Shown: in pieces, positions 1 through 64,000 of the stretch
How positions within the stretch are numbered: position 1 is the first letter of the stretch
How the letters are laid out: each line of letters starts with the position of its first letter
From: Myxococcota bacterium
Lineage (GTDB): Bacteria > Myxococcota_A > Polyangia > Nannocystales > Nannocystaceae
Assembly (NCBI GenBank): GCA_039028615.1
Contig: JBCCHT010000042.1
Span: 32,001-96,000, forward strand
Length of the DNA: 64,000 nt
Direction of reading: 5' to 3'
Position numbers and translations under genes: made by a program
Notes under the pieces: generated by a model
The model's database searches: none
What the model saw: only the letters and a program-made list of their open reading frames with translations
What the model was told of the DNA's origin: nothing

Positions 1-39
1 GGTCGTCATAGTTCGAACCTCACCTCCGTAGGTCCCCAC

Positions 40-351
40 ATGCCTGTGACACGCATCGAACGTTACGTGGTTCAGTACGCCTCCCGAAACACCGCGCCTC
101 GCATCTGGTTTTACGACGAGGACGGCCAGAGCATCGGGCAGGCGGTCTTCGTGCGACACGACTCGCCGCTACAGCCCGACCACCCGAGATCGCTCAACTA
201 CCGTCACGAGGACTTTGCCAACGTACTCGACGTGCTGCGCAACGAGAGCCCGGTCTACTACGCGTTTTCGGGGACCAACAGCGAGAACGCCATCCGCTCC
301 GCCAAGGAAATGGTCGGCGAAGGCGAGCTCGTCGGCGAACGCGACGGCTGA
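40..351 (+). CDS. small conserved hypothetical protein
   Basis: 103-aa ORF with host-like codon usage; globular sequence ending ...VLDVLRNESPVYY...EMVGEGE. Confidence 0.7.
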   Translation: MPVTRIERYVVQYASRNTAPRIWFYDEDGQSIGQAVFVRHDSPLQPDHPRSLNYRHEDFANVLDVLRNESPVYYAFSGTNSENAIRSAKEMVGEGELVGERDG

Positions 352-369
352 GCTCGAGCCGCGGCGCGC

Positions 370-864
370 TCACTCGAGCGTGGCCTCGAACTCCAGCTTG
401 CCGTTGAACTCGGCCTGCAGCAGCACCGCGTCGCTCTGTCCGTTCTTGGGATAGTAGAAGAACAGCTCGACCCGACGGTTGAGCGCGCGCCCGTCCTCGG
501 TGTCGTTGCTCGCAATCGGGCTCGACTCGCCGTGGTACGCGGTGCGAATGCGGCTGGTGAGGCCGGAGTCGCTGTCGGTGATGAGCTGCGAGACCTGCTC
601 CGCCCGCCGAAACGCCAGATCGCGGTTGTCGTCTTCGTCACCCACGGAGTCGGTGTGGCCGACGAGCAGCAGGCGAATCTTGTCGTCGCTGCGCATGATC
701 TCCACCGTGCGCCCGATCGTCACGTATTCGTGCGCATCGTGGGGCTCGTGCTTGCCCGTGTCGAAGTGCACGTTTTGCGACGGCGGCGGGGTGTGACTGC
801 ACGCGCCCGCGACCAGCAGCACCCCCCACACGCAACGCGGGAGCCATCCCTTCCAACGAGCCAT
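370..864 (-). CDS. OmpA-family peptidoglycan-binding lipoprotein
   Basis: Lipobox-like VAGAC; GHTDSVG...NRDLAFRRAEQV...GRALNRRVE OmpA C-terminal motifs; start placed at ATG 864. Confidence 0.9.
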   Translation of the reverse strand: MARWKGWLPRCVWGVLLVAGACSHTPPPSQNVHFDTGKHEPHDAHEYVTIGRTVEIMRSDDKIRLLLVGHTDSVGDEDDNRDLAFRRAEQVSQLITDSDSGLTSRIRTAYHGESSPIASNDTEDGRALNRRVELFFYYPKNGQSDAVLLQAEFNGKLEFEATLE

Positions 865-913
865 TGGCGAATCGTGCAACTCGGCGGCGGGCCGAATCAA
901 CGGTTCGAATGGG

Positions 914-3900
914 TCAGGGAGTGGGCGTCGACGGGGCGAGGTTGGCGAGCCAGTGCTCGATCGCGCGGATTCGCGAGGGTTGGTCGTCGAGCCCGATGTA
1001 GGCCTGGCGAGCGCGTTCCGCTTCGGTCCGCGCGGCGGTGGTGTCGCTGGCGGCCGCCATGATCCGCGCCCGTCGGAACCAGGCCTCGGCGTGCTGGTGC
1101 GGGTCGTGATCCTCCGACTCGTACTGCGTCACCGAGGTGTCGATCAGCTTGCGTGCCTCTTCGAGTTGGCCCTTCGCGAGCATGACCATGGCGAGGCGAC
1201 CGGAGGTCTCGGCCACCTCGATGCTGGGCTCGCCCGAGGTCTGTCGCTGCACGGCGAGCGCGGCCTGCAGCACGTCGTGGGCCTCTTGCACGCGACCCGC
1301 TCGCAGCAGGGTCAGGCCGAGCTGGCTGTTGTAGTTGGCCTGGCGCCCGCGATCGGAGGGATCATTGGCCTTGGCCCGCGCCAGCGCCTTGCGCAGCGCA
1401 TCCTCGGCCTGCTCGTAACGTCCCGCGCGGAGGTGAATCTCGCCCACGAGGGCCCAGCTCATGGCGGTGACGAGGCTGTCGGGGCCGTGCACCTCGTTCT
1501 CCAGCGACTGGGCGAGCTGAGCCTGGGCTAGCGCCTCGTCGTAGCGCTCGAGGAAGATGAACGTGGTGGCGATGTTGTACGAGAGGATGCCGACCGAGGG
1601 GTGGCGCTCGCCGAGCACCGTGCGGAGCAGGTCCTGCGACTCCTGGTAGATCGTCAGCGCGTCGCGGTACTGCCCGTGCACGAAGTGGGTGGTGGCCAGG
1701 TTCTGCAGCAGCGCGGCGTAGTGCGGGTGCTTCTCGCCGTAGGTGTCGAGCAAGATCTCGCGGGCGCGGTCGAGCATGCGGACCGACTGCGCGTGGTCAC
1801 CCATGCGGGCGTAGGTCTTGCCCAGCTCGCTCAGCGGCTCGGCCATGCTGTAGTGGTCCTTGCCCGACAGCTCCTCGCGCAAGGTCAGCAGCTCGTGACC
1901 GATGGCCGCCGCTTCGTCGAGCTTGCCCGCCCGACGCTTGGCGTTGCTCAGCGAGGACATCAGCTCGGCGCGCAGGACCGGCCGTCGCCCCTCCAACGCT
2001 TCGAGGGCGGCCATGCCGAGCCCCGTCCAGCGCTCGATGATGGCAGGCGGCCCTCCTCGCGTCGCTTCCAGGTCCGACAGGCTGGCGGACGCCTCGGCCA
2101 CGATCTCTCGATGGTGATGCGCCACGCCCTGCTGCAGCGCGAGGTGGGCCATCTCCTCGGCGCGCTCGGGTTGCCCCGCCAGCACCAAGGCCTCGGCCAG
2201 GCCCGCCGCCGCTTCGGCTTTGACGGGCCCGTAGCTCACGCCCTCGGCGAGGCGGAAGGCCGTCTCTGCGCTCGCCACCGCGTCTTGGAGGTGACCGACG
2301 ATCTGCTTGGCGATGGCCTCGTCGAGGGCGGTTCGAATGTCCTCGACCGCCTCCGCCTCGTCTTCGGGGATCGGCGGCAGCTCGTCCCCGAGGGAGGACG
2401 CATCGAGGCACGGCACCAAGCTCGGCAGCTGCTGCACCGCCTCGAGCGAGGCCATGACCGTGGTGGTGTCGGCCTCCCGGAGCACGCCGACCATCGTGCC
2501 CAGCGTGCGACGGCGCCGGGTCAGGCAGCTCATGCGCCGGGCCACCACCGCCTCGGGCTCGGTGCCCTCGACCCCGCTACGACAGGCCTCGGTCTGCACG
2601 TCGACCCACTGCTCGGCGTAGGCATCGAAGACCCCGCTCACCCGCGTGGCCGTGTCGGCGGCAAAGGGCAGCTTGGTCGCCTCGAACGACGCCCGCAGCT
2701 CGTCGCGCGCCGTCTCGTCCCACACCCCCTCGAGCTTGGAGCGCACGTCGTCGCAGTAGGCGACCGCGTCCGTGGAGGTGGTGGTGGACATCGCCACCGT
2801 CGACGCTCCGGCCGCTGCCCCCAGCACGGCGATCGCCGCCACGCCCCGCCACGAGCCCAGCCCGGAGGGGCGCAGGTCGGCCAGCAGGGCCCGCATGGAC
2901 GAGTGGCGCTGATCCGGCTCGACCTTCAGGCCGCGGAGCACCGCCTTGCGGAGCCAGCGGGGCACGTTTCGATCGCGGGGCGGCGGCTCGACCTGGCCCT
3001 GGAACACCGCGGCCACCAGCGTGGGCAGGTCCCGGGCCTTGAACGGCCGCGAGCCGTACAGCCCCTCGTATAGCGCGACACAAAAGCCGAACTGATCCGC
3101 CTTGGCGTCGCTGCGGCGCCCGTCGAGCTGCTCGGGGGCCATATACGCCGGGGTGCCCACCAGCGCGCCCGTCTGCGTCAGCGTCTCCGACAGGGCCGAG
3201 CCCGAGCCGCTCGCACGGATCGACGCGCTCACGGCCGAGATCTCCAGCGTGCGGTCCGTCTCCGCCTCGCGGGACACGGGGCGAGCCAGGCCGAAGTCGG
3301 TCACCACCGCCCGGCCATCGGAGTGCAGCAGCACGTTGTCCGGCTTGAAGTCGCGATGCACCAGCCCCGCGTCGTGGGCCGCCGCCAGGCCTTCGCCCGC
3401 CTGCCGAAACACCTCCAGCACCTCGCGATGGCTGCGGCGTCTCGCTCGGAGCCAGTCGGTGAGCGTCCCGCCCTCCACGAACTCCATCGCGATGAACACC
3501 TGGTCTTCGAAGGTGCCCACGTCGTGCACCGTGATGACCCCCGGGTGGCTCAGCCGCGCCAGCGCCTGGGCCTCGCGGAGCATTCGCTTGTTGCGATCCG
3601 AGTGCGTGTCGCGGCTCGCCTCGGCCGGGTCGGCCCGCAGGAGCTTCAGCGCGATCTTGCGGTCCAGCTCCGGGTCGTAGGCCGCGTACACGATGCCCAT
3701 CGCCCCCGCCCCGATCGCCCGCAGCACCACGTAGCGTCCCAGCCGTGCGCCCTCGGGCAGCCGCAGCGCGGGGCCCCACGTCTGCCCTCCGCCCGTCGCT
3801 GCGCCTTCTTGGAGCGTCGCTTCCATGCTCGCGTGCGACGGCGTCGAGCCGCTCTCCGAAGCATGCTCCGGCTCGGGCGGCAGCTCACCGCCCTCGAACG

Positions 3901-4045
3901 CCGACGCGAACACCCGGGTCAGCTCCGACACCAGCTCCAGGCACACGTCGCACTCGTCGATGTGGGCCTCGAGCGATGCTCGTTGGTCCGGGTCCAGGTC
4001 GCCGCGAGCAAATGCGCTCAGCACGTTCTCGTCGGGGCAGGACAT
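914..4045 (-). CDS. Ser/Thr protein kinase with N-terminal HxxxCxxC zinc finger, TM segment and C-terminal TPRs
   Basis: AHIDECDVC; GAGAMG, IALK, HRDFKPDN, DFG, APE; helical TPR-like repeats. Confidence 0.93.
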   Translation of the reverse strand: MSCPDENVLSAFARGDLDPDQRASLEAHIDECDVCLELVSELTRVFASAFEGGELPPEPEHASESGSTPSHASMEATLQEGAATGGGQTWGPALRLPEGARLGRYVVLRAIGAGAMGIVYAAYDPELDRKIALKLLRADPAEASRDTHSDRNKRMLREAQALARLSHPGVITVHDVGTFEDQVFIAMEFVEGGTLTDWLRARRRSHREVLEVFRQAGEGLAAAHDAGLVHRDFKPDNVLLHSDGRAVVTDFGLARPVSREAETDRTLEISAVSASIRASGSGSALSETLTQTGALVGTPAYMAPEQLDGRRSDAKADQFGFCVALYEGLYGSRPFKARDLPTLVAAVFQGQVEPPPRDRNVPRWLRKAVLRGLKVEPDQRHSSMRALLADLRPSGLGSWRGVAAIAVLGAAAGASTVAMSTTTSTDAVAYCDDVRSKLEGVWDETARDELRASFEATKLPFAADTATRVSGVFDAYAEQWVDVQTEACRSGVEGTEPEAVVARRMSCLTRRRRTLGTMVGVLREADTTTVMASLEAVQQLPSLVPCLDASSLGDELPPIPEDEAEAVEDIRTALDEAIAKQIVGHLQDAVASAETAFRLAEGVSYGPVKAEAAAGLAEALVLAGQPERAEEMAHLALQQGVAHHHREIVAEASASLSDLEATRGGPPAIIERWTGLGMAALEALEGRRPVLRAELMSSLSNAKRRAGKLDEAAAIGHELLTLREELSGKDHYSMAEPLSELGKTYARMGDHAQSVRMLDRAREILLDTYGEKHPHYAALLQNLATTHFVHGQYRDALTIYQESQDLLRTVLGERHPSVGILSYNIATTFIFLERYDEALAQAQLAQSLENEVHGPDSLVTAMSWALVGEIHLRAGRYEQAEDALRKALARAKANDPSDRGRQANYNSQLGLTLLRAGRVQEAHDVLQAALAVQRQTSGEPSIEVAETSGRLAMVMLAKGQLEEARKLIDTSVTQYESEDHDPHQHAEAWFRRARIMAAASDTTAARTEAERARQAYIGLDDQPSRIRAIEHWLANLAPSTPTP

Positions 4046-4324
4046 GGTTTAGGGGGGCCGCACATCGTCGCACGACCCCCTGCGTGGCGGTAGCGGGGGG
4101 TTGCTGTCTCCAGGGGCGGGTTGGACGCCTCACGCCCCCGACCGCCGATTGCCTACCTCCGCGTACCCCCACCACGCCGGCCCCAGCCGTTCCGGCCCTC
4201 CGACCGCGTGCTAGCGTCGATGGCCGCTCATGAGCACGCATGTCGCCCTGTACGTCGAGCGACGGACCCCCGAGGGCATGGGTATGGGGTCGCTGTCGAT
4301 CTTCGGCGTGGGGCGGGCACGTCG

Positions 4325-4771
4325 ATGAGCACGGAGATGGGGCTGCAGGTCGAGCGGCGTACGGCCGAGGGCTGGCGGCCCGCGAATCTCGACCAAATCC
4401 ATCGCGACCCGTGGGGCAAGGTGCTCAGCGTTCCGTGCTTTTACGACTTCAACGACTTTTGGCTGCTGTACGTGCTCAGCGGGGATGCGTTGCGGGGTGA
4501 TCCCGACGACATGCCGCCGCCCATCGTGCCGAAGCGGCGGGGCGAGCCTCCCGATTTGTCCCGCGAGCTGCGACGGGTCGCCGAGGACGACTCCGCGTAC
4601 TACATCAGCTGGCTCACCGCGCGGGAGCTGCTGGAGTACGACTGGGATGCCTACGCGAAGCACCTGTGCGGGATCACGGGCTACTCCGCGCCCAAGCCCA
4701 CCGCGCTGCTCGACGCGATCGCGAAGCTTCAGCCCCTCGACGATCATCGCGTGATCATCGAACTTTGGTGA
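4325..4771 (+). CDS. hypothetical protein (resembles uncharacterised phage-type proteins)
   Basis: Host-like codon usage from ATG 4325; RGEPPDLS...SWLTARELLEYDW pattern; 4 bp before next gene. Confidence 0.65.
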   Translation: MSTEMGLQVERRTAEGWRPANLDQIHRDPWGKVLSVPCFYDFNDFWLLYVLSGDALRGDPDDMPPPIVPKRRGEPPDLSRELRRVAEDDSAYYISWLTARELLEYDWDAYAKHLCGITGYSAPKPTALLDAIAKLQPLDDHRVIIELW

Positions 4772-4775
4772 ACGC

Positions 4776-5171
4776 ATGCTCTGGCACGAAGGCGGCTGTC
4801 ACTGCACCCAGGTGCGCTTCATGGTCCTCGCACCCGCGCGGCTGGAGGTCGACGAGTGCAACTGCTCGATGTGTCGGCGGATGGGGTTCTTACACTTGAT
4901 CGTGCCGCGCTCGCGCTTTCGGCTGCTGTGCGGGGCGGATGCGTTGGTGACGTATTCGTTCAACACGAAGGTGGCGAAGCACTTGTTTTGCGGGACGTGC
5001 GGGATTCAGTCGTACTACGTGCCCCGCTCGCATCCCGACGGGTACAGCGTGAACGCGCGGTGTCTGGAGCCGGGGACGGTGCAGGAGATGATCGTGCGGC
5101 CGTTCGATGGGCAGCACTGGGAAGCGCATGTGCACGAGCTGGCTCCGCTGTCCGGCGGGGCGCCCGAGTGA
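4776..5171 (+). CDS. GFA (Gfa/CENP-V) family zinc protein
   Basis: GGCHC...CNCSMC...HLFCGTCG...PRSHPDGYSVNARCL. Confidence 0.92.
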   Translation: MLWHEGGCHCTQVRFMVLAPARLEVDECNCSMCRRMGFLHLIVPRSRFRLLCGADALVTYSFNTKVAKHLFCGTCGIQSYYVPRSHPDGYSVNARCLEPGTVQEMIVRPFDGQHWEAHVHELAPLSGGAPE

Positions 5172-5385
5172 ACGAGGCCGAGTCGAACGGTCCCTCGCCC
5201 ATGCTCTTTCCTTGCTTCGTTCGGGCCAGCGAAACGCATTGATCGTCGACGTGGCCTGGGCGCAACGTCCCTTTACGCCCGCGGAGGGCCAAAAAGAACC
5301 GGATCGCCCGGCGCTTTCGTGTCCAATTTCCGCTCGGCGTTGCCTATAGACCGGAAGTCCCTCTTCGCACCCCTCGGTACTCCCC

Positions 5386-8300
5386 ATGGCGACTCCTTAC
5401 CCCCCCGGGCCCGCCCACGTACCGGCCGGGCTCGCCGATGCCCCGCCCCAATACCGCAATCGGGCCTACCTGGCCGTCGCTGCGCTCGCGCTGTTCGTGG
5501 CGCTGTACGTCGCGCTGACGGCGTGGTTTGCCTACAAGGGCTTCAGCCTGCTGAGCGACTCGTGGAGCGCCAGCGGCAGCAATCACGCGTTCTTGGGCAC
5601 CATCGTCGGGCTTCTGTGCGCGTTTTTGGCCGTGTTCCTGGGCAAGGCGCTGATCTTCATCCGTCGCGATCGGCCTGGAGGCCTCATCGAGCTGGGGGCC
5701 AACGAGACGGAGCTCCGCGAGTTCATCCGCCACGTCGCCGACGAAGCGGGGGCGCCCCGGCCTCATCGCATCTACCTTTCGGCCGAGGTCAACGCGGCGG
5801 TGTTCTACGACCTGTCGCTGCTGAATCTGCTGTGGCCGTCGCGCAAGAACCTGGTGATCGGGCTCGGCCTGGTCAACGTGCTCACGCGCAGCGAGTTCAA
5901 GGCGGTGCTGGGCCACGAGTTCGGCCACTTCGCCCAGCGCTCGATGGCGGTGGGTCGATGGATCTACACGGGCCAGAAAATCGCGGCGCACATCGTCAGC
6001 AAGCGCGACGTCCTCGACCGCATGCTCATCGGGCTGTCGCAGTTCGACATTCGGATCGCGTGGATCGGCTGGATCATGCGGATCATCGTGTGGTCGGTCC
6101 GCTCCACCATGGATCAGGTGTTCCGCGGGGTGGCCCTGGCCGAGCGCGCGCTGTCGCGGCAGATGGAGCTGCAGGCCGACCTGGTCGCGGTGACCATCAG
6201 CGGCAGTGATGCGCTGGTCCACGCGCTGCACAAGCTGCGCACGGCCGACGACGCGTGGGACCAGGCGCTGAGCATCTCGGCGCGGGAGCGCGCCAACGAG
6301 CGCATCGTGGCCGATCTGTTCGCGATGCAGGATCGGGTCCTGCACCACTATCGCGAGACGCTGGGCGACGTGGGGCAGGCCGAGCTTCCCCCGCTGCCCG
6401 CCGAGGGGCGGGAGCAGCATCGGGTGTTCCAGGCGAGCTTGGGCCAGCCGCCGCAGATGTGGTCGACGCACCCGCCCAGCCACATTCGCGAGCAGAACGT
6501 CAAGAAGGTCTATGTGCCGTGCGAGTTCGACGAGCGGCCGGCGTGGGGTCTGTTCGCCGATCCCGAGGCGCTGCGGGCTCAGCTCACCGAGCACGTGCTC
6601 GAGCCGGGGCCGCAGATGCTGCGGATGGACCTCGAGATGTCGGTCAGCAAGATCGACGACCACTACGATCATCGGTTCTTCGATCGCCGTTATCGCGGCC
6701 TGTACCTGGGTCGTCGAGTGACGCGGAGTCAGGCGCGCCCGCTCGATCTCGTCGGCGAGACGCCCACCGATCCGGCGGGAGCGATCGCAGCGCTCTACCC
6801 GGCGGAGTGGACGGCCGCGGTCACTCGCTGGCGCGATCTCGTGCGCGAGCACGCCCAGCTCGATGCGCTCGAGCGCGGGCTCCTCGAGGCCCCGGGCGGC
6901 ATCATTCAGTTTCGCGGTCAGGGGCTGCGACGCCGGGAGCTCCGACAGACGGTGGCCCAGGTCGCGAGCGAGCTCGAGACGGCGCGCACGCAGCTGGACG
7001 AGCACGATCGCAGCGTTCGCACGGCCCACCTGGCCGCGGCGCACGTGCTGGGCGAGGGCTGGCCCGAGTACCTGTGGAGCCTCATCCAGCTGCTGCACTA
7101 CGCCGAGCACGTCGAGGCCAACGTCGACGATGCCCACGCCACCCTGATGAACGTGGTCGAGGTGGTGCTGGCCGACGGGCGGGTCTCGTCGCGCGAGCGC
7201 ACGCGGGTCTTGGCCGCCTGCAACGACCTGCAATTCAGCCTCGAGCGTGTGTACGGGGCCCGCACCCAGGTCGAGGTGCCGCCGCGGGTGCTCCAGCGTC
7301 TGGGCGTGGGCAGCTGGTCCCAGGCTCTGCCCGACGAGTTCCATCTGGGTGCCCCCCACGACGAGAACCTCGGCGATTGGCTGGAGATCGAAGGCGGCTG
7401 GTTCTCCGTGATCAGCAACCCGCTGGGAGAGCTACGCCACGACACCCTCGAGACCCTGCTCGAGGCCGAGGCGCATATCGCCGACTGCTTCGCGAAGGGG
7501 CAGCATCCTGGGTCCGCGCCCGCGCCGGCCACGGTACCGCTGAACTACACCACGATGTGCCACGGGGGTGAGCGCGACAAGCAGCTGCGGCTCGACCTGT
7601 GGGACCGCTTCGTGCTCGCCGAGGGTTGGGGTCCGGGCCTCGCTCGCATGGCAGTGGCGGGATCCATCGTGGCCGCGGTGCTCTCGGTCAGCAGCGTCAC
7701 CGCGACGCCCACGGTGGTGGTCTACAATGGTCTCAGCCGGGCCATCGAGGTGAAGATCGGCGGCTCCGAGGAGACGATCGGCTCCAACCGCTCGGGCAAG
7801 ATGGAGTTCGAGCTCACCGAAGGTCTGGTGGTCGAGGCGTGGACCCAGCAGGGCGAGCTCATCGAGCGGTTCTCGCCCACGATCGAAAACGCGATGATCG
7901 ATCAGATCTACAACGTCGGCGGAGCGACACCGCTCATTGAGTGGATTGCGCTGTACGGGGCGGGGAACGAGCGCCCGCCGCAGCGGCTCGGGGCGCCCCG
8001 CTGGACCCGCAGCACGGCCGACGACCTGTTTCGCGATCCCCCGGAGGAGGTCAAGACCCGCGAAGGCATGACCGCGACCCGAAGGGTGCTGACTGCGCTG
8101 GACCTCGACGGGGAGAGCGGCCAACGAGAGTATGTCTCCGACGAAGAGTGGGCGGCGATGGTCGCGTTCCACGTGCGGTGGGAGCCGGGCGAAGTGCTCG
8201 TGCAGTGGGTCGACGCCGCGGACGATCCCTCCGCGCTGAGCGACGCGCTCACGACCCGCCTCGAGGGCGAAACCTTCGACGTCGAACTCGGTCGCCTGAT

Positions 8301-9204
8301 CCAGGACTACGGCGATCGCGAGCACGCCTGTGCGGTGCATACCGAGCGAGCCGCCGAGCGGCCCGACGACCCCGATACGGAGTATCTCGCGGTGCGATGC
8401 ATCGACGACGAGACGGCCCGGGATGTGGCGATGATGGTGGGGCACGAGCAGCACCCTCGCCATCCCTACTTCGCCAACGCTGCCGGGTCCGTGTTTGCGG
8501 GGCGTGGCGAGACTCAGTCCGCGCTGCAGGCCTACGAGGTGGCGATGCGAGGCCTTCGGGACACGCCGATGGCGTTCGGGATTGCGCTCGAGTCGGCCCG
8601 CCTGCGTCGCTGGGCCAGCGGCGTCGATGCCGACGTCACCGATCTCGGGGCGTACTCCGAGCGGTTCGGGTCGCTCATGGCCGCGCAAAACACCGACGAA
8701 GGCCAGGCCTACGTCAACCTGACGCAAGGGGACCTCACGGTCGCCGAGGCCCCGCACCGCCCCGATGTCGAGCGGCTCATTCGTCTCGTGGGTGCATCCG
8801 ATGGCGCCAGCGCGGAGCAAGTCCAGCGGGCCCTCGAGCTGCCCTTCAACGACGATCTCGATGTGGCCGTCGTGCTCCTTTCGATCGCGCTGGCGAATCG
8901 CGAAGGCACGGACGCCTCGGCCTTCGAGGAGCTGGCGTACACCAGACTCGAAGAGCAGGCCGAGGACTTGCTCGCGTTCACCCGTCGCGAGGCCATCGCC
9001 GGTCCCGAGCACGGAGCCGGGTACCTGGAGGGAATGTCGGCCATCAGCCGCGGCTATGCCCTCGCGGCCGGGCTGGTGACGCTGGGCGACGAGGCTCCTC
9101 CGCACTGGCGCACCGACGTCGAACGCCTGTTGCTGTCGTTCGAGCGACCGTACTTCGCCACGGCGGCGGCCAAGAGCCTGGCCGAGGTGGTCGAGGCCGG
9201 CTGA
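5386..9204 (+). CDS. large M48-family membrane zinc metallopeptidase with extended C-terminus
   Basis: N-terminal TM helices, VNAAV, LGHEFGHF (HExxH), SRQMELQAD, STHP. Confidence 0.88.
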   Translation: MATPYPPGPAHVPAGLADAPPQYRNRAYLAVAALALFVALYVALTAWFAYKGFSLLSDSWSASGSNHAFLGTIVGLLCAFLAVFLGKALIFIRRDRPGGLIELGANETELREFIRHVADEAGAPRPHRIYLSAEVNAAVFYDLSLLNLLWPSRKNLVIGLGLVNVLTRSEFKAVLGHEFGHFAQRSMAVGRWIYTGQKIAAHIVSKRDVLDRMLIGLSQFDIRIAWIGWIMRIIVWSVRSTMDQVFRGVALAERALSRQMELQADLVAVTISGSDALVHALHKLRTADDAWDQALSISARERANERIVADLFAMQDRVLHHYRETLGDVGQAELPPLPAEGREQHRVFQASLGQPPQMWSTHPPSHIREQNVKKVYVPCEFDERPAWGLFADPEALRAQLTEHVLEPGPQMLRMDLEMSVSKIDDHYDHRFFDRRYRGLYLGRRVTRSQARPLDLVGETPTDPAGAIAALYPAEWTAAVTRWRDLVREHAQLDALERGLLEAPGGIIQFRGQGLRRRELRQTVAQVASELETARTQLDEHDRSVRTAHLAAAHVLGEGWPEYLWSLIQLLHYAEHVEANVDDAHATLMNVVEVVLADGRVSSRERTRVLAACNDLQFSLERVYGARTQVEVPPRVLQRLGVGSWSQALPDEFHLGAPHDENLGDWLEIEGGWFSVISNPLGELRHDTLETLLEAEAHIADCFAKGQHPGSAPAPATVPLNYTTMCHGGERDKQLRLDLWDRFVLAEGWGPGLARMAVAGSIVAAVLSVSSVTATPTVVVYNGLSRAIEVKIGGSEETIGSNRSGKMEFELTEGLVVEAWTQQGELIERFSPTIENAMIDQIYNVGGATPLIEWIALYGAGNERPPQRLGAPRWTRSTADDLFRDPPEEVKTREGMTATRRVLTALDLDGESGQREYVSDEEWAAMVAFHVRWEPGEVLVQWVDAADDPSALSDALTTRLEGETFDVELGRLIQDYGDREHACAVHTERAAERPDDPDTEYLAVRCIDDETARDVAMMVGHEQHPRHPYFANAAGSVFAGRGETQSALQAYEVAMRGLRDTPMAFGIALESARLRRWASGVDADVTDLGAYSERFGSLMAAQNTDEGQAYVNLTQGDLTVAEAPHRPDVERLIRLVGASDGASAEQVQRALELPFNDDLDVAVVLLSIALANREGTDASAFEELAYTRLEEQAEDLLAFTRREAIAGPEHGAGYLEGMSAISRGYALAAGLVTLGDEAPPHWRTDVERLLLSFERPYFATAAAKSLAEVVEAG

Positions 9205-9377
9205 AGTCGAGGCGATGAGCGGACGGCCGAGGCGGTGAGCTGAAGTTCGAGGCACGGCGCCCGGCGGCGTCCGGCCAGTGGGGCGCCGCCACCGGCTGAA
9301 TCTCGGGCCCCAATTGCGACGACCCGGGCGGCATAGGCCGGCCCGGGTCGACTCGTGTTCGCGGTCTGATCGGCCGC

Positions 9378-12300
9378 TTACTCAGCCTTCGCGACGGTCA
9401 CCGCCAGGGTCTCGCCGTCGATCTCGAAGCTCTGCTCGCTGCTGCCCTGGTCGGTCACGTCCATCGCAGTGGCGAGCGTCTCTCCCTGGATCATCGCGGC
9501 GAGGCCCTCTTGGCCCGCGGCGGCGGCCAGCTCGCCCGAACAGTGCAGGGTCAGCGAGATGCGGTCGCTGACCTCGAGCCCGGAGGCCTTCCGTACGTTC
9601 TGCACGCGGTTGATGATCTCCCGCGCCAGGCCTTCGTGACGCAGGGCGTCGCTGACGGTGGTGTCGAGCACGACGGTGATGCCCTCGGCCGCCTCGGCGG
9701 CTTGCTCCCCGGTGGCCTCGCGCACGATGAGGATGTCGCCCTCGCCGAGGGTCTCGCCCTCGAGCTCGATGGACCCGGTGCTGACGTACTGGCCGATGGC
9801 GGCGGCGTCGAGCTTGGCGACGGCCCCGGCGACGACCTTCATCCTCTTGCCCAGGCGCCTGCCCAGGGCCTTGAAGTTGGCCTTGGCGGAGAGGCTGACG
9901 AGGCCGCCGTCGTCTTCCTGGACGCGCAGCTCCTTGACGTTGAGCTCGGCGAGCAGGTCGTCGCGCCCGGCCTCGACGGCGGCTCGTACGGCGGCGTCGG
10001 GGCTGGCGACGGTCATGACGGCCAGGGGTCGGCGCACGGCGAGGCGCTCGCGCTCGCGGATGGCCATGCCGAGGTTGGCGACCTGGCGAACGGCGGCGAC
10101 GTCGGCCTCGAGCGTCTCGTCGCGCCGCGAGGCCTCGACCTCGGGGTAAGGCCGCAGGTGCACGCTGTCCTCGCCCTCACCGGCCAGGCCGGTGTCGACC
10201 CACAGGCGCTGGTACATCCACTCGGAGAAGAAGGGGATGACGGGCGCGATGGCGTGGGTGACGGTGGACAGGACCTGGAAGAGGGTGGCGTAGGCGTCGG
10301 TCTTGTCGCGATCGTCCTCGCCCTGGCCTCGCCAGTATCGCCGACGGCCGCGGCGGATGTACCAGTTGTTGAGGTCGTCGCAGATGCGATGGAAGGCGGG
10401 CACGAGGTTCGACAGCGCGTAGGCGTCGAGCTCGGCTCGCATCTGGCCCACGAAATCCTGTACGCGGCTGAGGATCCAGCGGTCGAGGCTGGCCTGCGGC
10501 GCATGGGTGAGGGTCTCGCGGGTGGGGGTCCAGCCGTCGGCCTGGGCGTAGGTGGCCAGGAAGTTGTAGGCGTTCCACAGCGGCAAGACGATCTTGCGCA
10601 CGGTGTCGCGAACGCCCCGCTCGGCGAAGCGCATGGGCTCGGCCCGCACGGCGGCGCTGTTGATGAGGTAGGCCCGCAGGGCGTCGGCCCCGTGCTGGCT
10701 GATGATCTCCGTGGGATCGGGGTAGTTCTTCAGCCGCTTGGACATCTTCTTGCCGTCTTCGGCGAGCACCAAGCCGTTGACGATGACGTGCTTGAACGCG
10801 GGCCGATCGAACAGCGCGGTGGCGAGCACGTGCAGCGTGTAGAACCAGCCGCGGGTCTGATCGAGACCCTCGGCGATGAAGTCGGCGGGGAGGTTGTCCT
10901 CGACGTACTGCTTGCGCCCCTCGTCGAAGGGATAGTGGTTTTGCGAGTAGGGCATGCTGCCCGACTCGAACCAGCAGTCGAAGACCTCGTTGACCCGACG
11001 CATGGTGCCGCCGGGGGTCTTTTTCGAGGGGAAGGTGATGGGGTCGATGTTCTCGCGGTGCAGGTCGGTGATGGACCCCGCGTCGAGACCGGCGAGCTGC
11101 TCGAGCTCGGCGATGGAGCCTACGCAGACGGTGTCGGAGGGGTCCTCGTCGCAGCGCCAGATGGGCAGCGGCGTGCCCCAGAAGCGGTTGCGGGCGAGGT
11201 TCCAGTCGCGAGCCGAGGCCAGCCAGTTGCCGAAGCGCCCCGAGCCGACGTGGTCGGGCACCCAGTGGATCTTCTCGTTGTGGGCGACGAGCTTGTCGCG
11301 GATGCGCTCGACCTTCATGAACCAGGTCGACAGCGCCATGTACAAGAGCGGCTTGTCGGTGCGGTAGCAGTGCGGATAGGGGTGGACGATCTGGTCGTGG
11401 TCGACGACCTTCCCCTCCTTCTTGAGCCGCGCGACGATGGGCTTGTCGGCATCCTTGGCGAAGAGGCCCGCGAACTCGCCCACGCTGTCGTCGAAGACGC
11501 CGGACAGGCCCATGGGGCGCGCCATGGGCAGGCCCTCGCGCTTGCCGACCTCATAGTCGTCTTCACCGAAGGCGGGGGCCTGGTGGACGATGCCCGTCCC
11601 GCTGTCGACGGTGACGTAGTCGGCTTGCACCACCCGAAAGGCGGCACGGCGGCCGTCGATCGGCTCGGCGTGCTGCGCAAAGAAGGGCAGCAGCGGGGTG
11701 TAGGGACGGCCGACGAGATCGCGGCCGGGCATGCGGGCGAGCTCTTCGGTCTCGCCGATGCGACCGCGGCCCTGGTAGTCGGCGAGGCGGCCCGGCTCCA
11801 GGTAGGCGATCTCTCCGGTCTCGACGACCTTGACCTTGACGTAGGTGACGTCGGGGTGGACGGCCAGCGCGAGGTTGCTGGGCAGGGTCCAGGGGGTGGT
11901 GGTCCAGGCCCAGAGGTAGGCGCCCTCTTCGTCCTCGAGGGCGAAGCGGATGGTGAGGCTCGGGTCGGAGACCCGCTTGTGGCCTTCCTTGCGGGTGACG
12001 GGATCCTTCTCTTGAGGGCCCTGTGCGACCTCGAAATTGGACAGAGGCGTGCCTAGCGCGGGCGAGACGGGCTGAACCCGGAAACCCTCGTAGATCGAAT
12101 CATCATCCCAAAGCCGCCGAAACACCCACCAGACCGTCTCCATGAAGGAGGCGTCCATGGTCTTGTAGTCGTTGTCGAAGTCCACCCACCGACCGGTGCG
12201 GCGGACCATGGTCTCCCACTCCTTTGTGAAGCGGAGCACACCGGCTCGGCACGCGGCGTTGAAGCGGTCGATCCCGTACTCCTCGATCTCCGCCTGGCCG

Positions 12301-12635
12301 TGCACGCCGAGGTCGTTTTCCACCAGGCTCTCGATGGGCAGGCCATGGCAATCCCAGCCAAAGCGACGTTCGACTGCGAAACCGCACATCGACTGGTAGC
12401 GGGGGACGATGTCCTTGATCGTGCCGGGCAGCAGGTGGCCGTAGTGGGGCAAGCCAGTGGCGAATGGCGGCCCATCATTGAACGCAAACGCGGGTTCTTT
12501 GCTCTGCCCTAGCGCCGCCGCGGCGCCCCGCCGTAAGGAGCGGCCTTCGACATCGTTGTCTGCCCAGAGCCGCAAAATGCCCTCTTCGAGGCGGGGGAGG
12601 TCGAATTGTGCGGGTGGCGCATTGAGAGTGGCCAT
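9378..12635 (-). CDS. ileS: isoleucine--tRNA ligase (IleRS2 type)
   Basis: DGPPFATGLPHYGH, GWDCHGLP, WTTTPWTLPSN, EGLDQTRGWFY, KMSKR. Confidence 0.97.
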   Translation of the reverse strand: MATLNAPPAQFDLPRLEEGILRLWADNDVEGRSLRRGAAAALGQSKEPAFAFNDGPPFATGLPHYGHLLPGTIKDIVPRYQSMCGFAVERRFGWDCHGLPIESLVENDLGVHGQAEIEEYGIDRFNAACRAGVLRFTKEWETMVRRTGRWVDFDNDYKTMDASFMETVWWVFRRLWDDDSIYEGFRVQPVSPALGTPLSNFEVAQGPQEKDPVTRKEGHKRVSDPSLTIRFALEDEEGAYLWAWTTTPWTLPSNLALAVHPDVTYVKVKVVETGEIAYLEPGRLADYQGRGRIGETEELARMPGRDLVGRPYTPLLPFFAQHAEPIDGRRAAFRVVQADYVTVDSGTGIVHQAPAFGEDDYEVGKREGLPMARPMGLSGVFDDSVGEFAGLFAKDADKPIVARLKKEGKVVDHDQIVHPYPHCYRTDKPLLYMALSTWFMKVERIRDKLVAHNEKIHWVPDHVGSGRFGNWLASARDWNLARNRFWGTPLPIWRCDEDPSDTVCVGSIAELEQLAGLDAGSITDLHRENIDPITFPSKKTPGGTMRRVNEVFDCWFESGSMPYSQNHYPFDEGRKQYVEDNLPADFIAEGLDQTRGWFYTLHVLATALFDRPAFKHVIVNGLVLAEDGKKMSKRLKNYPDPTEIISQHGADALRAYLINSAAVRAEPMRFAERGVRDTVRKIVLPLWNAYNFLATYAQADGWTPTRETLTHAPQASLDRWILSRVQDFVGQMRAELDAYALSNLVPAFHRICDDLNNWYIRRGRRRYWRGQGEDDRDKTDAYATLFQVLSTVTHAIAPVIPFFSEWMYQRLWVDTGLAGEGEDSVHLRPYPEVEASRRDETLEADVAAVRQVANLGMAIRERERLAVRRPLAVMTVASPDAAVRAAVEAGRDDLLAELNVKELRVQEDDGGLVSLSAKANFKALGRRLGKRMKVVAGAVAKLDAAAIGQYVSTGSIELEGETLGEGDILIVREATGEQAAEAAEGITVVLDTTVSDALRHEGLAREIINRVQNVRKASGLEVSDRISLTLHCSGELAAAAGQEGLAAMIQGETLATAMDVTDQGSSEQSFEIDGETLAVTVAKAE

Positions 12636-12773
12636 GGCGTCTGTTTCCAGGTGCTTGCATGTCGCGCCTAGAGCCCGGGGTCAACCCCCTCGCACGATGC
12701 CGGTCCATCCCCCGAGGTTTGCCCGAGACGGGCGCCCAGGGGTATGCTGCCGCCGCTTGGACCCGGAGTACCG

Positions 12774-13964
12774 ATGAAGCGCGCCTACCGAAATCTCACC
12801 TCTGCCGCATTCGTCCTGGCGATGACGACCATCGCGACCGGCTGCCCCGGTGGAACCGACAACGGTTTGAACGATCGCGCGCCCTTCCGCGACTCATGGG
12901 CCGTGGTGGCCGATCTCGCGTTCGTGCACACCGGCCCCGAGGGCGTGGAAATCGGCAGCGTCAACGTCGGTGGCCGCCTGACCAACGACAACTTCGCCAA
13001 CCGCGGCGACGTCATCGTCAACTTCGACGGGCCTGCCGACCGCATCCTCGTCGAGATGCGTCGCTTCACGCAGACCACCGACTCGTCCGCCGCTCAGGTC
13101 GACTTCGACAACCTGTCGCTGTGGGCGTTCAACTCCTCGCTGGGTCGCCCGCAGGACCAAGCGGTCGAGGACGACTGCGTGGCCAGCGGCTGGCAAGGCG
13201 GCTGCGAAATCCGCGTGTACTACGACGGGCAGAGCCAGCTGCAGCGCGCGGGCGCCGACATTCGCGTCACCCTGCCGCCCGACTACCGCTACGAGCTCAA
13301 CGTCGAGACCGAGGACAACGTCGCGGACGACGACTACTTCAACCGCGGTGACATCTGCGTCAGCAACCTGAACGGTACGGCCAACATCACCGCACAGAGC
13401 GGCAACGTCTGGGTCAACCTCGCCGCCGAGACCACCCCGACGCCGACCTGCACGGCCGACGACATCGCGCGATGCGAGGGCTGGACCAACGACGACGGCA
13501 CGGGCACCGAGGTCCCCGCCCCGTGGGATCCGCAGTGCGGCTGCATCAACCACGGCGCCCTGGACATCAACAACCGCGACGCCGCGGCCTCGAACATCAC
13601 CGTCGACCTGCCCTCGAGTCTGTGGACCTCGATTCGCGCCGAGAACACCGGCGAGGGCCAGATGTCCGCGGGTGAGCACTGCGAGGCCAACGTCGACGTC
13701 TCCAACAGCGAAGAGGACCCCACGGGCAACGACTTCCCGTGGCAGGCCTCCTACGCGGCCAACTACCCGGGCATGCCCGCGGTGGCTGGTGCCGGCTACT
13801 TCGTGAAGCTCGAGTCCAGCGAGTGCTCGCCGGTCGCGTTCACCCAGGGCCCCGACGACTTCGTGGGCGTGGGCAACGGCGACGACCAAGAGTCCTCCGA
13901 GCGCGGCAACATCACCGTCTGCAACGGCTGCATCACCCAGACCTGCGCGGACCTGGTCCCGTAA
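12774..13964 (+). CDS. hypothetical Cys/Asp/Asn-rich lipoprotein
   Basis: Signal peptide with IATGC lipobox; strong GC3 bias; followed by terminator. Confidence 0.8.
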   Translation: MKRAYRNLTSAAFVLAMTTIATGCPGGTDNGLNDRAPFRDSWAVVADLAFVHTGPEGVEIGSVNVGGRLTNDNFANRGDVIVNFDGPADRILVEMRRFTQTTDSSAAQVDFDNLSLWAFNSSLGRPQDQAVEDDCVASGWQGGCEIRVYYDGQSQLQRAGADIRVTLPPDYRYELNVETEDNVADDDYFNRGDICVSNLNGTANITAQSGNVWVNLAAETTPTPTCTADDIARCEGWTNDDGTGTEVPAPWDPQCGCINHGALDINNRDAAASNITVDLPSSLWTSIRAENTGEGQMSAGEHCEANVDVSNSEEDPTGNDFPWQASYAANYPGMPAVAGAGYFVKLESSECSPVAFTQGPDDFVGVGNGDDQESSERGNITVCNGCITQTCADLVP

Positions 13965-13983
13965 CCTGCGGGCAGCGTTCGAC

Positions 13984-14016
13984 GAAAAAGGGAGGCTCAG
14001 TGAGCCTCCCTTTTTC
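13984..14016. terminator. bidirectional intrinsic terminator
   Basis: Perfect inverted repeat GAAAAAGGGAGGCTCA / TGAGCCTCCCTTTTTC between convergent genes, with a T tract on each strand. Confidence 0.9.
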
Positions 14017-14042
14017 TTTGGTTGTGCGCCTTCGTGTGCGCG

Positions 14043-16997
14043 TCAGGTGGGGTTGCCGTCGCTGCTGGGCGGCTCGTAGTGGCTGCGATAGCGCCCCCAA
14101 AGGTCGGGCCAGTCGTCGATGCGAGCGGGGCCGCTCTCGGCCCACGACGACAGCGATAGCTGCAGCGCGCTTTCGAATTGGAACCACAGCGAGGTTTCGG
14201 AGGGCCGCGACGGGGTATCGGCGCTCTCGTCCGACTGGGCCAGGGCTTGCTCGACCGCCCGATCGACCACGCCGTGGGCGGTCATGGTCGGCGTCAGGAA
14301 GCACGCTCCCGGCTGGAACATGGAGTCCGGCCGGGCCGGGGTCCGCAGGATGCCGTTCACCTCGGTGGCCGCGTTGCGATGGAAGAAGGGCGGTCGGAAG
14401 GTGTGGGCGGTGGTGTCCCAGCGCGGCGGAAAGACGACCAGGTCGAGCCCGTTGGCCCCGCGCTCGTCGAGCGGAGCGGTGAGCACGGTATAGGCCGAGG
14501 GGTCGATGTGGTCGTAGGCCACATTGGACACGGGGGAGAACAACGCGAGGTCGTAGGCGTAGGGCGTGTAGTTGCCGTGCCACGCGACGACGTCGAAGGG
14601 GCTGCGATCGAGGGTCGTCTGATAAAGCTGCCCGCCCATCTTGGTGGTGAAGCGAAAGCCGGGATCGGGTCGGTTCTCGAACCAGGGGGTGGGCGTGCGG
14701 AAGTGCCGGGGATCGGCGAGCCCGTTGGCCCCCACCACGCCGCGATCGGGCAGCTCGAAGTGGCGGCCGTAGATCTCGCCCACGTAGCCGCGGGCGCAGT
14801 CGCCCTGGAGCAGCACGGAGAACGCGATGCCGCGGGGGATGATCGCCAGCTCGCCCGGGGCCACGTCGAGCACGCCCAGCTCGGTGCGCAGGGTCAGCGC
14901 GCCCTCTTGCGGCAGCAGCAGCAGATCGCCATCGGAGTTCTGGTAGGCGCGATGCTCCATGCTGCGGTTGGCCGCATACAGGTGGATGGCAAAGCCGCGT
15001 CGCTCGGCCGCGCGCCCCTGGCCCCCGTAGGTGTGCATGCCGTCCACGAAATCGGTGGGCGCCTCGGGGATGGCCAGCGGTCGGTGCCCCACCAGGTTGA
15101 TGGCGGGAGGTCGCAGCGCATAGTCCTCGCACAAGGTGGGGTGCAGCAGGGGGACGAAGGGGCGATGCCCCGCGGAGGGCCGGATCCGGTAGACCCAGGT
15201 CCGCAGGTTGTGCGAGCGCGCGGCGACGAAGCCAGTGCCGTTCCACTGCTCGGCATACAGCCCCATCGGCCCGCGGCGGGGGCTGTTTTGCGTGCGGGGC
15301 AGGGCTCCGGGCAAGGCCTCCACCGCGTGGGTGTTGCCGAAGCCGCTGACGCCTTCGTTGGTGGTGCCGAGCAGGAGCTCGCGGGCGCGGATCCGCTGGC
15401 GTCCGCCGATCTCGTGGATGTCGCCCGGCTCGATCATCGTCTCCACGGTCGCGCCCGCGTCGACCAGCTCGGCCACCGTCTCTTCGAAATCGGTGGCGTC
15501 GATCCACGGGTCGGCCTGCGCCACGCCGACCAAGACCGGCACCTCGTCCAGCGCGCCACCGAAGGCCGGTCGCGCGTCGGAGGGACCCACGCGAGCGCCC
15601 GCCAGCGCGATCACGGTGGCGAAGGACCCACATTCGCGGGTGAGCAGCTCGAAGGCCAAGCAGGCCCCCTGCGAAAAGCCCAGCAGGTGCACGCGGGCAT
15701 GCGGAGCCCTCTGCTCGATCCAGGCCCGCGTGGCCTCCAGGGTCCCGAGGGCGGCGTTCATGCCTTCGGCGTCGTCGGCCCACGCGGTGCGGTAGGTCGC
15801 CTCCGACCACGAGCCGCCGGGGGCCTGGGGCGCCACGATGGCCACCCCGGGCGCGTCCCCGACGATCTCCCGGGAGCGCTGCACGATGGCATCGGCCGTG
15901 GAGGCGCGACCGTGCACCGCGAGCACGACATCGTCCGCGCTCTCGAGGTCCCCGTGCACCGAAAGCGGCGGGCCGTGATCCCAGGGGCACCAGCGAACGT
16001 GTCGCGACGGTCGGCGGCCCAGCAACGCGGGCTGCACCCACGACTGCGGACCCAGCGTGTCTTCGATGGCCTCGTGCACGTCGGCCGGCGCCACGCCCAG
16101 GGCGGACAGCGACGAAGCCCCGCCCACCGCGACCAGCGTATCGAACAGGGTGGCGAGGGGGTCGGCCTCGGGCAGCGCGTCGAGAATGGCGCGGTACAGC
16201 TCGGGGGAGTGGCGGCGCATGGCCGCGATGGAGGCGGGCAGCAACGCCGCGTGCACGGCCGCGTGGGGCAGGCCGAAGCGAGCGCCCAGCACATGCACCA
16301 CGCGGTGGTGTCGGCCCATGCGGTGCGCGTCGAGGATCTGGGCGGCGGCCGAAGCCCCGCGCGCGGCCTCGACCCGCGCCTGCCGATGCCGCGGGCGATC
16401 GGCGAGCATCAGCACCGCGCGATACAGCTGAGCCATCACCGCCAGCGCCCGCTCGCGCAGCGTCTCGTCGAGCGGATCGCTCGACAGCGCGCTCATGGGG
16501 TGGGCCATGGCGTTGACGAGGCTCTGGACGGTGAGCCGCCGCGACAGCGTGTCGAGGAACTCGGGCACATAGGCCACCACGTCGGCGCGCACTCGATCGT
16601 CGCGCCCCGTCTGCTTGTTGCCCTCGTCGGTGATGCCGTAGATCCGGGTCATCTCCGAGCCGGCGTAGGTGGTGGGAATGGCCACGAAGGGCAGCGTGGT
16701 CTCCAGCCGCAGCGCCTTGGCCAGGCCGGTCGCCGACCCTCCGCCCACCGTCACGATCGCGTCCGCGTCGTGCTCACCCAGCGCCTTGCGGACCGCCTCG
16801 ACCTTGGCTCGGGGCACATGCACCTCGGCCTGCGAGAAGCGGCGGACGGTCATGCCCTCGAGGCCCGCTTCGACCTCGTCGACGAAGCGCTGCGCGGGGC
16901 CGCTGATGAGCAGCGGGCGGGCCACACCTTTGTCGCGCAGCCAGTCGAGCGCCTGGGTCAGCGCGTCGAAACCGAAATAGGTGATCGGGTCGGGCAT
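14043..16997 (-). CDS. hmgA: triple fusion: maleylacetate reductase-like Fe-ADH + phospholipase/carboxylesterase + homogentisate 1,2-dioxygenase
   Basis: GGGSATGLAK, PTTYAGSEMT, NAMAH, HHRVVHVLG (Fe-ADH/MAR); HGR...GFSQGAC...DPWI...HEI (alpha/beta hydrolase); EALPGALP...QNSP, WHGNYTPY, DHIDPS, FRPPFFHRNAATE, AHG (HmgA); one uninterrupted frame. Confidence 0.9.
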   Translation of the reverse strand: MPDPITYFGFDALTQALDWLRDKGVARPLLISGPAQRFVDEVEAGLEGMTVRRFSQAEVHVPRAKVEAVRKALGEHDADAIVTVGGGSATGLAKALRLETTLPFVAIPTTYAGSEMTRIYGITDEGNKQTGRDDRVRADVVAYVPEFLDTLSRRLTVQSLVNAMAHPMSALSSDPLDETLRERALAVMAQLYRAVLMLADRPRHRQARVEAARGASAAAQILDAHRMGRHHRVVHVLGARFGLPHAAVHAALLPASIAAMRRHSPELYRAILDALPEADPLATLFDTLVAVGGASSLSALGVAPADVHEAIEDTLGPQSWVQPALLGRRPSRHVRWCPWDHGPPLSVHGDLESADDVVLAVHGRASTADAIVQRSREIVGDAPGVAIVAPQAPGGSWSEATYRTAWADDAEGMNAALGTLEATRAWIEQRAPHARVHLLGFSQGACLAFELLTRECGSFATVIALAGARVGPSDARPAFGGALDEVPVLVGVAQADPWIDATDFEETVAELVDAGATVETMIEPGDIHEIGGRQRIRARELLLGTTNEGVSGFGNTHAVEALPGALPRTQNSPRRGPMGLYAEQWNGTGFVAARSHNLRTWVYRIRPSAGHRPFVPLLHPTLCEDYALRPPAINLVGHRPLAIPEAPTDFVDGMHTYGGQGRAAERRGFAIHLYAANRSMEHRAYQNSDGDLLLLPQEGALTLRTELGVLDVAPGELAIIPRGIAFSVLLQGDCARGYVGEIYGRHFELPDRGVVGANGLADPRHFRTPTPWFENRPDPGFRFTTKMGGQLYQTTLDRSPFDVVAWHGNYTPYAYDLALFSPVSNVAYDHIDPSAYTVLTAPLDERGANGLDLVVFPPRWDTTAHTFRPPFFHRNAATEVNGILRTPARPDSMFQPGACFLTPTMTAHGVVDRAVEQALAQSDESADTPSRPSETSLWFQFESALQLSLSSWAESGPARIDDWPDLWGRYRSHYEPPSSDGNPT

Positions 16998-17122
16998 GGC
17001 AGTGCATGAAGCATGTCTCCCGCCCTTGGACCTACGCAAGCGTCTGTGCCAGGCTCGAACCCGTGGTGGCCGGCCTCTCGCTTCATCGTCGTTGCGCATC
17101 GACGCTGTGCAAGCTCTTGTGC

Positions 17123-17863
17123 ATGGCCGCGATCGTGACTGCCTGCCGCGCTTCGGGGCCGACCGAAACGCCCACCGCGACCGCTGCACCGAGTTCTGCG
17201 GCCACCGACCGCCCCGCCTCCACGCCCGCCACTGGCCCGGCCCCGAGCGACGACGAGGGCTGGGAGTCGGTCACGAACGAGGACGGCATCATCGTGACCG
17301 CACGCGCCAGTGCGCGCAGCGAGCTGAAGGTGTTTCGCGGGGTCGGCGTGGTCGAGGCGCCTCTCATCGAGGTGCTCGCGGTGATCACCGACGCCGATCG
17401 CCACGACGAGTGGGTGCACTCGTGCTCCGAGTCGGGTCTCATCGAGCAGAGCACCGAGCTGACCGGGTTCGTCTACAACCGCACCGCGACGCCCTGGCCC
17501 GTGGCCGATCGGGACGTGGTGCTGCGCAGCCGCATCCAGCTCATCGACGGGGAGCGCGAGGTCCTGGTGACCTTCACCGCCACCGAGCACCCCGCCAAGG
17601 CGCCCGAAGACGGGGTCATTCGCATGCCCTATCTCGAAGGCCACTATCACCTGTGGGCGCAAGGGCCTTCGAGCACGCGGGTCGAGTACCAGGTCGACAG
17701 CGATCCCGGCGGGCGGCTGCCCACGGGGCTCGTGTCGCGGGGCACGCGGGACATGCCGGTCGAGACGCTGCAGGGGCTGCGGGCGCAGGTCGTACGCACC
17801 CGCGGCAGCTACGCGGAGAAGATCGAAGACTTCCGCCGCACCATCACGAACGCGGGCTCCTAG
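17123..17863 (+). CDS. START/SRPBCC lipid-binding domain protein
   Basis: W..V.NEDGIIV, TPWPVADRDVV, TRVEYQVDSDPGGRLP; start uncertain (ORF open from 17006). Confidence 0.85.
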   Translation: MAAIVTACRASGPTETPTATAAPSSAATDRPASTPATGPAPSDDEGWESVTNEDGIIVTARASARSELKVFRGVGVVEAPLIEVLAVITDADRHDEWVHSCSESGLIEQSTELTGFVYNRTATPWPVADRDVVLRSRIQLIDGEREVLVTFTATEHPAKAPEDGVIRMPYLEGHYHLWAQGPSSTRVEYQVDSDPGGRLPTGLVSRGTRDMPVETLQGLRAQVVRTRGSYAEKIEDFRRTITNAGS

Positions 17864-17872
17864 CGAGTCGCG

Positions 17873-18904
17873 CTACACGGGGCGCGGATCGGGCAACCCG
17901 GGCGGGAGCCGCTCCACGAGCAGGGCCCCTCGCACGTGCCGAACCGGTCGGTTCACCGCGCCCGGGCGACCGCCGATCTGCACCACTTGGCCCCCATCGC
18001 TCTGCGTGTTGCGAACCCCTTCCCGCAGGCTCTGCTCGTCACAGCCCACCACCACGATCATCGGGCCCACCAAGGGCAGGTCGGGCAGGGGCCAGGACGT
18101 GTGGAACAGCGCGGGGGCGAGATAGCCGCGAGGGTCACCCATGCGCTCGAGCAGCCCGCCCGGACACCAGGCTTCGACGTCGGCGTGCGCCTTCCACTGC
18201 GCGTAGGCGTCGAGGAATCGATCGCGAACGACGGGGGTGACCGGCCCGGCGAAGGACTCGGGGTCGTTGGCGGGCCCCACCGTCACGCCGACCCAGAGCC
18301 GACGGAGGTGTCGCTGTAGAAGCTCGAGGTCACCCGCCACGTAGGCGACCTTCACCCCGCGCGGGTCGACACCGCTGCGTCGCAGGCCGGTCCGCGCGAG
18401 CACGTAGGCGGCCAGCTCTCGATCGGCGTCCGAGTCGATCACCGCCACGCGTCGCTGCGGCTTGGGCACGCCGCCTTCGGTATGGCCCTCGGGCAACGAC
18501 GCGGACAGCTCGTCTTCGATCGTCAGCACGCCGGGCGCAAAGGCGGTTTCGAGGTTGCGCAGCAGATCGAGCGCCCCGGTGCAGGCATCGGGCTCACGCT
18601 GCAGCAGCACCGTCCGACCGCGACGAAGCCAGCTCCACACCGACTCGATCGACTCGAGCGGCTGACCGCGGCGCTCGATGACCCGAACGGCGGGCCCGGG
18701 GCGCGGCGCGGGCCGAGACCGGTTGAGGTCGACCACCCGGCTTTGGATCTGCCCCACCAGCTGCTCGCGATCCCACGCCACCAGCTCGAGCTGCTTGGCC
18801 AACGAGTCGGCCAGCGCATCGGCGTACAGGGTGATCAGCTCGGACAGCTCGGGGCCACGGGCACGCGCGATCGCGGCGATCTGCTTGGCGGAGGCGTCCA
18901 CCAC
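17873..18904 (-). CDS. degenerate aldehyde dehydrogenase-like protein
   Basis: VIDSDADRELAA, SGVDPRG at the G-Q-x-C position, VGPANDPESFAGPV, GYLAPALF, LVGPMIVV; truncated, no catalytic Cys. Confidence 0.65.
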   Translation of the reverse strand: MVDASAKQIAAIARARGPELSELITLYADALADSLAKQLELVAWDREQLVGQIQSRVVDLNRSRPAPRPGPAVRVIERRGQPLESIESVWSWLRRGRTVLLQREPDACTGALDLLRNLETAFAPGVLTIEDELSASLPEGHTEGGVPKPQRRVAVIDSDADRELAAYVLARTGLRRSGVDPRGVKVAYVAGDLELLQRHLRRLWVGVTVGPANDPESFAGPVTPVVRDRFLDAYAQWKAHADVEAWCPGGLLERMGDPRGYLAPALFHTSWPLPDLPLVGPMIVVVGCDEQSLREGVRNTQSDGGQVVQIGGRPGAVNRPVRHVRGALLVERLPPGLPDPRPV

Positions 18905-18913
18905 CGCAACATT

Positions 18914-19957
18914 CTAGCTCGCGAGCAGGATGACGGTGACGGTGACGCCCACGCCGATCGCCACGCCCGCTCCCACCGCGACCATGATGGCGGTGCTGTT
19001 GCGGCCAGCGGACGGGGTATCGTCCTCGAGCGCGGGGCTGTCCAGGTTGTCGGGCTTGGACTCGATGAGCTCGACGTCCTGGTGGCGCGGCGGGATGCGG
19101 CCGTCCATGCGCCGAGAGATATGACCCAGGCCCTCGACCAGCTCGTCGAAGGTGGGGCGGATATCCGGGCGCCGGCTCATCATGCGGCGGCATAGATCGC
19201 TGAGTTCCTCGTCGAACCCTTGGATCTCCAGCTTGAGCTGGGGCCGCTCGGCCTTGAGGTGGCGTCGCACCACCGCGGTGTAGTGATCGTCTTGGCCGCC
19301 CTTGCGGAAGGGCGGGTGCCCGCTGCACATGTGGAACAGCGAGCAGCCCAGGGCGTAGACGTCGGCCCGGGCGTCGACCTCCTCGCCCATCGCCTGCTCG
19401 GGCGCCAGGTAGTCCGGCGTGCCCACGAACACGCCGGTCGCGGTGATCGAGAGGTCTTCTTGCAGCGCCTTGGCGAGCCCGAAGTCGGTGACCTTCACGA
19501 CGCCTTGGCTGGTGATGACCAAGTTCGAGGGCTTGACGTCGCGGTGGACCACGCCGGCCTCTTGCGCCTGCGCCAAGCCGATGGCCGACTGGCGGATCGC
19601 CTCGGCCGCGTCGCCGGGGAACAGGGGCCCGCGCTTTTTGATCGCGGCACCGAGGTCCTCGCCGTCGAGGAACTCCATCGCCAAGAAGGGGCGACGCTCG
19701 TGCTCGCCGATCGCGTAGATCTGGACGATGTTCGGGTGGTTCATCGCGGCCAGGGCTCGGCCCTCGCGGAGGAACCGCTCCTTGAATTCGCGCGACTCCC
19801 GATGGCGTGCACCTAGGATCTTGAGCGCCACGCGACGGCCCAAGCCCTTGTCGCGGCCCTCGTAGACCTCGCCCATCGCACCCTTGCCGAGGAGACCTAC
19901 GACATCGAAGTGCGCGATGGCTAACGGCGCGTCCGCCATGGGGCCGGACGTTAACAT
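18914..19957 (-). CDS. Ser/Thr protein kinase with C-terminal TM anchor
   Basis: GKGAMG, VALK, HRDVKPSN, DFGLAK, GTPDYLAPE; hydrophobic C-terminus; start may be 19939. Confidence 0.93.
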   Translation of the reverse strand: MLTSGPMADAPLAIAHFDVVGLLGKGAMGEVYEGRDKGLGRRVALKILGARHRESREFKERFLREGRALAAMNHPNIVQIYAIGEHERRPFLAMEFLDGEDLGAAIKKRGPLFPGDAAEAIRQSAIGLAQAQEAGVVHRDVKPSNLVITSQGVVKVTDFGLAKALQEDLSITATGVFVGTPDYLAPEQAMGEEVDARADVYALGCSLFHMCSGHPPFRKGGQDDHYTAVVRRHLKAERPQLKLEIQGFDEELSDLCRRMMSRRPDIRPTFDELVEGLGHISRRMDGRIPPRHQDVELIESKPDNLDSPALEDDTPSAGRNSTAIMVAVGAGVAIGVGVTVTVILLAS

Positions 19958-20050
19958 GGACGCCGGCGCGCCCGCTACGGACCCTACGGGTGAAATTTGC
20001 GTGTTTTGCGCGGCTGTGGGCGGAAACCGCAGCGCTTGCCGGGGTCGAGG

Positions 20051-21481
20051 TCAGCCCGGTGGGCCGCCGCCGCCTTCGATGGCCGGGTTTTCGAAGCGCG
20101 TATGCTCACCCCGGAAGATCAAATGCACTGTCCCGGTGGGGCCATTACGTTGCTTGCCGATGATCACCTCGGCATCCCGCTCGACCTTGGCCCGCTCCTG
20201 CTCGTCGGTGATGTACCGGGCCTCTCGGTAGATGAACATGATGACGTCCGCGTCCTGCTCGATGGCTCCGGACTCACGAAGGTCGGACAGCTGAGGGCGA
20301 TGGTCGGACCGACTGTCGACGCCACGGTTGAGCTGTGAAAGGGCCAGCACGGGCACTTCCAGCTCCTTGGCGATGGCCTTGAGGCCACGCGAGATCTCGC
20401 TGATCTCCTGCTCGCGCGAGTCGTAGCGGCCCTTGCCTCCGCGGCACAGCTGGAGATAGTCGACCACGATGAGGCCCAGAGGTGGGCGGGTGTCCTCCTC
20501 TTTCTTGGCCGGGAACAGGCTCTTGTCCTGCCGGAAGCGACGGGCGCGCGCCCGGATCTCGAGGATCGTGGGGGAACCGCTGTCGTCGATGAACAGCGGG
20601 GCCTTGTGCAGCCGGTCGGCGGCCTGGACCAGCTCGCGGAACTCCTGGTCGATCATGCGGCCCGATCGCAGGCGGCTGGCGTCGACCCGGGCCTCGCTGC
20701 ACAGGATACGTTCGATGAGCTGAGCCGCGCTCATCTCGATGCTGAACACCAAGGTCGGCGCGTGCTTGGGCCGCTCCTCCTCGGGCAGGTGCATGTGCTT
20801 GGCCTGGGTGATGCACGCGTTCTGGGCCAAGTTCAGGGCCAGCGCGGTTTTGCCCATCGAGGGGCGGGCGGCCAGGATGATGAGGTCGCCCGGCTGCATC
20901 CCGCCGGTCATCGTGTCGAGCTTGGTGAAGCCCGTCGGCACCCCGGTGATGGGGTTTTTGAGCTTGGCCCGCTCGGTGATGTTCTCGAAGACGCCATGGA
21001 TGAGGTCCTTGGCGGAGCGGTAGCCACCGACGCGGCCGGCCTGGTTGACCTCGAGCAGGCGTCGCTCGGCGCCGTCGATGAACTCGTTGACGTCCTCGAC
21101 CCCCTCGCGGCCCTCTTCGGCGATGTCCTGGGAGACCTGCACGAGGCGGCGGATCGACGCCGTCTGTCGCACGAGCTCGGCGTGGTGCGCCACGTGGTGG
21201 CTGCTCGCGTAGCGATCGGCCAGCTTGCCGAGCCCCTCGAGGCCGCCGACCAGGCCGAGCTCGTCGGTGGCGCGGAGCTGGTGCTCGAGCGTGATGGGGT
21301 CGATGGGCTGTCCGCGGTCGGACAGCTTGCTCATCGCCTTGAACACCGCCTGATGACTGGGGACGTAGAACGACTCCGAGTCGATCAGGGCGATGACGTC
21401 GTTGAGGGCCTCGTTGCGTAGCAGGATGCCCGCCAGGACGGCAGCTTCTGCTTCTTTGTTGTGCGGCAGCGGGGTGGCCAT
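20051..21481 (-). CDS. dnaB: replicative DNA helicase
   Basis: PHNKEAEAAVL, AARPSMGKT, VDYLQL, LSQLNR, DLRESGAIEQDAD, KQRNGPTG. Confidence 0.97.
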   Translation of the reverse strand: MATPLPHNKEAEAAVLAGILLRNEALNDVIALIDSESFYVPSHQAVFKAMSKLSDRGQPIDPITLEHQLRATDELGLVGGLEGLGKLADRYASSHHVAHHAELVRQTASIRRLVQVSQDIAEEGREGVEDVNEFIDGAERRLLEVNQAGRVGGYRSAKDLIHGVFENITERAKLKNPITGVPTGFTKLDTMTGGMQPGDLIILAARPSMGKTALALNLAQNACITQAKHMHLPEEERPKHAPTLVFSIEMSAAQLIERILCSEARVDASRLRSGRMIDQEFRELVQAADRLHKAPLFIDDSGSPTILEIRARARRFRQDKSLFPAKKEEDTRPPLGLIVVDYLQLCRGGKGRYDSREQEISEISRGLKAIAKELEVPVLALSQLNRGVDSRSDHRPQLSDLRESGAIEQDADVIMFIYREARYITDEQERAKVERDAEVIIGKQRNGPTGTVHLIFRGEHTRFENPAIEGGGGPPG

Positions 21482-21568
21482 GAAACCGAGCTGGCGATGA
21501 TAGATCGCTCGGCCTCGTGCGCGGAGCGCAAACCGTATACGGGAAGCCCCGGCCCGTGGAGCTGTCTT

Positions 21569-22684
21569 CTACGCGGCGTTGTCCAGCATGAAGCCGGCGA
21601 TCGCCGACCAGGTCGCCTCGAAGTCTCGGGAGTCGAAGGGCGCTCCGCTGGCGAGCATGTCGAGGCGGGGGCGCCCCGGAGCTCCGCCGTAGTACCCCAT
21701 GAGATCGAGGTGGTCGCCGTGCACCGCGGTGATCAGCGAGCCCCACACCTGCGAGCGGGTGGGCACGAAGCCGTCGTTGTCGCGGCGGCTGGGCACCGCC
21801 CCGAGCTCTCGCTCCAGGGTGCGGAGCTCATCGCCGCTGGGCATGGGCGAGCTGCGGCGAGAGGCCGCGCCCGCCAGGCGGTGGAGCAGCGCGTACAGGC
21901 CCGCGCTGGCCCGGGCGTAGCGGCTCGAACGAAACGAGACGAGCGAGCGCAGGCGAGGCGGCGGAGCCATGGTGGCGACCGAGCCGTAGCGCACGGTCGG
22001 ACGAGTCTGCAGCGTGGCGGTGAGGCGCGCCACGGCCCCGGGGGTGAGCTGCTCGAGCAACGAGCCGTCTTGGCCGATCTCCGACAACCACTCGACGATC
22101 GCCGGATCGAGCGCGGCCCCCTCGAGTGCATCGCAGAGCGGATCGCAGACGCTGGGATCGACGCCCGCGATCCGATCGAGGTGCAGCACCACCATGCCCG
22201 TCTCGATCAGCGTGCGGCGGGGCCCGCTGCCCGAGCGCAGCAGGCGGGTGAGCAAGCGAGAGATCAGGGTCATCCAGCGATGGCCCTGGACCCCGGTGAA
22301 CGCCACCGCCAGCGGGGCTCCGTGGTGCGGCGTGGACAGGCTCACCGCCGAGCGGACGCGGCGAGCCGCCGCCTCGACGTCGACCTCGGTGGGCAGCGAG
22401 ATGCCCGGGCTCAGCAGCAAGCGCGTATCCAGCCCGCCCGTGGAGTGACCCACGATGTGGATCGGCTCGTCGCCGGGCTGCTCGGCGATCGCCTCGGCCA
22501 GACGCGCGGCCCGGGTCTCCACCGCAGACGACGGCGGCGGGCTGACCACGTGCACCCGGAGCTGGATACCCGCGGCGGCAAAGGGCCCCCGCAGCACGGG
22601 CTCGACATCGGTGAAGTACGACAGGCGACCCAGTCGCTCGAAGCCGAGCAAGCCAGGGACGAGGATCACGAGAGCAGCGGGCAT
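21569..22684 (-). CDS. triacylglycerol lipase-like alpha/beta hydrolase
   Basis: LVPGLLGF, GHSTGGLD, STPHHG, NDGFVP..SQ, DHLD. Confidence 0.88.
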   Translation of the reverse strand: MPAALVILVPGLLGFERLGRLSYFTDVEPVLRGPFAAAGIQLRVHVVSPPPSSAVETRAARLAEAIAEQPGDEPIHIVGHSTGGLDTRLLLSPGISLPTEVDVEAAARRVRSAVSLSTPHHGAPLAVAFTGVQGHRWMTLISRLLTRLLRSGSGPRRTLIETGMVVLHLDRIAGVDPSVCDPLCDALEGAALDPAIVEWLSEIGQDGSLLEQLTPGAVARLTATLQTRPTVRYGSVATMAPPPRLRSLVSFRSSRYARASAGLYALLHRLAGAASRRSSPMPSGDELRTLERELGAVPSRRDNDGFVPTRSQVWGSLITAVHGDHLDLMGYYGGAPGRPRLDMLASGAPFDSRDFEATWSAIAGFMLDNAA

Positions 22685-22800
22685 TCGGTGCAGCCCTAGA
22701 GTCTAGCAGGCGGTCGAAGGGCACTCGCGAGCCGAGAGCACTGCTCTCGTCTCGAGATGCTTGAAGGCTTCCGACGACCGCTCGCCGCCTCGGCCGACGT

Positions 22801-23178
22801 CTAGTCGCCGTCGGTGGGTTTGGGCGAGCAGTCGCAGACCAGGACGCCGTTGACCATCACGCAGATGGGATCCTGGAAGCGGGGGCACTTGACCAGCAGA
22901 TCGGTGGGCCCGGCCGCCGGGTTCGCTCCCGCCGCTTCCGGCTCGTCGCAGTGGCACTCGACCGTCTCGCGCGTGTCGTCGACGTACTCACACACGAAGT
23001 CCTCGGCGCTGCACGAGGGAGGGATGGCGTAGCCCTCGATCAGGTCGACCTGATGGGACTCGCGGGCTTCGACACGAAACGACCCGTAGTCTTCGTCGGG
23101 CATTTCATCACAGGCGCCCCCCATCCCCAGCGACGCGACGACCGAAGCTACAGAAATTAATCTAGCACGCAGTCTCAT
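22801..23178 (-). CDS. small Cys-rich lipoprotein
   Basis: Signal peptide ending MGGAC; six further Cys; 3' part of the long ORF 22801..25362. Confidence 0.65.
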   Translation of the reverse strand: MRLRARLISVASVVASLGMGGACDEMPDEDYGSFRVEARESHQVDLIEGYAIPPSCSAEDFVCEYVDDTRETVECHCDEPEAAGANPAAGPTDLLVKCPRFQDPICVMVNGVLVCDCSPKPTDGD

Positions 23179-23256
23179 GGTCTGGAGTAGCCGTTCCCGA
23201 GGCGATCCTTGGACGACGAAATGTAACGAACGCTCGGATGCGGGAAACGGGGGGCC

Positions 23257-24147
23257 ATGCATGCTCGTCCTACCCTTGGCCTGCTCGCTCCCGCCGCGCT
23301 GGCGTTCGGTGCCGCCCTGTGTCTCGCGTGCGGTTCCGACGACATCGCCGGCTCCGGTCCGGGTGATGTCTCGAGCTCGGGCGCCGACTCGGACGACAGC
23401 GCGACCTCGGGAGGCCCGAGCGGCGGCATGACCTCGGGCGAAGACACCCCGGGCTCGGCCGGGAGCGGTTCGATGACCAGTGGAGCCGACGACGAGACGG
23501 GGACTCTGCCCACCGACACCGGGGCCGAGCGGGGCTGCGAGGTCATCGAGGCCTTGCCCGAGCCCGAGCGCTTCCACCTCATCGGCGACTCCGTGTTCGT
23601 ATCCAACGTGGACGAGTGCGCCGACGTCGGAGACTTCGTGGGCCGAACCTTCGGCGAGCGGGTCGAGGTGCAGGCCGTCGGTGGCACCGAGCTCGGCGGC
23701 GGCAAGGACGGGATCCCCGGCCAGTACATCCCCGGGGGCTGGGAGTGGGTCATCGTCGACGGAGGCGCCAACGACCTCGGCAATATCTGCGACTGCGATT
23801 GCTCCGCCGAGCAGCTCGACGCGCTCGCCTCGGCCGACGCCAGCGAGGGCCTGATGGTCGAGCTCGTCGACCAGATCGTCGGCGACGGTTCCCAGGTCGT
23901 GTTGCTCGGCTACTATGAAGCCATGCCGGACAGCGAGTTCGGTCCGTGCATCGACGAGCAGACCATCCTCAGCGATCGCTACGCGGCCATCGCCGACGCT
24001 CGCCCCGAAGTCGTCTTCGTCGACGGTCGCGAGCTCATGGATCCCGAGAGCACGCCCGTCGCGTACCAAGAAGACGGCGTGCACCCCTCGCCCACCGGCT
24101 CCGCGTTGCTCGCCGACGGTATCTCGCTCGCGATCCTGGGGCGGTAG
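23257..24147 (+). CDS. SGNH/GDSL hydrolase lipoprotein
   Basis: CLAC lipobox, S/G/D linker, IGDS, GGAND, DGVHPS. Confidence 0.9.
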   Translation: MHARPTLGLLAPAALAFGAALCLACGSDDIAGSGPGDVSSSGADSDDSATSGGPSGGMTSGEDTPGSAGSGSMTSGADDETGTLPTDTGAERGCEVIEALPEPERFHLIGDSVFVSNVDECADVGDFVGRTFGERVEVQAVGGTELGGGKDGIPGQYIPGGWEWVIVDGGANDLGNICDCDCSAEQLDALASADASEGLMVELVDQIVGDGSQVVLLGYYEAMPDSEFGPCIDEQTILSDRYAAIADARPEVVFVDGRELMDPESTPVAYQEDGVHPSPTGSALLADGISLAILGR

Positions 24148-24210
24148 TCCGCGCTCGGTCCGGTCGCACTCGCGCCGGGCACATGTCGTATCCTGGGGGC
24201 GGAAAGCGGC

Positions 24211-25620
24211 ATGCGTGGCTTCGTTCTCGTCTTCGTGCTCACCCCGATGGTCCCCGCGTGCAGCGGCAACCGGGTGGTCCCGACCGCGGCCGAAGACACC
24301 GATGCGACCGGCACCACGGCGGCCGACACCCCCCTCGCCGAGTCGAGCACCAGCGCAGCCGTCGACGAGACCGGGGCGTCCACGGGCGAGCCGGCCGAAG
24401 ACCCCCAGTCGCTGTTCTACCTGACCGAGTTCCCCCACGAGCTGCGAACGATCGCGATCGACGGGACCGACGATCGCCTCCTCGTCGCGCACGCCGACTA
24501 CATCACAGAGTCGCGCTTCATCGCCGCGGGCAACGGAGTCGTCTTGGCCCACGGTGAGCTGCCGGGCAGCTCCATCGACGAGACGCTCTACGCCAACGTC
24601 GACGGCTCCGTCACCGGCCTGTACCAGGGCTTCGTCCCCGAGCGAGTCTGGTTCGGTCCCGAGCCCGAGCGGATCTGGTACCCGGAGGGGTGGTACGTCA
24701 CCAGCCGGCTGCTGGGTGAATCGGGCGAGACCTTCCCGACCGGCGGCGGGACCCTGTGGATGATGTCTCGAACCCGGCGCTTCGTGGCCTCGACCCACTT
24801 CGACGGCGGCACCTGGATCGGCGACCTGACCGGAGAGATCGCCGCCATGCACCTGCCCCCCGCGTGGCTCCCCGGGTGCGGCGGCGAGACTCGCCCCACC
24901 CTGTGGTTCAACCGAGATCAGACCCGGGTGCTGCTGTTCCCCACGCCGAGCCACAACCTCGCCCGCTTGCCCCTCGACGACCCGGAGGCGGGGGTCTGGC
25001 TCCCCCTCGGCCCCGAGTTTCGCCCCCTCGGCTACGACGTGTGCGCCGATGGCCTGCTGGGTCGCACCGAGGACGGCGCGATCATTCGCATCGGAGACGA
25101 CGCCAGCGTGGCCGAGCTCGCCCCGCCCGGCCCCTCCTTCCCCGCCGAGTTTCCGTTCGAGTACGGCGTCACGCCCAGTGCACGTCGCGTCGTCGCTCTC
25201 ACCACCGACGGCTCGCGACAGCTCCACCTCGCCAACCTCTCCGCGCAGACCTGGACCACCGTCGAGCTCCCGCGCGGCTCCGGGACCCTCACCATCGTCA
25301 CCGTCGACGACGACTACGTGCTGCTCTCCGAGCACACCCGCGACGGCCAAGTCCTCGCCCATCGCCTGGATATCGACACGGGGGCGGTGGACTCGGCGGC
25401 GACCTGCGACGTGCTCGTCCCCGCCATGACCGAAGACGGCGCCCTGCTGCTGTGTGAAGAGGCCACCGAGGGGCTCACCCTCCTCGTCGAAAAGCCGGGT
25501 GAAGCCGCCTCCGTCCTCCTGGACGAGGTCGCCGATGCCAGGCTCATGCCCGCGCCCGCCCAGGTAGACGCGCGTTGCGTCGACACCGAGCCCGTCGACA
25601 CCCTGGTGGGCTGCTGGTAG
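24211..25620 (+). CDS. hypothetical lipoprotein (possibly beta-propeller)
   Basis: VPAC lipobox, T/A/D linker, beta-rich sequence, high GC3. Confidence 0.7.
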   Translation: MRGFVLVFVLTPMVPACSGNRVVPTAAEDTDATGTTAADTPLAESSTSAAVDETGASTGEPAEDPQSLFYLTEFPHELRTIAIDGTDDRLLVAHADYITESRFIAAGNGVVLAHGELPGSSIDETLYANVDGSVTGLYQGFVPERVWFGPEPERIWYPEGWYVTSRLLGESGETFPTGGGTLWMMSRTRRFVASTHFDGGTWIGDLTGEIAAMHLPPAWLPGCGGETRPTLWFNRDQTRVLLFPTPSHNLARLPLDDPEAGVWLPLGPEFRPLGYDVCADGLLGRTEDGAIIRIGDDASVAELAPPGPSFPAEFPFEYGVTPSARRVVALTTDGSRQLHLANLSAQTWTTVELPRGSGTLTIVTVDDDYVLLSEHTRDGQVLAHRLDIDTGAVDSAATCDVLVPAMTEDGALLLCEEATEGLTLLVEKPGEAASVLLDEVADARLMPAPAQVDARCVDTEPVDTLVGCW

Positions 25621-27174
25621 TCAGCGTGCGATCGCGTCCGCGATGCGAATGCCGTCGAGCGCCGCGCTCATGATCCCGCCCGCGTAGCCCGCTCCTTCAC
25701 CGCACGGGTAGAGCCCCGCCACCGACGGCGATTGCAGGCTCTCGCGATCTCGATCGGTGCGCACGGGCGCGCTGGTCCGGGACTCCACCCCCACCGCGAT
25801 CCCTTCCGCCGACACGAAGCCCGGCATGCGCTCCCCGATGCGTCGCAGCGCCTCGCGCAGCGGCAGCGCCAGCCCGCCCAGCAGCTCGTCGAGCCGAGCC
25901 GAGGCCAGCCCTCGCGGGTAGCTGCAGACCGGCAACGCCGACGAGCTCCGTCCCGCCACGAAGTCGTCGATCCGCTGCGCGGGCGCGACATAGTCCCCGC
26001 CCCCCGCCTCGTACGCCGCCGCCTCGATCCGTCGCTGCAGCTTCAACCCCGCGAACACGTCGCTCGGATCGAGGCCCGCCGCCTCGAGCTGCGTCGGTCC
26101 GACCTCCGTCACGAACCCCGAGTTCGCGTACTTGCCTCGCCGTGACGAAGGGCTCCAGCCGTTGACCACCTGTCCCCCGTGCTCCGTCGCGGCCGGCACG
26201 ATGAACCCTCCCGGGCACATGCAGAACGAAAACGCTCCCGCGCCTTCCGCCTGCTCCACCAGACGATAGGCCGCGGCTCCCAGCGCCGGGTGCCCCGCCA
26301 GCCCTCCGAACTGCAGCCCATCGATCAACGGCTGCGGATGCTCCACCCGGAACCCCACCGCAAACGGCTTCGCCGACAACGCCACCCCGGCCTCGTGCAG
26401 CCACTGCGTCACATCCCGGGCCGAGTGTCCCACCGCCAGCACCACCGCCCGCGCATCGATCGTCTCCTGCTCCAGCCGCACCCCGCACACGCGCCCGTCC
26501 TTCACCACCAGCCCATCGACGCGCCGCCCGAACGCAAACTCCACCCCCGCGCTTTCGAGATGCTCCCGCATCGCCCCCACCACGCCGGGCAGGCGATTGG
26601 TCCCGATATGCGGCCGCGCATCCACCAAGATCTGCGACGGCGCCCCGTACCCCACGAACGCATCCAGCACCCGCTGCATGTCCCCCCGCTTGTGCGATCG
26701 CGTGTACAGCTTCCCATCGCTGAACGTCCCCGCCCCTCCCTCACCAAAACAGTAGTTGCTCTCCGGATCGAGCTGCCCCTGCTTGCTCAGCGCCGCCAGA
26801 TCCCGCCGTCGTGGCCGAACCGGCTTCCCCCGCTCCAGCACCACCGACCGAATCCCATGCTGCGCCAACGCCCACGCACAAAACGTCCCCGCCGGCCCCG
26901 CCCCCACGATCACCACCCCGGGTTCCCCACTCAACGTCGGAAGATCCACCGGCCCCCGCTCACTCGAGCTCGGCTTCTCTTCCCCCCGCATCACCAACTC
27001 CACCTCCAGCTGCAGCTGCACCCGCCCCCGCCGAGCATCGATCGACTTCCGCCGAACAACCGCCGCCACAACCTCCTTCACCCCCACCTTCCCCCGCTTC
27101 GCCGCCGCCCGACGCAGCCCCTCCTCATCAAAAAGAAGATCTGGATGAACCCGCAACTGAACCCGACGTCCCAC
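25621..27174 (-). CDS. NAD(P)/FAD-dependent oxidoreductase
   Basis: IVGAGPAG, FGEGGAGTFSDGKL, PHIGTN, SFCMCPGG, GEGAGYAGGIMSAALDG. Confidence 0.92.
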   Translation of the reverse strand: MGRRVQLRVHPDLLFDEEGLRRAAAKRGKVGVKEVVAAVVRRKSIDARRGRVQLQLEVELVMRGEEKPSSSERGPVDLPTLSGEPGVVIVGAGPAGTFCAWALAQHGIRSVVLERGKPVRPRRRDLAALSKQGQLDPESNYCFGEGGAGTFSDGKLYTRSHKRGDMQRVLDAFVGYGAPSQILVDARPHIGTNRLPGVVGAMREHLESAGVEFAFGRRVDGLVVKDGRVCGVRLEQETIDARAVVLAVGHSARDVTQWLHEAGVALSAKPFAVGFRVEHPQPLIDGLQFGGLAGHPALGAAAYRLVEQAEGAGAFSFCMCPGGFIVPAATEHGGQVVNGWSPSSRRGKYANSGFVTEVGPTQLEAAGLDPSDVFAGLKLQRRIEAAAYEAGGGDYVAPAQRIDDFVAGRSSSALPVCSYPRGLASARLDELLGGLALPLREALRRIGERMPGFVSAEGIAVGVESRTSAPVRTDRDRESLQSPSVAGLYPCGEGAGYAGGIMSAALDGIRIADAIAR

Positions 27175-27316
27175 GACTTCCCCCCGTCATCTCATGAACC
27201 CGCCCCCCGGTCCATCCACCCACCACCCCCGAAGGGAACAACACCCACCCTGCTCCAAACAAGTACCCCACGGCAAAACCCACCCCATCCCCGAGCAGCA
27301 ACCAACCGACCCCTTC

Positions 27317-27644
27317 GTTCGAACATTTCCACCCACTCCAAGCACTCCCGCCCCTCACCCAAGCACCCCACCGAACCTCCAAGCAAGCCACCCCCCACCC
27401 AAGCAGAACCCACCCCACCGCCCGAACGGAAGCCGCCGTACGGGGAGGGCCAAAGCGAAGCCGCGTAGGATGGAGGGGGCCCGGTCGCGCGGAGGCGGCC
27501 GCCGACGACCGTCGAGAAACACCCGGGTATCATGGCCGCCGAGCACGTCCGGGAAGGGTTCCAGCCGTCAACAGGCGAGCCCCTGGTTCGAACACATCAC
27601 TCCCACTCCAAGCACTCCCGCCCCTCACCCAAGCACCCCACCGA
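27317..27644 (+). repeat. ~58-bp C/A-rich direct repeat (27317-27374 and 27586-27644) flanking repeat copy A
   Basis: GTTCGAACA-N-CCCACTCCAAGCACTCCCGCCCCTCACCCAAGCACCCCACCGA present twice. Confidence 0.85.
27442..27581 (+). repeat. dispersed structured intergenic repeat, copy A (REP/MITE-like)
   Basis: GCGAAGCCGCGTAGGATGGAGGGGGCCCGGTCGCGCGGAGGCGGCCGCCGA...GGCCGCCGAGCACGTCCGGG.AGGGTTCCAGCCGTCAACAGGCGAGCC shared with three other sites. Confidence 0.9.
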
Positions 27645-27711
27645 GCTCTCCGTTCGAACACTCCCCAACCCCCCTTCGCGCAACCAGAAATCCCCCCACC
27701 GCGAGCAAACT

Positions 27712-28839
27712 TCAAGACCCCGAAGAAGGCCCAGACGCCACCAACAACCCCGCCGCCACCGCCTTGCTCCGCATCGCATGCAACATCCGTCCCCGGTCCG
27801 CCGTATCCCGCCTCCACTTCCTCCCAAGCTTCGCCCGCACATCCGGGTTCAACCCCAACCTCCGAGCCCGCTTCCGAAAGTTCGCATTCGGCCCCACCGT
27901 CGCACAGTGCCCCCGCGAGAACCGACGATTCACCGTCGCATACGAATCCCCAAACCCTTGCGCCTCACACTCCCGCTGCGCCGTCCGAGCGGCCCAAACC
28001 GCGGTGATGATCGCCACCAACCCGTTGTCATCACAAAACACCCAAGGCGGCGCACTCGAATCCCAAACCGGCACAAAGTACGCCGGATTAAACCCAAAGG
28101 GCCCGTATCCAAATGCCCACGCCGGCTCCGACCCCGGCGAGACCGAGCCGTCCGTCGCCGTCACCTCGAACTCGATGATGTCGTCGAGATACGGGTTGTC
28201 GCGAAAGGTCTGCACCTGATGCAGCCGCGCCTTCGCCTTCCAGTACTCGCTGTCCTGCTTGCTCAACTTGGCCATGTGGGCCTGCAGCTCCGCCTCTTCG
28301 GTCGGCGAGTAGTGCAGGCGTCTCCATGCCGCGGTCGCGGCCTCGATGTCGGGATTGAGCACGTGCATGGCGTGCGGCCGATAGGTCGACTCCCGCATCG
28401 CCCACGCTCGAATCAGCCGCGGCTCGGCCCCCATCTCCTTGGCGACCAAGGTCACCAATTGAGAGAAGCGCTTCTCGTCGGCCTTGGTCCACGGACGACG
28501 GACTCGCTTGTAGCGACGACGACCCTCGTCATCGATCTTCACCCGCACGCGCTCGCACTGGTTGGGCGCACGACCCTTCAGGGTGGCTCCCTTGGCGGAG
28601 GCCAGCACGGGGGTGGGAGCCTCGGCGGCAGACGGAGCGCCCGCCTCGGTACCTTCGTCGGCATCGGCGGCCGCAACCACGGGCTGCGTTCGGGTCTCGG
28701 TGGCCGGATCTCCGGGGCTCGACGGAGCATCGACGTGCTCGACCTCGGCCTCCACGTGAACGACCTCGTACTCGGGCTCGCCCCCGGGGCCACACGATAC
28801 GACAGCGAAGATGCAGCCAAGCACGATAGCTCTGCCCAT
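27712..28839 (-). CDS. hypothetical lipoprotein with possible lytic transglycosylase-like domain
   Basis: VVSC lipobox; WAMRESTYRPHA resembles the SLT E-S motif. Confidence 0.65.
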   Translation of the reverse strand: MGRAIVLGCIFAVVSCGPGGEPEYEVVHVEAEVEHVDAPSSPGDPATETRTQPVVAAADADEGTEAGAPSAAEAPTPVLASAKGATLKGRAPNQCERVRVKIDDEGRRRYKRVRRPWTKADEKRFSQLVTLVAKEMGAEPRLIRAWAMRESTYRPHAMHVLNPDIEAATAAWRRLHYSPTEEAELQAHMAKLSKQDSEYWKAKARLHQVQTFRDNPYLDDIIEFEVTATDGSVSPGSEPAWAFGYGPFGFNPAYFVPVWDSSAPPWVFCDDNGLVAIITAVWAARTAQRECEAQGFGDSYATVNRRFSRGHCATVGPNANFRKRARRLGLNPDVRAKLGRKWRRDTADRGRMLHAMRSKAVAAGLLVASGPSSGS

Positions 28840-29058
28840 GGCGCGGGAGCCTAACCAATGAAGCAAGCGAGTTGCTGTCCGACGAACACCCACCCGCGCG
28901 GCGGCTAACTACACGAAAACACGAGTCGCCGAGGTCACGGTGAGAGTCGTCGCACGACGATCGACTTCGGCGTGATCACCCGAATTCCACGGCAGCGGCA
29001 ACGTTGATTCACGCGCGAAGATCGGCGGTCGGTGTTCGCGCTCGTGAGACTCGAACGA

Positions 29059-30186
29059 CTACTTCGGCCACACCGGCTGGGTCCACGCTCGATGCCCACG
29101 ACGATCGTCGACCTGCACGCGGACATAACCGGTGAAGCCATCGGGCATGGTGAAGTTCGCTTCGCGACCCCGCTGTCGCTGCAGCACCGAGCCCCCTTGG
29201 CCGATGAACGTGAAGCGATGGGAGCCCTTGGCCGAGTCGGCGACGGACACGTGCACGGTGGATCCATCGACGATCACATCGCGTAGGTCGACGCCGTTGC
29301 TCGAGTAGAAATCACCGCGCTCGATCGCCGCGCGGATCGAGTCTCCCCGAGGCTCCGCTCGCACCATCACCCAGCCTCGGTTGCCGACGTGGGCGAGATG
29401 TCCTTGCTGCCGAACCTCGGCCGCGTCGTAGTAGTGATGCGCATCGTCGGTCGCCACGCCCCACACCCGCGCGCCGGTCGAGAGCACGGCATCCCACAGC
29501 GCCTCGGTGGAGGGGTGGGTGTCGTCGCCTTCGTTGTTCGAGTCGACCGCTTCGTTGGCGACCTCGAGCAAGGTCAGGCCGCGACCGGCGAGGGCGCTGA
29601 GCAGATCGGCATCGGCCGCGTAGTGAAAGTTGGGATGGTCGAGCATCGCCACTCCGCCGAGCGCCTCGGTGGCTCGCAGCGCGTGGCTGTACAGCTCGAG
29701 CCGATCGGGACTGGTGGGCCCGGGCAGCTGGCTCAGCGCCGTGGTGTCGCTGCCGACGAACAGGCCGTTGACGTGCAGCAAGCAGCTCATGCCGGGCAAG
29801 GGCGGCGGCTCGCAGTAGTCGAGGTTCTGGGTCAGCTCGATCCCCGCGAAGACCAGCAGCCCCGGCGGCCCGGGCAGCTCGGTGATGCGGTTGTGATCGG
29901 TGAAGACGATGAAGTCGAAGCCCTGCTCCGCGTACCACTGGGCGACGTCGGCGGGCGGGGTCTGGCTATCGCCCGACGCGTTGCTATGCAGGTGTAGCTG
30001 CCCTTTGAGCCACGTTGGGGCGGGGGTGGCGGGCGCCGCGCCAGCCCCGGCGGAGCTCGGTTCGGCGTTTGCCTGCGGCGGATTTCCGGCGGGTGGAGGA
30101 GAGCAGGCGAGCGCAGACGCGAGCATCCCGATCGCCGCGCCGCGTCGAGCAACGGTGCGAAGCGATCGGGAGGCGGAGGCGACCAT
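29059..30186 (-). CDS. PHP-domain (CehA/McbA-like) metallohydrolase lipoprotein
   Basis: ALAC lipobox; WLKGQLHLHS, TDHN, DHPN, EVAN, TDDAH; start overlaps upstream stop (TGATG). Confidence 0.88.
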   Translation of the reverse strand: MVASASRSLRTVARRGAAIGMLASALACSPPPAGNPPQANAEPSSAGAGAAPATPAPTWLKGQLHLHSNASGDSQTPPADVAQWYAEQGFDFIVFTDHNRITELPGPPGLLVFAGIELTQNLDYCEPPPLPGMSCLLHVNGLFVGSDTTALSQLPGPTSPDRLELYSHALRATEALGGVAMLDHPNFHYAADADLLSALAGRGLTLLEVANEAVDSNNEGDDTHPSTEALWDAVLSTGARVWGVATDDAHHYYDAAEVRQQGHLAHVGNRGWVMVRAEPRGDSIRAAIERGDFYSSNGVDLRDVIVDGSTVHVSVADSAKGSHRFTFIGQGGSVLQRQRGREANFTMPDGFTGYVRVQVDDRRGHRAWTQPVWPK

Positions 30187-31997
30187 CAGCGCTGCCGCAA
30201 GATCCTCAGCGCGATGAAGCTGAACACCGACGAGAACCCGGGCACGTGCCGCAGCCCTCGCATCCACCACAGCCCGGGGATGACCCGAATCAGCGACCAG
30301 CCGGCGTCCTTGCCCGCGCGGGTCCACTTTTCTCCGGGCACGCGCAGCAGCAGGTGCTCGGCCGTGGCGTCGCTGTCGGCCTCGAACTCGAGGCGGTTGC
30401 CCAGGTCCCAGACCCGCAGCAGCGCGGCTCGGCGCACGCTGGCCTCGCTCGGGTTGTGCACGACCACGATGGGCTCGCGAGCGCTGCGGTAGCGCAGGCG
30501 ATCGGGCAGCGCCAGCAGCAGCCGCTTCCACGCCTTGGTTCGCACGGGGCGGCCGTCTTCGCCCGGAGCCGAGGGGCGCGAGACGATGTAGAGCCAGAAC
30601 GCGTCGAGCTCCTCGCCCGACAGCCACGACGGGTAGATGACGATCATGACGTTGGCGAAGGTGCCCACGTTCATGCCGGCATCGATGCCCAGGTGCATGG
30701 CGGTGCCGAAGATCAGCCAGAAGCGCTTGCCGAGCAGGTAGTGCCGCAGCACCAGGTTGACCCGCGGCAAGAAGCGCCGCGTGACCAGGTAGATCCCGAT
30801 CAGCACGAAGGGCAGCAGGCCCCCGACCACGCGCGCCAGCATCACCGCGTTGCCGCGGCTCATCTTGAGCGTCTCGAGGGCGGTGTCGGGCATGAAGTAG
30901 TGCACCGACAGCCCGCCGATGAACACGCAGATGCCCCACGCCCCGATGAGGAACGCGTAGCTGGTGAAGCGACGCCAGGCCCGAGCCTTGGGCCAGGTGC
31001 CGGCCGCCTTTTCACGCTCGAAGGCGTTGAGCCCCGCGCCCACGATCGCCAGCGGGAAGAAGACCTCCCACCAGTGCACGACGATGGCCGACAGCGGCAG
31101 GATGCCGATGTAGTGCAGGGCGCCGATCAGCCCCATCTGCGGCCAGCGATAGAAGTGGTCGAGGTTGAGCGCGTAGTAGAGCGCCGAGCCGTTGGCCCAG
31201 GTCGCGCCCGACTTCAGCAGGCCGGTGGCGCAGTAGATGATGGCCAGCTGGACCATCATGATGCGGAACGGCCAGGCGGCGATGCGGGGCAGCGGCGGAA
31301 TGGACTTCGCGCCGCGCAGGATGGCCTTCCGACGCCGTCGCCAGCTGTCGAAGGAGTAGGCCTTGCCCCAGCCCGTGAACATGCCCATGAACAAGAACAC
31401 GCGCACGACGGTGTCGCCGCCCGTGTAGAACACCGGGCTGTAGCGATAGATGGTCTCGACCAGGATCCACGAGATGATGGTGGTCCAGCGGGTCCACACA
31501 CCCATGATCATCAAGGTCAGGCTGACCATCATGGCGCCGTAGAGGCTGAACACGAAGGTCGGATCGCTGCGGTAGTGGAGGAGCGAGAACTTCCCCCACA
31601 TTGCCTTGAAGATGTCGTACCAGTTCTCGAACCCGTGCTCCGGGTCCCAGAGCGTCTTGGACTGGCCGCCGTAGTTCTTGCGCGCCATGTCCGTGAGCCA
31701 CAGGCCCTCGTCGGTGAACAAGAAGCGGGCGACCGAGTCGTCGAGCGGCCCGTGGGGCAGCAGCAGGTCGAGGAAGGTCCAAAAGACGACGAAGCCGAAG
31801 CCGATGCGCATCAGCGCCGCGGGGCGAGGATCGATGCGCTGGAAGAAGAGCCGTCGCCACAGCTCGGGCCGGATCACGAAGAAGGCGCAGAGCAGGCCGA
31901 TGGTGCCGAGGATCAGCGACGTCGACAGCTCGAGGTGCGCGGAGACGTCGACCTCGGGGCCTTTGGCGGCCAGCAGCGCGAAGGTGGAGCCGATCAT
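30186..31997 (-). CDS. HTTM-domain (vitamin K-dependent carboxylase-like/SdpB-like) membrane protein with C-terminal DCC1-like domain
   Basis: DPRPAALMRIGFG, TDEG, GGDTV, YSFD, QLAIIYCATGLLKSGATW, MHLGI..MNVGTF; ATGA overlap with upstream gene. Confidence 0.85.
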   Translation of the reverse strand: MIGSTFALLAAKGPEVDVSAHLELSTSLILGTIGLLCAFFVIRPELWRRLFFQRIDPRPAALMRIGFGFVVFWTFLDLLLPHGPLDDSVARFLFTDEGLWLTDMARKNYGGQSKTLWDPEHGFENWYDIFKAMWGKFSLLHYRSDPTFVFSLYGAMMVSLTLMIMGVWTRWTTIISWILVETIYRYSPVFYTGGDTVVRVFLFMGMFTGWGKAYSFDSWRRRRKAILRGAKSIPPLPRIAAWPFRIMMVQLAIIYCATGLLKSGATWANGSALYYALNLDHFYRWPQMGLIGALHYIGILPLSAIVVHWWEVFFPLAIVGAGLNAFEREKAAGTWPKARAWRRFTSYAFLIGAWGICVFIGGLSVHYFMPDTALETLKMSRGNAVMLARVVGGLLPFVLIGIYLVTRRFLPRVNLVLRHYLLGKRFWLIFGTAMHLGIDAGMNVGTFANVMIVIYPSWLSGEELDAFWLYIVSRPSAPGEDGRPVRTKAWKRLLLALPDRLRYRSAREPIVVVHNPSEASVRRAALLRVWDLGNRLEFEADSDATAEHLLLRVPGEKWTRAGKDAGWSLIRVIPGLWWMRGLRHVPGFSSVFSFIALRILRQR

Positions 31998-33022
31998 GGC
32001 TTCGCTCCTCCCGAGCCCAGCCGACCCTTGCGTTTTTCCATGCGCTCGAGGCGACGCGCCTCGTTCTCGGCTTGCTTGGCCTTGGCCTCCTTTTGGTCCC
32101 ACCAGGTCCGCATGTGCAGGTCCTTGAAGTGCCGCTCGGGGGCCGGCTCGATGCCGTAGCGCTCGCGCAGGTAGTTGGGCAGCTGCGCGTGCCGGGTGGT
32201 CTTGCAGCGGACGGTGTCTTCTTCGCGCTGGTGCAGGTGCAGCTTCATGGGGTCATAGCCCATGCGCAGGATGTTGCCCTTGGACCGCTTGATGACCTCC
32301 TTGGGCGAGGGGATGCGGGTCCACATCTTGATGAACTGGACCTCGACCGCCGACTCGCCGTCGTGGGCCTTTTCCCACTCGCGGCACACCCACGCGGTGT
32401 AGTGGCGGCGATAGCCCTTCTGGTCGACGATGCGGCGGTTGATCTTCCCCATCCGGTCGTACCAGAGGTACGGGTAGCTGCGCTTGCCGTAGATGTCGTG
32501 CTTGAGGTCCCAGACCTCGCCGTTTTCATCCTTGACCATCACCTTCATGAAGATGTTGGACCGGTGCGGGTTGGGAGCGAACATCGCCCAGCTCTGGGTG
32601 TTGCCCGACGCCCGCCAGTAGCGGTTGGCGTGCAGCTTGTCGTTGATGAGCTTCTGGACGCCCTTGGCCAGCCCCTTGCTGGGGAGGTTGTGCACCAGCA
32701 GGATGACCCCGTGGTAGAGGATGAACAGCGTCGCGATGACCTGTAGCCAGCCGGGGTAGGCCCAGCGGCGGTGGGGCTTGTCGTCGCTGGCGACCGGCTC
32801 GTGGAGCAGGGCGTGGGCGAGGTCGGGCTCGTCGGCCTCGGAGGAGGGCTCGTCGCCAGCCGCGGTGGCCTCGGGGTCGGAGGCCTCCGGGGGCGTGGCG
32901 GCCTCGGCCGATTCGTCGGCCTCGGTGCTCGCCGCCCCGGACGACTCGGCTTCGCCCGCCGACTGCTCGACTTCGGCGTTCGCCTCGTCGCCGTCGCGAC
33001 CTTCGGTCTCGTCGTTGCTCAT
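31994..33022 (-). CDS. SdpA/DUF5819-like HTTM partner protein
   Basis: Acidic N-terminus, one TM, QSWAMFAPNP, DRMGK, CREW; paralogous to the C-terminus of 33047..35779. Confidence 0.8.
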   Translation of the reverse strand: MSNDETEGRDGDEANAEVEQSAGEAESSGAASTEADESAEAATPPEASDPEATAAGDEPSSEADEPDLAHALLHEPVASDDKPHRRWAYPGWLQVIATLFILYHGVILLVHNLPSKGLAKGVQKLINDKLHANRYWRASGNTQSWAMFAPNPHRSNIFMKVMVKDENGEVWDLKHDIYGKRSYPYLWYDRMGKINRRIVDQKGYRRHYTAWVCREWEKAHDGESAVEVQFIKMWTRIPSPKEVIKRSKGNILRMGYDPMKLHLHQREEDTVRCKTTRHAQLPNYLRERYGIEPAPERHFKDLHMRTWWDQKEAKAKQAENEARRLERMEKRKGRLGSGGAKP

Positions 33023-33046
33023 GAAATCCTCAACATCGTCATCGGG

Positions 33047-35779
33047 TCACGGCTTGGGGTCAAGCACGCCCTCGTCGTCGGCCTCGGGCTCTTCGGAGTC
33101 GGCCGCGGAGCCCTCCGGCTCGGGCTCTTCGCGTAGTCGCCGATCGCGACCGATGCGCGGCGGGATCGGGTTTTTCTTCCGAGCCTCACGCTCCTTGCGG
33201 CGCTCCTCGGCGCGCTCGCGCCGCTCTTTCTCCTGCTCGGCCGCCTTGCCCCAGTTGCCCATGTCGCGCCGGTTGTCCCAGGTGGTCCGGCGGTTCTTGA
33301 ATTTCCGTTCGTAGCGCTCGGCCTCTTTTTCGGCCTTGGCGCGATCGTCTTCGGTGATCTCCAGGCCGTAGCGCTCGAGCATGTACAGCGGCAGCTCGCC
33401 GTCGCCCTTGCACTTGTGCGTCTGGATGTGCCGCTCCTTGGGGTGGAGCTTGCGCGGGTGGTAGGGCCCCTTCTTCGCCACCGCGTCGGGGGGCGGAATG
33501 CGGGTGATGATCTTCGAGATCTCGATCTCGTAGGGCATCTCGCCGGTCAGCAGCGTCCACTCACGGCACTGCCACGCGGCCCAGTAGCGCAGGTACCACT
33601 TGCCCTTGCCCGCCATGCGCCGCTGCATCTTGCGCATGCGATCGTTCCAGATCCACGGGTTGGGTCGGTAGTGGAAGGCGTTGTTCCGCAGGTCCCAGCG
33701 ATCGCCGTCGTGCTCGACGACCACCGTCTTGAGGAACGTGTTGCTGCGCGGGGGGTTGGGCGCAAACATCCGCCAGCTCTGGTTGGAGCCCGTGCCCCGT
33801 AGCCACCCGCTGAACACCGAGGCCGCGGGCGAGCGCCACTTGTTGAGGATGGGGTACTTGGGCAGCAGCGACAGGCCGACCGCGGCCGTGTGATAGACCA
33901 CCGCGCCCAGGGCCAGGGCGCGCCCGAAGGCGGTGTAGGCCAGGGCGGGCCCGGGCTCACGCGCGCGACGAATGTCGGCGGCACGCGGGGGCAGGAAGCG
34001 GAACACCAGCCCAGTGACGGCGATGAGCGCGACCCAGCCGTAGGTGACCCGGGCCAGGTCCGAGATCCACTCCGGCTGCTCGATCTTGGCCCAGATGAGC
34101 GCCACGCCCATCAGGCCGAAGAGCAGCACGATCACGTCGGGGATTCGGCGGCCGCGGATCTTGACCTCGGTGGGCGCCTGCGCGGGCGCGAACCACTTGG
34201 CGTGACCCTTGGGCACCGCCTTCTTGAGGCCCGGGATCTTGAGCACCAGGCCCACCGCGCCCTTGACGATGCGGTTGGTCTCTTCGCCCTTCAGGAAGCC
34301 GACGTAGGTCATCAGCATGATCGGAGCGAACATGCCGATGTTCATGAACAGGATGAGGAAGCCGTGGAAGATGCACCCCAGCGTCAGCCACATCCGCCGC
34401 CCCAGGAAGTACGCCCGCAGGGTCTCCTGGTTGAAGTGCAGCTCCGGGATGTACAGCCACGGCACCCGATCGGTGATGTAGGGCAGAGCCCGGCCGCGTC
34501 GTAGCAGGGTGACCGGCCAGCGGCCGAGCAGGTACCACAGCACCACGAAGGTGGGGATGATGATGCCCCAGGCGACGTTGACCTTGAGCAGCGCCTCGGT
34601 GGGGTTTTGCGGCTTGTCCTTCACCAGCGACAAGCAAAAGGGCAGCACCAGGTAGTTGATGCGCCAGGCCAGGCCCCAGATGGCGACCAGCACCGCGCGG
34701 GCGCCCCAGCGTCGCCACCACGTGTCGCGCTCGCGGTACCAGGGCTGGTCGCGGTGCCGCAGGGTGAAGCGCAGCGACGCCCCGATGAGCGCCAGGGGGA
34801 AGAAGCGCTCCCACCAGTGCGTGACCCAGGTGTTGAGCCGGAAGAGGTTGGTGCCGAAGACCGCCGAGACCTGCTGCGTGATCCACTCGAAGCGGTAGAA
34901 GTGGTCCATGTTCAGCGCGTAGTAGAGCGCGTCGCCGGCCTTCCACACCGAGCCGGTCTTGACCGATCCGGTGGTGATGTAGATGGCGGCGATCTGAGCC
35001 ATGAACAGGTAGCGCGGCCAGGCGGGCACCCGGCGGTAGATGGGCTCGCGGTGGCTCTGATCTTCGTCGGGGGACGCGTCGGGGTCGAACAATCGCCCCT
35101 TCTTGCGCAGCCTCCGGCAGCGCCACCAGTTGTCGAAGGACCAGGCGTGCCCCGTCTTGGCGAACAGCAGGATCAACCAAAAGCAGCGGTAGACGGTGTC
35201 CGTGCCCTCCCAGTACAGCGCGTTGCGGCTGTAGATGCCGCCCATCATGAACCAGGCGATGAGCCCGGTGGTGCGGCTGAAGAAGCCCGCGGCGTAGAGC
35301 AGCAGCACGCCGAAGAACGCGAGCATGTAGCCCACCACGAACTTCGGGCTGCCCCAGAAGTAGAACAGCGACGGCTTGTGCCACAGGAAGTTGGCGATGG
35401 ACCAGCCGTCGAAGAAGCCCTCGTCGGGGCTCCAACCCCGTAACGAGGTGCGGCCGAGCTTCTCCTGGGCATACTGGAGATCGAAGATCCCCTCGTCGCT
35501 CCACAACATCCGCCAGTACGGCTCGAGGTTGAGGAAGCAGGCGATCGTCATCAGCGCGAAGCCGATGCGCAGGGCCGCGAAGGTGCGGGGGTCGTCGAGG
35601 GCCAGCAGGTAGCGACGCACCGACTCCACGCGAAGCCAGGCCAGCACCCCCACCAGCAGCACGAAGCCGAACACGAGCCAGCCGCAGTAGACGGCGAACT
35701 CGGGCGGAAACTCCGGGTACTTGTCCCGGTCCTTCATCATGGCCAGGACCGGGCCGGTCATCTCGGGCAGCACGGACAC
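33047..35779 (-). CDS. HTTM-domain protein fused to SdpA/DUF5819-like domain
   Basis: DPRTFAALRIGF, SDEG, GTDTV, WSFD, QIAAIYITTGSVKTGSVW, FHGFL..MNIGMF; C-terminal QSWRMFAPNP, DRMRK, CREW; GTG start. Confidence 0.85.
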   Translation of the reverse strand: MSVLPEMTGPVLAMMKDRDKYPEFPPEFAVYCGWLVFGFVLLVGVLAWLRVESVRRYLLALDDPRTFAALRIGFALMTIACFLNLEPYWRMLWSDEGIFDLQYAQEKLGRTSLRGWSPDEGFFDGWSIANFLWHKPSLFYFWGSPKFVVGYMLAFFGVLLLYAAGFFSRTTGLIAWFMMGGIYSRNALYWEGTDTVYRCFWLILLFAKTGHAWSFDNWWRCRRLRKKGRLFDPDASPDEDQSHREPIYRRVPAWPRYLFMAQIAAIYITTGSVKTGSVWKAGDALYYALNMDHFYRFEWITQQVSAVFGTNLFRLNTWVTHWWERFFPLALIGASLRFTLRHRDQPWYRERDTWWRRWGARAVLVAIWGLAWRINYLVLPFCLSLVKDKPQNPTEALLKVNVAWGIIIPTFVVLWYLLGRWPVTLLRRGRALPYITDRVPWLYIPELHFNQETLRAYFLGRRMWLTLGCIFHGFLILFMNIGMFAPIMLMTYVGFLKGEETNRIVKGAVGLVLKIPGLKKAVPKGHAKWFAPAQAPTEVKIRGRRIPDVIVLLFGLMGVALIWAKIEQPEWISDLARVTYGWVALIAVTGLVFRFLPPRAADIRRAREPGPALAYTAFGRALALGAVVYHTAAVGLSLLPKYPILNKWRSPAASVFSGWLRGTGSNQSWRMFAPNPPRSNTFLKTVVVEHDGDRWDLRNNAFHYRPNPWIWNDRMRKMQRRMAGKGKWYLRYWAAWQCREWTLLTGEMPYEIEISKIITRIPPPDAVAKKGPYHPRKLHPKERHIQTHKCKGDGELPLYMLERYGLEITEDDRAKAEKEAERYERKFKNRRTTWDNRRDMGNWGKAAEQEKERRERAEERRKEREARKKNPIPPRIGRDRRLREEPEPEGSAADSEEPEADDEGVLDPKP

Positions 35780-35780
35780 C

Positions 35781-37856
35781 TCAGTAACCGGCCTCGGCCA
35801 CGGCCTCGGCTACGGCGCGCAAGAAGTCGAAGCGCACCTGGTAGGCCTTGGCCTGCAGGGCGAGCCCCTCGATGTGATGACCTTGTCCCTCGAACTCGAC
35901 GTACTGTACGGGCAGGCTCAGGGCCTTGGCCGCTTCGACGAACTGACGGCTCTCGTCGACCGGCACGCGCCAGTCCTGGCTGCCGTGGGTCACCAAGATC
36001 GGCGAACGCAGGCGCGCCACGTGGGTCAGCGGGCTGCGGTCCTTCATCTTGGCCAGGTCCTTGGCCACGTTCGGGTCTCCGCTCTCCAGCACCACCCAGT
36101 CGGGGATATTGGTCGCATCGTAAAAAGTCTTAATGTCGGAAAAGCCGGCGTGGGCCAGCCCAAAGCCAAAGTGATAGAGGTCGTTGTGACCGTTGGTGCT
36201 CGGCGGGAAGGTCAGGGCGCGCATCGTGGCGTAGCCGCCGTGGCTGCCGCCGTACACCCCGATACGGTGCGAGGACAACCCCAGCTGCGTCTCCACCCAG
36301 CGCGCGACGTGGAACAGGTCGACGATCTCGTCGCCGCCCAGGTCCTTGTCGTTGAGCGAGTAGAACGCCTTGCCGAAGCCCGAGCTGCCGCGCACCGCGG
36401 GGGAGATGACCGTCATGCCCGCGGCGCACATGATCTGGTCGAAGGTCGAGTAGCGGTTCCCGCCGCCATAAAAGGCGGTGATCATCGCCATGCGCTGCGC
36501 ATCCTCGGCCAGCGGCTCGCGGGGCTCGAGCAGGAACGCGTGCAGCTGTCGGGTCTTGCCCGTGGCCGGGTCCTCGTCGAAGGTGGGGATCGAGACCGCG
36601 CTGGCCTTGCACGCCACCAGCCCGCGCTCGAGCTCCGGGGACAGGCCGATCACCTCGTGGGTGGTGATGTCGTCGCGGCTCAGGTCGATTTCCAGGGTCT
36701 GGTGCACCACGTCGGGCGAGCGGTGGGTGACCAGGGCCCGCCCGTGGTGGGCATCGCTGATGTCGGCCGTGCCGGGCAGGCGCTGCGACGAGCGCTCCGC
36801 CCCCGTGCGTGCGTCCAGGCGCACCAGCGTGGAGCCGGCCGGGCTGCGGTGCACCGCGATCACCTCGTCGCCGGACAGGTGCGCCGAGGTGATGCCCTCT
36901 TTGTAGCGCGTGCGCTGGGTGACCTTCCCGCGCTTTCGCGAGTACGCGTAGAGGTTGGAGTAGCCGTCGTCGTTGGCCGTGAACAGCAGCGTGTCCTCGT
37001 CGAGCCAGCCGTCGATCGTGCCCGGGGCGTTGCGCGGGGTCTTGGTGCGGGTGATCGGCTTGGCCACCGGCGTGCTCGCGTCGAGATCGACGCGCACCAG
37101 CTGCCCGCGATTGCGATCGCCCTCGACCTGCGCGTTGAAGTAGATCTCGGTGCCGTCGAGCGAGAACTGAGGCTCGCTCCAGCTGAAGGTCAGCGCGGGC
37201 GAGTCACACACCACCTGGCGCTCGTCCCCCGACTCCACGTCGCGCAGCACCAAGCACGTCTCGAAGGGCGCCTTTTGGCCCTTGCGAGGCAGGTACGCGA
37301 TGGTCTTCTTGTCGGGCGAAAAGCCCAGGCCATAGACGTAGTCGTGCTGCGTGACCTGAGCGAGCTCGCCGGACTTCAGATCCAGCGTCCACAGGTTCAT
37401 CTGCTCGTCGTTGCTCGCGTCGGCGTGCAACCAGAGTGTCTCGCTCGCCTCGTGGTGATGGATCGACCACAGGCTGCGCTTGGACCAGTCGACGTCGCTC
37501 AGCGCTCGGCCCGTGGCCAGGTCGAAGCGATCGATGGCGCCCGCCTTTTTGCCCACGTCGAGCATCCGCAGCGTGTATTGCTCGCCGAGCTCGTAGTAGA
37601 AGACTGCCCCCGTCTCCAGGCTCGGTCGGAAGCGACCGTAGGGGAAGCCCGCCAGGAAGGGTCGCAGGTCGACCTTGCGATCGAAGTAGCTCGCGTACAC
37701 GGGCGCCGCCTCGGCGTCGTCGGGCTCCGGTTCGGGCTCCTGCGCCGCTTCTTCGGCTCCCGCCGGGGGCTCCGCCTCTGGATAGGGCGTTGCCGCATGG
37801 GGAGGCGCACATGCCGCAAGGGCGAGACCAAGCCAGATCCACGGACGGAGCCGCAT
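35781..37856 (-). CDS. S9 (prolyl oligopeptidase) family peptidase lipoprotein
   Basis: LAAC lipobox; propeller region; RGSSGFG, GGSHGG, HGSQDWRVP, EGQGH. Confidence 0.92.
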   Translation of the reverse strand: MRLRPWIWLGLALAACAPPHAATPYPEAEPPAGAEEAAQEPEPEPDDAEAAPVYASYFDRKVDLRPFLAGFPYGRFRPSLETGAVFYYELGEQYTLRMLDVGKKAGAIDRFDLATGRALSDVDWSKRSLWSIHHHEASETLWLHADASNDEQMNLWTLDLKSGELAQVTQHDYVYGLGFSPDKKTIAYLPRKGQKAPFETCLVLRDVESGDERQVVCDSPALTFSWSEPQFSLDGTEIYFNAQVEGDRNRGQLVRVDLDASTPVAKPITRTKTPRNAPGTIDGWLDEDTLLFTANDDGYSNLYAYSRKRGKVTQRTRYKEGITSAHLSGDEVIAVHRSPAGSTLVRLDARTGAERSSQRLPGTADISDAHHGRALVTHRSPDVVHQTLEIDLSRDDITTHEVIGLSPELERGLVACKASAVSIPTFDEDPATGKTRQLHAFLLEPREPLAEDAQRMAMITAFYGGGNRYSTFDQIMCAAGMTVISPAVRGSSGFGKAFYSLNDKDLGGDEIVDLFHVARWVETQLGLSSHRIGVYGGSHGGYATMRALTFPPSTNGHNDLYHFGFGLAHAGFSDIKTFYDATNIPDWVVLESGDPNVAKDLAKMKDRSPLTHVARLRSPILVTHGSQDWRVPVDESRQFVEAAKALSLPVQYVEFEGQGHHIEGLALQAKAYQVRFDFLRAVAEAVAEAGY

Positions 37857-37953
37857 GAGCGCCATCTGACAATGGCTCCCCCTCGGACACAAGGGTCGCG
37901 CACGTTTTGCGACCGTCTACGACCCTCGTTGTCCACTCCATGCGGCCTGCGCT

Positions 37954-38499
37954 ATGGCCATCGGCGTGAGTCAACCCCGCTTGGCATTGATGGTGGTCGC
38001 CGCGCTGATGGGAAGCGGCGCACTGGCCTGTCGTCTCGAGACGCAAACTCCCCCGATCGCCGAGCCCATGGCCCCCGACTTTCAGCTCCCGGCTCACGAC
38101 GGTGCACAGGTGACGTTGGGGAAGCTCATCGAAGAGGGTCCCGCGATCCTCGTGTTCTATCGCGGTCACTGGTGAAGCTACTGCCGTCGCCAGTTGGGTG
38201 ACCTGGCCGAAGTCGCAGACGAGCTGGCCGCCGAGGGTATCTCGATCGCCGCGATCTCCGTGGACTCCGTCGAAGACTCGGCCGCGCTCGCCGAGCGACT
38301 CGGCGTCGGGTTTCCATTGCTCAGCGATCCCGATGCCCGGGTGATCGACCGCTACGGCGTGCGCATGAAGGGCGAGACCCTCGCGGTCCCGGCCACCTTC
38401 ATCGTGGGGCGCGACGGGACCCTCGCGTGGCGCCATGTCGGCGAACGTGCGCTCGATCGCCCGCCGCTGTCGCAGGTGAGGCAAGAAGCCACGCGTTGA
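37954..38499 (+). CDS. peroxiredoxin-like AhpC/TSA-family selenoprotein (in-frame UGA = Sec, UxxC)
   Basis: APDFQLP...LVFYRGHW-TGA(38173-38175)-SYCRRQL...AISVD...FPLLSDPD...PATFIV in one frame; joins ORFs 37954..38175 and 38194..38499. Confidence 0.88.
38187..38210 (+). promoter_or_regulatory. candidate bacterial SECIS element
   Basis: Hairpin TCG-CCA-GTT[GGGT]GAC-C-TGG-C-CGA starting 11 nt after the UGA, G-rich apical loop. Confidence 0.7.
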
Positions 38500-38573
38500 A
38501 TCGCAGCGACCCCCCCCGTAGACTCGAACACTGCGACGTCGGGGGCTTCGGTCGTGCGTCGCATCGGGGGGTC

Positions 38574-39716
38574 ATGCAAATCGAGCAACGTCACTGGAGC
38601 GCGAGCCAGGGCTGGCAGATCCTGAGCGCGAACCCGGCGAGCCAACGAGCCCAGCTGGCGCTCGTATTCGGCGACGCCGCCACGCTGAGCGACGAGGAGG
38701 CCTTGACCGCGGTGCGGCGGGCCTACCCCGAAGCGATCCTGGCCGGGTGCTCCACCGCGGGAGAGATCCACGGCGTCGCCGTCAGCGACGACACGCTGGT
38801 CGTCACCGCCCTATACCTCGAGCACGGCCGCTGCACCCTCGCCCGCGTCGCCCTCGACGACCACGAGAGCAACCGTGAAGCCGCCGTCGCCTTGGCCCAC
38901 CAGCTGCCCACCGACGACCTCGTGCACGTGCTCGTGTTCTCCGACGGCCTGAGCGTCAACGGCACCGAGCTCGCCGAAGGGCTGCACGGCGCCCTGCCCA
39001 AGGGCGTCACCGCGACCGGAGGCCTCAGCGGCGACGGCAACCGTTTCGGTCGCACCGTGGTCTGTGCCGATGCCGTCGGCCGCAGCGGAGACGTCGTCGC
39101 CGTCGGCCTGCACGGCTCGCGCCTCCAGGTCGGCTACGGCTCCCTGGGCGGCTGGGATCCCTTCGGCCCCGAGCGCGTGATCACCCGGGCCGAGGGCAGC
39201 GTGCTCTACGAGCTCGACGGCCGACCCGCGCTCGACCTGTACGAGGAATACTTGGGCGAGCACGCGTCGGGGCTTCCCGCCACCGGCCTGCTCTTTCCCC
39301 TGATGATCCGTGCCCCCCACTCGGAGCAAGCCGGGCTCGTGCGCACCTTGGTCGCCATCGACGAAAAAGAGCGCAGCGTCACCTTCGTCGGCGAAATGGC
39401 CCAGGGGCACCACGCCCGGCTCATGAAGGCCAACTTCGATCGACTCATCGATGGCGCCCTGGGGGCTGCTCAGAGCGCGCTGACGGGACTTCGCGAGCCA
39501 GGGGCCGAACTCGCGCTATTGGTGAGCTGCGTGGGACGGAGGCTCGTGCTCAAACAGCGGACCGAAGAAGAGCTCGAGGCCGTGCGGGAGGTCGTGGGCC
39601 CCGAGACCATCTTGTCCGGGTTCTACTCCTACGGAGAGATCTGCCCCGCGGGCGTCGCGGCTGATTGCGAGCTCCACAATCAAACCATGACCGTCACCAC
39701 GCTTCGCGAGGTCTGA
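38574..39716 (+). CDS. FIST-domain (NosP-like) sensor protein
   Basis: GCSTAGEI, SDGLSVNG, GGLSGD, GGWDPFGP, SCVGR, GFYSYGEI, LHNQTMT. Confidence 0.93.
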   Translation: MQIEQRHWSASQGWQILSANPASQRAQLALVFGDAATLSDEEALTAVRRAYPEAILAGCSTAGEIHGVAVSDDTLVVTALYLEHGRCTLARVALDDHESNREAAVALAHQLPTDDLVHVLVFSDGLSVNGTELAEGLHGALPKGVTATGGLSGDGNRFGRTVVCADAVGRSGDVVAVGLHGSRLQVGYGSLGGWDPFGPERVITRAEGSVLYELDGRPALDLYEEYLGEHASGLPATGLLFPLMIRAPHSEQAGLVRTLVAIDEKERSVTFVGEMAQGHHARLMKANFDRLIDGALGAAQSALTGLREPGAELALLVSCVGRRLVLKQRTEEELEAVREVVGPETILSGFYSYGEICPAGVAADCELHNQTMTVTTLREV

Positions 39717-39730
39717 GGGTCCCGGTCTTC

Positions 39731-41437
39731 ATGCATCGCCTGCTTCGACGCCAGCTCCGGCGGCACCTCGCGGAAGGGGAATCGCTCCCCGAGTCGGTCG
39801 AACGCCTGCTCGAGGCCGTCAGCGCGGCCTACGAGCAGTCCGACGACGATCGGCGCCTGCTCGAGCGCTCGCTCGAGCTCACCTCGCGCGAGCTCATGCA
39901 GCGCAATCGCGAGCTGCAAGCCGACGTCGAGGGGCGCGTCCGCGCCGAGCAGGCGCTGCGCGATCGCGAGGCCCAGACCCGGGCCATCCTCGCCGCCCTG
40001 CCCGACCTACTGCTCGTCGTCTCACCCCACGGCGAGGTCCGGGAGATCCACAGCGTTGGTCGCAGCTTCTTGCCCGAGCCGATCTCCGACCTCCAGGGGC
40101 GCCCGCTCGCCGAAGTCTTGCCCGCCCAGCTGCTCGGTCCGCTCGTCCCCGCCATCCGCGAGGCCACCGTCAGCCAGAAGCCTCAGCGCCTCGAGCTGAG
40201 CCTGTCCGAAGGCAACCGTCGCAAGCGCTACGAGGCTCGGCTCACCGTCAGCGTCGTGGGTGACGTCGTCATGCTCATCCGCGACCAGACCGAGCGCGTG
40301 CGCATGGTCGAGCGCCTGCGCGTCGCCGACCGCATGGCCTCCGTCGGCACCCTTGCCGCTGGCGTCGCCCACGAGCTCAACAACCCGCTCGCCTACGTGC
40401 TCGGCAACATCGAGCTCATGCGGCAGGAGCTCAACGAGCCCGCGCTCGATCGCGACGAGATGAACACCCTGGTCGCCGACGCCCTCGATGGCGCCCGACG
40501 GATGCGGACCATCACCCAGGACCTTCGAACGTTCTCGCAGCCCCACTCCGAAGTCGTCGAGTCCGTCGATCCCCGGGCCGTCATCGACTCCGCGCTCAAG
40601 ATGGCCGGCACCGAAATTCGCCACCGCGCCGTCCTGCGCCGCGAATACCGGAGCATTCCGCCCGTTCACGCCGAGGCCAGCAAGCTCGGCCAGGTCTTCC
40701 TCAACCTGGTGATCAATGCCGTGCAGGCGCTCCCCGTCGGCGAGGCCTCCTCCAACGAGATCGTCTTGCGCACCATGACCGACTCCGAGGGCTACGCCGT
40801 CGTCGAGGTCTGCGACACCGGGCCGGGCATCCCCGTCCACCTCCAGAGCCGGATCTTCGAGCCCTTCGTCACCTCCAAGCCTCGCGGCGTGGGGACTGGG
40901 CTCGGCCTGTCGATCTGCCACAACATCGTGACCTCGCTCGGCGGGCACATCTCCGTCCATCAGCGTCCCGATCGAGGGACCATCTTCCGCGTCCGCTTGC
41001 CCCCGAGCGGCAAGCCCATCTCTCGGCGGCGGCCCACCGCGGGCAACCTACCCATGATGCGCGATCGCACCGTCGCGCGGCAGCGGGTGCTCATCATCGA
41101 CGACGACAAAATGGTCGGCAACACCCTGCGGCGGCTGCTGTCCAATCGAGACGTGATGGTGGCTCGGAGTGGGCGCGAAGGGGTCGAGGTCTTGCGGGCG
41201 AACGATCAGTTCGACGTGGTGCTCTGCGATCTGATGATGCCGGAGATCTCAGGCATGGATGTGTACGACCTCGTCAATGCAGAGCGGCCGGATCTGGCGG
41301 CTCGGTTTGTCTTCATGACGGGGGGGGCGTTTACGGATCGGGCTCGGGCGTTCTTGGATAAGGTGGGGAATCCTCGCTTGGAGAAGCCCTTTGATGCGAA
41401 GACGTTGCATGCGGTCTTGGCGGGGGAGTATGGGTGA
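39731..41437 (+). CDS. hybrid sensor histidine kinase/response regulator (PAS-HisKA-HATPase-REC)
   Basis: AHELNNPL, NLVINA, DTGPGI, GTGLGL, IIDDD...CDLMMP...KPF. Confidence 0.95.
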   Translation: MHRLLRRQLRRHLAEGESLPESVERLLEAVSAAYEQSDDDRRLLERSLELTSRELMQRNRELQADVEGRVRAEQALRDREAQTRAILAALPDLLLVVSPHGEVREIHSVGRSFLPEPISDLQGRPLAEVLPAQLLGPLVPAIREATVSQKPQRLELSLSEGNRRKRYEARLTVSVVGDVVMLIRDQTERVRMVERLRVADRMASVGTLAAGVAHELNNPLAYVLGNIELMRQELNEPALDRDEMNTLVADALDGARRMRTITQDLRTFSQPHSEVVESVDPRAVIDSALKMAGTEIRHRAVLRREYRSIPPVHAEASKLGQVFLNLVINAVQALPVGEASSNEIVLRTMTDSEGYAVVEVCDTGPGIPVHLQSRIFEPFVTSKPRGVGTGLGLSICHNIVTSLGGHISVHQRPDRGTIFRVRLPPSGKPISRRRPTAGNLPMMRDRTVARQRVLIIDDDKMVGNTLRRLLSNRDVMVARSGREGVEVLRANDQFDVVLCDLMMPEISGMDVYDLVNAERPDLAARFVFMTGGAFTDRARAFLDKVGNPRLEKPFDAKTLHAVLAGEYG

Positions 41438-41519
41438 GGCGGGGTCTTTGTTTGTGTAAGTAGGGGGTTGTTCGAGGAGGGGAGTGTTTCGCGTGGGAGC
41501 CGAGAACCTTCGAGCGAAA

Positions 41520-41658
41520 GGCTCGCCTGTTGACGGCTGGAACCCTCCCCGGACGTGCTCGGCGGCCGTTTCAGCGGAGTGTTTCGAAACGGGTTCGGCG
41601 GCCGCCTCCGCGCGACCGGGTCCCCTCCATCCTACGCGGCTTCGCTTCAGCCCTCCCC
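41520..41658 (-). repeat. dispersed structured intergenic repeat, copy B
   Basis: Reverse complement of the copy A core, between convergent genes. Confidence 0.9.
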
Positions 41659-41755
41659 GCACGCTTCCTCCCGTTCGGGGGTAAGGGCGGATCTTGCTCC
41701 GCGAGCCCTCGCCGTTGGCAGGCCCGTCCACCCCTACGGGGACTCCGCGGCGACG

Positions 41756-42748
41756 CTACTTGTACTCGATGAGCCGACTTCGCTTGCCGCGAATCCGACC
41801 CATGTGGAACTTCAGTACGCCCTGCAGCTCCGCGAATCGTCCGACGGCGACGGAGACGGAGTACGCGGCGGCGTCTGCCCGGTTGCGTCCCGTCGATCGC
41901 TTGAGCTTGTAGACCTTCGCGACCGTGATCGGGTACCCGGCGAACAGGGCCAGGCTGGCGCCGAGGGTCGGTAGGGCGGCACCGATGGCGACGCCGGGGA
42001 GGACGGCGCCCCAAAACCAGATCCGTTGGTTTTCGCGGACCCAGTGCCGCGAGGGAGCTTCGCCGTGGATGGCTGCTCCTTCGGCGTAGGCATGGCCAGC
42101 GCGAACCGAGCGCTTCCACCATTGGCCGGCCTCGGTCATCGCCGCATCGTGCAGCGTCATCTCGTGATCGATGCGGTCGATGCGGTAGCCGACGTCTCGG
42201 TATCGCACGCACAGCTCGGGCTCTTCCCCCGCGATCAACGACGGGTCGTAGCGTCCTGCCTTTTCGAAGGCCTCGACCCGCATCATGGCATCGCCGCCGC
42301 AGGTGTAGGCCTCGCCCACGGGCGTGTCCCACTCGACGTCGATGATGCGGTTCCAGACGGTCGCGTCGGGGAAGCGCTCGCGCCTGCGGCCGCCGACGGC
42401 CGCGACGACCGGGTGTTGCTCGAGGTGATCGTGCGCCGACTCGAGCCAGCCATCGACGACCTCGCAGTCGCCGTCGACGAACTGCACGTAGCGCATGTCG
42501 GGCATCAGCTCGAGCAGTCGCTCGTAGCCCTCGTTGCGCGCGCGGGCCGCGGTGAAGGGCACCGACATGTCGAGTTCGAGGACCTCCGCCCCGATCTCTC
42601 GCGCCTTCTCGGCGCTGCCGTCGGTGGAGTTGGAGTCGACATAGACCACGTGCTGCACGCGGCCCACGAGCGACTTCAGACAGCGCACCAAACGCTCGCC
42701 CTCGTTGCGTCCAATGGCCACACAGCCGACGTCTTGGAGCTTCCCCAT
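41756..42748 (-). CDS. glycosyltransferase family 2
   Basis: IGRNEG, YVDSNSTDGS, ARARNEG, FVDGD, GEEPELC. Confidence 0.92.
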   Translation of the reverse strand: MGKLQDVGCVAIGRNEGERLVRCLKSLVGRVQHVVYVDSNSTDGSAEKAREIGAEVLELDMSVPFTAARARNEGYERLLELMPDMRYVQFVDGDCEVVDGWLESAHDHLEQHPVVAAVGGRRRERFPDATVWNRIIDVEWDTPVGEAYTCGGDAMMRVEAFEKAGRYDPSLIAGEEPELCVRYRDVGYRIDRIDHEMTLHDAAMTEAGQWWKRSVRAGHAYAEGAAIHGEAPSRHWVRENQRIWFWGAVLPGVAIGAALPTLGASLALFAGYPITVAKVYKLKRSTGRNRADAAAYSVSVAVGRFAELQGVLKFHMGRIRGKRSRLIEYK

Positions 42749-42881
42749 CGATGGCTTCTCCTGTTGGCTCGGGTGCGACCCGAGGGAAGCCAAAGTAGCA
42801 GAATGTCCGGGGGCGCGCGACGGCCCGGCCCACCCCGGTTGGCTCACGTGGTGGTATAGGCTCGGGGCAGCAGGTGCAGTG

Positions 42882-43892
42882 ATGTCCCGAGAGTTGTTCG
42901 AGCCCCATCCGATGACCGGCTATCGGTTCGTTCCCGGACTGCGCACGCGGGTCCCCCACGTGGGGGGCGGCTACGAGATCCAGTGCAACCGGGCCGGCTA
43001 TCGCTGCCGCCACGAGGTCACGCCGGACAAGCCCCCGGGGACCTTCCGCCTGCTGGTCTTCGGCGACGGCCACACCGCGGGCACCGGGGTCGACGGGGCC
43101 CAGCGCTTCACCGACCTGCTCGAGCGTCGTCTCGGCACCTACGTCCAGGTGCTCAATTTCGGCCTGCCCGGTTCTGGCACCGACCAGCAATTGCTGGCCT
43201 TCCGTCAGCACGGTCGCGAGATCGAGCACGACCTGCTGCTGCTGTGCCCTCAGGTCGAGAACATCCTGCGCAATCTCGAGTCGCACACCGTCGTCCCGTC
43301 GACGGACCTCGACGCCGAGACTCCCGCCGTCCGACCCAAGCCTCGCTTCACCCTCGAAGGCGACGAGCTCGTCCTGCATCCCCCGCCCGCCGACGACCCG
43401 GCCGAGCCTACCGAGCCCGAGCCCCCCGCTCTCGCCGAGCAAGATCCACCCCCGCTCGTCCGTGGTCTGCTCCGCCGGGTCACCGCCGAAGTCGAGAAAA
43501 AGGTGCCCGGCTTCCACGCCTTCTCCCGCCGCGTGCGAGGCGTCAGCTACCCCGAGCAGTACGCCGATCCCCATGATCCCGCCTGGCTGCTCATGAAGCG
43601 AATCCTGAGCACCTTCATCAGCGAAGCCCACGCCCCCGTCGTCCTGGCGCCCATCCCCACCTCGGCCCATGTCGAGGGCGGGCTCTCGGCCGACTCCTAC
43701 CTCACCCGCTTCGGCGAGCTCTCCGTCGAGGCTGGGTGCGAAATGGTGAACCTGCTCCCCATGTTCTTCGACGAGCCGAGAGCCGTCCGCCACCAGTGCC
43801 GCTTCGAGCAGGACCCGCGCCCCACCGCCAAGGGCCACACCCTCTTCGCCGACGGGCTACTCCCGCACCTCCGCCCCTACGTCGCCCGCTAG
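42882..43892 (+). CDS. SGNH-fold protein, apparently lacking catalytic Ser and His
   Basis: LLVFGDGHTAG (GDS>GDG), VLNFGLPGSGTDQ, DPRPTAKGH (DxHP>DPRP). Confidence 0.8.
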   Translation: MSRELFEPHPMTGYRFVPGLRTRVPHVGGGYEIQCNRAGYRCRHEVTPDKPPGTFRLLVFGDGHTAGTGVDGAQRFTDLLERRLGTYVQVLNFGLPGSGTDQQLLAFRQHGREIEHDLLLLCPQVENILRNLESHTVVPSTDLDAETPAVRPKPRFTLEGDELVLHPPPADDPAEPTEPEPPALAEQDPPPLVRGLLRRVTAEVEKKVPGFHAFSRRVRGVSYPEQYADPHDPAWLLMKRILSTFISEAHAPVVLAPIPTSAHVEGGLSADSYLTRFGELSVEAGCEMVNLLPMFFDEPRAVRHQCRFEQDPRPTAKGHTLFADGLLPHLRPYVAR

Positions 43893-44022
43893 CTCCGTTT
43901 CCGGCCACCCGGCGACCGGAGAGGCGTCATCATCGCAGGCCGGGGCCCAGCAGGCCCCGTGCACCGCAGCGGGCAGAGGCCTACGAGCAATCCTGTCCAA
44001 CCACCGTAGAACCCCCGGAGCG

Positions 44023-46035
44023 TCAGCCTTTGACGTGCTCATCGAACCAATCGAGAAACCGATTCGCAAAGTCGATCTGGTGCGCCCGCTCCCCGAGCCC
44101 ATGTCCTTCGCGAGGATAGAGCACCAGCTCCGTCTCGGTCCCCGCATACCGAAGCGCCCGATAGAGTTCCTTACCCTGACCCGGCGGAACCCGCGTGTCT
44201 TCCTGACCGTGCACCACGAGCGTCGCGGTGGTGCTCCCCTGCGTATTGGCCATGGGCGAGCGCTCCCACGCCAGCGCATGATGCTCGTAGGGCCACAGGT
44301 TCCAGTGCACGAGCGAGTTCTCGTGCTCGATCTCGGAGGTCCCGGTGAAGGAGATCCAGTTGGTGATGGCCGCCCCGACCATGGCCGCCTTGAAGCGCTT
44401 GGAGTACTTGGTCGCGGCGATGCCCGAGAAGTAGCCGCCGTAGCTCCAGCCGCCCATGCCCACGCGAGCTTCGTCGACGAGGCCCTCGGCGACGAGGTGA
44501 TCGATCCCCGCGAGGACGTCCTCGAATTCCTTGCCGCCGAGATCACCATGGTCGGCCTTGCCGAAGGCGACGCCGCGGCCCTGGGAGCCGCGGTAGTTGG
44601 GCTCGAGGACGACGTAGCCACGGGTGGCGAACAGCTGGGTGGGGTAGCCGGAGCGCGTGTTGAAGCCGTTGAGGGTGATGCCCTCGGGGCCGCCGTGCAC
44701 GAGGACGGCGAGGGGATAGCGGGTGCCCTCGGCGTAGTCGACCGGGAGGGTCAGCACGCCCTCGATGACGGTGCCGTCGGCGGCCTTCCACTCGATGACG
44801 CGGCGCTCGCCGAGGCGCTTGGTGTCGAGCTCGGGGTTGCTGTTGGTGCGACGCCGTAGCGAGCTGGAGCCGCCCGCGTAGACTTCGCGCGCATGCTCGG
44901 GTCGCTCCCCTGCACACGCGAAGGTCTTTCCGTTGCGGGTGGCATCGGCCACGCGACATACGGGGGTGTTGATCTTCTCCCCGCTCATCACCCCACGGAT
45001 GGTGATGCGATGAAAGGCGGTCTGGGTGCCCTTGTTGGAGAGCATGGCCATGTCGTCGACCCCGATCCACCGGAACCACTGGCCCGTGCCTTCGTAGTCG
45101 GCGGTGAGCGCCTTGGCGGTGCCGCCTTCGGCGGGCACGAGGTGCAGGACGCCCGCGGTGGGGTCGGAGATGTCGACGGCGCCCAAGAAGGCGATGTGCT
45201 CCCCCTTGGGCGACCACTCGATGTGGCCGAGCTTGCCCGCGGTGTCGCAGAGCTTGGACAGCTCGCCGCCCTCGGCGGAGATCGTGTGCAAGCGGCTGTA
45301 CATCATCACCGCGTCGATGTCGGCGCGCTCGTTGGTCTGCACGGCGAGGCGCTCACCGTCGGGGGACCAGGCCATCTGGACGATGTGGATGTCGGCCGGG
45401 CTGATGGCCTTGGATTCCCCGGAGCGCAGGTTCTTGATCCACAGCCGTCGCGCGGTGCCGTGGACGTCGCCGATGTGCCAGTCACGGCCCTCTTTGCGGT
45501 CGCGCTTCTCCTTGCTGCTGGGCACGCGGTCGGCGAGGTAGGCGATGCGCTTGCCCTTGGGGCCCCATGCGAAGGACCGCACGCTGAAGGTGTCTTCGGT
45601 GAGCGCCTCCGCTTCGCCGCCGTCGATGGGCACGGCGTAGACCTGGGTGTGGCGGGAGCCGGGGCGTCGTGAGAGGAAGGCGATGCGCTTGCCGTTGGGA
45701 GACCACTCGGGCGAGCGGGCGTTCGATCCGGCGCTGGTGTAGGCGCGTGGCGTGCCGCCGCGGACGGGTACGACCCAGATCTGGCTGCGCATGTGTGCGG
45801 GGCCCTCGAGCGAGTCGGCGGGAATGCGGAGGACGTAGGCGATGCTCTTGCCGTCGGGGGACAGGGCGACGTCGGAGACGTACTGGAGGTCGACGACGGT
45901 CTCGACGTCGAGCAGGTCGGTGCGGGCCGGGCTGGCTGCGAGCGCGGGGGCGGTAGTCGGAACGGTGGCGGCACTCGCGGGGGAGGCACAACCCCAAAGG
46001 AGCGAAGCGAGCGCGAACGTGGAGAGCCTACGCAT
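44023..46035 (-). CDS. S9 family peptidase (dipeptidyl/acylaminoacyl peptidase)
   Basis: WSPDG propeller repeats, VHGGP, NYRGS, GWSYGG, HGQEDTRVP, REGHG. Confidence 0.94.
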   Translation of the reverse strand: MRRLSTFALASLLWGCASPASAATVPTTAPALAASPARTDLLDVETVVDLQYVSDVALSPDGKSIAYVLRIPADSLEGPAHMRSQIWVVPVRGGTPRAYTSAGSNARSPEWSPNGKRIAFLSRRPGSRHTQVYAVPIDGGEAEALTEDTFSVRSFAWGPKGKRIAYLADRVPSSKEKRDRKEGRDWHIGDVHGTARRLWIKNLRSGESKAISPADIHIVQMAWSPDGERLAVQTNERADIDAVMMYSRLHTISAEGGELSKLCDTAGKLGHIEWSPKGEHIAFLGAVDISDPTAGVLHLVPAEGGTAKALTADYEGTGQWFRWIGVDDMAMLSNKGTQTAFHRITIRGVMSGEKINTPVCRVADATRNGKTFACAGERPEHAREVYAGGSSSLRRRTNSNPELDTKRLGERRVIEWKAADGTVIEGVLTLPVDYAEGTRYPLAVLVHGGPEGITLNGFNTRSGYPTQLFATRGYVVLEPNYRGSQGRGVAFGKADHGDLGGKEFEDVLAGIDHLVAEGLVDEARVGMGGWSYGGYFSGIAATKYSKRFKAAMVGAAITNWISFTGTSEIEHENSLVHWNLWPYEHHALAWERSPMANTQGSTTATLVVHGQEDTRVPPGQGKELYRALRYAGTETELVLYPREGHGLGERAHQIDFANRFLDWFDEHVKG

Positions 46036-46111
46036 GAGAGGCGGACCATACCGCGGGGTCACGGCGGTGTCCGGCCCCTGTTATCGTGGGGCGCGTTCGC
46101 GGCACCCGCCC

Positions 46112-49100
46112 ATGCCCGAGGACACCACCAAAGTCGACGACTGGGTTTTCCAGCCGACCGTCGCCGAGCCGCCCGGAGCCGTGGCGGCGCGTGATGCCGA
46201 TGCGCGCGAGGCTTCCCGCGTGCAGGGCACGGCCGGCAACACACCGCACGACGCACAGCCGGACGAGACCGACCCCGAGCTCCTCGGGCGCTTCAAGATC
46301 ATCGGTCGCCTCGGTCGGGGCGGGATGGGCACGGTGCTCGAGGGCTACGACGAGACCCTCGATCGGCGGGTTGCGGTCAAGCAGCTGCACGCAGACGCGG
46401 GGCGAAGCCACCGCCGTCGGCTCTTGCGAGAGGCGCAGGCGCTGGCTCGGCTCTCGCATCCCAACGTGGTGCAGGTCTACGACGCAGGCGAGCAGGACGG
46501 CCGCCTGTTCATCGCGATGGAGCTGGTGCCCGGCCAGACGCTGTGGGAGTGGCAACGCACGCCCCAGCCGTGGCTCGAGTGCCTGCGCGTGTACACGGAG
46601 GCGGCACGCGGACTCGCGGCCGCGCACGCGGAGGGCATCGTCCACCGCGACTTCAAGCCGGCCAACTGCATCATCGGCGACGACGGACGCGTGACGGTGC
46701 TCGACTTCGGCCTGGCCCGCGGCATCGACGATGACGATGACGACTCGCAGGTCCAGACGCTCACGCGGCCCGGCGAGGGCAAGACGGGCCTGCTGGCGGC
46801 CGCGGCGGGCGAGACCAAGGTCGAGACCGGCGCCGACCTGCCGCCCCCGAAGCCGGAGCCGAAACCCCTCGTTCCGGGCAACACCGCCTTCGATTCGGAG
46901 GTCGCCACGCTGCCCCGCACGCCGCCGTCGGCGGGGGGAACGAAGCGACGTCCCACCGATTCCAATAGCGCGCTGTCGCAGCGCCTGACTCGGACGGGGG
47001 CGCTGCTGGGAACGCCGGCCTACATGGCGCCCGAGCAGGCGGCGGGGCTGCTGCCCGATGCGCGCAGCGATCAATTCAGCCTGTGCGTGGCGCTGTTCGA
47101 GGCGCTGTTCGGAGAGCGGCCCTACGGGAGCAGCCCGGGCATGGCGTTGTTGGTCGACGAAGAGCCGACCCTGGTCATCCCCAAGACGCGCCCCGGATTG
47201 CCCGCGGTGCCGGGGTGGCTGAAGGCGGCCCTCACCCGAGGCCTGCACAGAGACAAGGACGAGCGCTTTCCCAACATGAACGCGCTGATCGCCACGCTGC
47301 GCCGCGGGCAACGACAGCGACGGCGACGACGGCTGGCGCTGGCGCTGGCCGGGGTGGGGGCATTGATGACCGCGGGGGTGGTGGCCTCGGCCCGCGAGGC
47401 GCCCTGCGAGGGCATGCGCGACGCGGGGATCGTGGCCTGGGATCAGCAGCGTGCCAACGTACGCGAGGCTCTGCAAGCGCAGGGGGGCGAAGATGCGGGG
47501 TCGATCTGGACGGCCACCGAGCGCGGGCTCGACGAGTACACGCGGGCGTGGAGCGAGGCCCGAGCGCGGGCCTGCGAGGCGACCCATGTGGAGCGCGTGG
47601 CGAGCGTGGAGCGACTCGAGCGTCGCACCGCGTGCCTCGATGGTCGTGCGATGCGAGTGCAGGCGACGGTGGAGCAGCTCGCGGAGGCCGATGCGATGGT
47701 GGCCGCCCACGCAGCCCAGGCGGTGCGCTCGTTGCCGCGGATCGAGCCCTGTCTCGACATCGAGCCGGGCGGGCCACCTCCGCTGCCCGAAGCGCTCACC
47801 GCCGACGCCGAGCAGGTGCATCGATTGATCGCTCGCTCGTGGGCCTTCGATGCCACCGGCCGTGCGGCGCGAGGCCTCGATGCCGCCGAGGCGGCGGTGC
47901 TCCAGGCGATCGCGCTGGGCGACGCGGGGGCGCCGTTGCGAGCAGAGACCCAGCACAACCGAGGTCGGCTCTATCGCGCGGTCGGTCGGCTCTCCGAGGC
48001 GCGACGCGACCTCGAGGCGGTGGTCGAGCAGGCGGAGCTGTCGAACGATCAATCGCTGGCCATCGAGGCGCTGCGGACCTTGCTGATGGTGGCGCTCGAC
48101 GAGGCCGATCGCTCGGCCGCCGCAGCGTGGATCACCGTGGTGCAGGGCAAGCTGCGACGCTCGGCCACACATCGGCCACGCCATCAAGCGGAGCTGAACT
48201 ACCTGCGGGGTCTGCTCGCGCTGCACGATCAGAACTACGACGACGCGTCCGAGTCGCTCGAGGCGGCCACGAAGGCGTTCGACGAGCTGGGCGCCGATGC
48301 GACCCTGGCCAAGGGCCAGGCACTGCTGAAGCTGGCGATCGCCCGCGGCTACTTGCACGACGACACCCGGGCGGGACAGACCTTCGAAGAGGCCCTGTCG
48401 TTGGCCGAGCGCGAGGGCTTGCGGCCGCTGACCGCCGAGGTCCTGCACGAGCAGGGCCGCTACCACGAGCAGCAGGGGCGACACGACGAGGCCGAGACCG
48501 TGCTGCGACGGGCACTGGCGCTGGAGGTCGGTTTCGACGGCCCCAACTCGCCGGTCACCATTCGCACCCGCACCGTGCTCGCCCGCATGCTGTCGCGCCG
48601 CGGCGAGCTCGACGAGGCTCAGCGCCTGGTCGAGGCCGCCCGCAAGAGCCTGGGCCCCTCGGTCTCTGCGCGGAGTCGGGCTCAGGTCATGACGCTGCTC
48701 GCCAGCGTCGTGCGCATGAAGGGCGAGTGGGAAGTGGCGCTCGGCCACTACCGCCGCGCCCACGAGGCCTGGTCGAGCCTGTCCTCGCCCGACGAGATCG
48801 AGCTGGCCATGCTCGACACCTCGATGGCCGACTGCATGATGATGATGGGCCACAACGACGCCGCCAAGGCCCGCTACGAGACGGCGATCCAGATCCTCAA
48901 GGTGCGTGCGGCCGACGATGACCCGCGGCACGTCTACCCGCTCTTCGGATTGGGCCACGCGCTCGTCGAGCTGGGCGATCAGCCCGGCGCCGTCGATGCC
49001 TATCGCCGGGCGCAAGCCATCCAGGCGGGTGTCGGTGAAAACCCGGAGCTGAGCGCCATACTGCGTTGGGAGCTGGGTCGAACGGTGCTCGGCCTCGATT

Positions 49101-49249
49101 CGAGCACCGATCTCGAACGGGCCGAGGCCACTCGACACGTCGCGGCGGCACGAGAGTATTATCGGAGCATCGACGACGCGGACATGGTGGCTGAGATCGA
49201 CGCCTTCGTGTCCAAACGCGATCAACCCCAACCGGATCAACAACGATGA
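46112..49249 (+). CDS. Ser/Thr protein kinase with TM segment and TPR region
   Basis: GRGGMG, VAVK, HRDFKPAN, DFGLA, GTPAYMAPE; long activation-segment insertion. Confidence 0.92.
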   Translation: MPEDTTKVDDWVFQPTVAEPPGAVAARDADAREASRVQGTAGNTPHDAQPDETDPELLGRFKIIGRLGRGGMGTVLEGYDETLDRRVAVKQLHADAGRSHRRRLLREAQALARLSHPNVVQVYDAGEQDGRLFIAMELVPGQTLWEWQRTPQPWLECLRVYTEAARGLAAAHAEGIVHRDFKPANCIIGDDGRVTVLDFGLARGIDDDDDDSQVQTLTRPGEGKTGLLAAAAGETKVETGADLPPPKPEPKPLVPGNTAFDSEVATLPRTPPSAGGTKRRPTDSNSALSQRLTRTGALLGTPAYMAPEQAAGLLPDARSDQFSLCVALFEALFGERPYGSSPGMALLVDEEPTLVIPKTRPGLPAVPGWLKAALTRGLHRDKDERFPNMNALIATLRRGQRQRRRRRLALALAGVGALMTAGVVASAREAPCEGMRDAGIVAWDQQRANVREALQAQGGEDAGSIWTATERGLDEYTRAWSEARARACEATHVERVASVERLERRTACLDGRAMRVQATVEQLAEADAMVAAHAAQAVRSLPRIEPCLDIEPGGPPPLPEALTADAEQVHRLIARSWAFDATGRAARGLDAAEAAVLQAIALGDAGAPLRAETQHNRGRLYRAVGRLSEARRDLEAVVEQAELSNDQSLAIEALRTLLMVALDEADRSAAAAWITVVQGKLRRSATHRPRHQAELNYLRGLLALHDQNYDDASESLEAATKAFDELGADATLAKGQALLKLAIARGYLHDDTRAGQTFEEALSLAEREGLRPLTAEVLHEQGRYHEQQGRHDEAETVLRRALALEVGFDGPNSPVTIRTRTVLARMLSRRGELDEAQRLVEAARKSLGPSVSARSRAQVMTLLASVVRMKGEWEVALGHYRRAHEAWSSLSSPDEIELAMLDTSMADCMMMMGHNDAAKARYETAIQILKVRAADDDPRHVYPLFGLGHALVELGDQPGAVDAYRRAQAIQAGVGENPELSAILRWELGRTVLGLDSSTDLERAEATRHVAAAREYYRSIDDADMVAEIDAFVSKRDQPQPDQQR

Positions 49250-49575
49250 AGACCATCTACATCCACGGCAGCGACGACGGAATCAAATGGGGCGAGGATG
49301 GCGGCAGCGCGTCCTTGAAGAACGACTCGTCCTCGTGGGGCGAGGGCGTCGAGTTTCGCCAGCACCCCAGCTCGGAAAAAGACGTGTACGTCGCCTCGAG
49401 CGGCAGTGACGTTCACTTCTCCCTCGACAAGACCGACGCGGATTCCTCGCTCGGCAGCGGCCCCGTCGAGATGAAGCCGAGCTCCGATCAGTCCGTGGTC
49501 CTCCAAGAAGACACCAGCGCCGCGCAGGCCACCAAGCGGGGCAAGCGTTGGTACAGCGGGTATGTACAGTCGTAG
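49246..49575 (+). CDS. small Ser/Asp-rich hypothetical protein coupled to the kinase
   Basis: ATGA overlap with kinase stop; host-like codon usage. Confidence 0.7.
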   Translation: MKTIYIHGSDDGIKWGEDGGSASLKNDSSSWGEGVEFRQHPSSEKDVYVASSGSDVHFSLDKTDADSSLGSGPVEMKPSSDQSVVLQEDTSAAQATKRGKRWYSGYVQS

Positions 49576-50197
49576 CCGCTGCTGGCAACAGTAGCTGCCA
49601 CTCACGACCGCAGGTCGGGCCGAATCCGCACGTTTGGCTCGACCTGTTTGCAATTTCGGTAGGGGCTCCCGCACTTCGACAAAGGGAACCCTTCATCGAT
49701 ATTTTTTTGTTCACGAGTTGAAGAAATTCGAGAGCGGTGGCGACTCCTGTGTTGAGGGCCGGGCGTCATGAATCACCGGCCGAGTCCTCACCCCAACCCG
49801 CGGGCAACCCCATCAAACACGCCCGCTTCCCCATCCTCTGAGGGCGCCGCATTTCGCGGCGCCCTCCCCCTCGCAACCGAGGGGTCTGCTCCTGGGCGGC
49901 CGGCCTATCTATCTCCGGCCGCGAGCGAGTGAACCACCGGTTTGTGTAGCGACGGCGACTCGGCGATCGAGCGCGCGCACGTTTCCATCATTCAGCCGGT
50001 ATGCGGCCTCCCGGGATGCTCGAGCGGATCTTCGAGCATCCCATTATTATGCCCGCCGCCCGAATGGCCGCGGCCGACTCGGGGTCCGGTCGCCGGGTGC
50101 CGCGTGAACCCGCGCCCACGGGCGGGTAGCCGCGCTGAGAAGCGCGCCGCGCATCGGGACACCGGTCGCATTGCTTCCCCGCGCTATCCTGCGGCGA

Positions 50198-51190
50198 ATG
50201 CCTTCCCGGGAAGCCCTCAACCGCTGCCGCTACGACGGCTCGGACCGTGGTCACTACGAGAGTTGGTTTCAGCGGGCCAACCATCCGAGTCGACCCCTCG
50301 CGTTCTGGATTCGGTACACCATCTTCTCTCCCGCCGGGCGGGCTGCCGACGCGGTCGGTGAGCTGTGGGCGATCGTCTTCGACGGCGAGCAGCAGAAGAT
50401 CACCGCCGTCAAACAAGTACACCCCATCGCCGACTGCGAGTTTTCCCCCTCGGGTCTCGCGGTGCGCATCGCCAGCTCCACGCTCGACAACGCGGGGCTC
50501 AGAGGCGAGGCCCGGCTCGGTGGGCGCCACCTCCAGTGGGCCCTGCGCTACGAAGGCAAGAAGCCGCCGCTGCTGCTGTTGCCGCCGCGCCTATACGACA
50601 CTCCGCTGCCCAAGGCCAAGGCGCTCGTCGGCATGCCCCTGGCGCGCTTCAGCGGAGAGCTCCACGTCGGCAGCGAGCGCATCGAGGTCGAGGACTGGGT
50701 CGGCAGCCAGAACCACAATTGGGGGAAGCAGCACACCGATCACTATGCGTGGGGCCAGGTCGCGGGCTTCGACGACGAGCCCGACGCCTTCCTCGAGCTG
50801 TCCACGGCGCGCCTGCGCATCGGCCCGCTGTGGACACCGTGGCTCACGCCGATGGTGCTGCGCCTCGACGGGGAAGAGTACGCGGTCACTGGCTTGGGGC
50901 AGGCTCTACGCGCGAAGGGGCGGTTCCATCCCTTCGAGTGGACCTTCGCCACGCGTACGCCTCGGGTGCGCATCGAGGGGAAGATCCGGGCCGAGGCGCG
51001 AGACTTCGTGGCCCTGCGCTACGGCAACCCGCCGGGCGGCAGCAAGATCTGCCTCAACTCGAAGATCGCGTCCTGCGAGGTCACCGTGCATCGCTCCGGC
51101 CAGGCGCCGCGCAAGCTGGTTACGGGCAACCGAGCGGCCTTCGAGATCCTGCAGGACAACGCGCCCGCTGGCATGACGCCCGTGGCGTAG
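50198..51190 (+). CDS. hypothetical protein, tocopherol cyclase/AttH-like beta-barrel fold
   Basis: GHYESWF, FWIRYT, GSQNHNWG, YAWGQ pattern. Confidence 0.7.
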   Translation: MPSREALNRCRYDGSDRGHYESWFQRANHPSRPLAFWIRYTIFSPAGRAADAVGELWAIVFDGEQQKITAVKQVHPIADCEFSPSGLAVRIASSTLDNAGLRGEARLGGRHLQWALRYEGKKPPLLLLPPRLYDTPLPKAKALVGMPLARFSGELHVGSERIEVEDWVGSQNHNWGKQHTDHYAWGQVAGFDDEPDAFLELSTARLRIGPLWTPWLTPMVLRLDGEEYAVTGLGQALRAKGRFHPFEWTFATRTPRVRIEGKIRAEARDFVALRYGNPPGGSKICLNSKIASCEVTVHRSGQAPRKLVTGNRAAFEILQDNAPAGMTPVA

Positions 51191-51252
51191 CGGGCGGAAG
51201 CTCTGCGATCTGTTGGAACGTAGGCGCGCGAGTTTGCGCGTGGCCGCTGTCC

Positions 51253-52071
51253 CTATTGCGCCGCGACGACGATTGGCTCGGGGGGGCCGACCTCGTTGCA
51301 GACGGCCTGCAACGCCGCCCACTCGTCGTCCGACAGCGCGGGCTCCCCTGCATGCGCGACCTCTTCGAGGTTCGCCTTCCGAGTCTCCCCCGACGGGTGC
51401 GTCGACAAAAACTCCACCGCCCCCGGCACGTCGTCTCCCGAGTCCTTCAGCCGCTCGAAGAAACTGAACAACCCCCGAGAGTCGATCCCCGCGGCGTTGA
51501 GCAGCTCGACCCCGGCTCGGTCGGCATCAAGCTCATCGCCGCGGCTGTAGTGATTGGTCAGCAGCGACTTCGCGACCTCTTCGTGCGACCCGTCGCCGGG
51601 CGTGAGCATGCCGAAGATCCCGTACCCCACCGCCTCGATGAGCCCCTCCGCCGGGTGTCGCTCGACGACGTGCCCCATCTCGTGCGCGAGCACTCCGGCG
51701 ACTTCGTCGGGCCCTTCCGCCTGGTCGATGATCGGCTTGAAGATCACGACGTGCCCACCGGGCGCGGCGAAGGCGTTCACGATCTCCTGGTCGCTGACGT
51801 AGACCTTGAAGGTGCGGTCGTCGGCTTCCTTGGCCAGGCGTTTGACGAGGTCCTCGAGCACGGCGACGCCCTCGGGGTCGTTGCAGAAGTTCCCCTCTTC
51901 GGCGGTGCCCTTGATCATCTCGGCCCCGACGGCGTTTTCGATCCGCTCGGGCAGCAGGGGCGCGACGAAGCCCGACAGCAGCGGGAAGGACACGAAGCCC
52001 ACCAGCAGGAGGATCGCCAGCAGGGTTCCGATGAACGCGAGGCGGCGGCTGCGTTTGGTGCGTTCGTCCAC
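51253..52071 (-). CDS. M48-family metallopeptidase
   Basis: VNAFAAPGG, LAHEMGHV, ELDAD, FLSTHP; start placed at GTG 52071 (uncertain). Confidence 0.9.
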   Translation of the reverse strand: MDERTKRSRRLAFIGTLLAILLLVGFVSFPLLSGFVAPLLPERIENAVGAEMIKGTAEEGNFCNDPEGVAVLEDLVKRLAKEADDRTFKVYVSDQEIVNAFAAPGGHVVIFKPIIDQAEGPDEVAGVLAHEMGHVVERHPAEGLIEAVGYGIFGMLTPGDGSHEEVAKSLLTNHYSRGDELDADRAGVELLNAAGIDSRGLFSFFERLKDSGDDVPGAVEFLSTHPSGETRKANLEEVAHAGEPALSDDEWAALQAVCNEVGPPEPIVVAAQ

Positions 52072-52443
52072 GGCGAAGGGAACGCTAGTCTCGGGATCGC
52101 CGGCTGTCGAGCGGCAATGCGCGCGGGACCGCATGCGTGCCTCGCAGAGCGCTCGCGCGGGCGCGCAGCGGCATCCTGCGCCGGCTTCGGCTGCAGGCGA
52201 AACCAAATGCGACGCTCGGTTCATGGACGCCGAGGGGCGACCATGAACCGAGCTCGTTGGAAGGACAGCGGGGTTGACCCAGGGGCCGCGGCGGGTGCCG
52301 GGCACGCTCACCTCGGGCGAAGCGCCGGAGCTGTCCGCCGCTTCTTTTGGCGGCTTGTGGACAGACGGTGGAGTTCGCGGGGTGAAGTGCCGGTCTGGCG
52401 CGGCGCTGTCGACTAGTTCAACGTCCCAGACGTCGAAGTTGTT

Positions 52444-53298
52444 TCATCGAACGAAGCGTCGGACGACGATGAGCAAGGGCTGCGGCACGGGGCTTCGCGT
52501 GGTGCTGGCCCAGGCGGAGCGGCTGCTGCGATAGGGATGGCGGCCTTCGTAGGCGGTGGAGCGACCCCCGAACAGATCGGTCCAGGAGCGACGCTGCGCC
52601 TGAGCCCCGAGCACCTCGACCTCGTCGAGGTAGGCGTTCATGCGGCTGTGCCGAAGCTCGGCGTCGGCGGCAAACCAGACGAAGGCGGCGACGAGGGCGA
52701 GCAGGTACTGACCCCACCACAGGCCGGCGAGACCCATGACCAACGCGAGGCCCTTGCCGATGCGAGCGGCGATCTCGGTGGCGCGCGTGGAGCCCTTGCG
52801 CTCGGCCAACAGCGCCCGCAGAGCACGGCCACCGTCCATGGGGAACGCGGGTAGGAGATTGAAGGTGCCGAGCACGAGGTTGGCGACCATGACGCCTCCG
52901 ACCATCGAGCTGAGCAACGGCACGCCCGCGAACACGGGTGACAGCACCCACAAGCCGGCGGCGAGAGCGAAGTTCACGGCCGGGCCAGCGAGCGCGACGG
53001 CGAGCTCTTGTCGCGGCGCAGCGGGCATACCCTCGAGCTGCGCGACGCCCCCAATCGGGGAAAGCACGATACGCCGGGTTCGAATGCCGAAGCGGCGAGC
53101 CATGAGCGCGTGACCCAGCTCGTGGAGCAAGACCGACGCGAATACGGCGAGCAGGAAGCCCACGCCGAGTACTACGGCGAGGCCCGAGCCTGCCCCGGAC
53201 CAGGCAGACCACGCGGACCAGGCCACCAGCAGCAGGAACGAGGCGTGGACGTAGGTGTCAATGCCCGCGAACCGACCGAGTTTCCAGGACCATTTCAT
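52444..53298 (-). CDS. site-2 protease (M50) family protein
   Basis: LHELGH, PIGGVA, AGPAVN, FNLLPAFPMDGG. Confidence 0.94.
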   Translation of the reverse strand: MKWSWKLGRFAGIDTYVHASFLLLVAWSAWSAWSGAGSGLAVVLGVGFLLAVFASVLLHELGHALMARRFGIRTRRIVLSPIGGVAQLEGMPAAPRQELAVALAGPAVNFALAAGLWVLSPVFAGVPLLSSMVGGVMVANLVLGTFNLLPAFPMDGGRALRALLAERKGSTRATEIAARIGKGLALVMGLAGLWWGQYLLALVAAFVWFAADAELRHSRMNAYLDEVEVLGAQAQRRSWTDLFGGRSTAYEGRHPYRSSRSAWASTTRSPVPQPLLIVVRRFVR

Positions 53299-53454
53299 TG
53301 CTCGGACAACGTAGGCCTCATCCGAGGGAAAGCAAGGGGTGTGCCGGGATCACATTTCTTTGCAAAACGTTGTGCATTGGCGTGAAACATCGGGTCCGGC
53401 GAGGACGTAGGGCCCGCCGGATCGGCTCGATCGGGCTGCTACCATCCCCGCGTC

Positions 53455-54003
53455 GTGCTTCGCCTGACACCTTTGCTGCTGTCACTAGTGCTCGTGTCGA
53501 TCGGCACGGGCTGCCCGAACGAACCCCACGCGAGCGCGGGCACTCCGGCCGCGAAAACCAGCGCGAAGCCTGGAGCACCGACTCCGCCTGCACCGAAGGC
53601 CGAGGCGCCGGACAAAGGGCCGCAGTTCGTCGCGGCGGGCGAAGGCGCGGTGGACGAAGTCGTGCGGCACGCGAGCGCGAAGGCGAAGACCGACGAGCGG
53701 CAGCTGGTCGTTTATGTCGGCGCGTCGTGGTGCGAGCCGTGCATGGACTTCCACCACGCGGTCGAGCGCGGCGAGCTCGACGAGGCGCTGGCCGGCGTTC
53801 GCTTCGTGGAGTTCGATTCCGATCGCGACGGCGCTCGCCTGCGCGACGCGGGCTACGGCGGCCGACTGATCCCTCGCTTCGTGGTGCCCGGACCCGACGG
53901 ACGCAGCTCCGAGCGGCGGATCGAAGGCGGCATCAAGGGCGAAGGCTCGGTCGCCCACATCATGGGGCGACTGGGCCCGCTGTTGGGCACGACCCCCGGC
54001 TGA
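53455..54003 (+). CDS. thioredoxin-family lipoprotein
   Basis: GTGC lipobox; YVGASWCEPC; LIPRF cis-Pro loop. Confidence 0.85.
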   Translation: MLRLTPLLLSLVLVSIGTGCPNEPHASAGTPAAKTSAKPGAPTPPAPKAEAPDKGPQFVAAGEGAVDEVVRHASAKAKTDERQLVVYVGASWCEPCMDFHHAVERGELDEALAGVRFVEFDSDRDGARLRDAGYGGRLIPRFVVPGPDGRSSERRIEGGIKGEGSVAHIMGRLGPLLGTTPG

Positions 54004-54012
54004 GGAACGACC

Positions 54013-55038
54013 ATGTCCGAGACGCTACTGCTGCACGACGACACCATGATCGACCACGATCCCGGGCGGGGTCACCCCGAGCGGCCCGATCGCTTGCGCG
54101 CGATCATGGCTCATCTGTCCGAGCACCCCGTGGCCGGTACTCGCATGATGACGCCGAGCCCGGTGCCGCGCCCCACCGCGCTGCGCGTGCACGACGAAGA
54201 GCACATGCGACATGTCGATGCGGCGCGGGGGCTTCACCAGCGCTTCGATCCCGACACCGTCGCCTCGCCTCGCAGCATCGACGCGGCCTATCTCGCGGCG
54301 GGGGCCGCCGTGCAGGCGGTCGACGAGGTGCTCGACGGGCGGGCCCGCAATGCGTTCGCTCTCGTGCGCCCGCCGGGGCACCACGCCGAGCCCAGCCGCG
54401 CGATGGGCTTTTGCTTCCTGAACAACGTGGCCATTGCGGCCGAGCACGCGCTGGCCCGCCCCGAGATCGAGCGCGTGATGGTGATCGACTGGGACGTGCA
54501 CCACGGCAACGGCACCCAAAACGCGTTCTATGGCCGCCGTGACGTGCTCTTCGCCAGCTCGCACCAGTTTCCGTTTTATCCGGGCACGGGTGCGCTGGCC
54601 GAAGAGGGCACGGGCGAGGGCCAGGGCTATACCGTCAACGTGCCGCTGCCCGGGGGCGCGACCGATGGTGACTATCGGCGGCTCTTCGGTGATCTCGTCG
54701 CGCCCGCGGCCGAGCACTTCGATCCCGACCTGGTCCTGGTCTCGGCCGGGTTCGATGCGCATCGTCTCGATCCGGTCGGGGGCATGGCGATGAGTGCCGA
54801 GGGCTTCGCCGACCTGTGCGCCACGATCAAAGCGGTGGCCGACGCCCGAGCGAACGGCCGCCTGGTGCTGGTACTCGAAGGCGGCTACGACCTGTCCGGC
54901 CTCGCCACCAGCGTGCACGCGTGCGTCGAGGTCATGGCCGGCGCGACCGCGCCCGACGGCGGGGGCGATCCGAGCACGGGCGGCGATCGAGCGCTCCGCG
55001 AAGCGCACGCGCATCACCGCCGCCACTGGCCGGTCTGA
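54013..55038 (+). CDS. histone deacetylase family amidohydrolase
   Basis: HPERPDR, RPPGHHA, GFC, DWDVHHGNGTQ, SAGFDAH..DP, LEGGY. Confidence 0.95.
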   Translation: MSETLLLHDDTMIDHDPGRGHPERPDRLRAIMAHLSEHPVAGTRMMTPSPVPRPTALRVHDEEHMRHVDAARGLHQRFDPDTVASPRSIDAAYLAAGAAVQAVDEVLDGRARNAFALVRPPGHHAEPSRAMGFCFLNNVAIAAEHALARPEIERVMVIDWDVHHGNGTQNAFYGRRDVLFASSHQFPFYPGTGALAEEGTGEGQGYTVNVPLPGGATDGDYRRLFGDLVAPAAEHFDPDLVLVSAGFDAHRLDPVGGMAMSAEGFADLCATIKAVADARANGRLVLVLEGGYDLSGLATSVHACVEVMAGATAPDGGGDPSTGGDRALREAHAHHRRHWPV

Positions 55039-55053
55039 GTCGAGCGCGCTCGC

Positions 55054-56037
55054 TCAGGGGAAGCCGGGATCGGGATCTGGAGGCTCGACGCCCTCGTCGG
55101 TCTTGGGCGGATCGACCGGATCGGGGTCGACCCCGGTGTCCGAGACGCCGATCCATCGGCCGTGCTCTCCACACAAGCCATCGACCCCGGAACCGAAGTT
55201 GTAGAGGTCCCAGGTGATCGTCGGGTTGTTCGGATCGTCGACGACGGTCGCGGCCCCGTCTGGAGGCACGAGGGGGGTCACGCCGTTGTCCGCGGCCAGC
55301 GAGCGATACCCCGCGAGCTCTCCACACTCGGTCACGCAGTCGGCCGGATCGGGCGCCCCCAAGTGGAAGTTGAACGGCTCGGCAATACTCGGGTCGACCA
55401 CGTTCGACACCACGAGACTTCCATAGACCGGGTGCGTGAGGTTGTAGGCCTCGAGCTCGCAGTTGGCCACGTCGACCTGGTAGCGCTGCATCGCCAAGGT
55501 CACGCAGCCTTCGATGGGCCAGGGCAGCAGATCGATGTCGAGGCCGAGATCGATCTCGACCTCGTCTCCCACCGGGGGAAAGCCGCCCTCGCAGCACCCG
55601 TCGCACTGGACGCCCCAAAATCCCGTGGGCAACACGTCCACCACCACGAACTGCTCGACGGTGAGCAAGCAGTCGGGTTGCTCACCGTCGAAGTACAGGT
55701 CGAAGGGGGTGTCGAAGCCGACGTTGCACATCTTCGGGCCGATGCCCGTCTCCTCGGAGCCGATGCCCGTCTCGCCCGACGTCGCCGGATCGGTCGGATC
55801 GACGGGCCCGGTCTCGGCTCCCGTGGTCACCCCCGGGGTGTCGTCTCCTGCGGAGCCCTCGGCCGAGCCTTCTCCGGGGCGGCTCGTCTCCTCTCCGGGG
55901 CGATCGCCGGTCGTCACCGCGGAGGTGCCGCCCGTGTCCCCGTCGGAGCCTCCGGCCCCATCCCCGAACAGGGGATTGTCCCGGGCGCACCCGGTCAGGG
56001 CGATCACGCCCAGCATGCTCAATCTCAACCAAGCCAT
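55054..56037 (-). CDS. hypothetical Cys/acidic lipoprotein
   Basis: LTGC lipobox followed by ARDNP, G/T/E linker, Cys-rich body; start could be 56085. Confidence 0.72.
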   Translation of the reverse strand: MAWLRLSMLGVIALTGCARDNPLFGDGAGGSDGDTGGTSAVTTGDRPGEETSRPGEGSAEGSAGDDTPGVTTGAETGPVDPTDPATSGETGIGSEETGIGPKMCNVGFDTPFDLYFDGEQPDCLLTVEQFVVVDVLPTGFWGVQCDGCCEGGFPPVGDEVEIDLGLDIDLLPWPIEGCVTLAMQRYQVDVANCELEAYNLTHPVYGSLVVSNVVDPSIAEPFNFHLGAPDPADCVTECGELAGYRSLAADNGVTPLVPPDGAATVVDDPNNPTITWDLYNFGSGVDGLCGEHGRWIGVSDTGVDPDPVDPPKTDEGVEPPDPDPGFP

Positions 56038-56230
56038 GGAGTTAGTTGTAGCCGAAGTGGTGGCCTTCGTCCCGATCCTGGCCATTGGATCAACCGGGCG
56101 ACGAAACCTGTAGGCAGCGAACCGACACCGACTCGATCGAGGCCGAAACGCCCTCCCGTCGGCACCCATGCCGGGAACCTCGGGCGGCTTCGCTGCCACC
56201 AACCAGTGGATCAAAAACCGGAGTCTCGCC

Positions 56231-57745
56231 ATGCGCTTCGCCACTGTCACCGCCCGTCCCCGCCTGCGCCTCGCCCGCTGCTTTTTCGCCTCTGTGGGCC
56301 TGTTGTGGGCCTGTGAAGCCGCTCCCACCGCTCGCCGCGATCCCGAACCCGAGCCCGAGATGGAGCTCATCGACCCCGCGGCCGAGCCCCTCGCGCCCGA
56401 GCTGGCGACCCAGGTCGCCACCCATCTCGCCGACTACGGTCGCCACTGGCCCGCCTTCCGATTCCACGGCTCCGTGATCGTCGCGCGTGGCGACGAGGTG
56501 GGCGTCGACCAGGCGTTCGGCTTCGCCGACCTCGTGGAGGGCGTGCCCAACGAAAGCGACACCATGTTTCGCATCGGCACCTTGTCGGCCCAGCTCACCG
56601 CGGCCGCCGTGCTGCGCCTGGCCGCGGCCGATCGGCTGCGCCTCGACGATCCCGTGTCTCGTTACCTGCCCTACTGGCCCAACGGTGAGCGGATCACCCT
56701 CGAGCACTTGTTGTCGCATCGCAGCGGCATCCCCAACTACACCGACATGCAGTCCTTCGAGGCCTGGAAGCGACAGGAGCACACGCTGCAGACCGCGGCG
56801 TCGTGGTTCCGCAACCTACCGCTCGAGTTCGATCCGGGCACCGACACGAGCCCGAGCAACTCCAACTACATGCTGCTCGGGCTCGTCCTCGAGTCCATCA
56901 CCGGGCAGCCTCACCACGAGGTCGTGGCCGAGCAGGTGCTCGAGCCGCTCGGCATGCATCGCACGCAATTCGCCGACACCGAGCATGCTCAGGCCGTCGG
57001 GATGGAGTATCACGAGGACGAGCGGCTGGTGCTCGTGGCCGACGTCGAGCCGTCGGCGTTCGGGTCGGCGGGCGGATGGCTGTCGACCACGGGCGACCTG
57101 CTGCGATGGGTTCGGGGCTTGAACGACGAGCAGTTTTTGCCGTCGTCCCTCGTGGAGCGCATGCAGGGGCGGGGCAGTGAAGGCTTTGGGTACGCGTGGA
57201 CGGACAGCGAGATCGCGGGGCGCGATGCGTTGACGTGGCCGGGGCTCATCGATGGCTTCAATGCTTCGCTGGTGCATGTGCCTTCGGACGACACCACGAT
57301 CATCGTGCTGTCGAACTCGGAGGTGCTGCCCACGGGGCAGCTGGTGGGGGAGATTGCTTCGCTGATCTACGAAGGGGAGCTGCCGAAGCGGGTCGAGGCG
57401 CGGGCGGTTCCGGTGGAGATGGAGGAGCAGCGGCGGGCGAAGGGGCGGTATGTGCTGACGCGGGGGACGGAGCAGGCGCTCGAAGGGGCGGATCCGGAGG
57501 CGATGGTGCAGCTGGCGGAGATTCGGGTGGTGGAGCAGGAGGGGGTGATGGTGTTGGATATTCCGATCCATGGGAGGAAGCGGATGCATCCGGCGGGGGC
57601 GGGGCGGTTTTTCTTCAAGGATGGGGGGCAGAGTACGGCGCAGTTTATTGAGCGGGGGGAGAAGGCGGCGTTGTTGGTGTTGGAGGCGAATGGGAGTGAG
57701 CTTCGGTATGTGCGGATTGCGGAGGATGGGGTGGCGGGGGCTTGA
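56231..57745 (+). CDS. serine hydrolase/beta-lactamase-fold lipoprotein with degenerate active site
   Basis: FRIGTLSAQLTA (SxxK>TLSA), LLSHRSGI, PGTDTSPSNSNY (YxN>PSN), AGGWLST. Confidence 0.85.
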   Translation: MRFATVTARPRLRLARCFFASVGLLWACEAAPTARRDPEPEPEMELIDPAAEPLAPELATQVATHLADYGRHWPAFRFHGSVIVARGDEVGVDQAFGFADLVEGVPNESDTMFRIGTLSAQLTAAAVLRLAAADRLRLDDPVSRYLPYWPNGERITLEHLLSHRSGIPNYTDMQSFEAWKRQEHTLQTAASWFRNLPLEFDPGTDTSPSNSNYMLLGLVLESITGQPHHEVVAEQVLEPLGMHRTQFADTEHAQAVGMEYHEDERLVLVADVEPSAFGSAGGWLSTTGDLLRWVRGLNDEQFLPSSLVERMQGRGSEGFGYAWTDSEIAGRDALTWPGLIDGFNASLVHVPSDDTTIIVLSNSEVLPTGQLVGEIASLIYEGELPKRVEARAVPVEMEEQRRAKGRYVLTRGTEQALEGADPEAMVQLAEIRVVEQEGVMVLDIPIHGRKRMHPAGAGRFFFKDGGQSTAQFIERGEKAALLVLEANGSELRYVRIAEDGVAGA

Positions 57746-57833
57746 GGGTTCTGCTTCGAACGGAACGCTTGTTGAATTTTGCTTGGGCGGGGGGGTGCTT
57801 GCTTCGAGAACGTTGGTGAGTGTTCGAACGAGC

Positions 57834-57973
57834 GGCTCGCCTGTTGACGGCTGGAACCCTCCCCGGACGTGCTCGGCGGCCGTGGTCGCGGAGTGTTTCT
57901 CGGCGGGTGTCGGCGGCCGCCTCCGCGCGACCGGGCCCCCTCCATCCTACGCGGCTTCGCTTCAGCCCTCCCC
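57834..57973 (-). repeat. dispersed structured intergenic repeat, copy C
   Basis: Reverse complement of the repeat core. Confidence 0.9.
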
Positions 57974-58468
57974 CGGCACCGGCTCCCGAGCGGAGGGGGG
58001 TTGCGCTCTGCTAGAGCGACGGGCGGCTTGCTCGTCGTCCTTTGTGCGCGCTCGCTTTGCTTCGCTTGCTTGGGGGGTGACTCGGCAGTCTGAAGTGCAT
58101 CGCGTGATCGCATCTTTGTATGCGCGCCGCCTTGTTTGCCTTCACAGGACTCGATCTCGTCGCTCGATTTGCTCTGGCTCCGCGCTGCGCGACTCGTCCT
58201 TTGCTGTGGGTTGCCACCGGCTTCGACAGGCAATGCATCGGTTCGTTTGGTTCCCTGCAGGCTTCCTGTAGCGAGCCACGGTGTTCCGTCGCTTGCTCGG
58301 GAGCCCATCCTCAGGCTGAAAACCTTCATCACAGAGTTACGACACGTCCATCCGCCGTCCCTCCCATCAGCCTCTATGCGGCGACGCCACCGCGCAACTC
58401 GCCACTCGAGCAAGACCAACCCTCGCTCGAGCAGAGTGCGACCGCCCCCCGTTCGGGAGCCGGTGCCG

Positions 58469-58608
58469 GGGGAGGGCTGAAGCGAAGCCGCGTAGGATGG
58501 AGGGGGCCCGGTCGCGCGGAGGCGGCCGCCGACACCCGTCGAGAAACACTCCGCGACCACGGCCGCCGAGCACGTCCGGGGAGGGTTCCAGCCGTCAACA
58601 GGCGAGCC
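58469..58608 (+). repeat. dispersed structured intergenic repeat, copy D
   Basis: Same core as copy A. Confidence 0.9.
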
Positions 58609-58996
58609 GCTCGTTCGAACACTCACCAACGTTCTCGAGCAAGCAGCCCCGCGCCCAAGCAGAACCCTCAGCCCTCCGCCAACCACTCCCCCCGCATCCA
58701 CCAACCCCCATGGCCCCAATGTCGCGCTCTGACGACGATGCCCCGGTGCCAATTATCGAGGGGCACCAGCCGCCATCGCGGTCCCGGGCGGCAGCTGTTC
58801 ATCTCGGTCGCATCGGTGCACTCGGCCCGAGGTGAGGGCGCCGAACGCACTGGCCGAAACTGTATTCAGAGGCGGTCGGAGGGGGTCTGTTCGACGAAGG
58901 GGTGATCCGTGGTGCGTGCCACTCCGCGGTGCGGTGGGGCAATCGTACTCACTGTCGATCGTGCCCGTGGCATCGGCTTTGCAGTTTTGGGAGGGC

Positions 58997-59644
58997 ATGA
59001 AGATGAGTTCCTTGCTTGGCTTGACCCCTTTTTTCGCCTCGGCGCTGTTGCTGACCGGGTGCCCCGATGGGGGCGGTGGCAACAGCGAAACTACGAGCGC
59101 CGAAACCGAGTCCTCGGGCGAAACGGAGGCCGAAACCGATGGAGAGACGGAGGCCGAAACCGACGGAGAGACCGACGAGACCGCGTGCGGCACGAGCTGC
59201 GAGACCGCGGGTGAGACGGAAGGGGAGACCGAAGGTGAAACGGAGGGAGAGACGGAAGGCGAGACGGAAGGAGCGTGTACGCCCGAGGGCACGGAGTGTG
59301 GAGACGATCCGTGTTGCGAGGGGCTGGCCTGCGATGCGGAGACGAACACCTGCGAGGCGGCGGCCTGCGGCGCCGCGGGGGACGACTGTACGGAGTCCGA
59401 GTGTTGTGAGGGGCTCGTCTGCGGCGGGGAGAGCTCGCAGTGCGAAAAGCCGGCCGAGTGCGCCGGGCCCGATCAGGACTGCACGGAGATGAAGTGTTGC
59501 GACGGCCTGGCGTGCGATCCGAGCGCGTCTCAGTGCGTGGAAGAAGAGGCGACCTGCTCGAATGAAGGGGACGAATGCATCGAGCAGGGGTGCTGCGAGG
59601 GGCTGACCTGCGACGGCGAGAGCTCGCAGTGCGTGCCCGAGTAG
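58997..59644 (+). CDS. acidic lipoprotein with TEGE repeats and four tandem C-C-CC-C-C modules
   Basis: LLTGC lipobox; (ETEG)n linker; four Cx6Cx4CCx4Cx6C units. Confidence 0.85.
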   Translation: MKMSSLLGLTPFFASALLLTGCPDGGGGNSETTSAETESSGETEAETDGETEAETDGETDETACGTSCETAGETEGETEGETEGETEGETEGACTPEGTECGDDPCCEGLACDAETNTCEAAACGAAGDDCTESECCEGLVCGGESSQCEKPAECAGPDQDCTEMKCCDGLACDPSASQCVEEEATCSNEGDECIEQGCCEGLTCDGESSQCVPE

Positions 59645-59749
59645 CGCGCCCACGGTGAGCGCGGGTGCGGTGGCGGCCATCGGCGGGGGCCAGGCTGCCG
59701 CCGCACTCGCGAACCGTCTTCGCGAATGCGAACCCGAGCGCGTGCTCGT

Positions 59750-61192
59750 CTACTCGAGCACGCGGAACTCGATGCGTCGGTTGTTGGCGCGGCCTTCGGG
59801 TGAGGCGTTGCTGTCGATGGGCTCGTCGGGGCCGGCACCACGGGTGATGATGCGCTCGGCCGAGACGCCGTGGTCGACGAGGTACTGCCTGACCGCGTCG
59901 GCCCGCTGCTGCGACAGCTTCATGTTGCGATCACGGTTGCCGCTGTTGTCGGTGTGGCCGCTGGCCTCGACGCGCAGGTGCTCGTACTTGAGCATGACCT
60001 CGACGGCCTTATCGAGCACGGGCAGCGAGTCCTTGGTGAGCCGGGCCTTGCCGAGCTCGAAGTTGATGCCGTCGAGGGTGCCGCCGAAGCTCTGGAGGTC
60101 GTCGGGGACTTCGTCGGGGCAGCCGTCGTCGTCCTCGAACTTGTTGACCGTCTCCGGTTTGTCGGGGCACTTGTCGTCGTCGCCCTCGATGCCGTCGCCA
60201 TCGGGGTCGGGATCGGGGCAGCCGGCGGGCTCGATCCCGGGCTCGTCGGGGCAGGCGTCCTCGGTGTCGACGAAGCCGTCGTTGTCCCGGTCGTCGGGCA
60301 GCGGGCAGCCATCGGGGGCGACGCCGGGCAGGTCGGGACACTTGTCCTCGGCGTCAGAGAAGCCGTCGCTGTCGCGATCGGAGGGGGTCAGGGGCGGCGG
60401 CTCGGGCTCGGGCTCGGGCTGCGCGTCGACGTCCTTTTTGCGGCCGAGGGTGAAGGACACGCCCAGCAGCACGCCGAGGTTGTTGGTGGCGCCTCCGCTG
60501 ACGCCGGTCCGCGGGGTGATGGTGTCGCGCAGGTCGAGCCGTACGGCGATCTGGCGGTTGATGTAGGCCTTGGCGCCGATGCCCAGGTGGAAGGTGGCGT
60601 CGACGTCGGTGCCGAGGATGACCTCGGGGTTGCTTCGAATGCCCAGCGCGCCCGCACCCACGACGACGAAGGGGGCGACGCTCCAAAAGGGCAGCTGCGC
60701 GACGGCGTGGGCTCGACCGGCGGCGAGGGTGACGGCGTAGCCATCCTCGAGGGTGGTGGTGGGCATGTAGGCGCCCTCGAGCTCGAGGCCCAAAAAGCGC
60801 AGGGGGAAGTAGCCGAAGCGGCCGCCGACGGCGGGGGCGATGCGGGCGAGCGGCAAGAACCCCTGGCGGGGTCGGCCGATGCGGGGCTCGAACAGCTCGA
60901 GGTCCTGCGCGGGCACGAACATGCCCACGAAGCCGCCGAGCTCGATCATGTTGCGCTCGGGCGCCCAGCGATCGATCCACGGCAGGTGCTCGCGTTTGCT
61001 GAGCTCTTGGTCGCCCTCGGCGGTGGCCTTCAGGCGACCTTGGAGCCCGCCTCGCTTGCCTTCGGGCTCGGCTTCGGTCGCATCACCATCGCCGCTCGCC
61101 TCGGGAGAGGGAGCGGCATGAGCCACGGCGGGGCCGATGGCCAAAAGCCCCGCCGCCAAGCCGACAGCATGGATCCTCGCGCAACGGGACAT
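59750..61192 (-). CDS. OmpA-family outer membrane protein with TSP3-like Ca-binding repeats
   Basis: Beta-barrel region, DRDSDG...DKCP repeats, GHTDNSG...SQQRADAV...NRRIEF. Confidence 0.93.
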   Translation of the reverse strand: MSRCARIHAVGLAAGLLAIGPAVAHAAPSPEASGDGDATEAEPEGKRGGLQGRLKATAEGDQELSKREHLPWIDRWAPERNMIELGGFVGMFVPAQDLELFEPRIGRPRQGFLPLARIAPAVGGRFGYFPLRFLGLELEGAYMPTTTLEDGYAVTLAAGRAHAVAQLPFWSVAPFVVVGAGALGIRSNPEVILGTDVDATFHLGIGAKAYINRQIAVRLDLRDTITPRTGVSGGATNNLGVLLGVSFTLGRKKDVDAQPEPEPEPPPLTPSDRDSDGFSDAEDKCPDLPGVAPDGCPLPDDRDNDGFVDTEDACPDEPGIEPAGCPDPDPDGDGIEGDDDKCPDKPETVNKFEDDDGCPDEVPDDLQSFGGTLDGINFELGKARLTKDSLPVLDKAVEVMLKYEHLRVEASGHTDNSGNRDRNMKLSQQRADAVRQYLVDHGVSAERIITRGAGPDEPIDSNASPEGRANNRRIEFRVLE

Positions 61193-61266
61193 AGCCCCGT
61201 CATCGTGTCACGGGGCCCCACAGCCGGGGAAATTTTGCGGCTTTTTGCGCCTACATAGTCGGGCGT

Positions 61267-62421
<1,155 letters not shown>

Positions 62422-62499
62422 GCCGAAGGTGTACCGCAGAGCACTTGCAGCCGCGGTCCGTTGGCGTTGTGGATCCTCACCGAGGGGACCGGCGTGCGG

Positions 62500-63717
62500 T
62501 CAACCAAACAGGGCGGCGATGTCGGCGTGACGGGCCTTGGCGTCGTGGTAGCCCAGATGCATCAGCGTCTTGAGGTAATCGGGATCGAAGAGCACGTAGC
62601 TGGCGAGGTCGTCCTCGGGCATCTGGTCGCCATGTGCGGAACGCCGCAACCACCGGGCCATGACCCCGCTGTACCGAGACAGGCCGTGCTTGCGGATGAT
62701 GTCGTGGGCGATCTCTCCGAGGTTCTGGCTGGGTCGCACCAGGACGATCTCGACGGGGACGTAGGGTCGGCCCTTGCGGCCCGAGATGGCGGCGCCGATC
62801 TGTGCTCCGAAGTCGGGCCCGAACATCTCGGAGCCAGCTTCGATCAGCTGGTTCATGCGCTGGATTCGCGAGATGTCGGCCTCGAGCTTGTCGAGCATCA
62901 TGCCGTCGAGCAGCTTGCCCGCCACGAACATCGCGTTGGGGGAGATGTTCTTGGCGCGCTCGCGGGCTCGGTCTTCGGCGACGCGCCGGGCGTCCTCGTG
63001 ACGGAGGCCGATGACCAGCAGGCGGTTGGCGCCCAGCCGCATCGCGGGGCGGATGGGCGTGTTCTGTCGCAGGCTGCCGTCGACGTAGTAGCTGTCGTCG
63101 ATGCGCACGGCGGGGAACAGGATGGGGATGGCGGCCGAGGCCAGCGTGTGCGCGGCGGTGATGGTGGTCGGGACGACGCGCTGGCCGGGCCCGGTGGGCC
63201 AGGGAGGCAGCGCGCCCGTGCGCGTCTGTACGAACACGGTGGTGGTGCCGGTGGCCAGCTCGGTGGCGGTGCACGAAAACGCGTGCAGGTGGCCGCGGCT
63301 GAGGTTGCGACGCAGGCCGTCCCAGGGCACGCGGTCTCGCACGAACCGCTCGATGTAGCCGGAGTCGACCACGCCGCCGATGGTCTCGATCTCGTCGGCG
63401 CGGGGTGACTGCCGCCCGAAGAGCACCTGCGGCAGGTTGCGGACCTGCGACCAGCCGACCTTGTACATCTGGTCGAGCTGTAGCTCGGACCATACGCGGG
63501 CGAGGGTGCGGGTCTGGGCGCGGGGGCGGTCGACGGTGGACGCGATGTACGAGCCGTTGATGGCGCCTACGCTGCTGCCCGTGATGACGTGGAACCGGCA
63601 GGTGCGCTCGATCTGCTCGCGGATGTAGCGGAGCACACCCACCTCGTAGGCCCCGCGGGCGCCTCCGCCCGAGAGCACGAGCCCCACGCGGGGCTCATCG
63701 GCCTCGTCGGCAGACAC
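62500..63717 (-). CDS. patatin-like phospholipase
   Basis: LSGGGARGAY, GSSVG, ASAAIP, DGS. Confidence 0.92.
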   Translation of the reverse strand: MSADEADEPRVGLVLSGGGARGAYEVGVLRYIREQIERTCRFHVITGSSVGAINGSYIASTVDRPRAQTRTLARVWSELQLDQMYKVGWSQVRNLPQVLFGRQSPRADEIETIGGVVDSGYIERFVRDRVPWDGLRRNLSRGHLHAFSCTATELATGTTTVFVQTRTGALPPWPTGPGQRVVPTTITAAHTLASAAIPILFPAVRIDDSYYVDGSLRQNTPIRPAMRLGANRLLVIGLRHEDARRVAEDRARERAKNISPNAMFVAGKLLDGMMLDKLEADISRIQRMNQLIEAGSEMFGPDFGAQIGAAISGRKGRPYVPVEIVLVRPSQNLGEIAHDIIRKHGLSRYSGVMARWLRRSAHGDQMPEDDLASYVLFDPDYLKTLMHLGYHDAKARHADIAALFG

Positions 63718-63723
63718 GTCGGC

Positions 63724-63999
63724 TCAAAAACCGATCGGGTAGCACGGGCAGGCACCGCCCGCGCAAGACGACGGCGGCGCCGCGTTCTCTTCGAGCAACG
63801 ACACCGGCTGCGGACCGACGAGCCGGCCCCCGTCCTGCGGATATTGCTCGACCCGCGACTTCAGCGTGGCGTCGTCGGGGCTGGCCACGATCGCGTCCAT
63901 GTCGGCGTTGGTCAGGAAGGGCACCTCGATCTCCATCGAGCCGCGGATCGGGCCGTTGCTGGTGGTGGTGCCGATGGTGAACTCGACCTCGGTGCCGTA
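63724..63999 (-). CDS. hypothetical protein, 3' part only (runs off window)
   Basis: Frame open from the window edge to stop at 63724; 6 bp upstream of the patatin gene. Confidence 0.6.
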   Translation of the reverse strand, partial: YGTEVEFTIGTTTSNGPIRGSMEIEVPFLTNADMDAIVASPDDATLKSRVEQYPQDGGRLVGPQPVSLLEENAAPPSSCAGGACPCYPIGF

Positions 64000-64000
64000 T

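Follow-up and report, generated by a model that had tools for sequence, protein, structure and literature searches.

Domain architecture and locus of the fusion gene

Translation of the window analysed here (the whole 64,000-nucleotide stretch of Myxococcota bacterium DNA) revealed a frame of 984 residues free of stop codons, which joins a maleylacetate reductase (MAR)-like reductase, an alpha/beta esterase and a homogentisate dioxygenase (HGD)-like dioxygenase in one chain (Table 1). Translation and Pfam assignments both agree with the initial annotation on this point, each domain scoring above its cut-off: Fe-ADH (residues 6-141), ADH_Fe_C (156-311), Abhydrolase_2 (399-532), HgmA_N (550-817) and HgmA_C (820-973). 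The AlphaFold model of the fusion has a pLDDT of 87.5, and fold comparison matched its residues 545-979 to HGD and its residues 1-331 to maleylacetate reductases. GC3 amounts to 0.90-0.92 across all three domains.

Table 1. Features of the fusion locus and of the tyrosine gene cluster of the host (positions refer to the window unless another contig is named)
Feature	Position	Strand	Basis
Three-domain single ORF: MAR-like reductase, alpha/beta esterase, HGD-like dioxygenase	14043..16997	-	translation, Pfam, homologues, model
Maleylacetate-reductase-type domain, aa 1-331	16005..16997	-	PDB matches, conservation
Abhydrolase_2 esterase domain, aa 342-541, HGR motif, S442-D496-H528	15375..15974	-	4h0c match, conserved triad, esterase signature
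HGD-like dioxygenase domain, aa 548-984	14046..15356	-	Pfam, TIGR01015, alignment, structure match
Altered lid, aa 884-894, no GxYDAK tyrosine; T902-P903 at human H365-S366	14289..14348	-	alignment, loci, tree
15-bp hairpin with flanking A and T runs, between fusion and convergent gene	13984..14016		consensus match only
Host tyrosine cluster: Crp-like gene, then FAH, maiA, hppD, short-type hmgA	L012:5897-10689, contig C1		

A search for homologues returned 555 matches in all, and each of the 120 homologues listed (47-93% identity) carries MAR, esterase and HGD in identical order. Named carriers are mostly Myxococcota, with Paraliomyxa miuraensis (WP_266214735.1) as a cultured species. Because the listed homologues, including that of P. 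miuraensis, share the three-domain order, an assembly artefact as the origin of the junctions is ruled out, and the three-enzyme fusion is real. One contig of sequencing run X1 crosses both junctions with zero differences, but X1 may itself be the source of the fusion DNA. No RNA dataset containing the fusion DNA was listed, the sole run listed being a marine metagenome. The variant type of HGD present in the fusion occurs in at least 19 of 401 genomes of the phylum and at least 16 of 73 genomes of the family. Databases label the fusion homologues as 'homogentisate 1,2-dioxygenase' or 'alcohol dehydrogenase', and in the ESM Atlas only generic HGD clusters were found.

The fusion gene lies between a convergent gene on one side and a divergent START-domain gene on the other, a synteny that is kept in three relatives of the genus. 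As the hairpin that separates it from the convergent gene is a probable bidirectional terminator, the fusion gene looks monocistronic in the host. A consensus scan gave no match to a sigma-70 promoter for this gene. Two genus-conserved neighbours, encoding a 396-aa lipoprotein-like protein (window:12774-13964) and a 343-aa protein (17873-18904), have no Pfam match at E 0.05. The segment window:26001-29000 shows weak coding scores and strong skew (GC -0.37 and AT +0.21 in 26001-28000), and is possibly a low-complexity or repeat region.

Conserved residues of the three active sites

Judged from 121 aligned proteins, the three active sites of the fusion all look alive. The esterase residues S442 (in GFSQG), D496 and H528 are invariant, which substantiates the candidate Asp and His that had been assigned to this GFSQG esterase at the outset, and the domain matches 4h0c with an E value of 5e-22. 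All 121 proteins also keep the iron ligands H873, E879 and H908, as initially read, together with H830, the equivalent of human H292. In the reductase domain, K128, N162, H231, H235, H245 and H249 are invariant and H166 is found in 120 of the 121 proteins; H230 and R232 are further residues of this domain in the fusion. The assignment as a maleylacetate-reductase-type Fe-ADH holds as well, the best PDB matches being the MARs 3jzd, 3hl0, 3w5s and 3iv7 (E 1e-42 to 3e-39) and the next Fe-ADH following at 3e-12, while structural comparison with MARs gave Z scores of 40-43.

Like PcpE, 3w5s and 3hl0, the fusion has Asn at the Fe-ADH Asp site as well as the equivalents of His172, Lys140 and the His cluster. 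PcpE has been reported to require His172 and Lys238 (PMC5741723), of which the former is kept in the fusion, whereas the latter is replaced by Arg232, at a position that varies across the subclade of the fusion (R 55, A 24, K 16, Q 8, T 6 among the 121 proteins). The surrounding motif also differs, with RHHRVVHVLGA in place of the known MAR signature LHHKLCHTLGG. A dependence of the looser Lys238 position on the esterase was considered and rejected, as K does not separate the two forms cleanly (11 of 23 triple-fusion rows against 8 of 12 MAR-HGD rows). In one genome (G419, locus L169) the reading frame is shifted at the GFSQG motif of the esterase, through either an assembly error or decay.

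A separate clade of HGD-like dioxygenases

The dioxygenase domain resembles the canonical HGDs of human (1ey2) and P. putida (3zds) in fold (Z 50-52, rmsd 2.3-2.5 A, 42-44% identity), and shares their 2-His-1-Glu iron site and the His292 equivalent. However, it scores 447.4 bits on TIGR01015, below the equivalog cut-off of 510.75, and the GxYDAK lid is absent. The lid tyrosine motif Y[DE]A occurs in none of the 121 fusion proteins, compared with 80 of 83 other loci, and the position of human His365 (residue 902) is occupied by Thr (116) or Ser (5), while His is found there in 82 of the 83 other loci. In addition, Asn replaces the Met following the Glu ligand (881), and the canonical Ala/Met are exchanged for Trp938/Gln940. 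Human HGD is described as working with His292, His365 and a Gly347-Gly355 lid (bioRxiv 10.64898/2026.06.02.729205; PMC4019311), where a role in proton transfer has been proposed for His365 (bioRxiv 10.64898/2026.06.02.729205), and for fungal PcMHQD2 the replacement of the lid tyrosine is given as the probable explanation for absent homogentisate turnover (PMC11634970). Two quick trees, built from 100 and 61 rows and rooted at the midpoint, split the variant HGDs from the canonical bacterial and plant HGDs with an SH-aLRT support of 100. Taken together, these data point to a distinct HGD clade that is mis-annotated in databases.

Lid-less HGD-like proteins are also found in fungi (Obba, Cerrena, Aspergillus multicolor and Beauveria), and these fall into another clade of the quick tree with a support of 91, in which P0266, P0289, P0291, P0299, P0317 and P0324 stand in for the MhdA and PcMHQD sequences. 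Such a placement implies convergence between the fungal and myxobacterial proteins, and since the fungal clade is separate, its substrate is not transferable to the fusion by orthology. As the fungal proteins also lack His365, loss of this residue may not mean inactivity. PDB entry 9pz4 is a further member of the HGD family without the lid Tyr and His365. A literature search retrieved no paper naming it, and the profile scores for 3zds, 1ey2 and 9pz4 (692, 657 and 493 bits with the canonical profile; 503, 525 and 480 bits with the variant profile) narrow the gap for 9pz4 without grouping it with the variant. Inside the variant clade, stand-alone HGDs with no MAR nearby (L132 of G379, L202 of G459, and P0178) make up a subclade of their own. 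Another subclade (support 99) is made up of P0259, P0265 and P0268, among them a transcript assigned to the amoeba Paramoeba aestuarina. The other members are an incomplete esterase-HGD protein and a triple fusion of 1191 aa that bears low-complexity inserts; the Paramoeba record may be a eukaryotic copy or contamination.

Gene context of variant and canonical dioxygenases

Comparison of 104 HGD loci revealed MAR at 20, the esterase at 14 and a CoA transferase at 7 of the 22 variant loci, with FAH, maiA and hppD at none, whereas the 82 canonical loci contain neither MAR nor esterase but FAH (20), maiA (14) and hppD (16); the MAR linkage in these counts is partly built in, as the variant loci were found using the whole fusion, and FAH was represented by a single type as query. 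The module occurs as a triple fusion, as MAR-esterase plus HGD, as MAR-HGD without esterase and as separate genes, MAR and variant HGD being found without the esterase at no fewer than seven loci. A 3-oxoacid CoA-transferase pair (pcaI/scoA-pcaJ/scoB) is linked to the module at eight loci, forms its own clade (support 100/99) and is the only copy in four of the seven genomes searched; this family also accepts acetoacetate, and neither family models nor PDB can separate the two substrates 3-oxoadipate and acetoacetate. In the host, the CoA transferase is unlinked and of housekeeping type, and the PcaF-like thiolase reaches 535 bits against a cut-off of 597.

Genes for an acyl-CoA ligase (six loci), a citryl-CoA-lyase-like protein, a small VOC protein and a GST-like protein (adjoining at four loci) recur beside the module at L129, L131, L133, L134, L141 and L016, and LysR is found at several loci. 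At L129, genes of this group, the fusion and the CoA transferase constitute an apparent single operon. Neither a monooxygenase nor any other methoxyhydroquinone-forming gene recurs next to the fusion at the loci examined, and the host's seven FAD_binding_3 and two FMO-like matches include no recognisable or linked upstream enzyme (the two FMO loci themselves left out).

The fusion and tyrosine catabolism

According to the initial annotation, the fusion might support an isomerase-free tyrosine route, in which homogentisate would be converted via maleylacetoacetate and succinylacetoacetate to succinate and acetoacetate. The intact HGD fold and iron ligands would suit such a route, and acetoacetate is a possible substrate of the linked CoA transferase. 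The accompanying statement that maiA and fahA are absent is correct for the window, but maiA and FAH are present elsewhere in the host genome (completeness 96.7%), within a canonical cluster that has its own short-type hmgA, whose 391-aa product scores only 52 bits on TIGR01015 (Table 1). The suggested survey of carriers covered 34 genomes, namely the host, 18 variant-HGD genomes of the phylum sample (401 genomes) and 15 of the family set (73 genomes), after three further phylum-sample genomes with MAR-esterase only had been dropped. hppD was detected in 11 of the 18 and 3 of the 15, and all these 14 genomes have maiA over the cut-off; including the host, maiA accompanies hppD in 15 of 15 cases, leaving not a single carrier with hppD present and maiA absent, while 19 of 34 have no hppD match and 15 of 34 match neither gene. 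As completeness is 71-95% in many of the family genomes, related genomes are no independent samples, and formation of homogentisate from hydroxyphenylacetates without HppD is also possible, these counts weaken the homogentisate route rather than exclude it. With the lid Tyr and His365 lost and no tyrosine genes near the variant loci weighing against it as well, we consider this route extremely unlikely.

Relation of the esterase to LinE/PcpA-type modules

All six esterases checked that are linked to LinE/PcpA-type hydroquinone dioxygenases share the signature of the esterase domain (HGR..W..GFSQG.C..D..H) at each of its 12 positions. Plasmid homologues of the esterase adjoin LinE/PcpA-type dioxygenases in all five records examined out of 60 matches, one of these being linE-linD of Sphingobium UT26. 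Three Deinococcus matches lie within genes annotated as VOC proteins. One myxobacterial cluster unites MAR, CoA transferase, thiolase and a PcpA homologue (E 1e-72) with the same esterase. The LinE/PcpA/MnpC modules (linR-linE-hydrolase-esterase-linD; mnp) resemble the fusion in having the same esterase subfamily beside a dioxygenase, and MAR, GST, LysR and CoA transferase as partners, but their ring cleaver is a VOC/glyoxalase protein instead of a cupin HGD homologue, and their MAR is unfused. No match to LinE was found in the host genome, so the HGD-like domain appears to fill the LinE slot beside the esterase. A figure legend on the pcp neighbourhood places folate C1 genes after a predicted esterase (PMC3318906), which would suit a release of methanol. 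On a plasmid of Rhodococcus rhodochrous GD02 (L240), an esterase homologue and a LinE-like dioxygenase occur with a cytochrome P450, hydrolases, a VanB-type reductase and a formaldehyde dehydrogenase, making this cluster a candidate methoxy-aromatic pathway.

Proposed function and possible substrates

From the architecture, the conserved residues, the clade and the gene context, we infer that the fusion very probably belongs to a general module that turns a 2-substituted hydroquinone into 3-oxoadipate; the hydroquinone-type catabolism named initially as an alternative is hence the option favoured by the evidence. As to the substrate of this one-chain catabolic module, we lean towards methoxyhydroquinone or a closely related methoxylated compound. 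The HGD-like domain with its Fe(II) would open the ring between C1 and C2, the latter carrying the substituent, to give maleylacetyl-X, and with X = OCH3 the product would be the stable methyl ester of maleylacetate, whose conversion would need exactly a reductase and an esterase. The MAR domain would then reduce the C=C bond using NAD(P)H and the esterase domain would take off the methyl group, in either order. The resulting 3-oxoadipate would pass to a 3-oxoacid CoA transferase for activation and then to a thiolase for cleavage.

The same three activities and the 3-oxoadipate endpoint are described for Aspergillus niger, where the HGD-family protein MhdA cleaves methoxyhydroquinone, a MAR-like reductase (candidate NRRL3_4956) is proposed to act first, and a mutant of OmeA, the esterase adjacent to MhdA, accumulates 4-oxo-monomethyl adipate (PMC8336404). 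An analogous bacterial methoxyhydroquinone route has been mentioned (PMC13094099). Nevertheless, the fungal route employs three separate proteins in place of a single chain, OmeA is a type-B carboxylesterase and not a member of the Abhydrolase_2 family, and the lid-less fungal HGD-like proteins (stand-ins, not MhdA) belong to another clade. The latter two differences count against a methoxy substituent, as do the esterase-less forms and the lack of a recurring upstream gene, whereas the loss of His365, the variable Lys238 position, the acetoacetate-capable CoA transferase and its unlinked counterpart in the host count against our best explanation.

The same module and product might instead serve a hydroquinone with an amino group (the esterase domain acting as an amidase), a halogen or hydroxy group (no hydrolase needed), a thio or glutathionyl group (via a thioester) or a methyl group, a possibility that we regard as unlikely but deserving real weight. 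The mnp cluster for aminohydroquinone offers a precedent, comprising a hydroquinone dioxygenase, a proposed amidase, MAR, GST and LysR (PMC5604080). The GST-like and LysR genes at module loci and the occurrence of MAR-HGD forms without esterase agree with such substituents. Halogenated phenols are common in marine settings, the source of the only run with fusion DNA. Nonetheless, not one of the 121 triple fusions departs from the hydrolase triad, so that a stable acyl derivative is expected, while cleavage of halo- and hydroxy-hydroquinones yields free maleylacetate; moreover, no nitroreductase, mutase or dehalogenase recurs at the module loci. Salvage of methoxylated quinol head groups from prey (e.g., ubiquinol-derived fragments) by predatory microbes appears very unlikely to us: the mostly myxobacterial carriers, the Paramoeba-assigned transcript in the variant clade, the recurring acyl-CoA ligase and the lack of a linked plant-aromatic upper pathway at module loci would fit, but the idea is pure conjecture, the amoeba record is possibly contamination, and a fully substituted ring would yield a poor MAR substrate. 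A broader version, in which the HGD clade was independently re-purposed from tyrosine catabolism into a self-contained three-enzyme hydroquinone-to-3-oxoadipate machine of predatory myxobacteria, and possibly phagotrophic protists, that digest methoxylated quinols of prey or algae and not lignin fragments, is in our view quite unlikely.

The chemistry of our preferred methoxyhydroquinone module is known in pieces, while neither the variant HGD clade nor the three-way fusion is described in the literature searched, which largely leaves out subscription journals; the same search retrieved no paper on aromatic catabolism in myxobacteria. Our finding points to such catabolism and to a mis-annotated dioxygenase clade. 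If true, it would provide a bacterial HGD-family hydroquinone dioxygenase of an origin separate from the fungal ones, and one polypeptide leading from lignin-type methoxyhydroquinone to 3-oxoadipate, which could be useful in lignin valorisation.

A second MAR-esterase fusion in the genus

All five other genomes of the genus (G445, G444, G446, G447 and G448; L186-L190) encode a second, stand-alone MAR-esterase fusion of ~590 aa with ~33% identity, to which tblastn gave no match in the host. The gene is divergent from a conserved subtilase gene. Its product looks catalytically dead, with GELQG or GEQQG devoid of the Ser, the triad His replaced by Pro and altered MAR residues, and is possibly a pseudo-enzyme or sensor.
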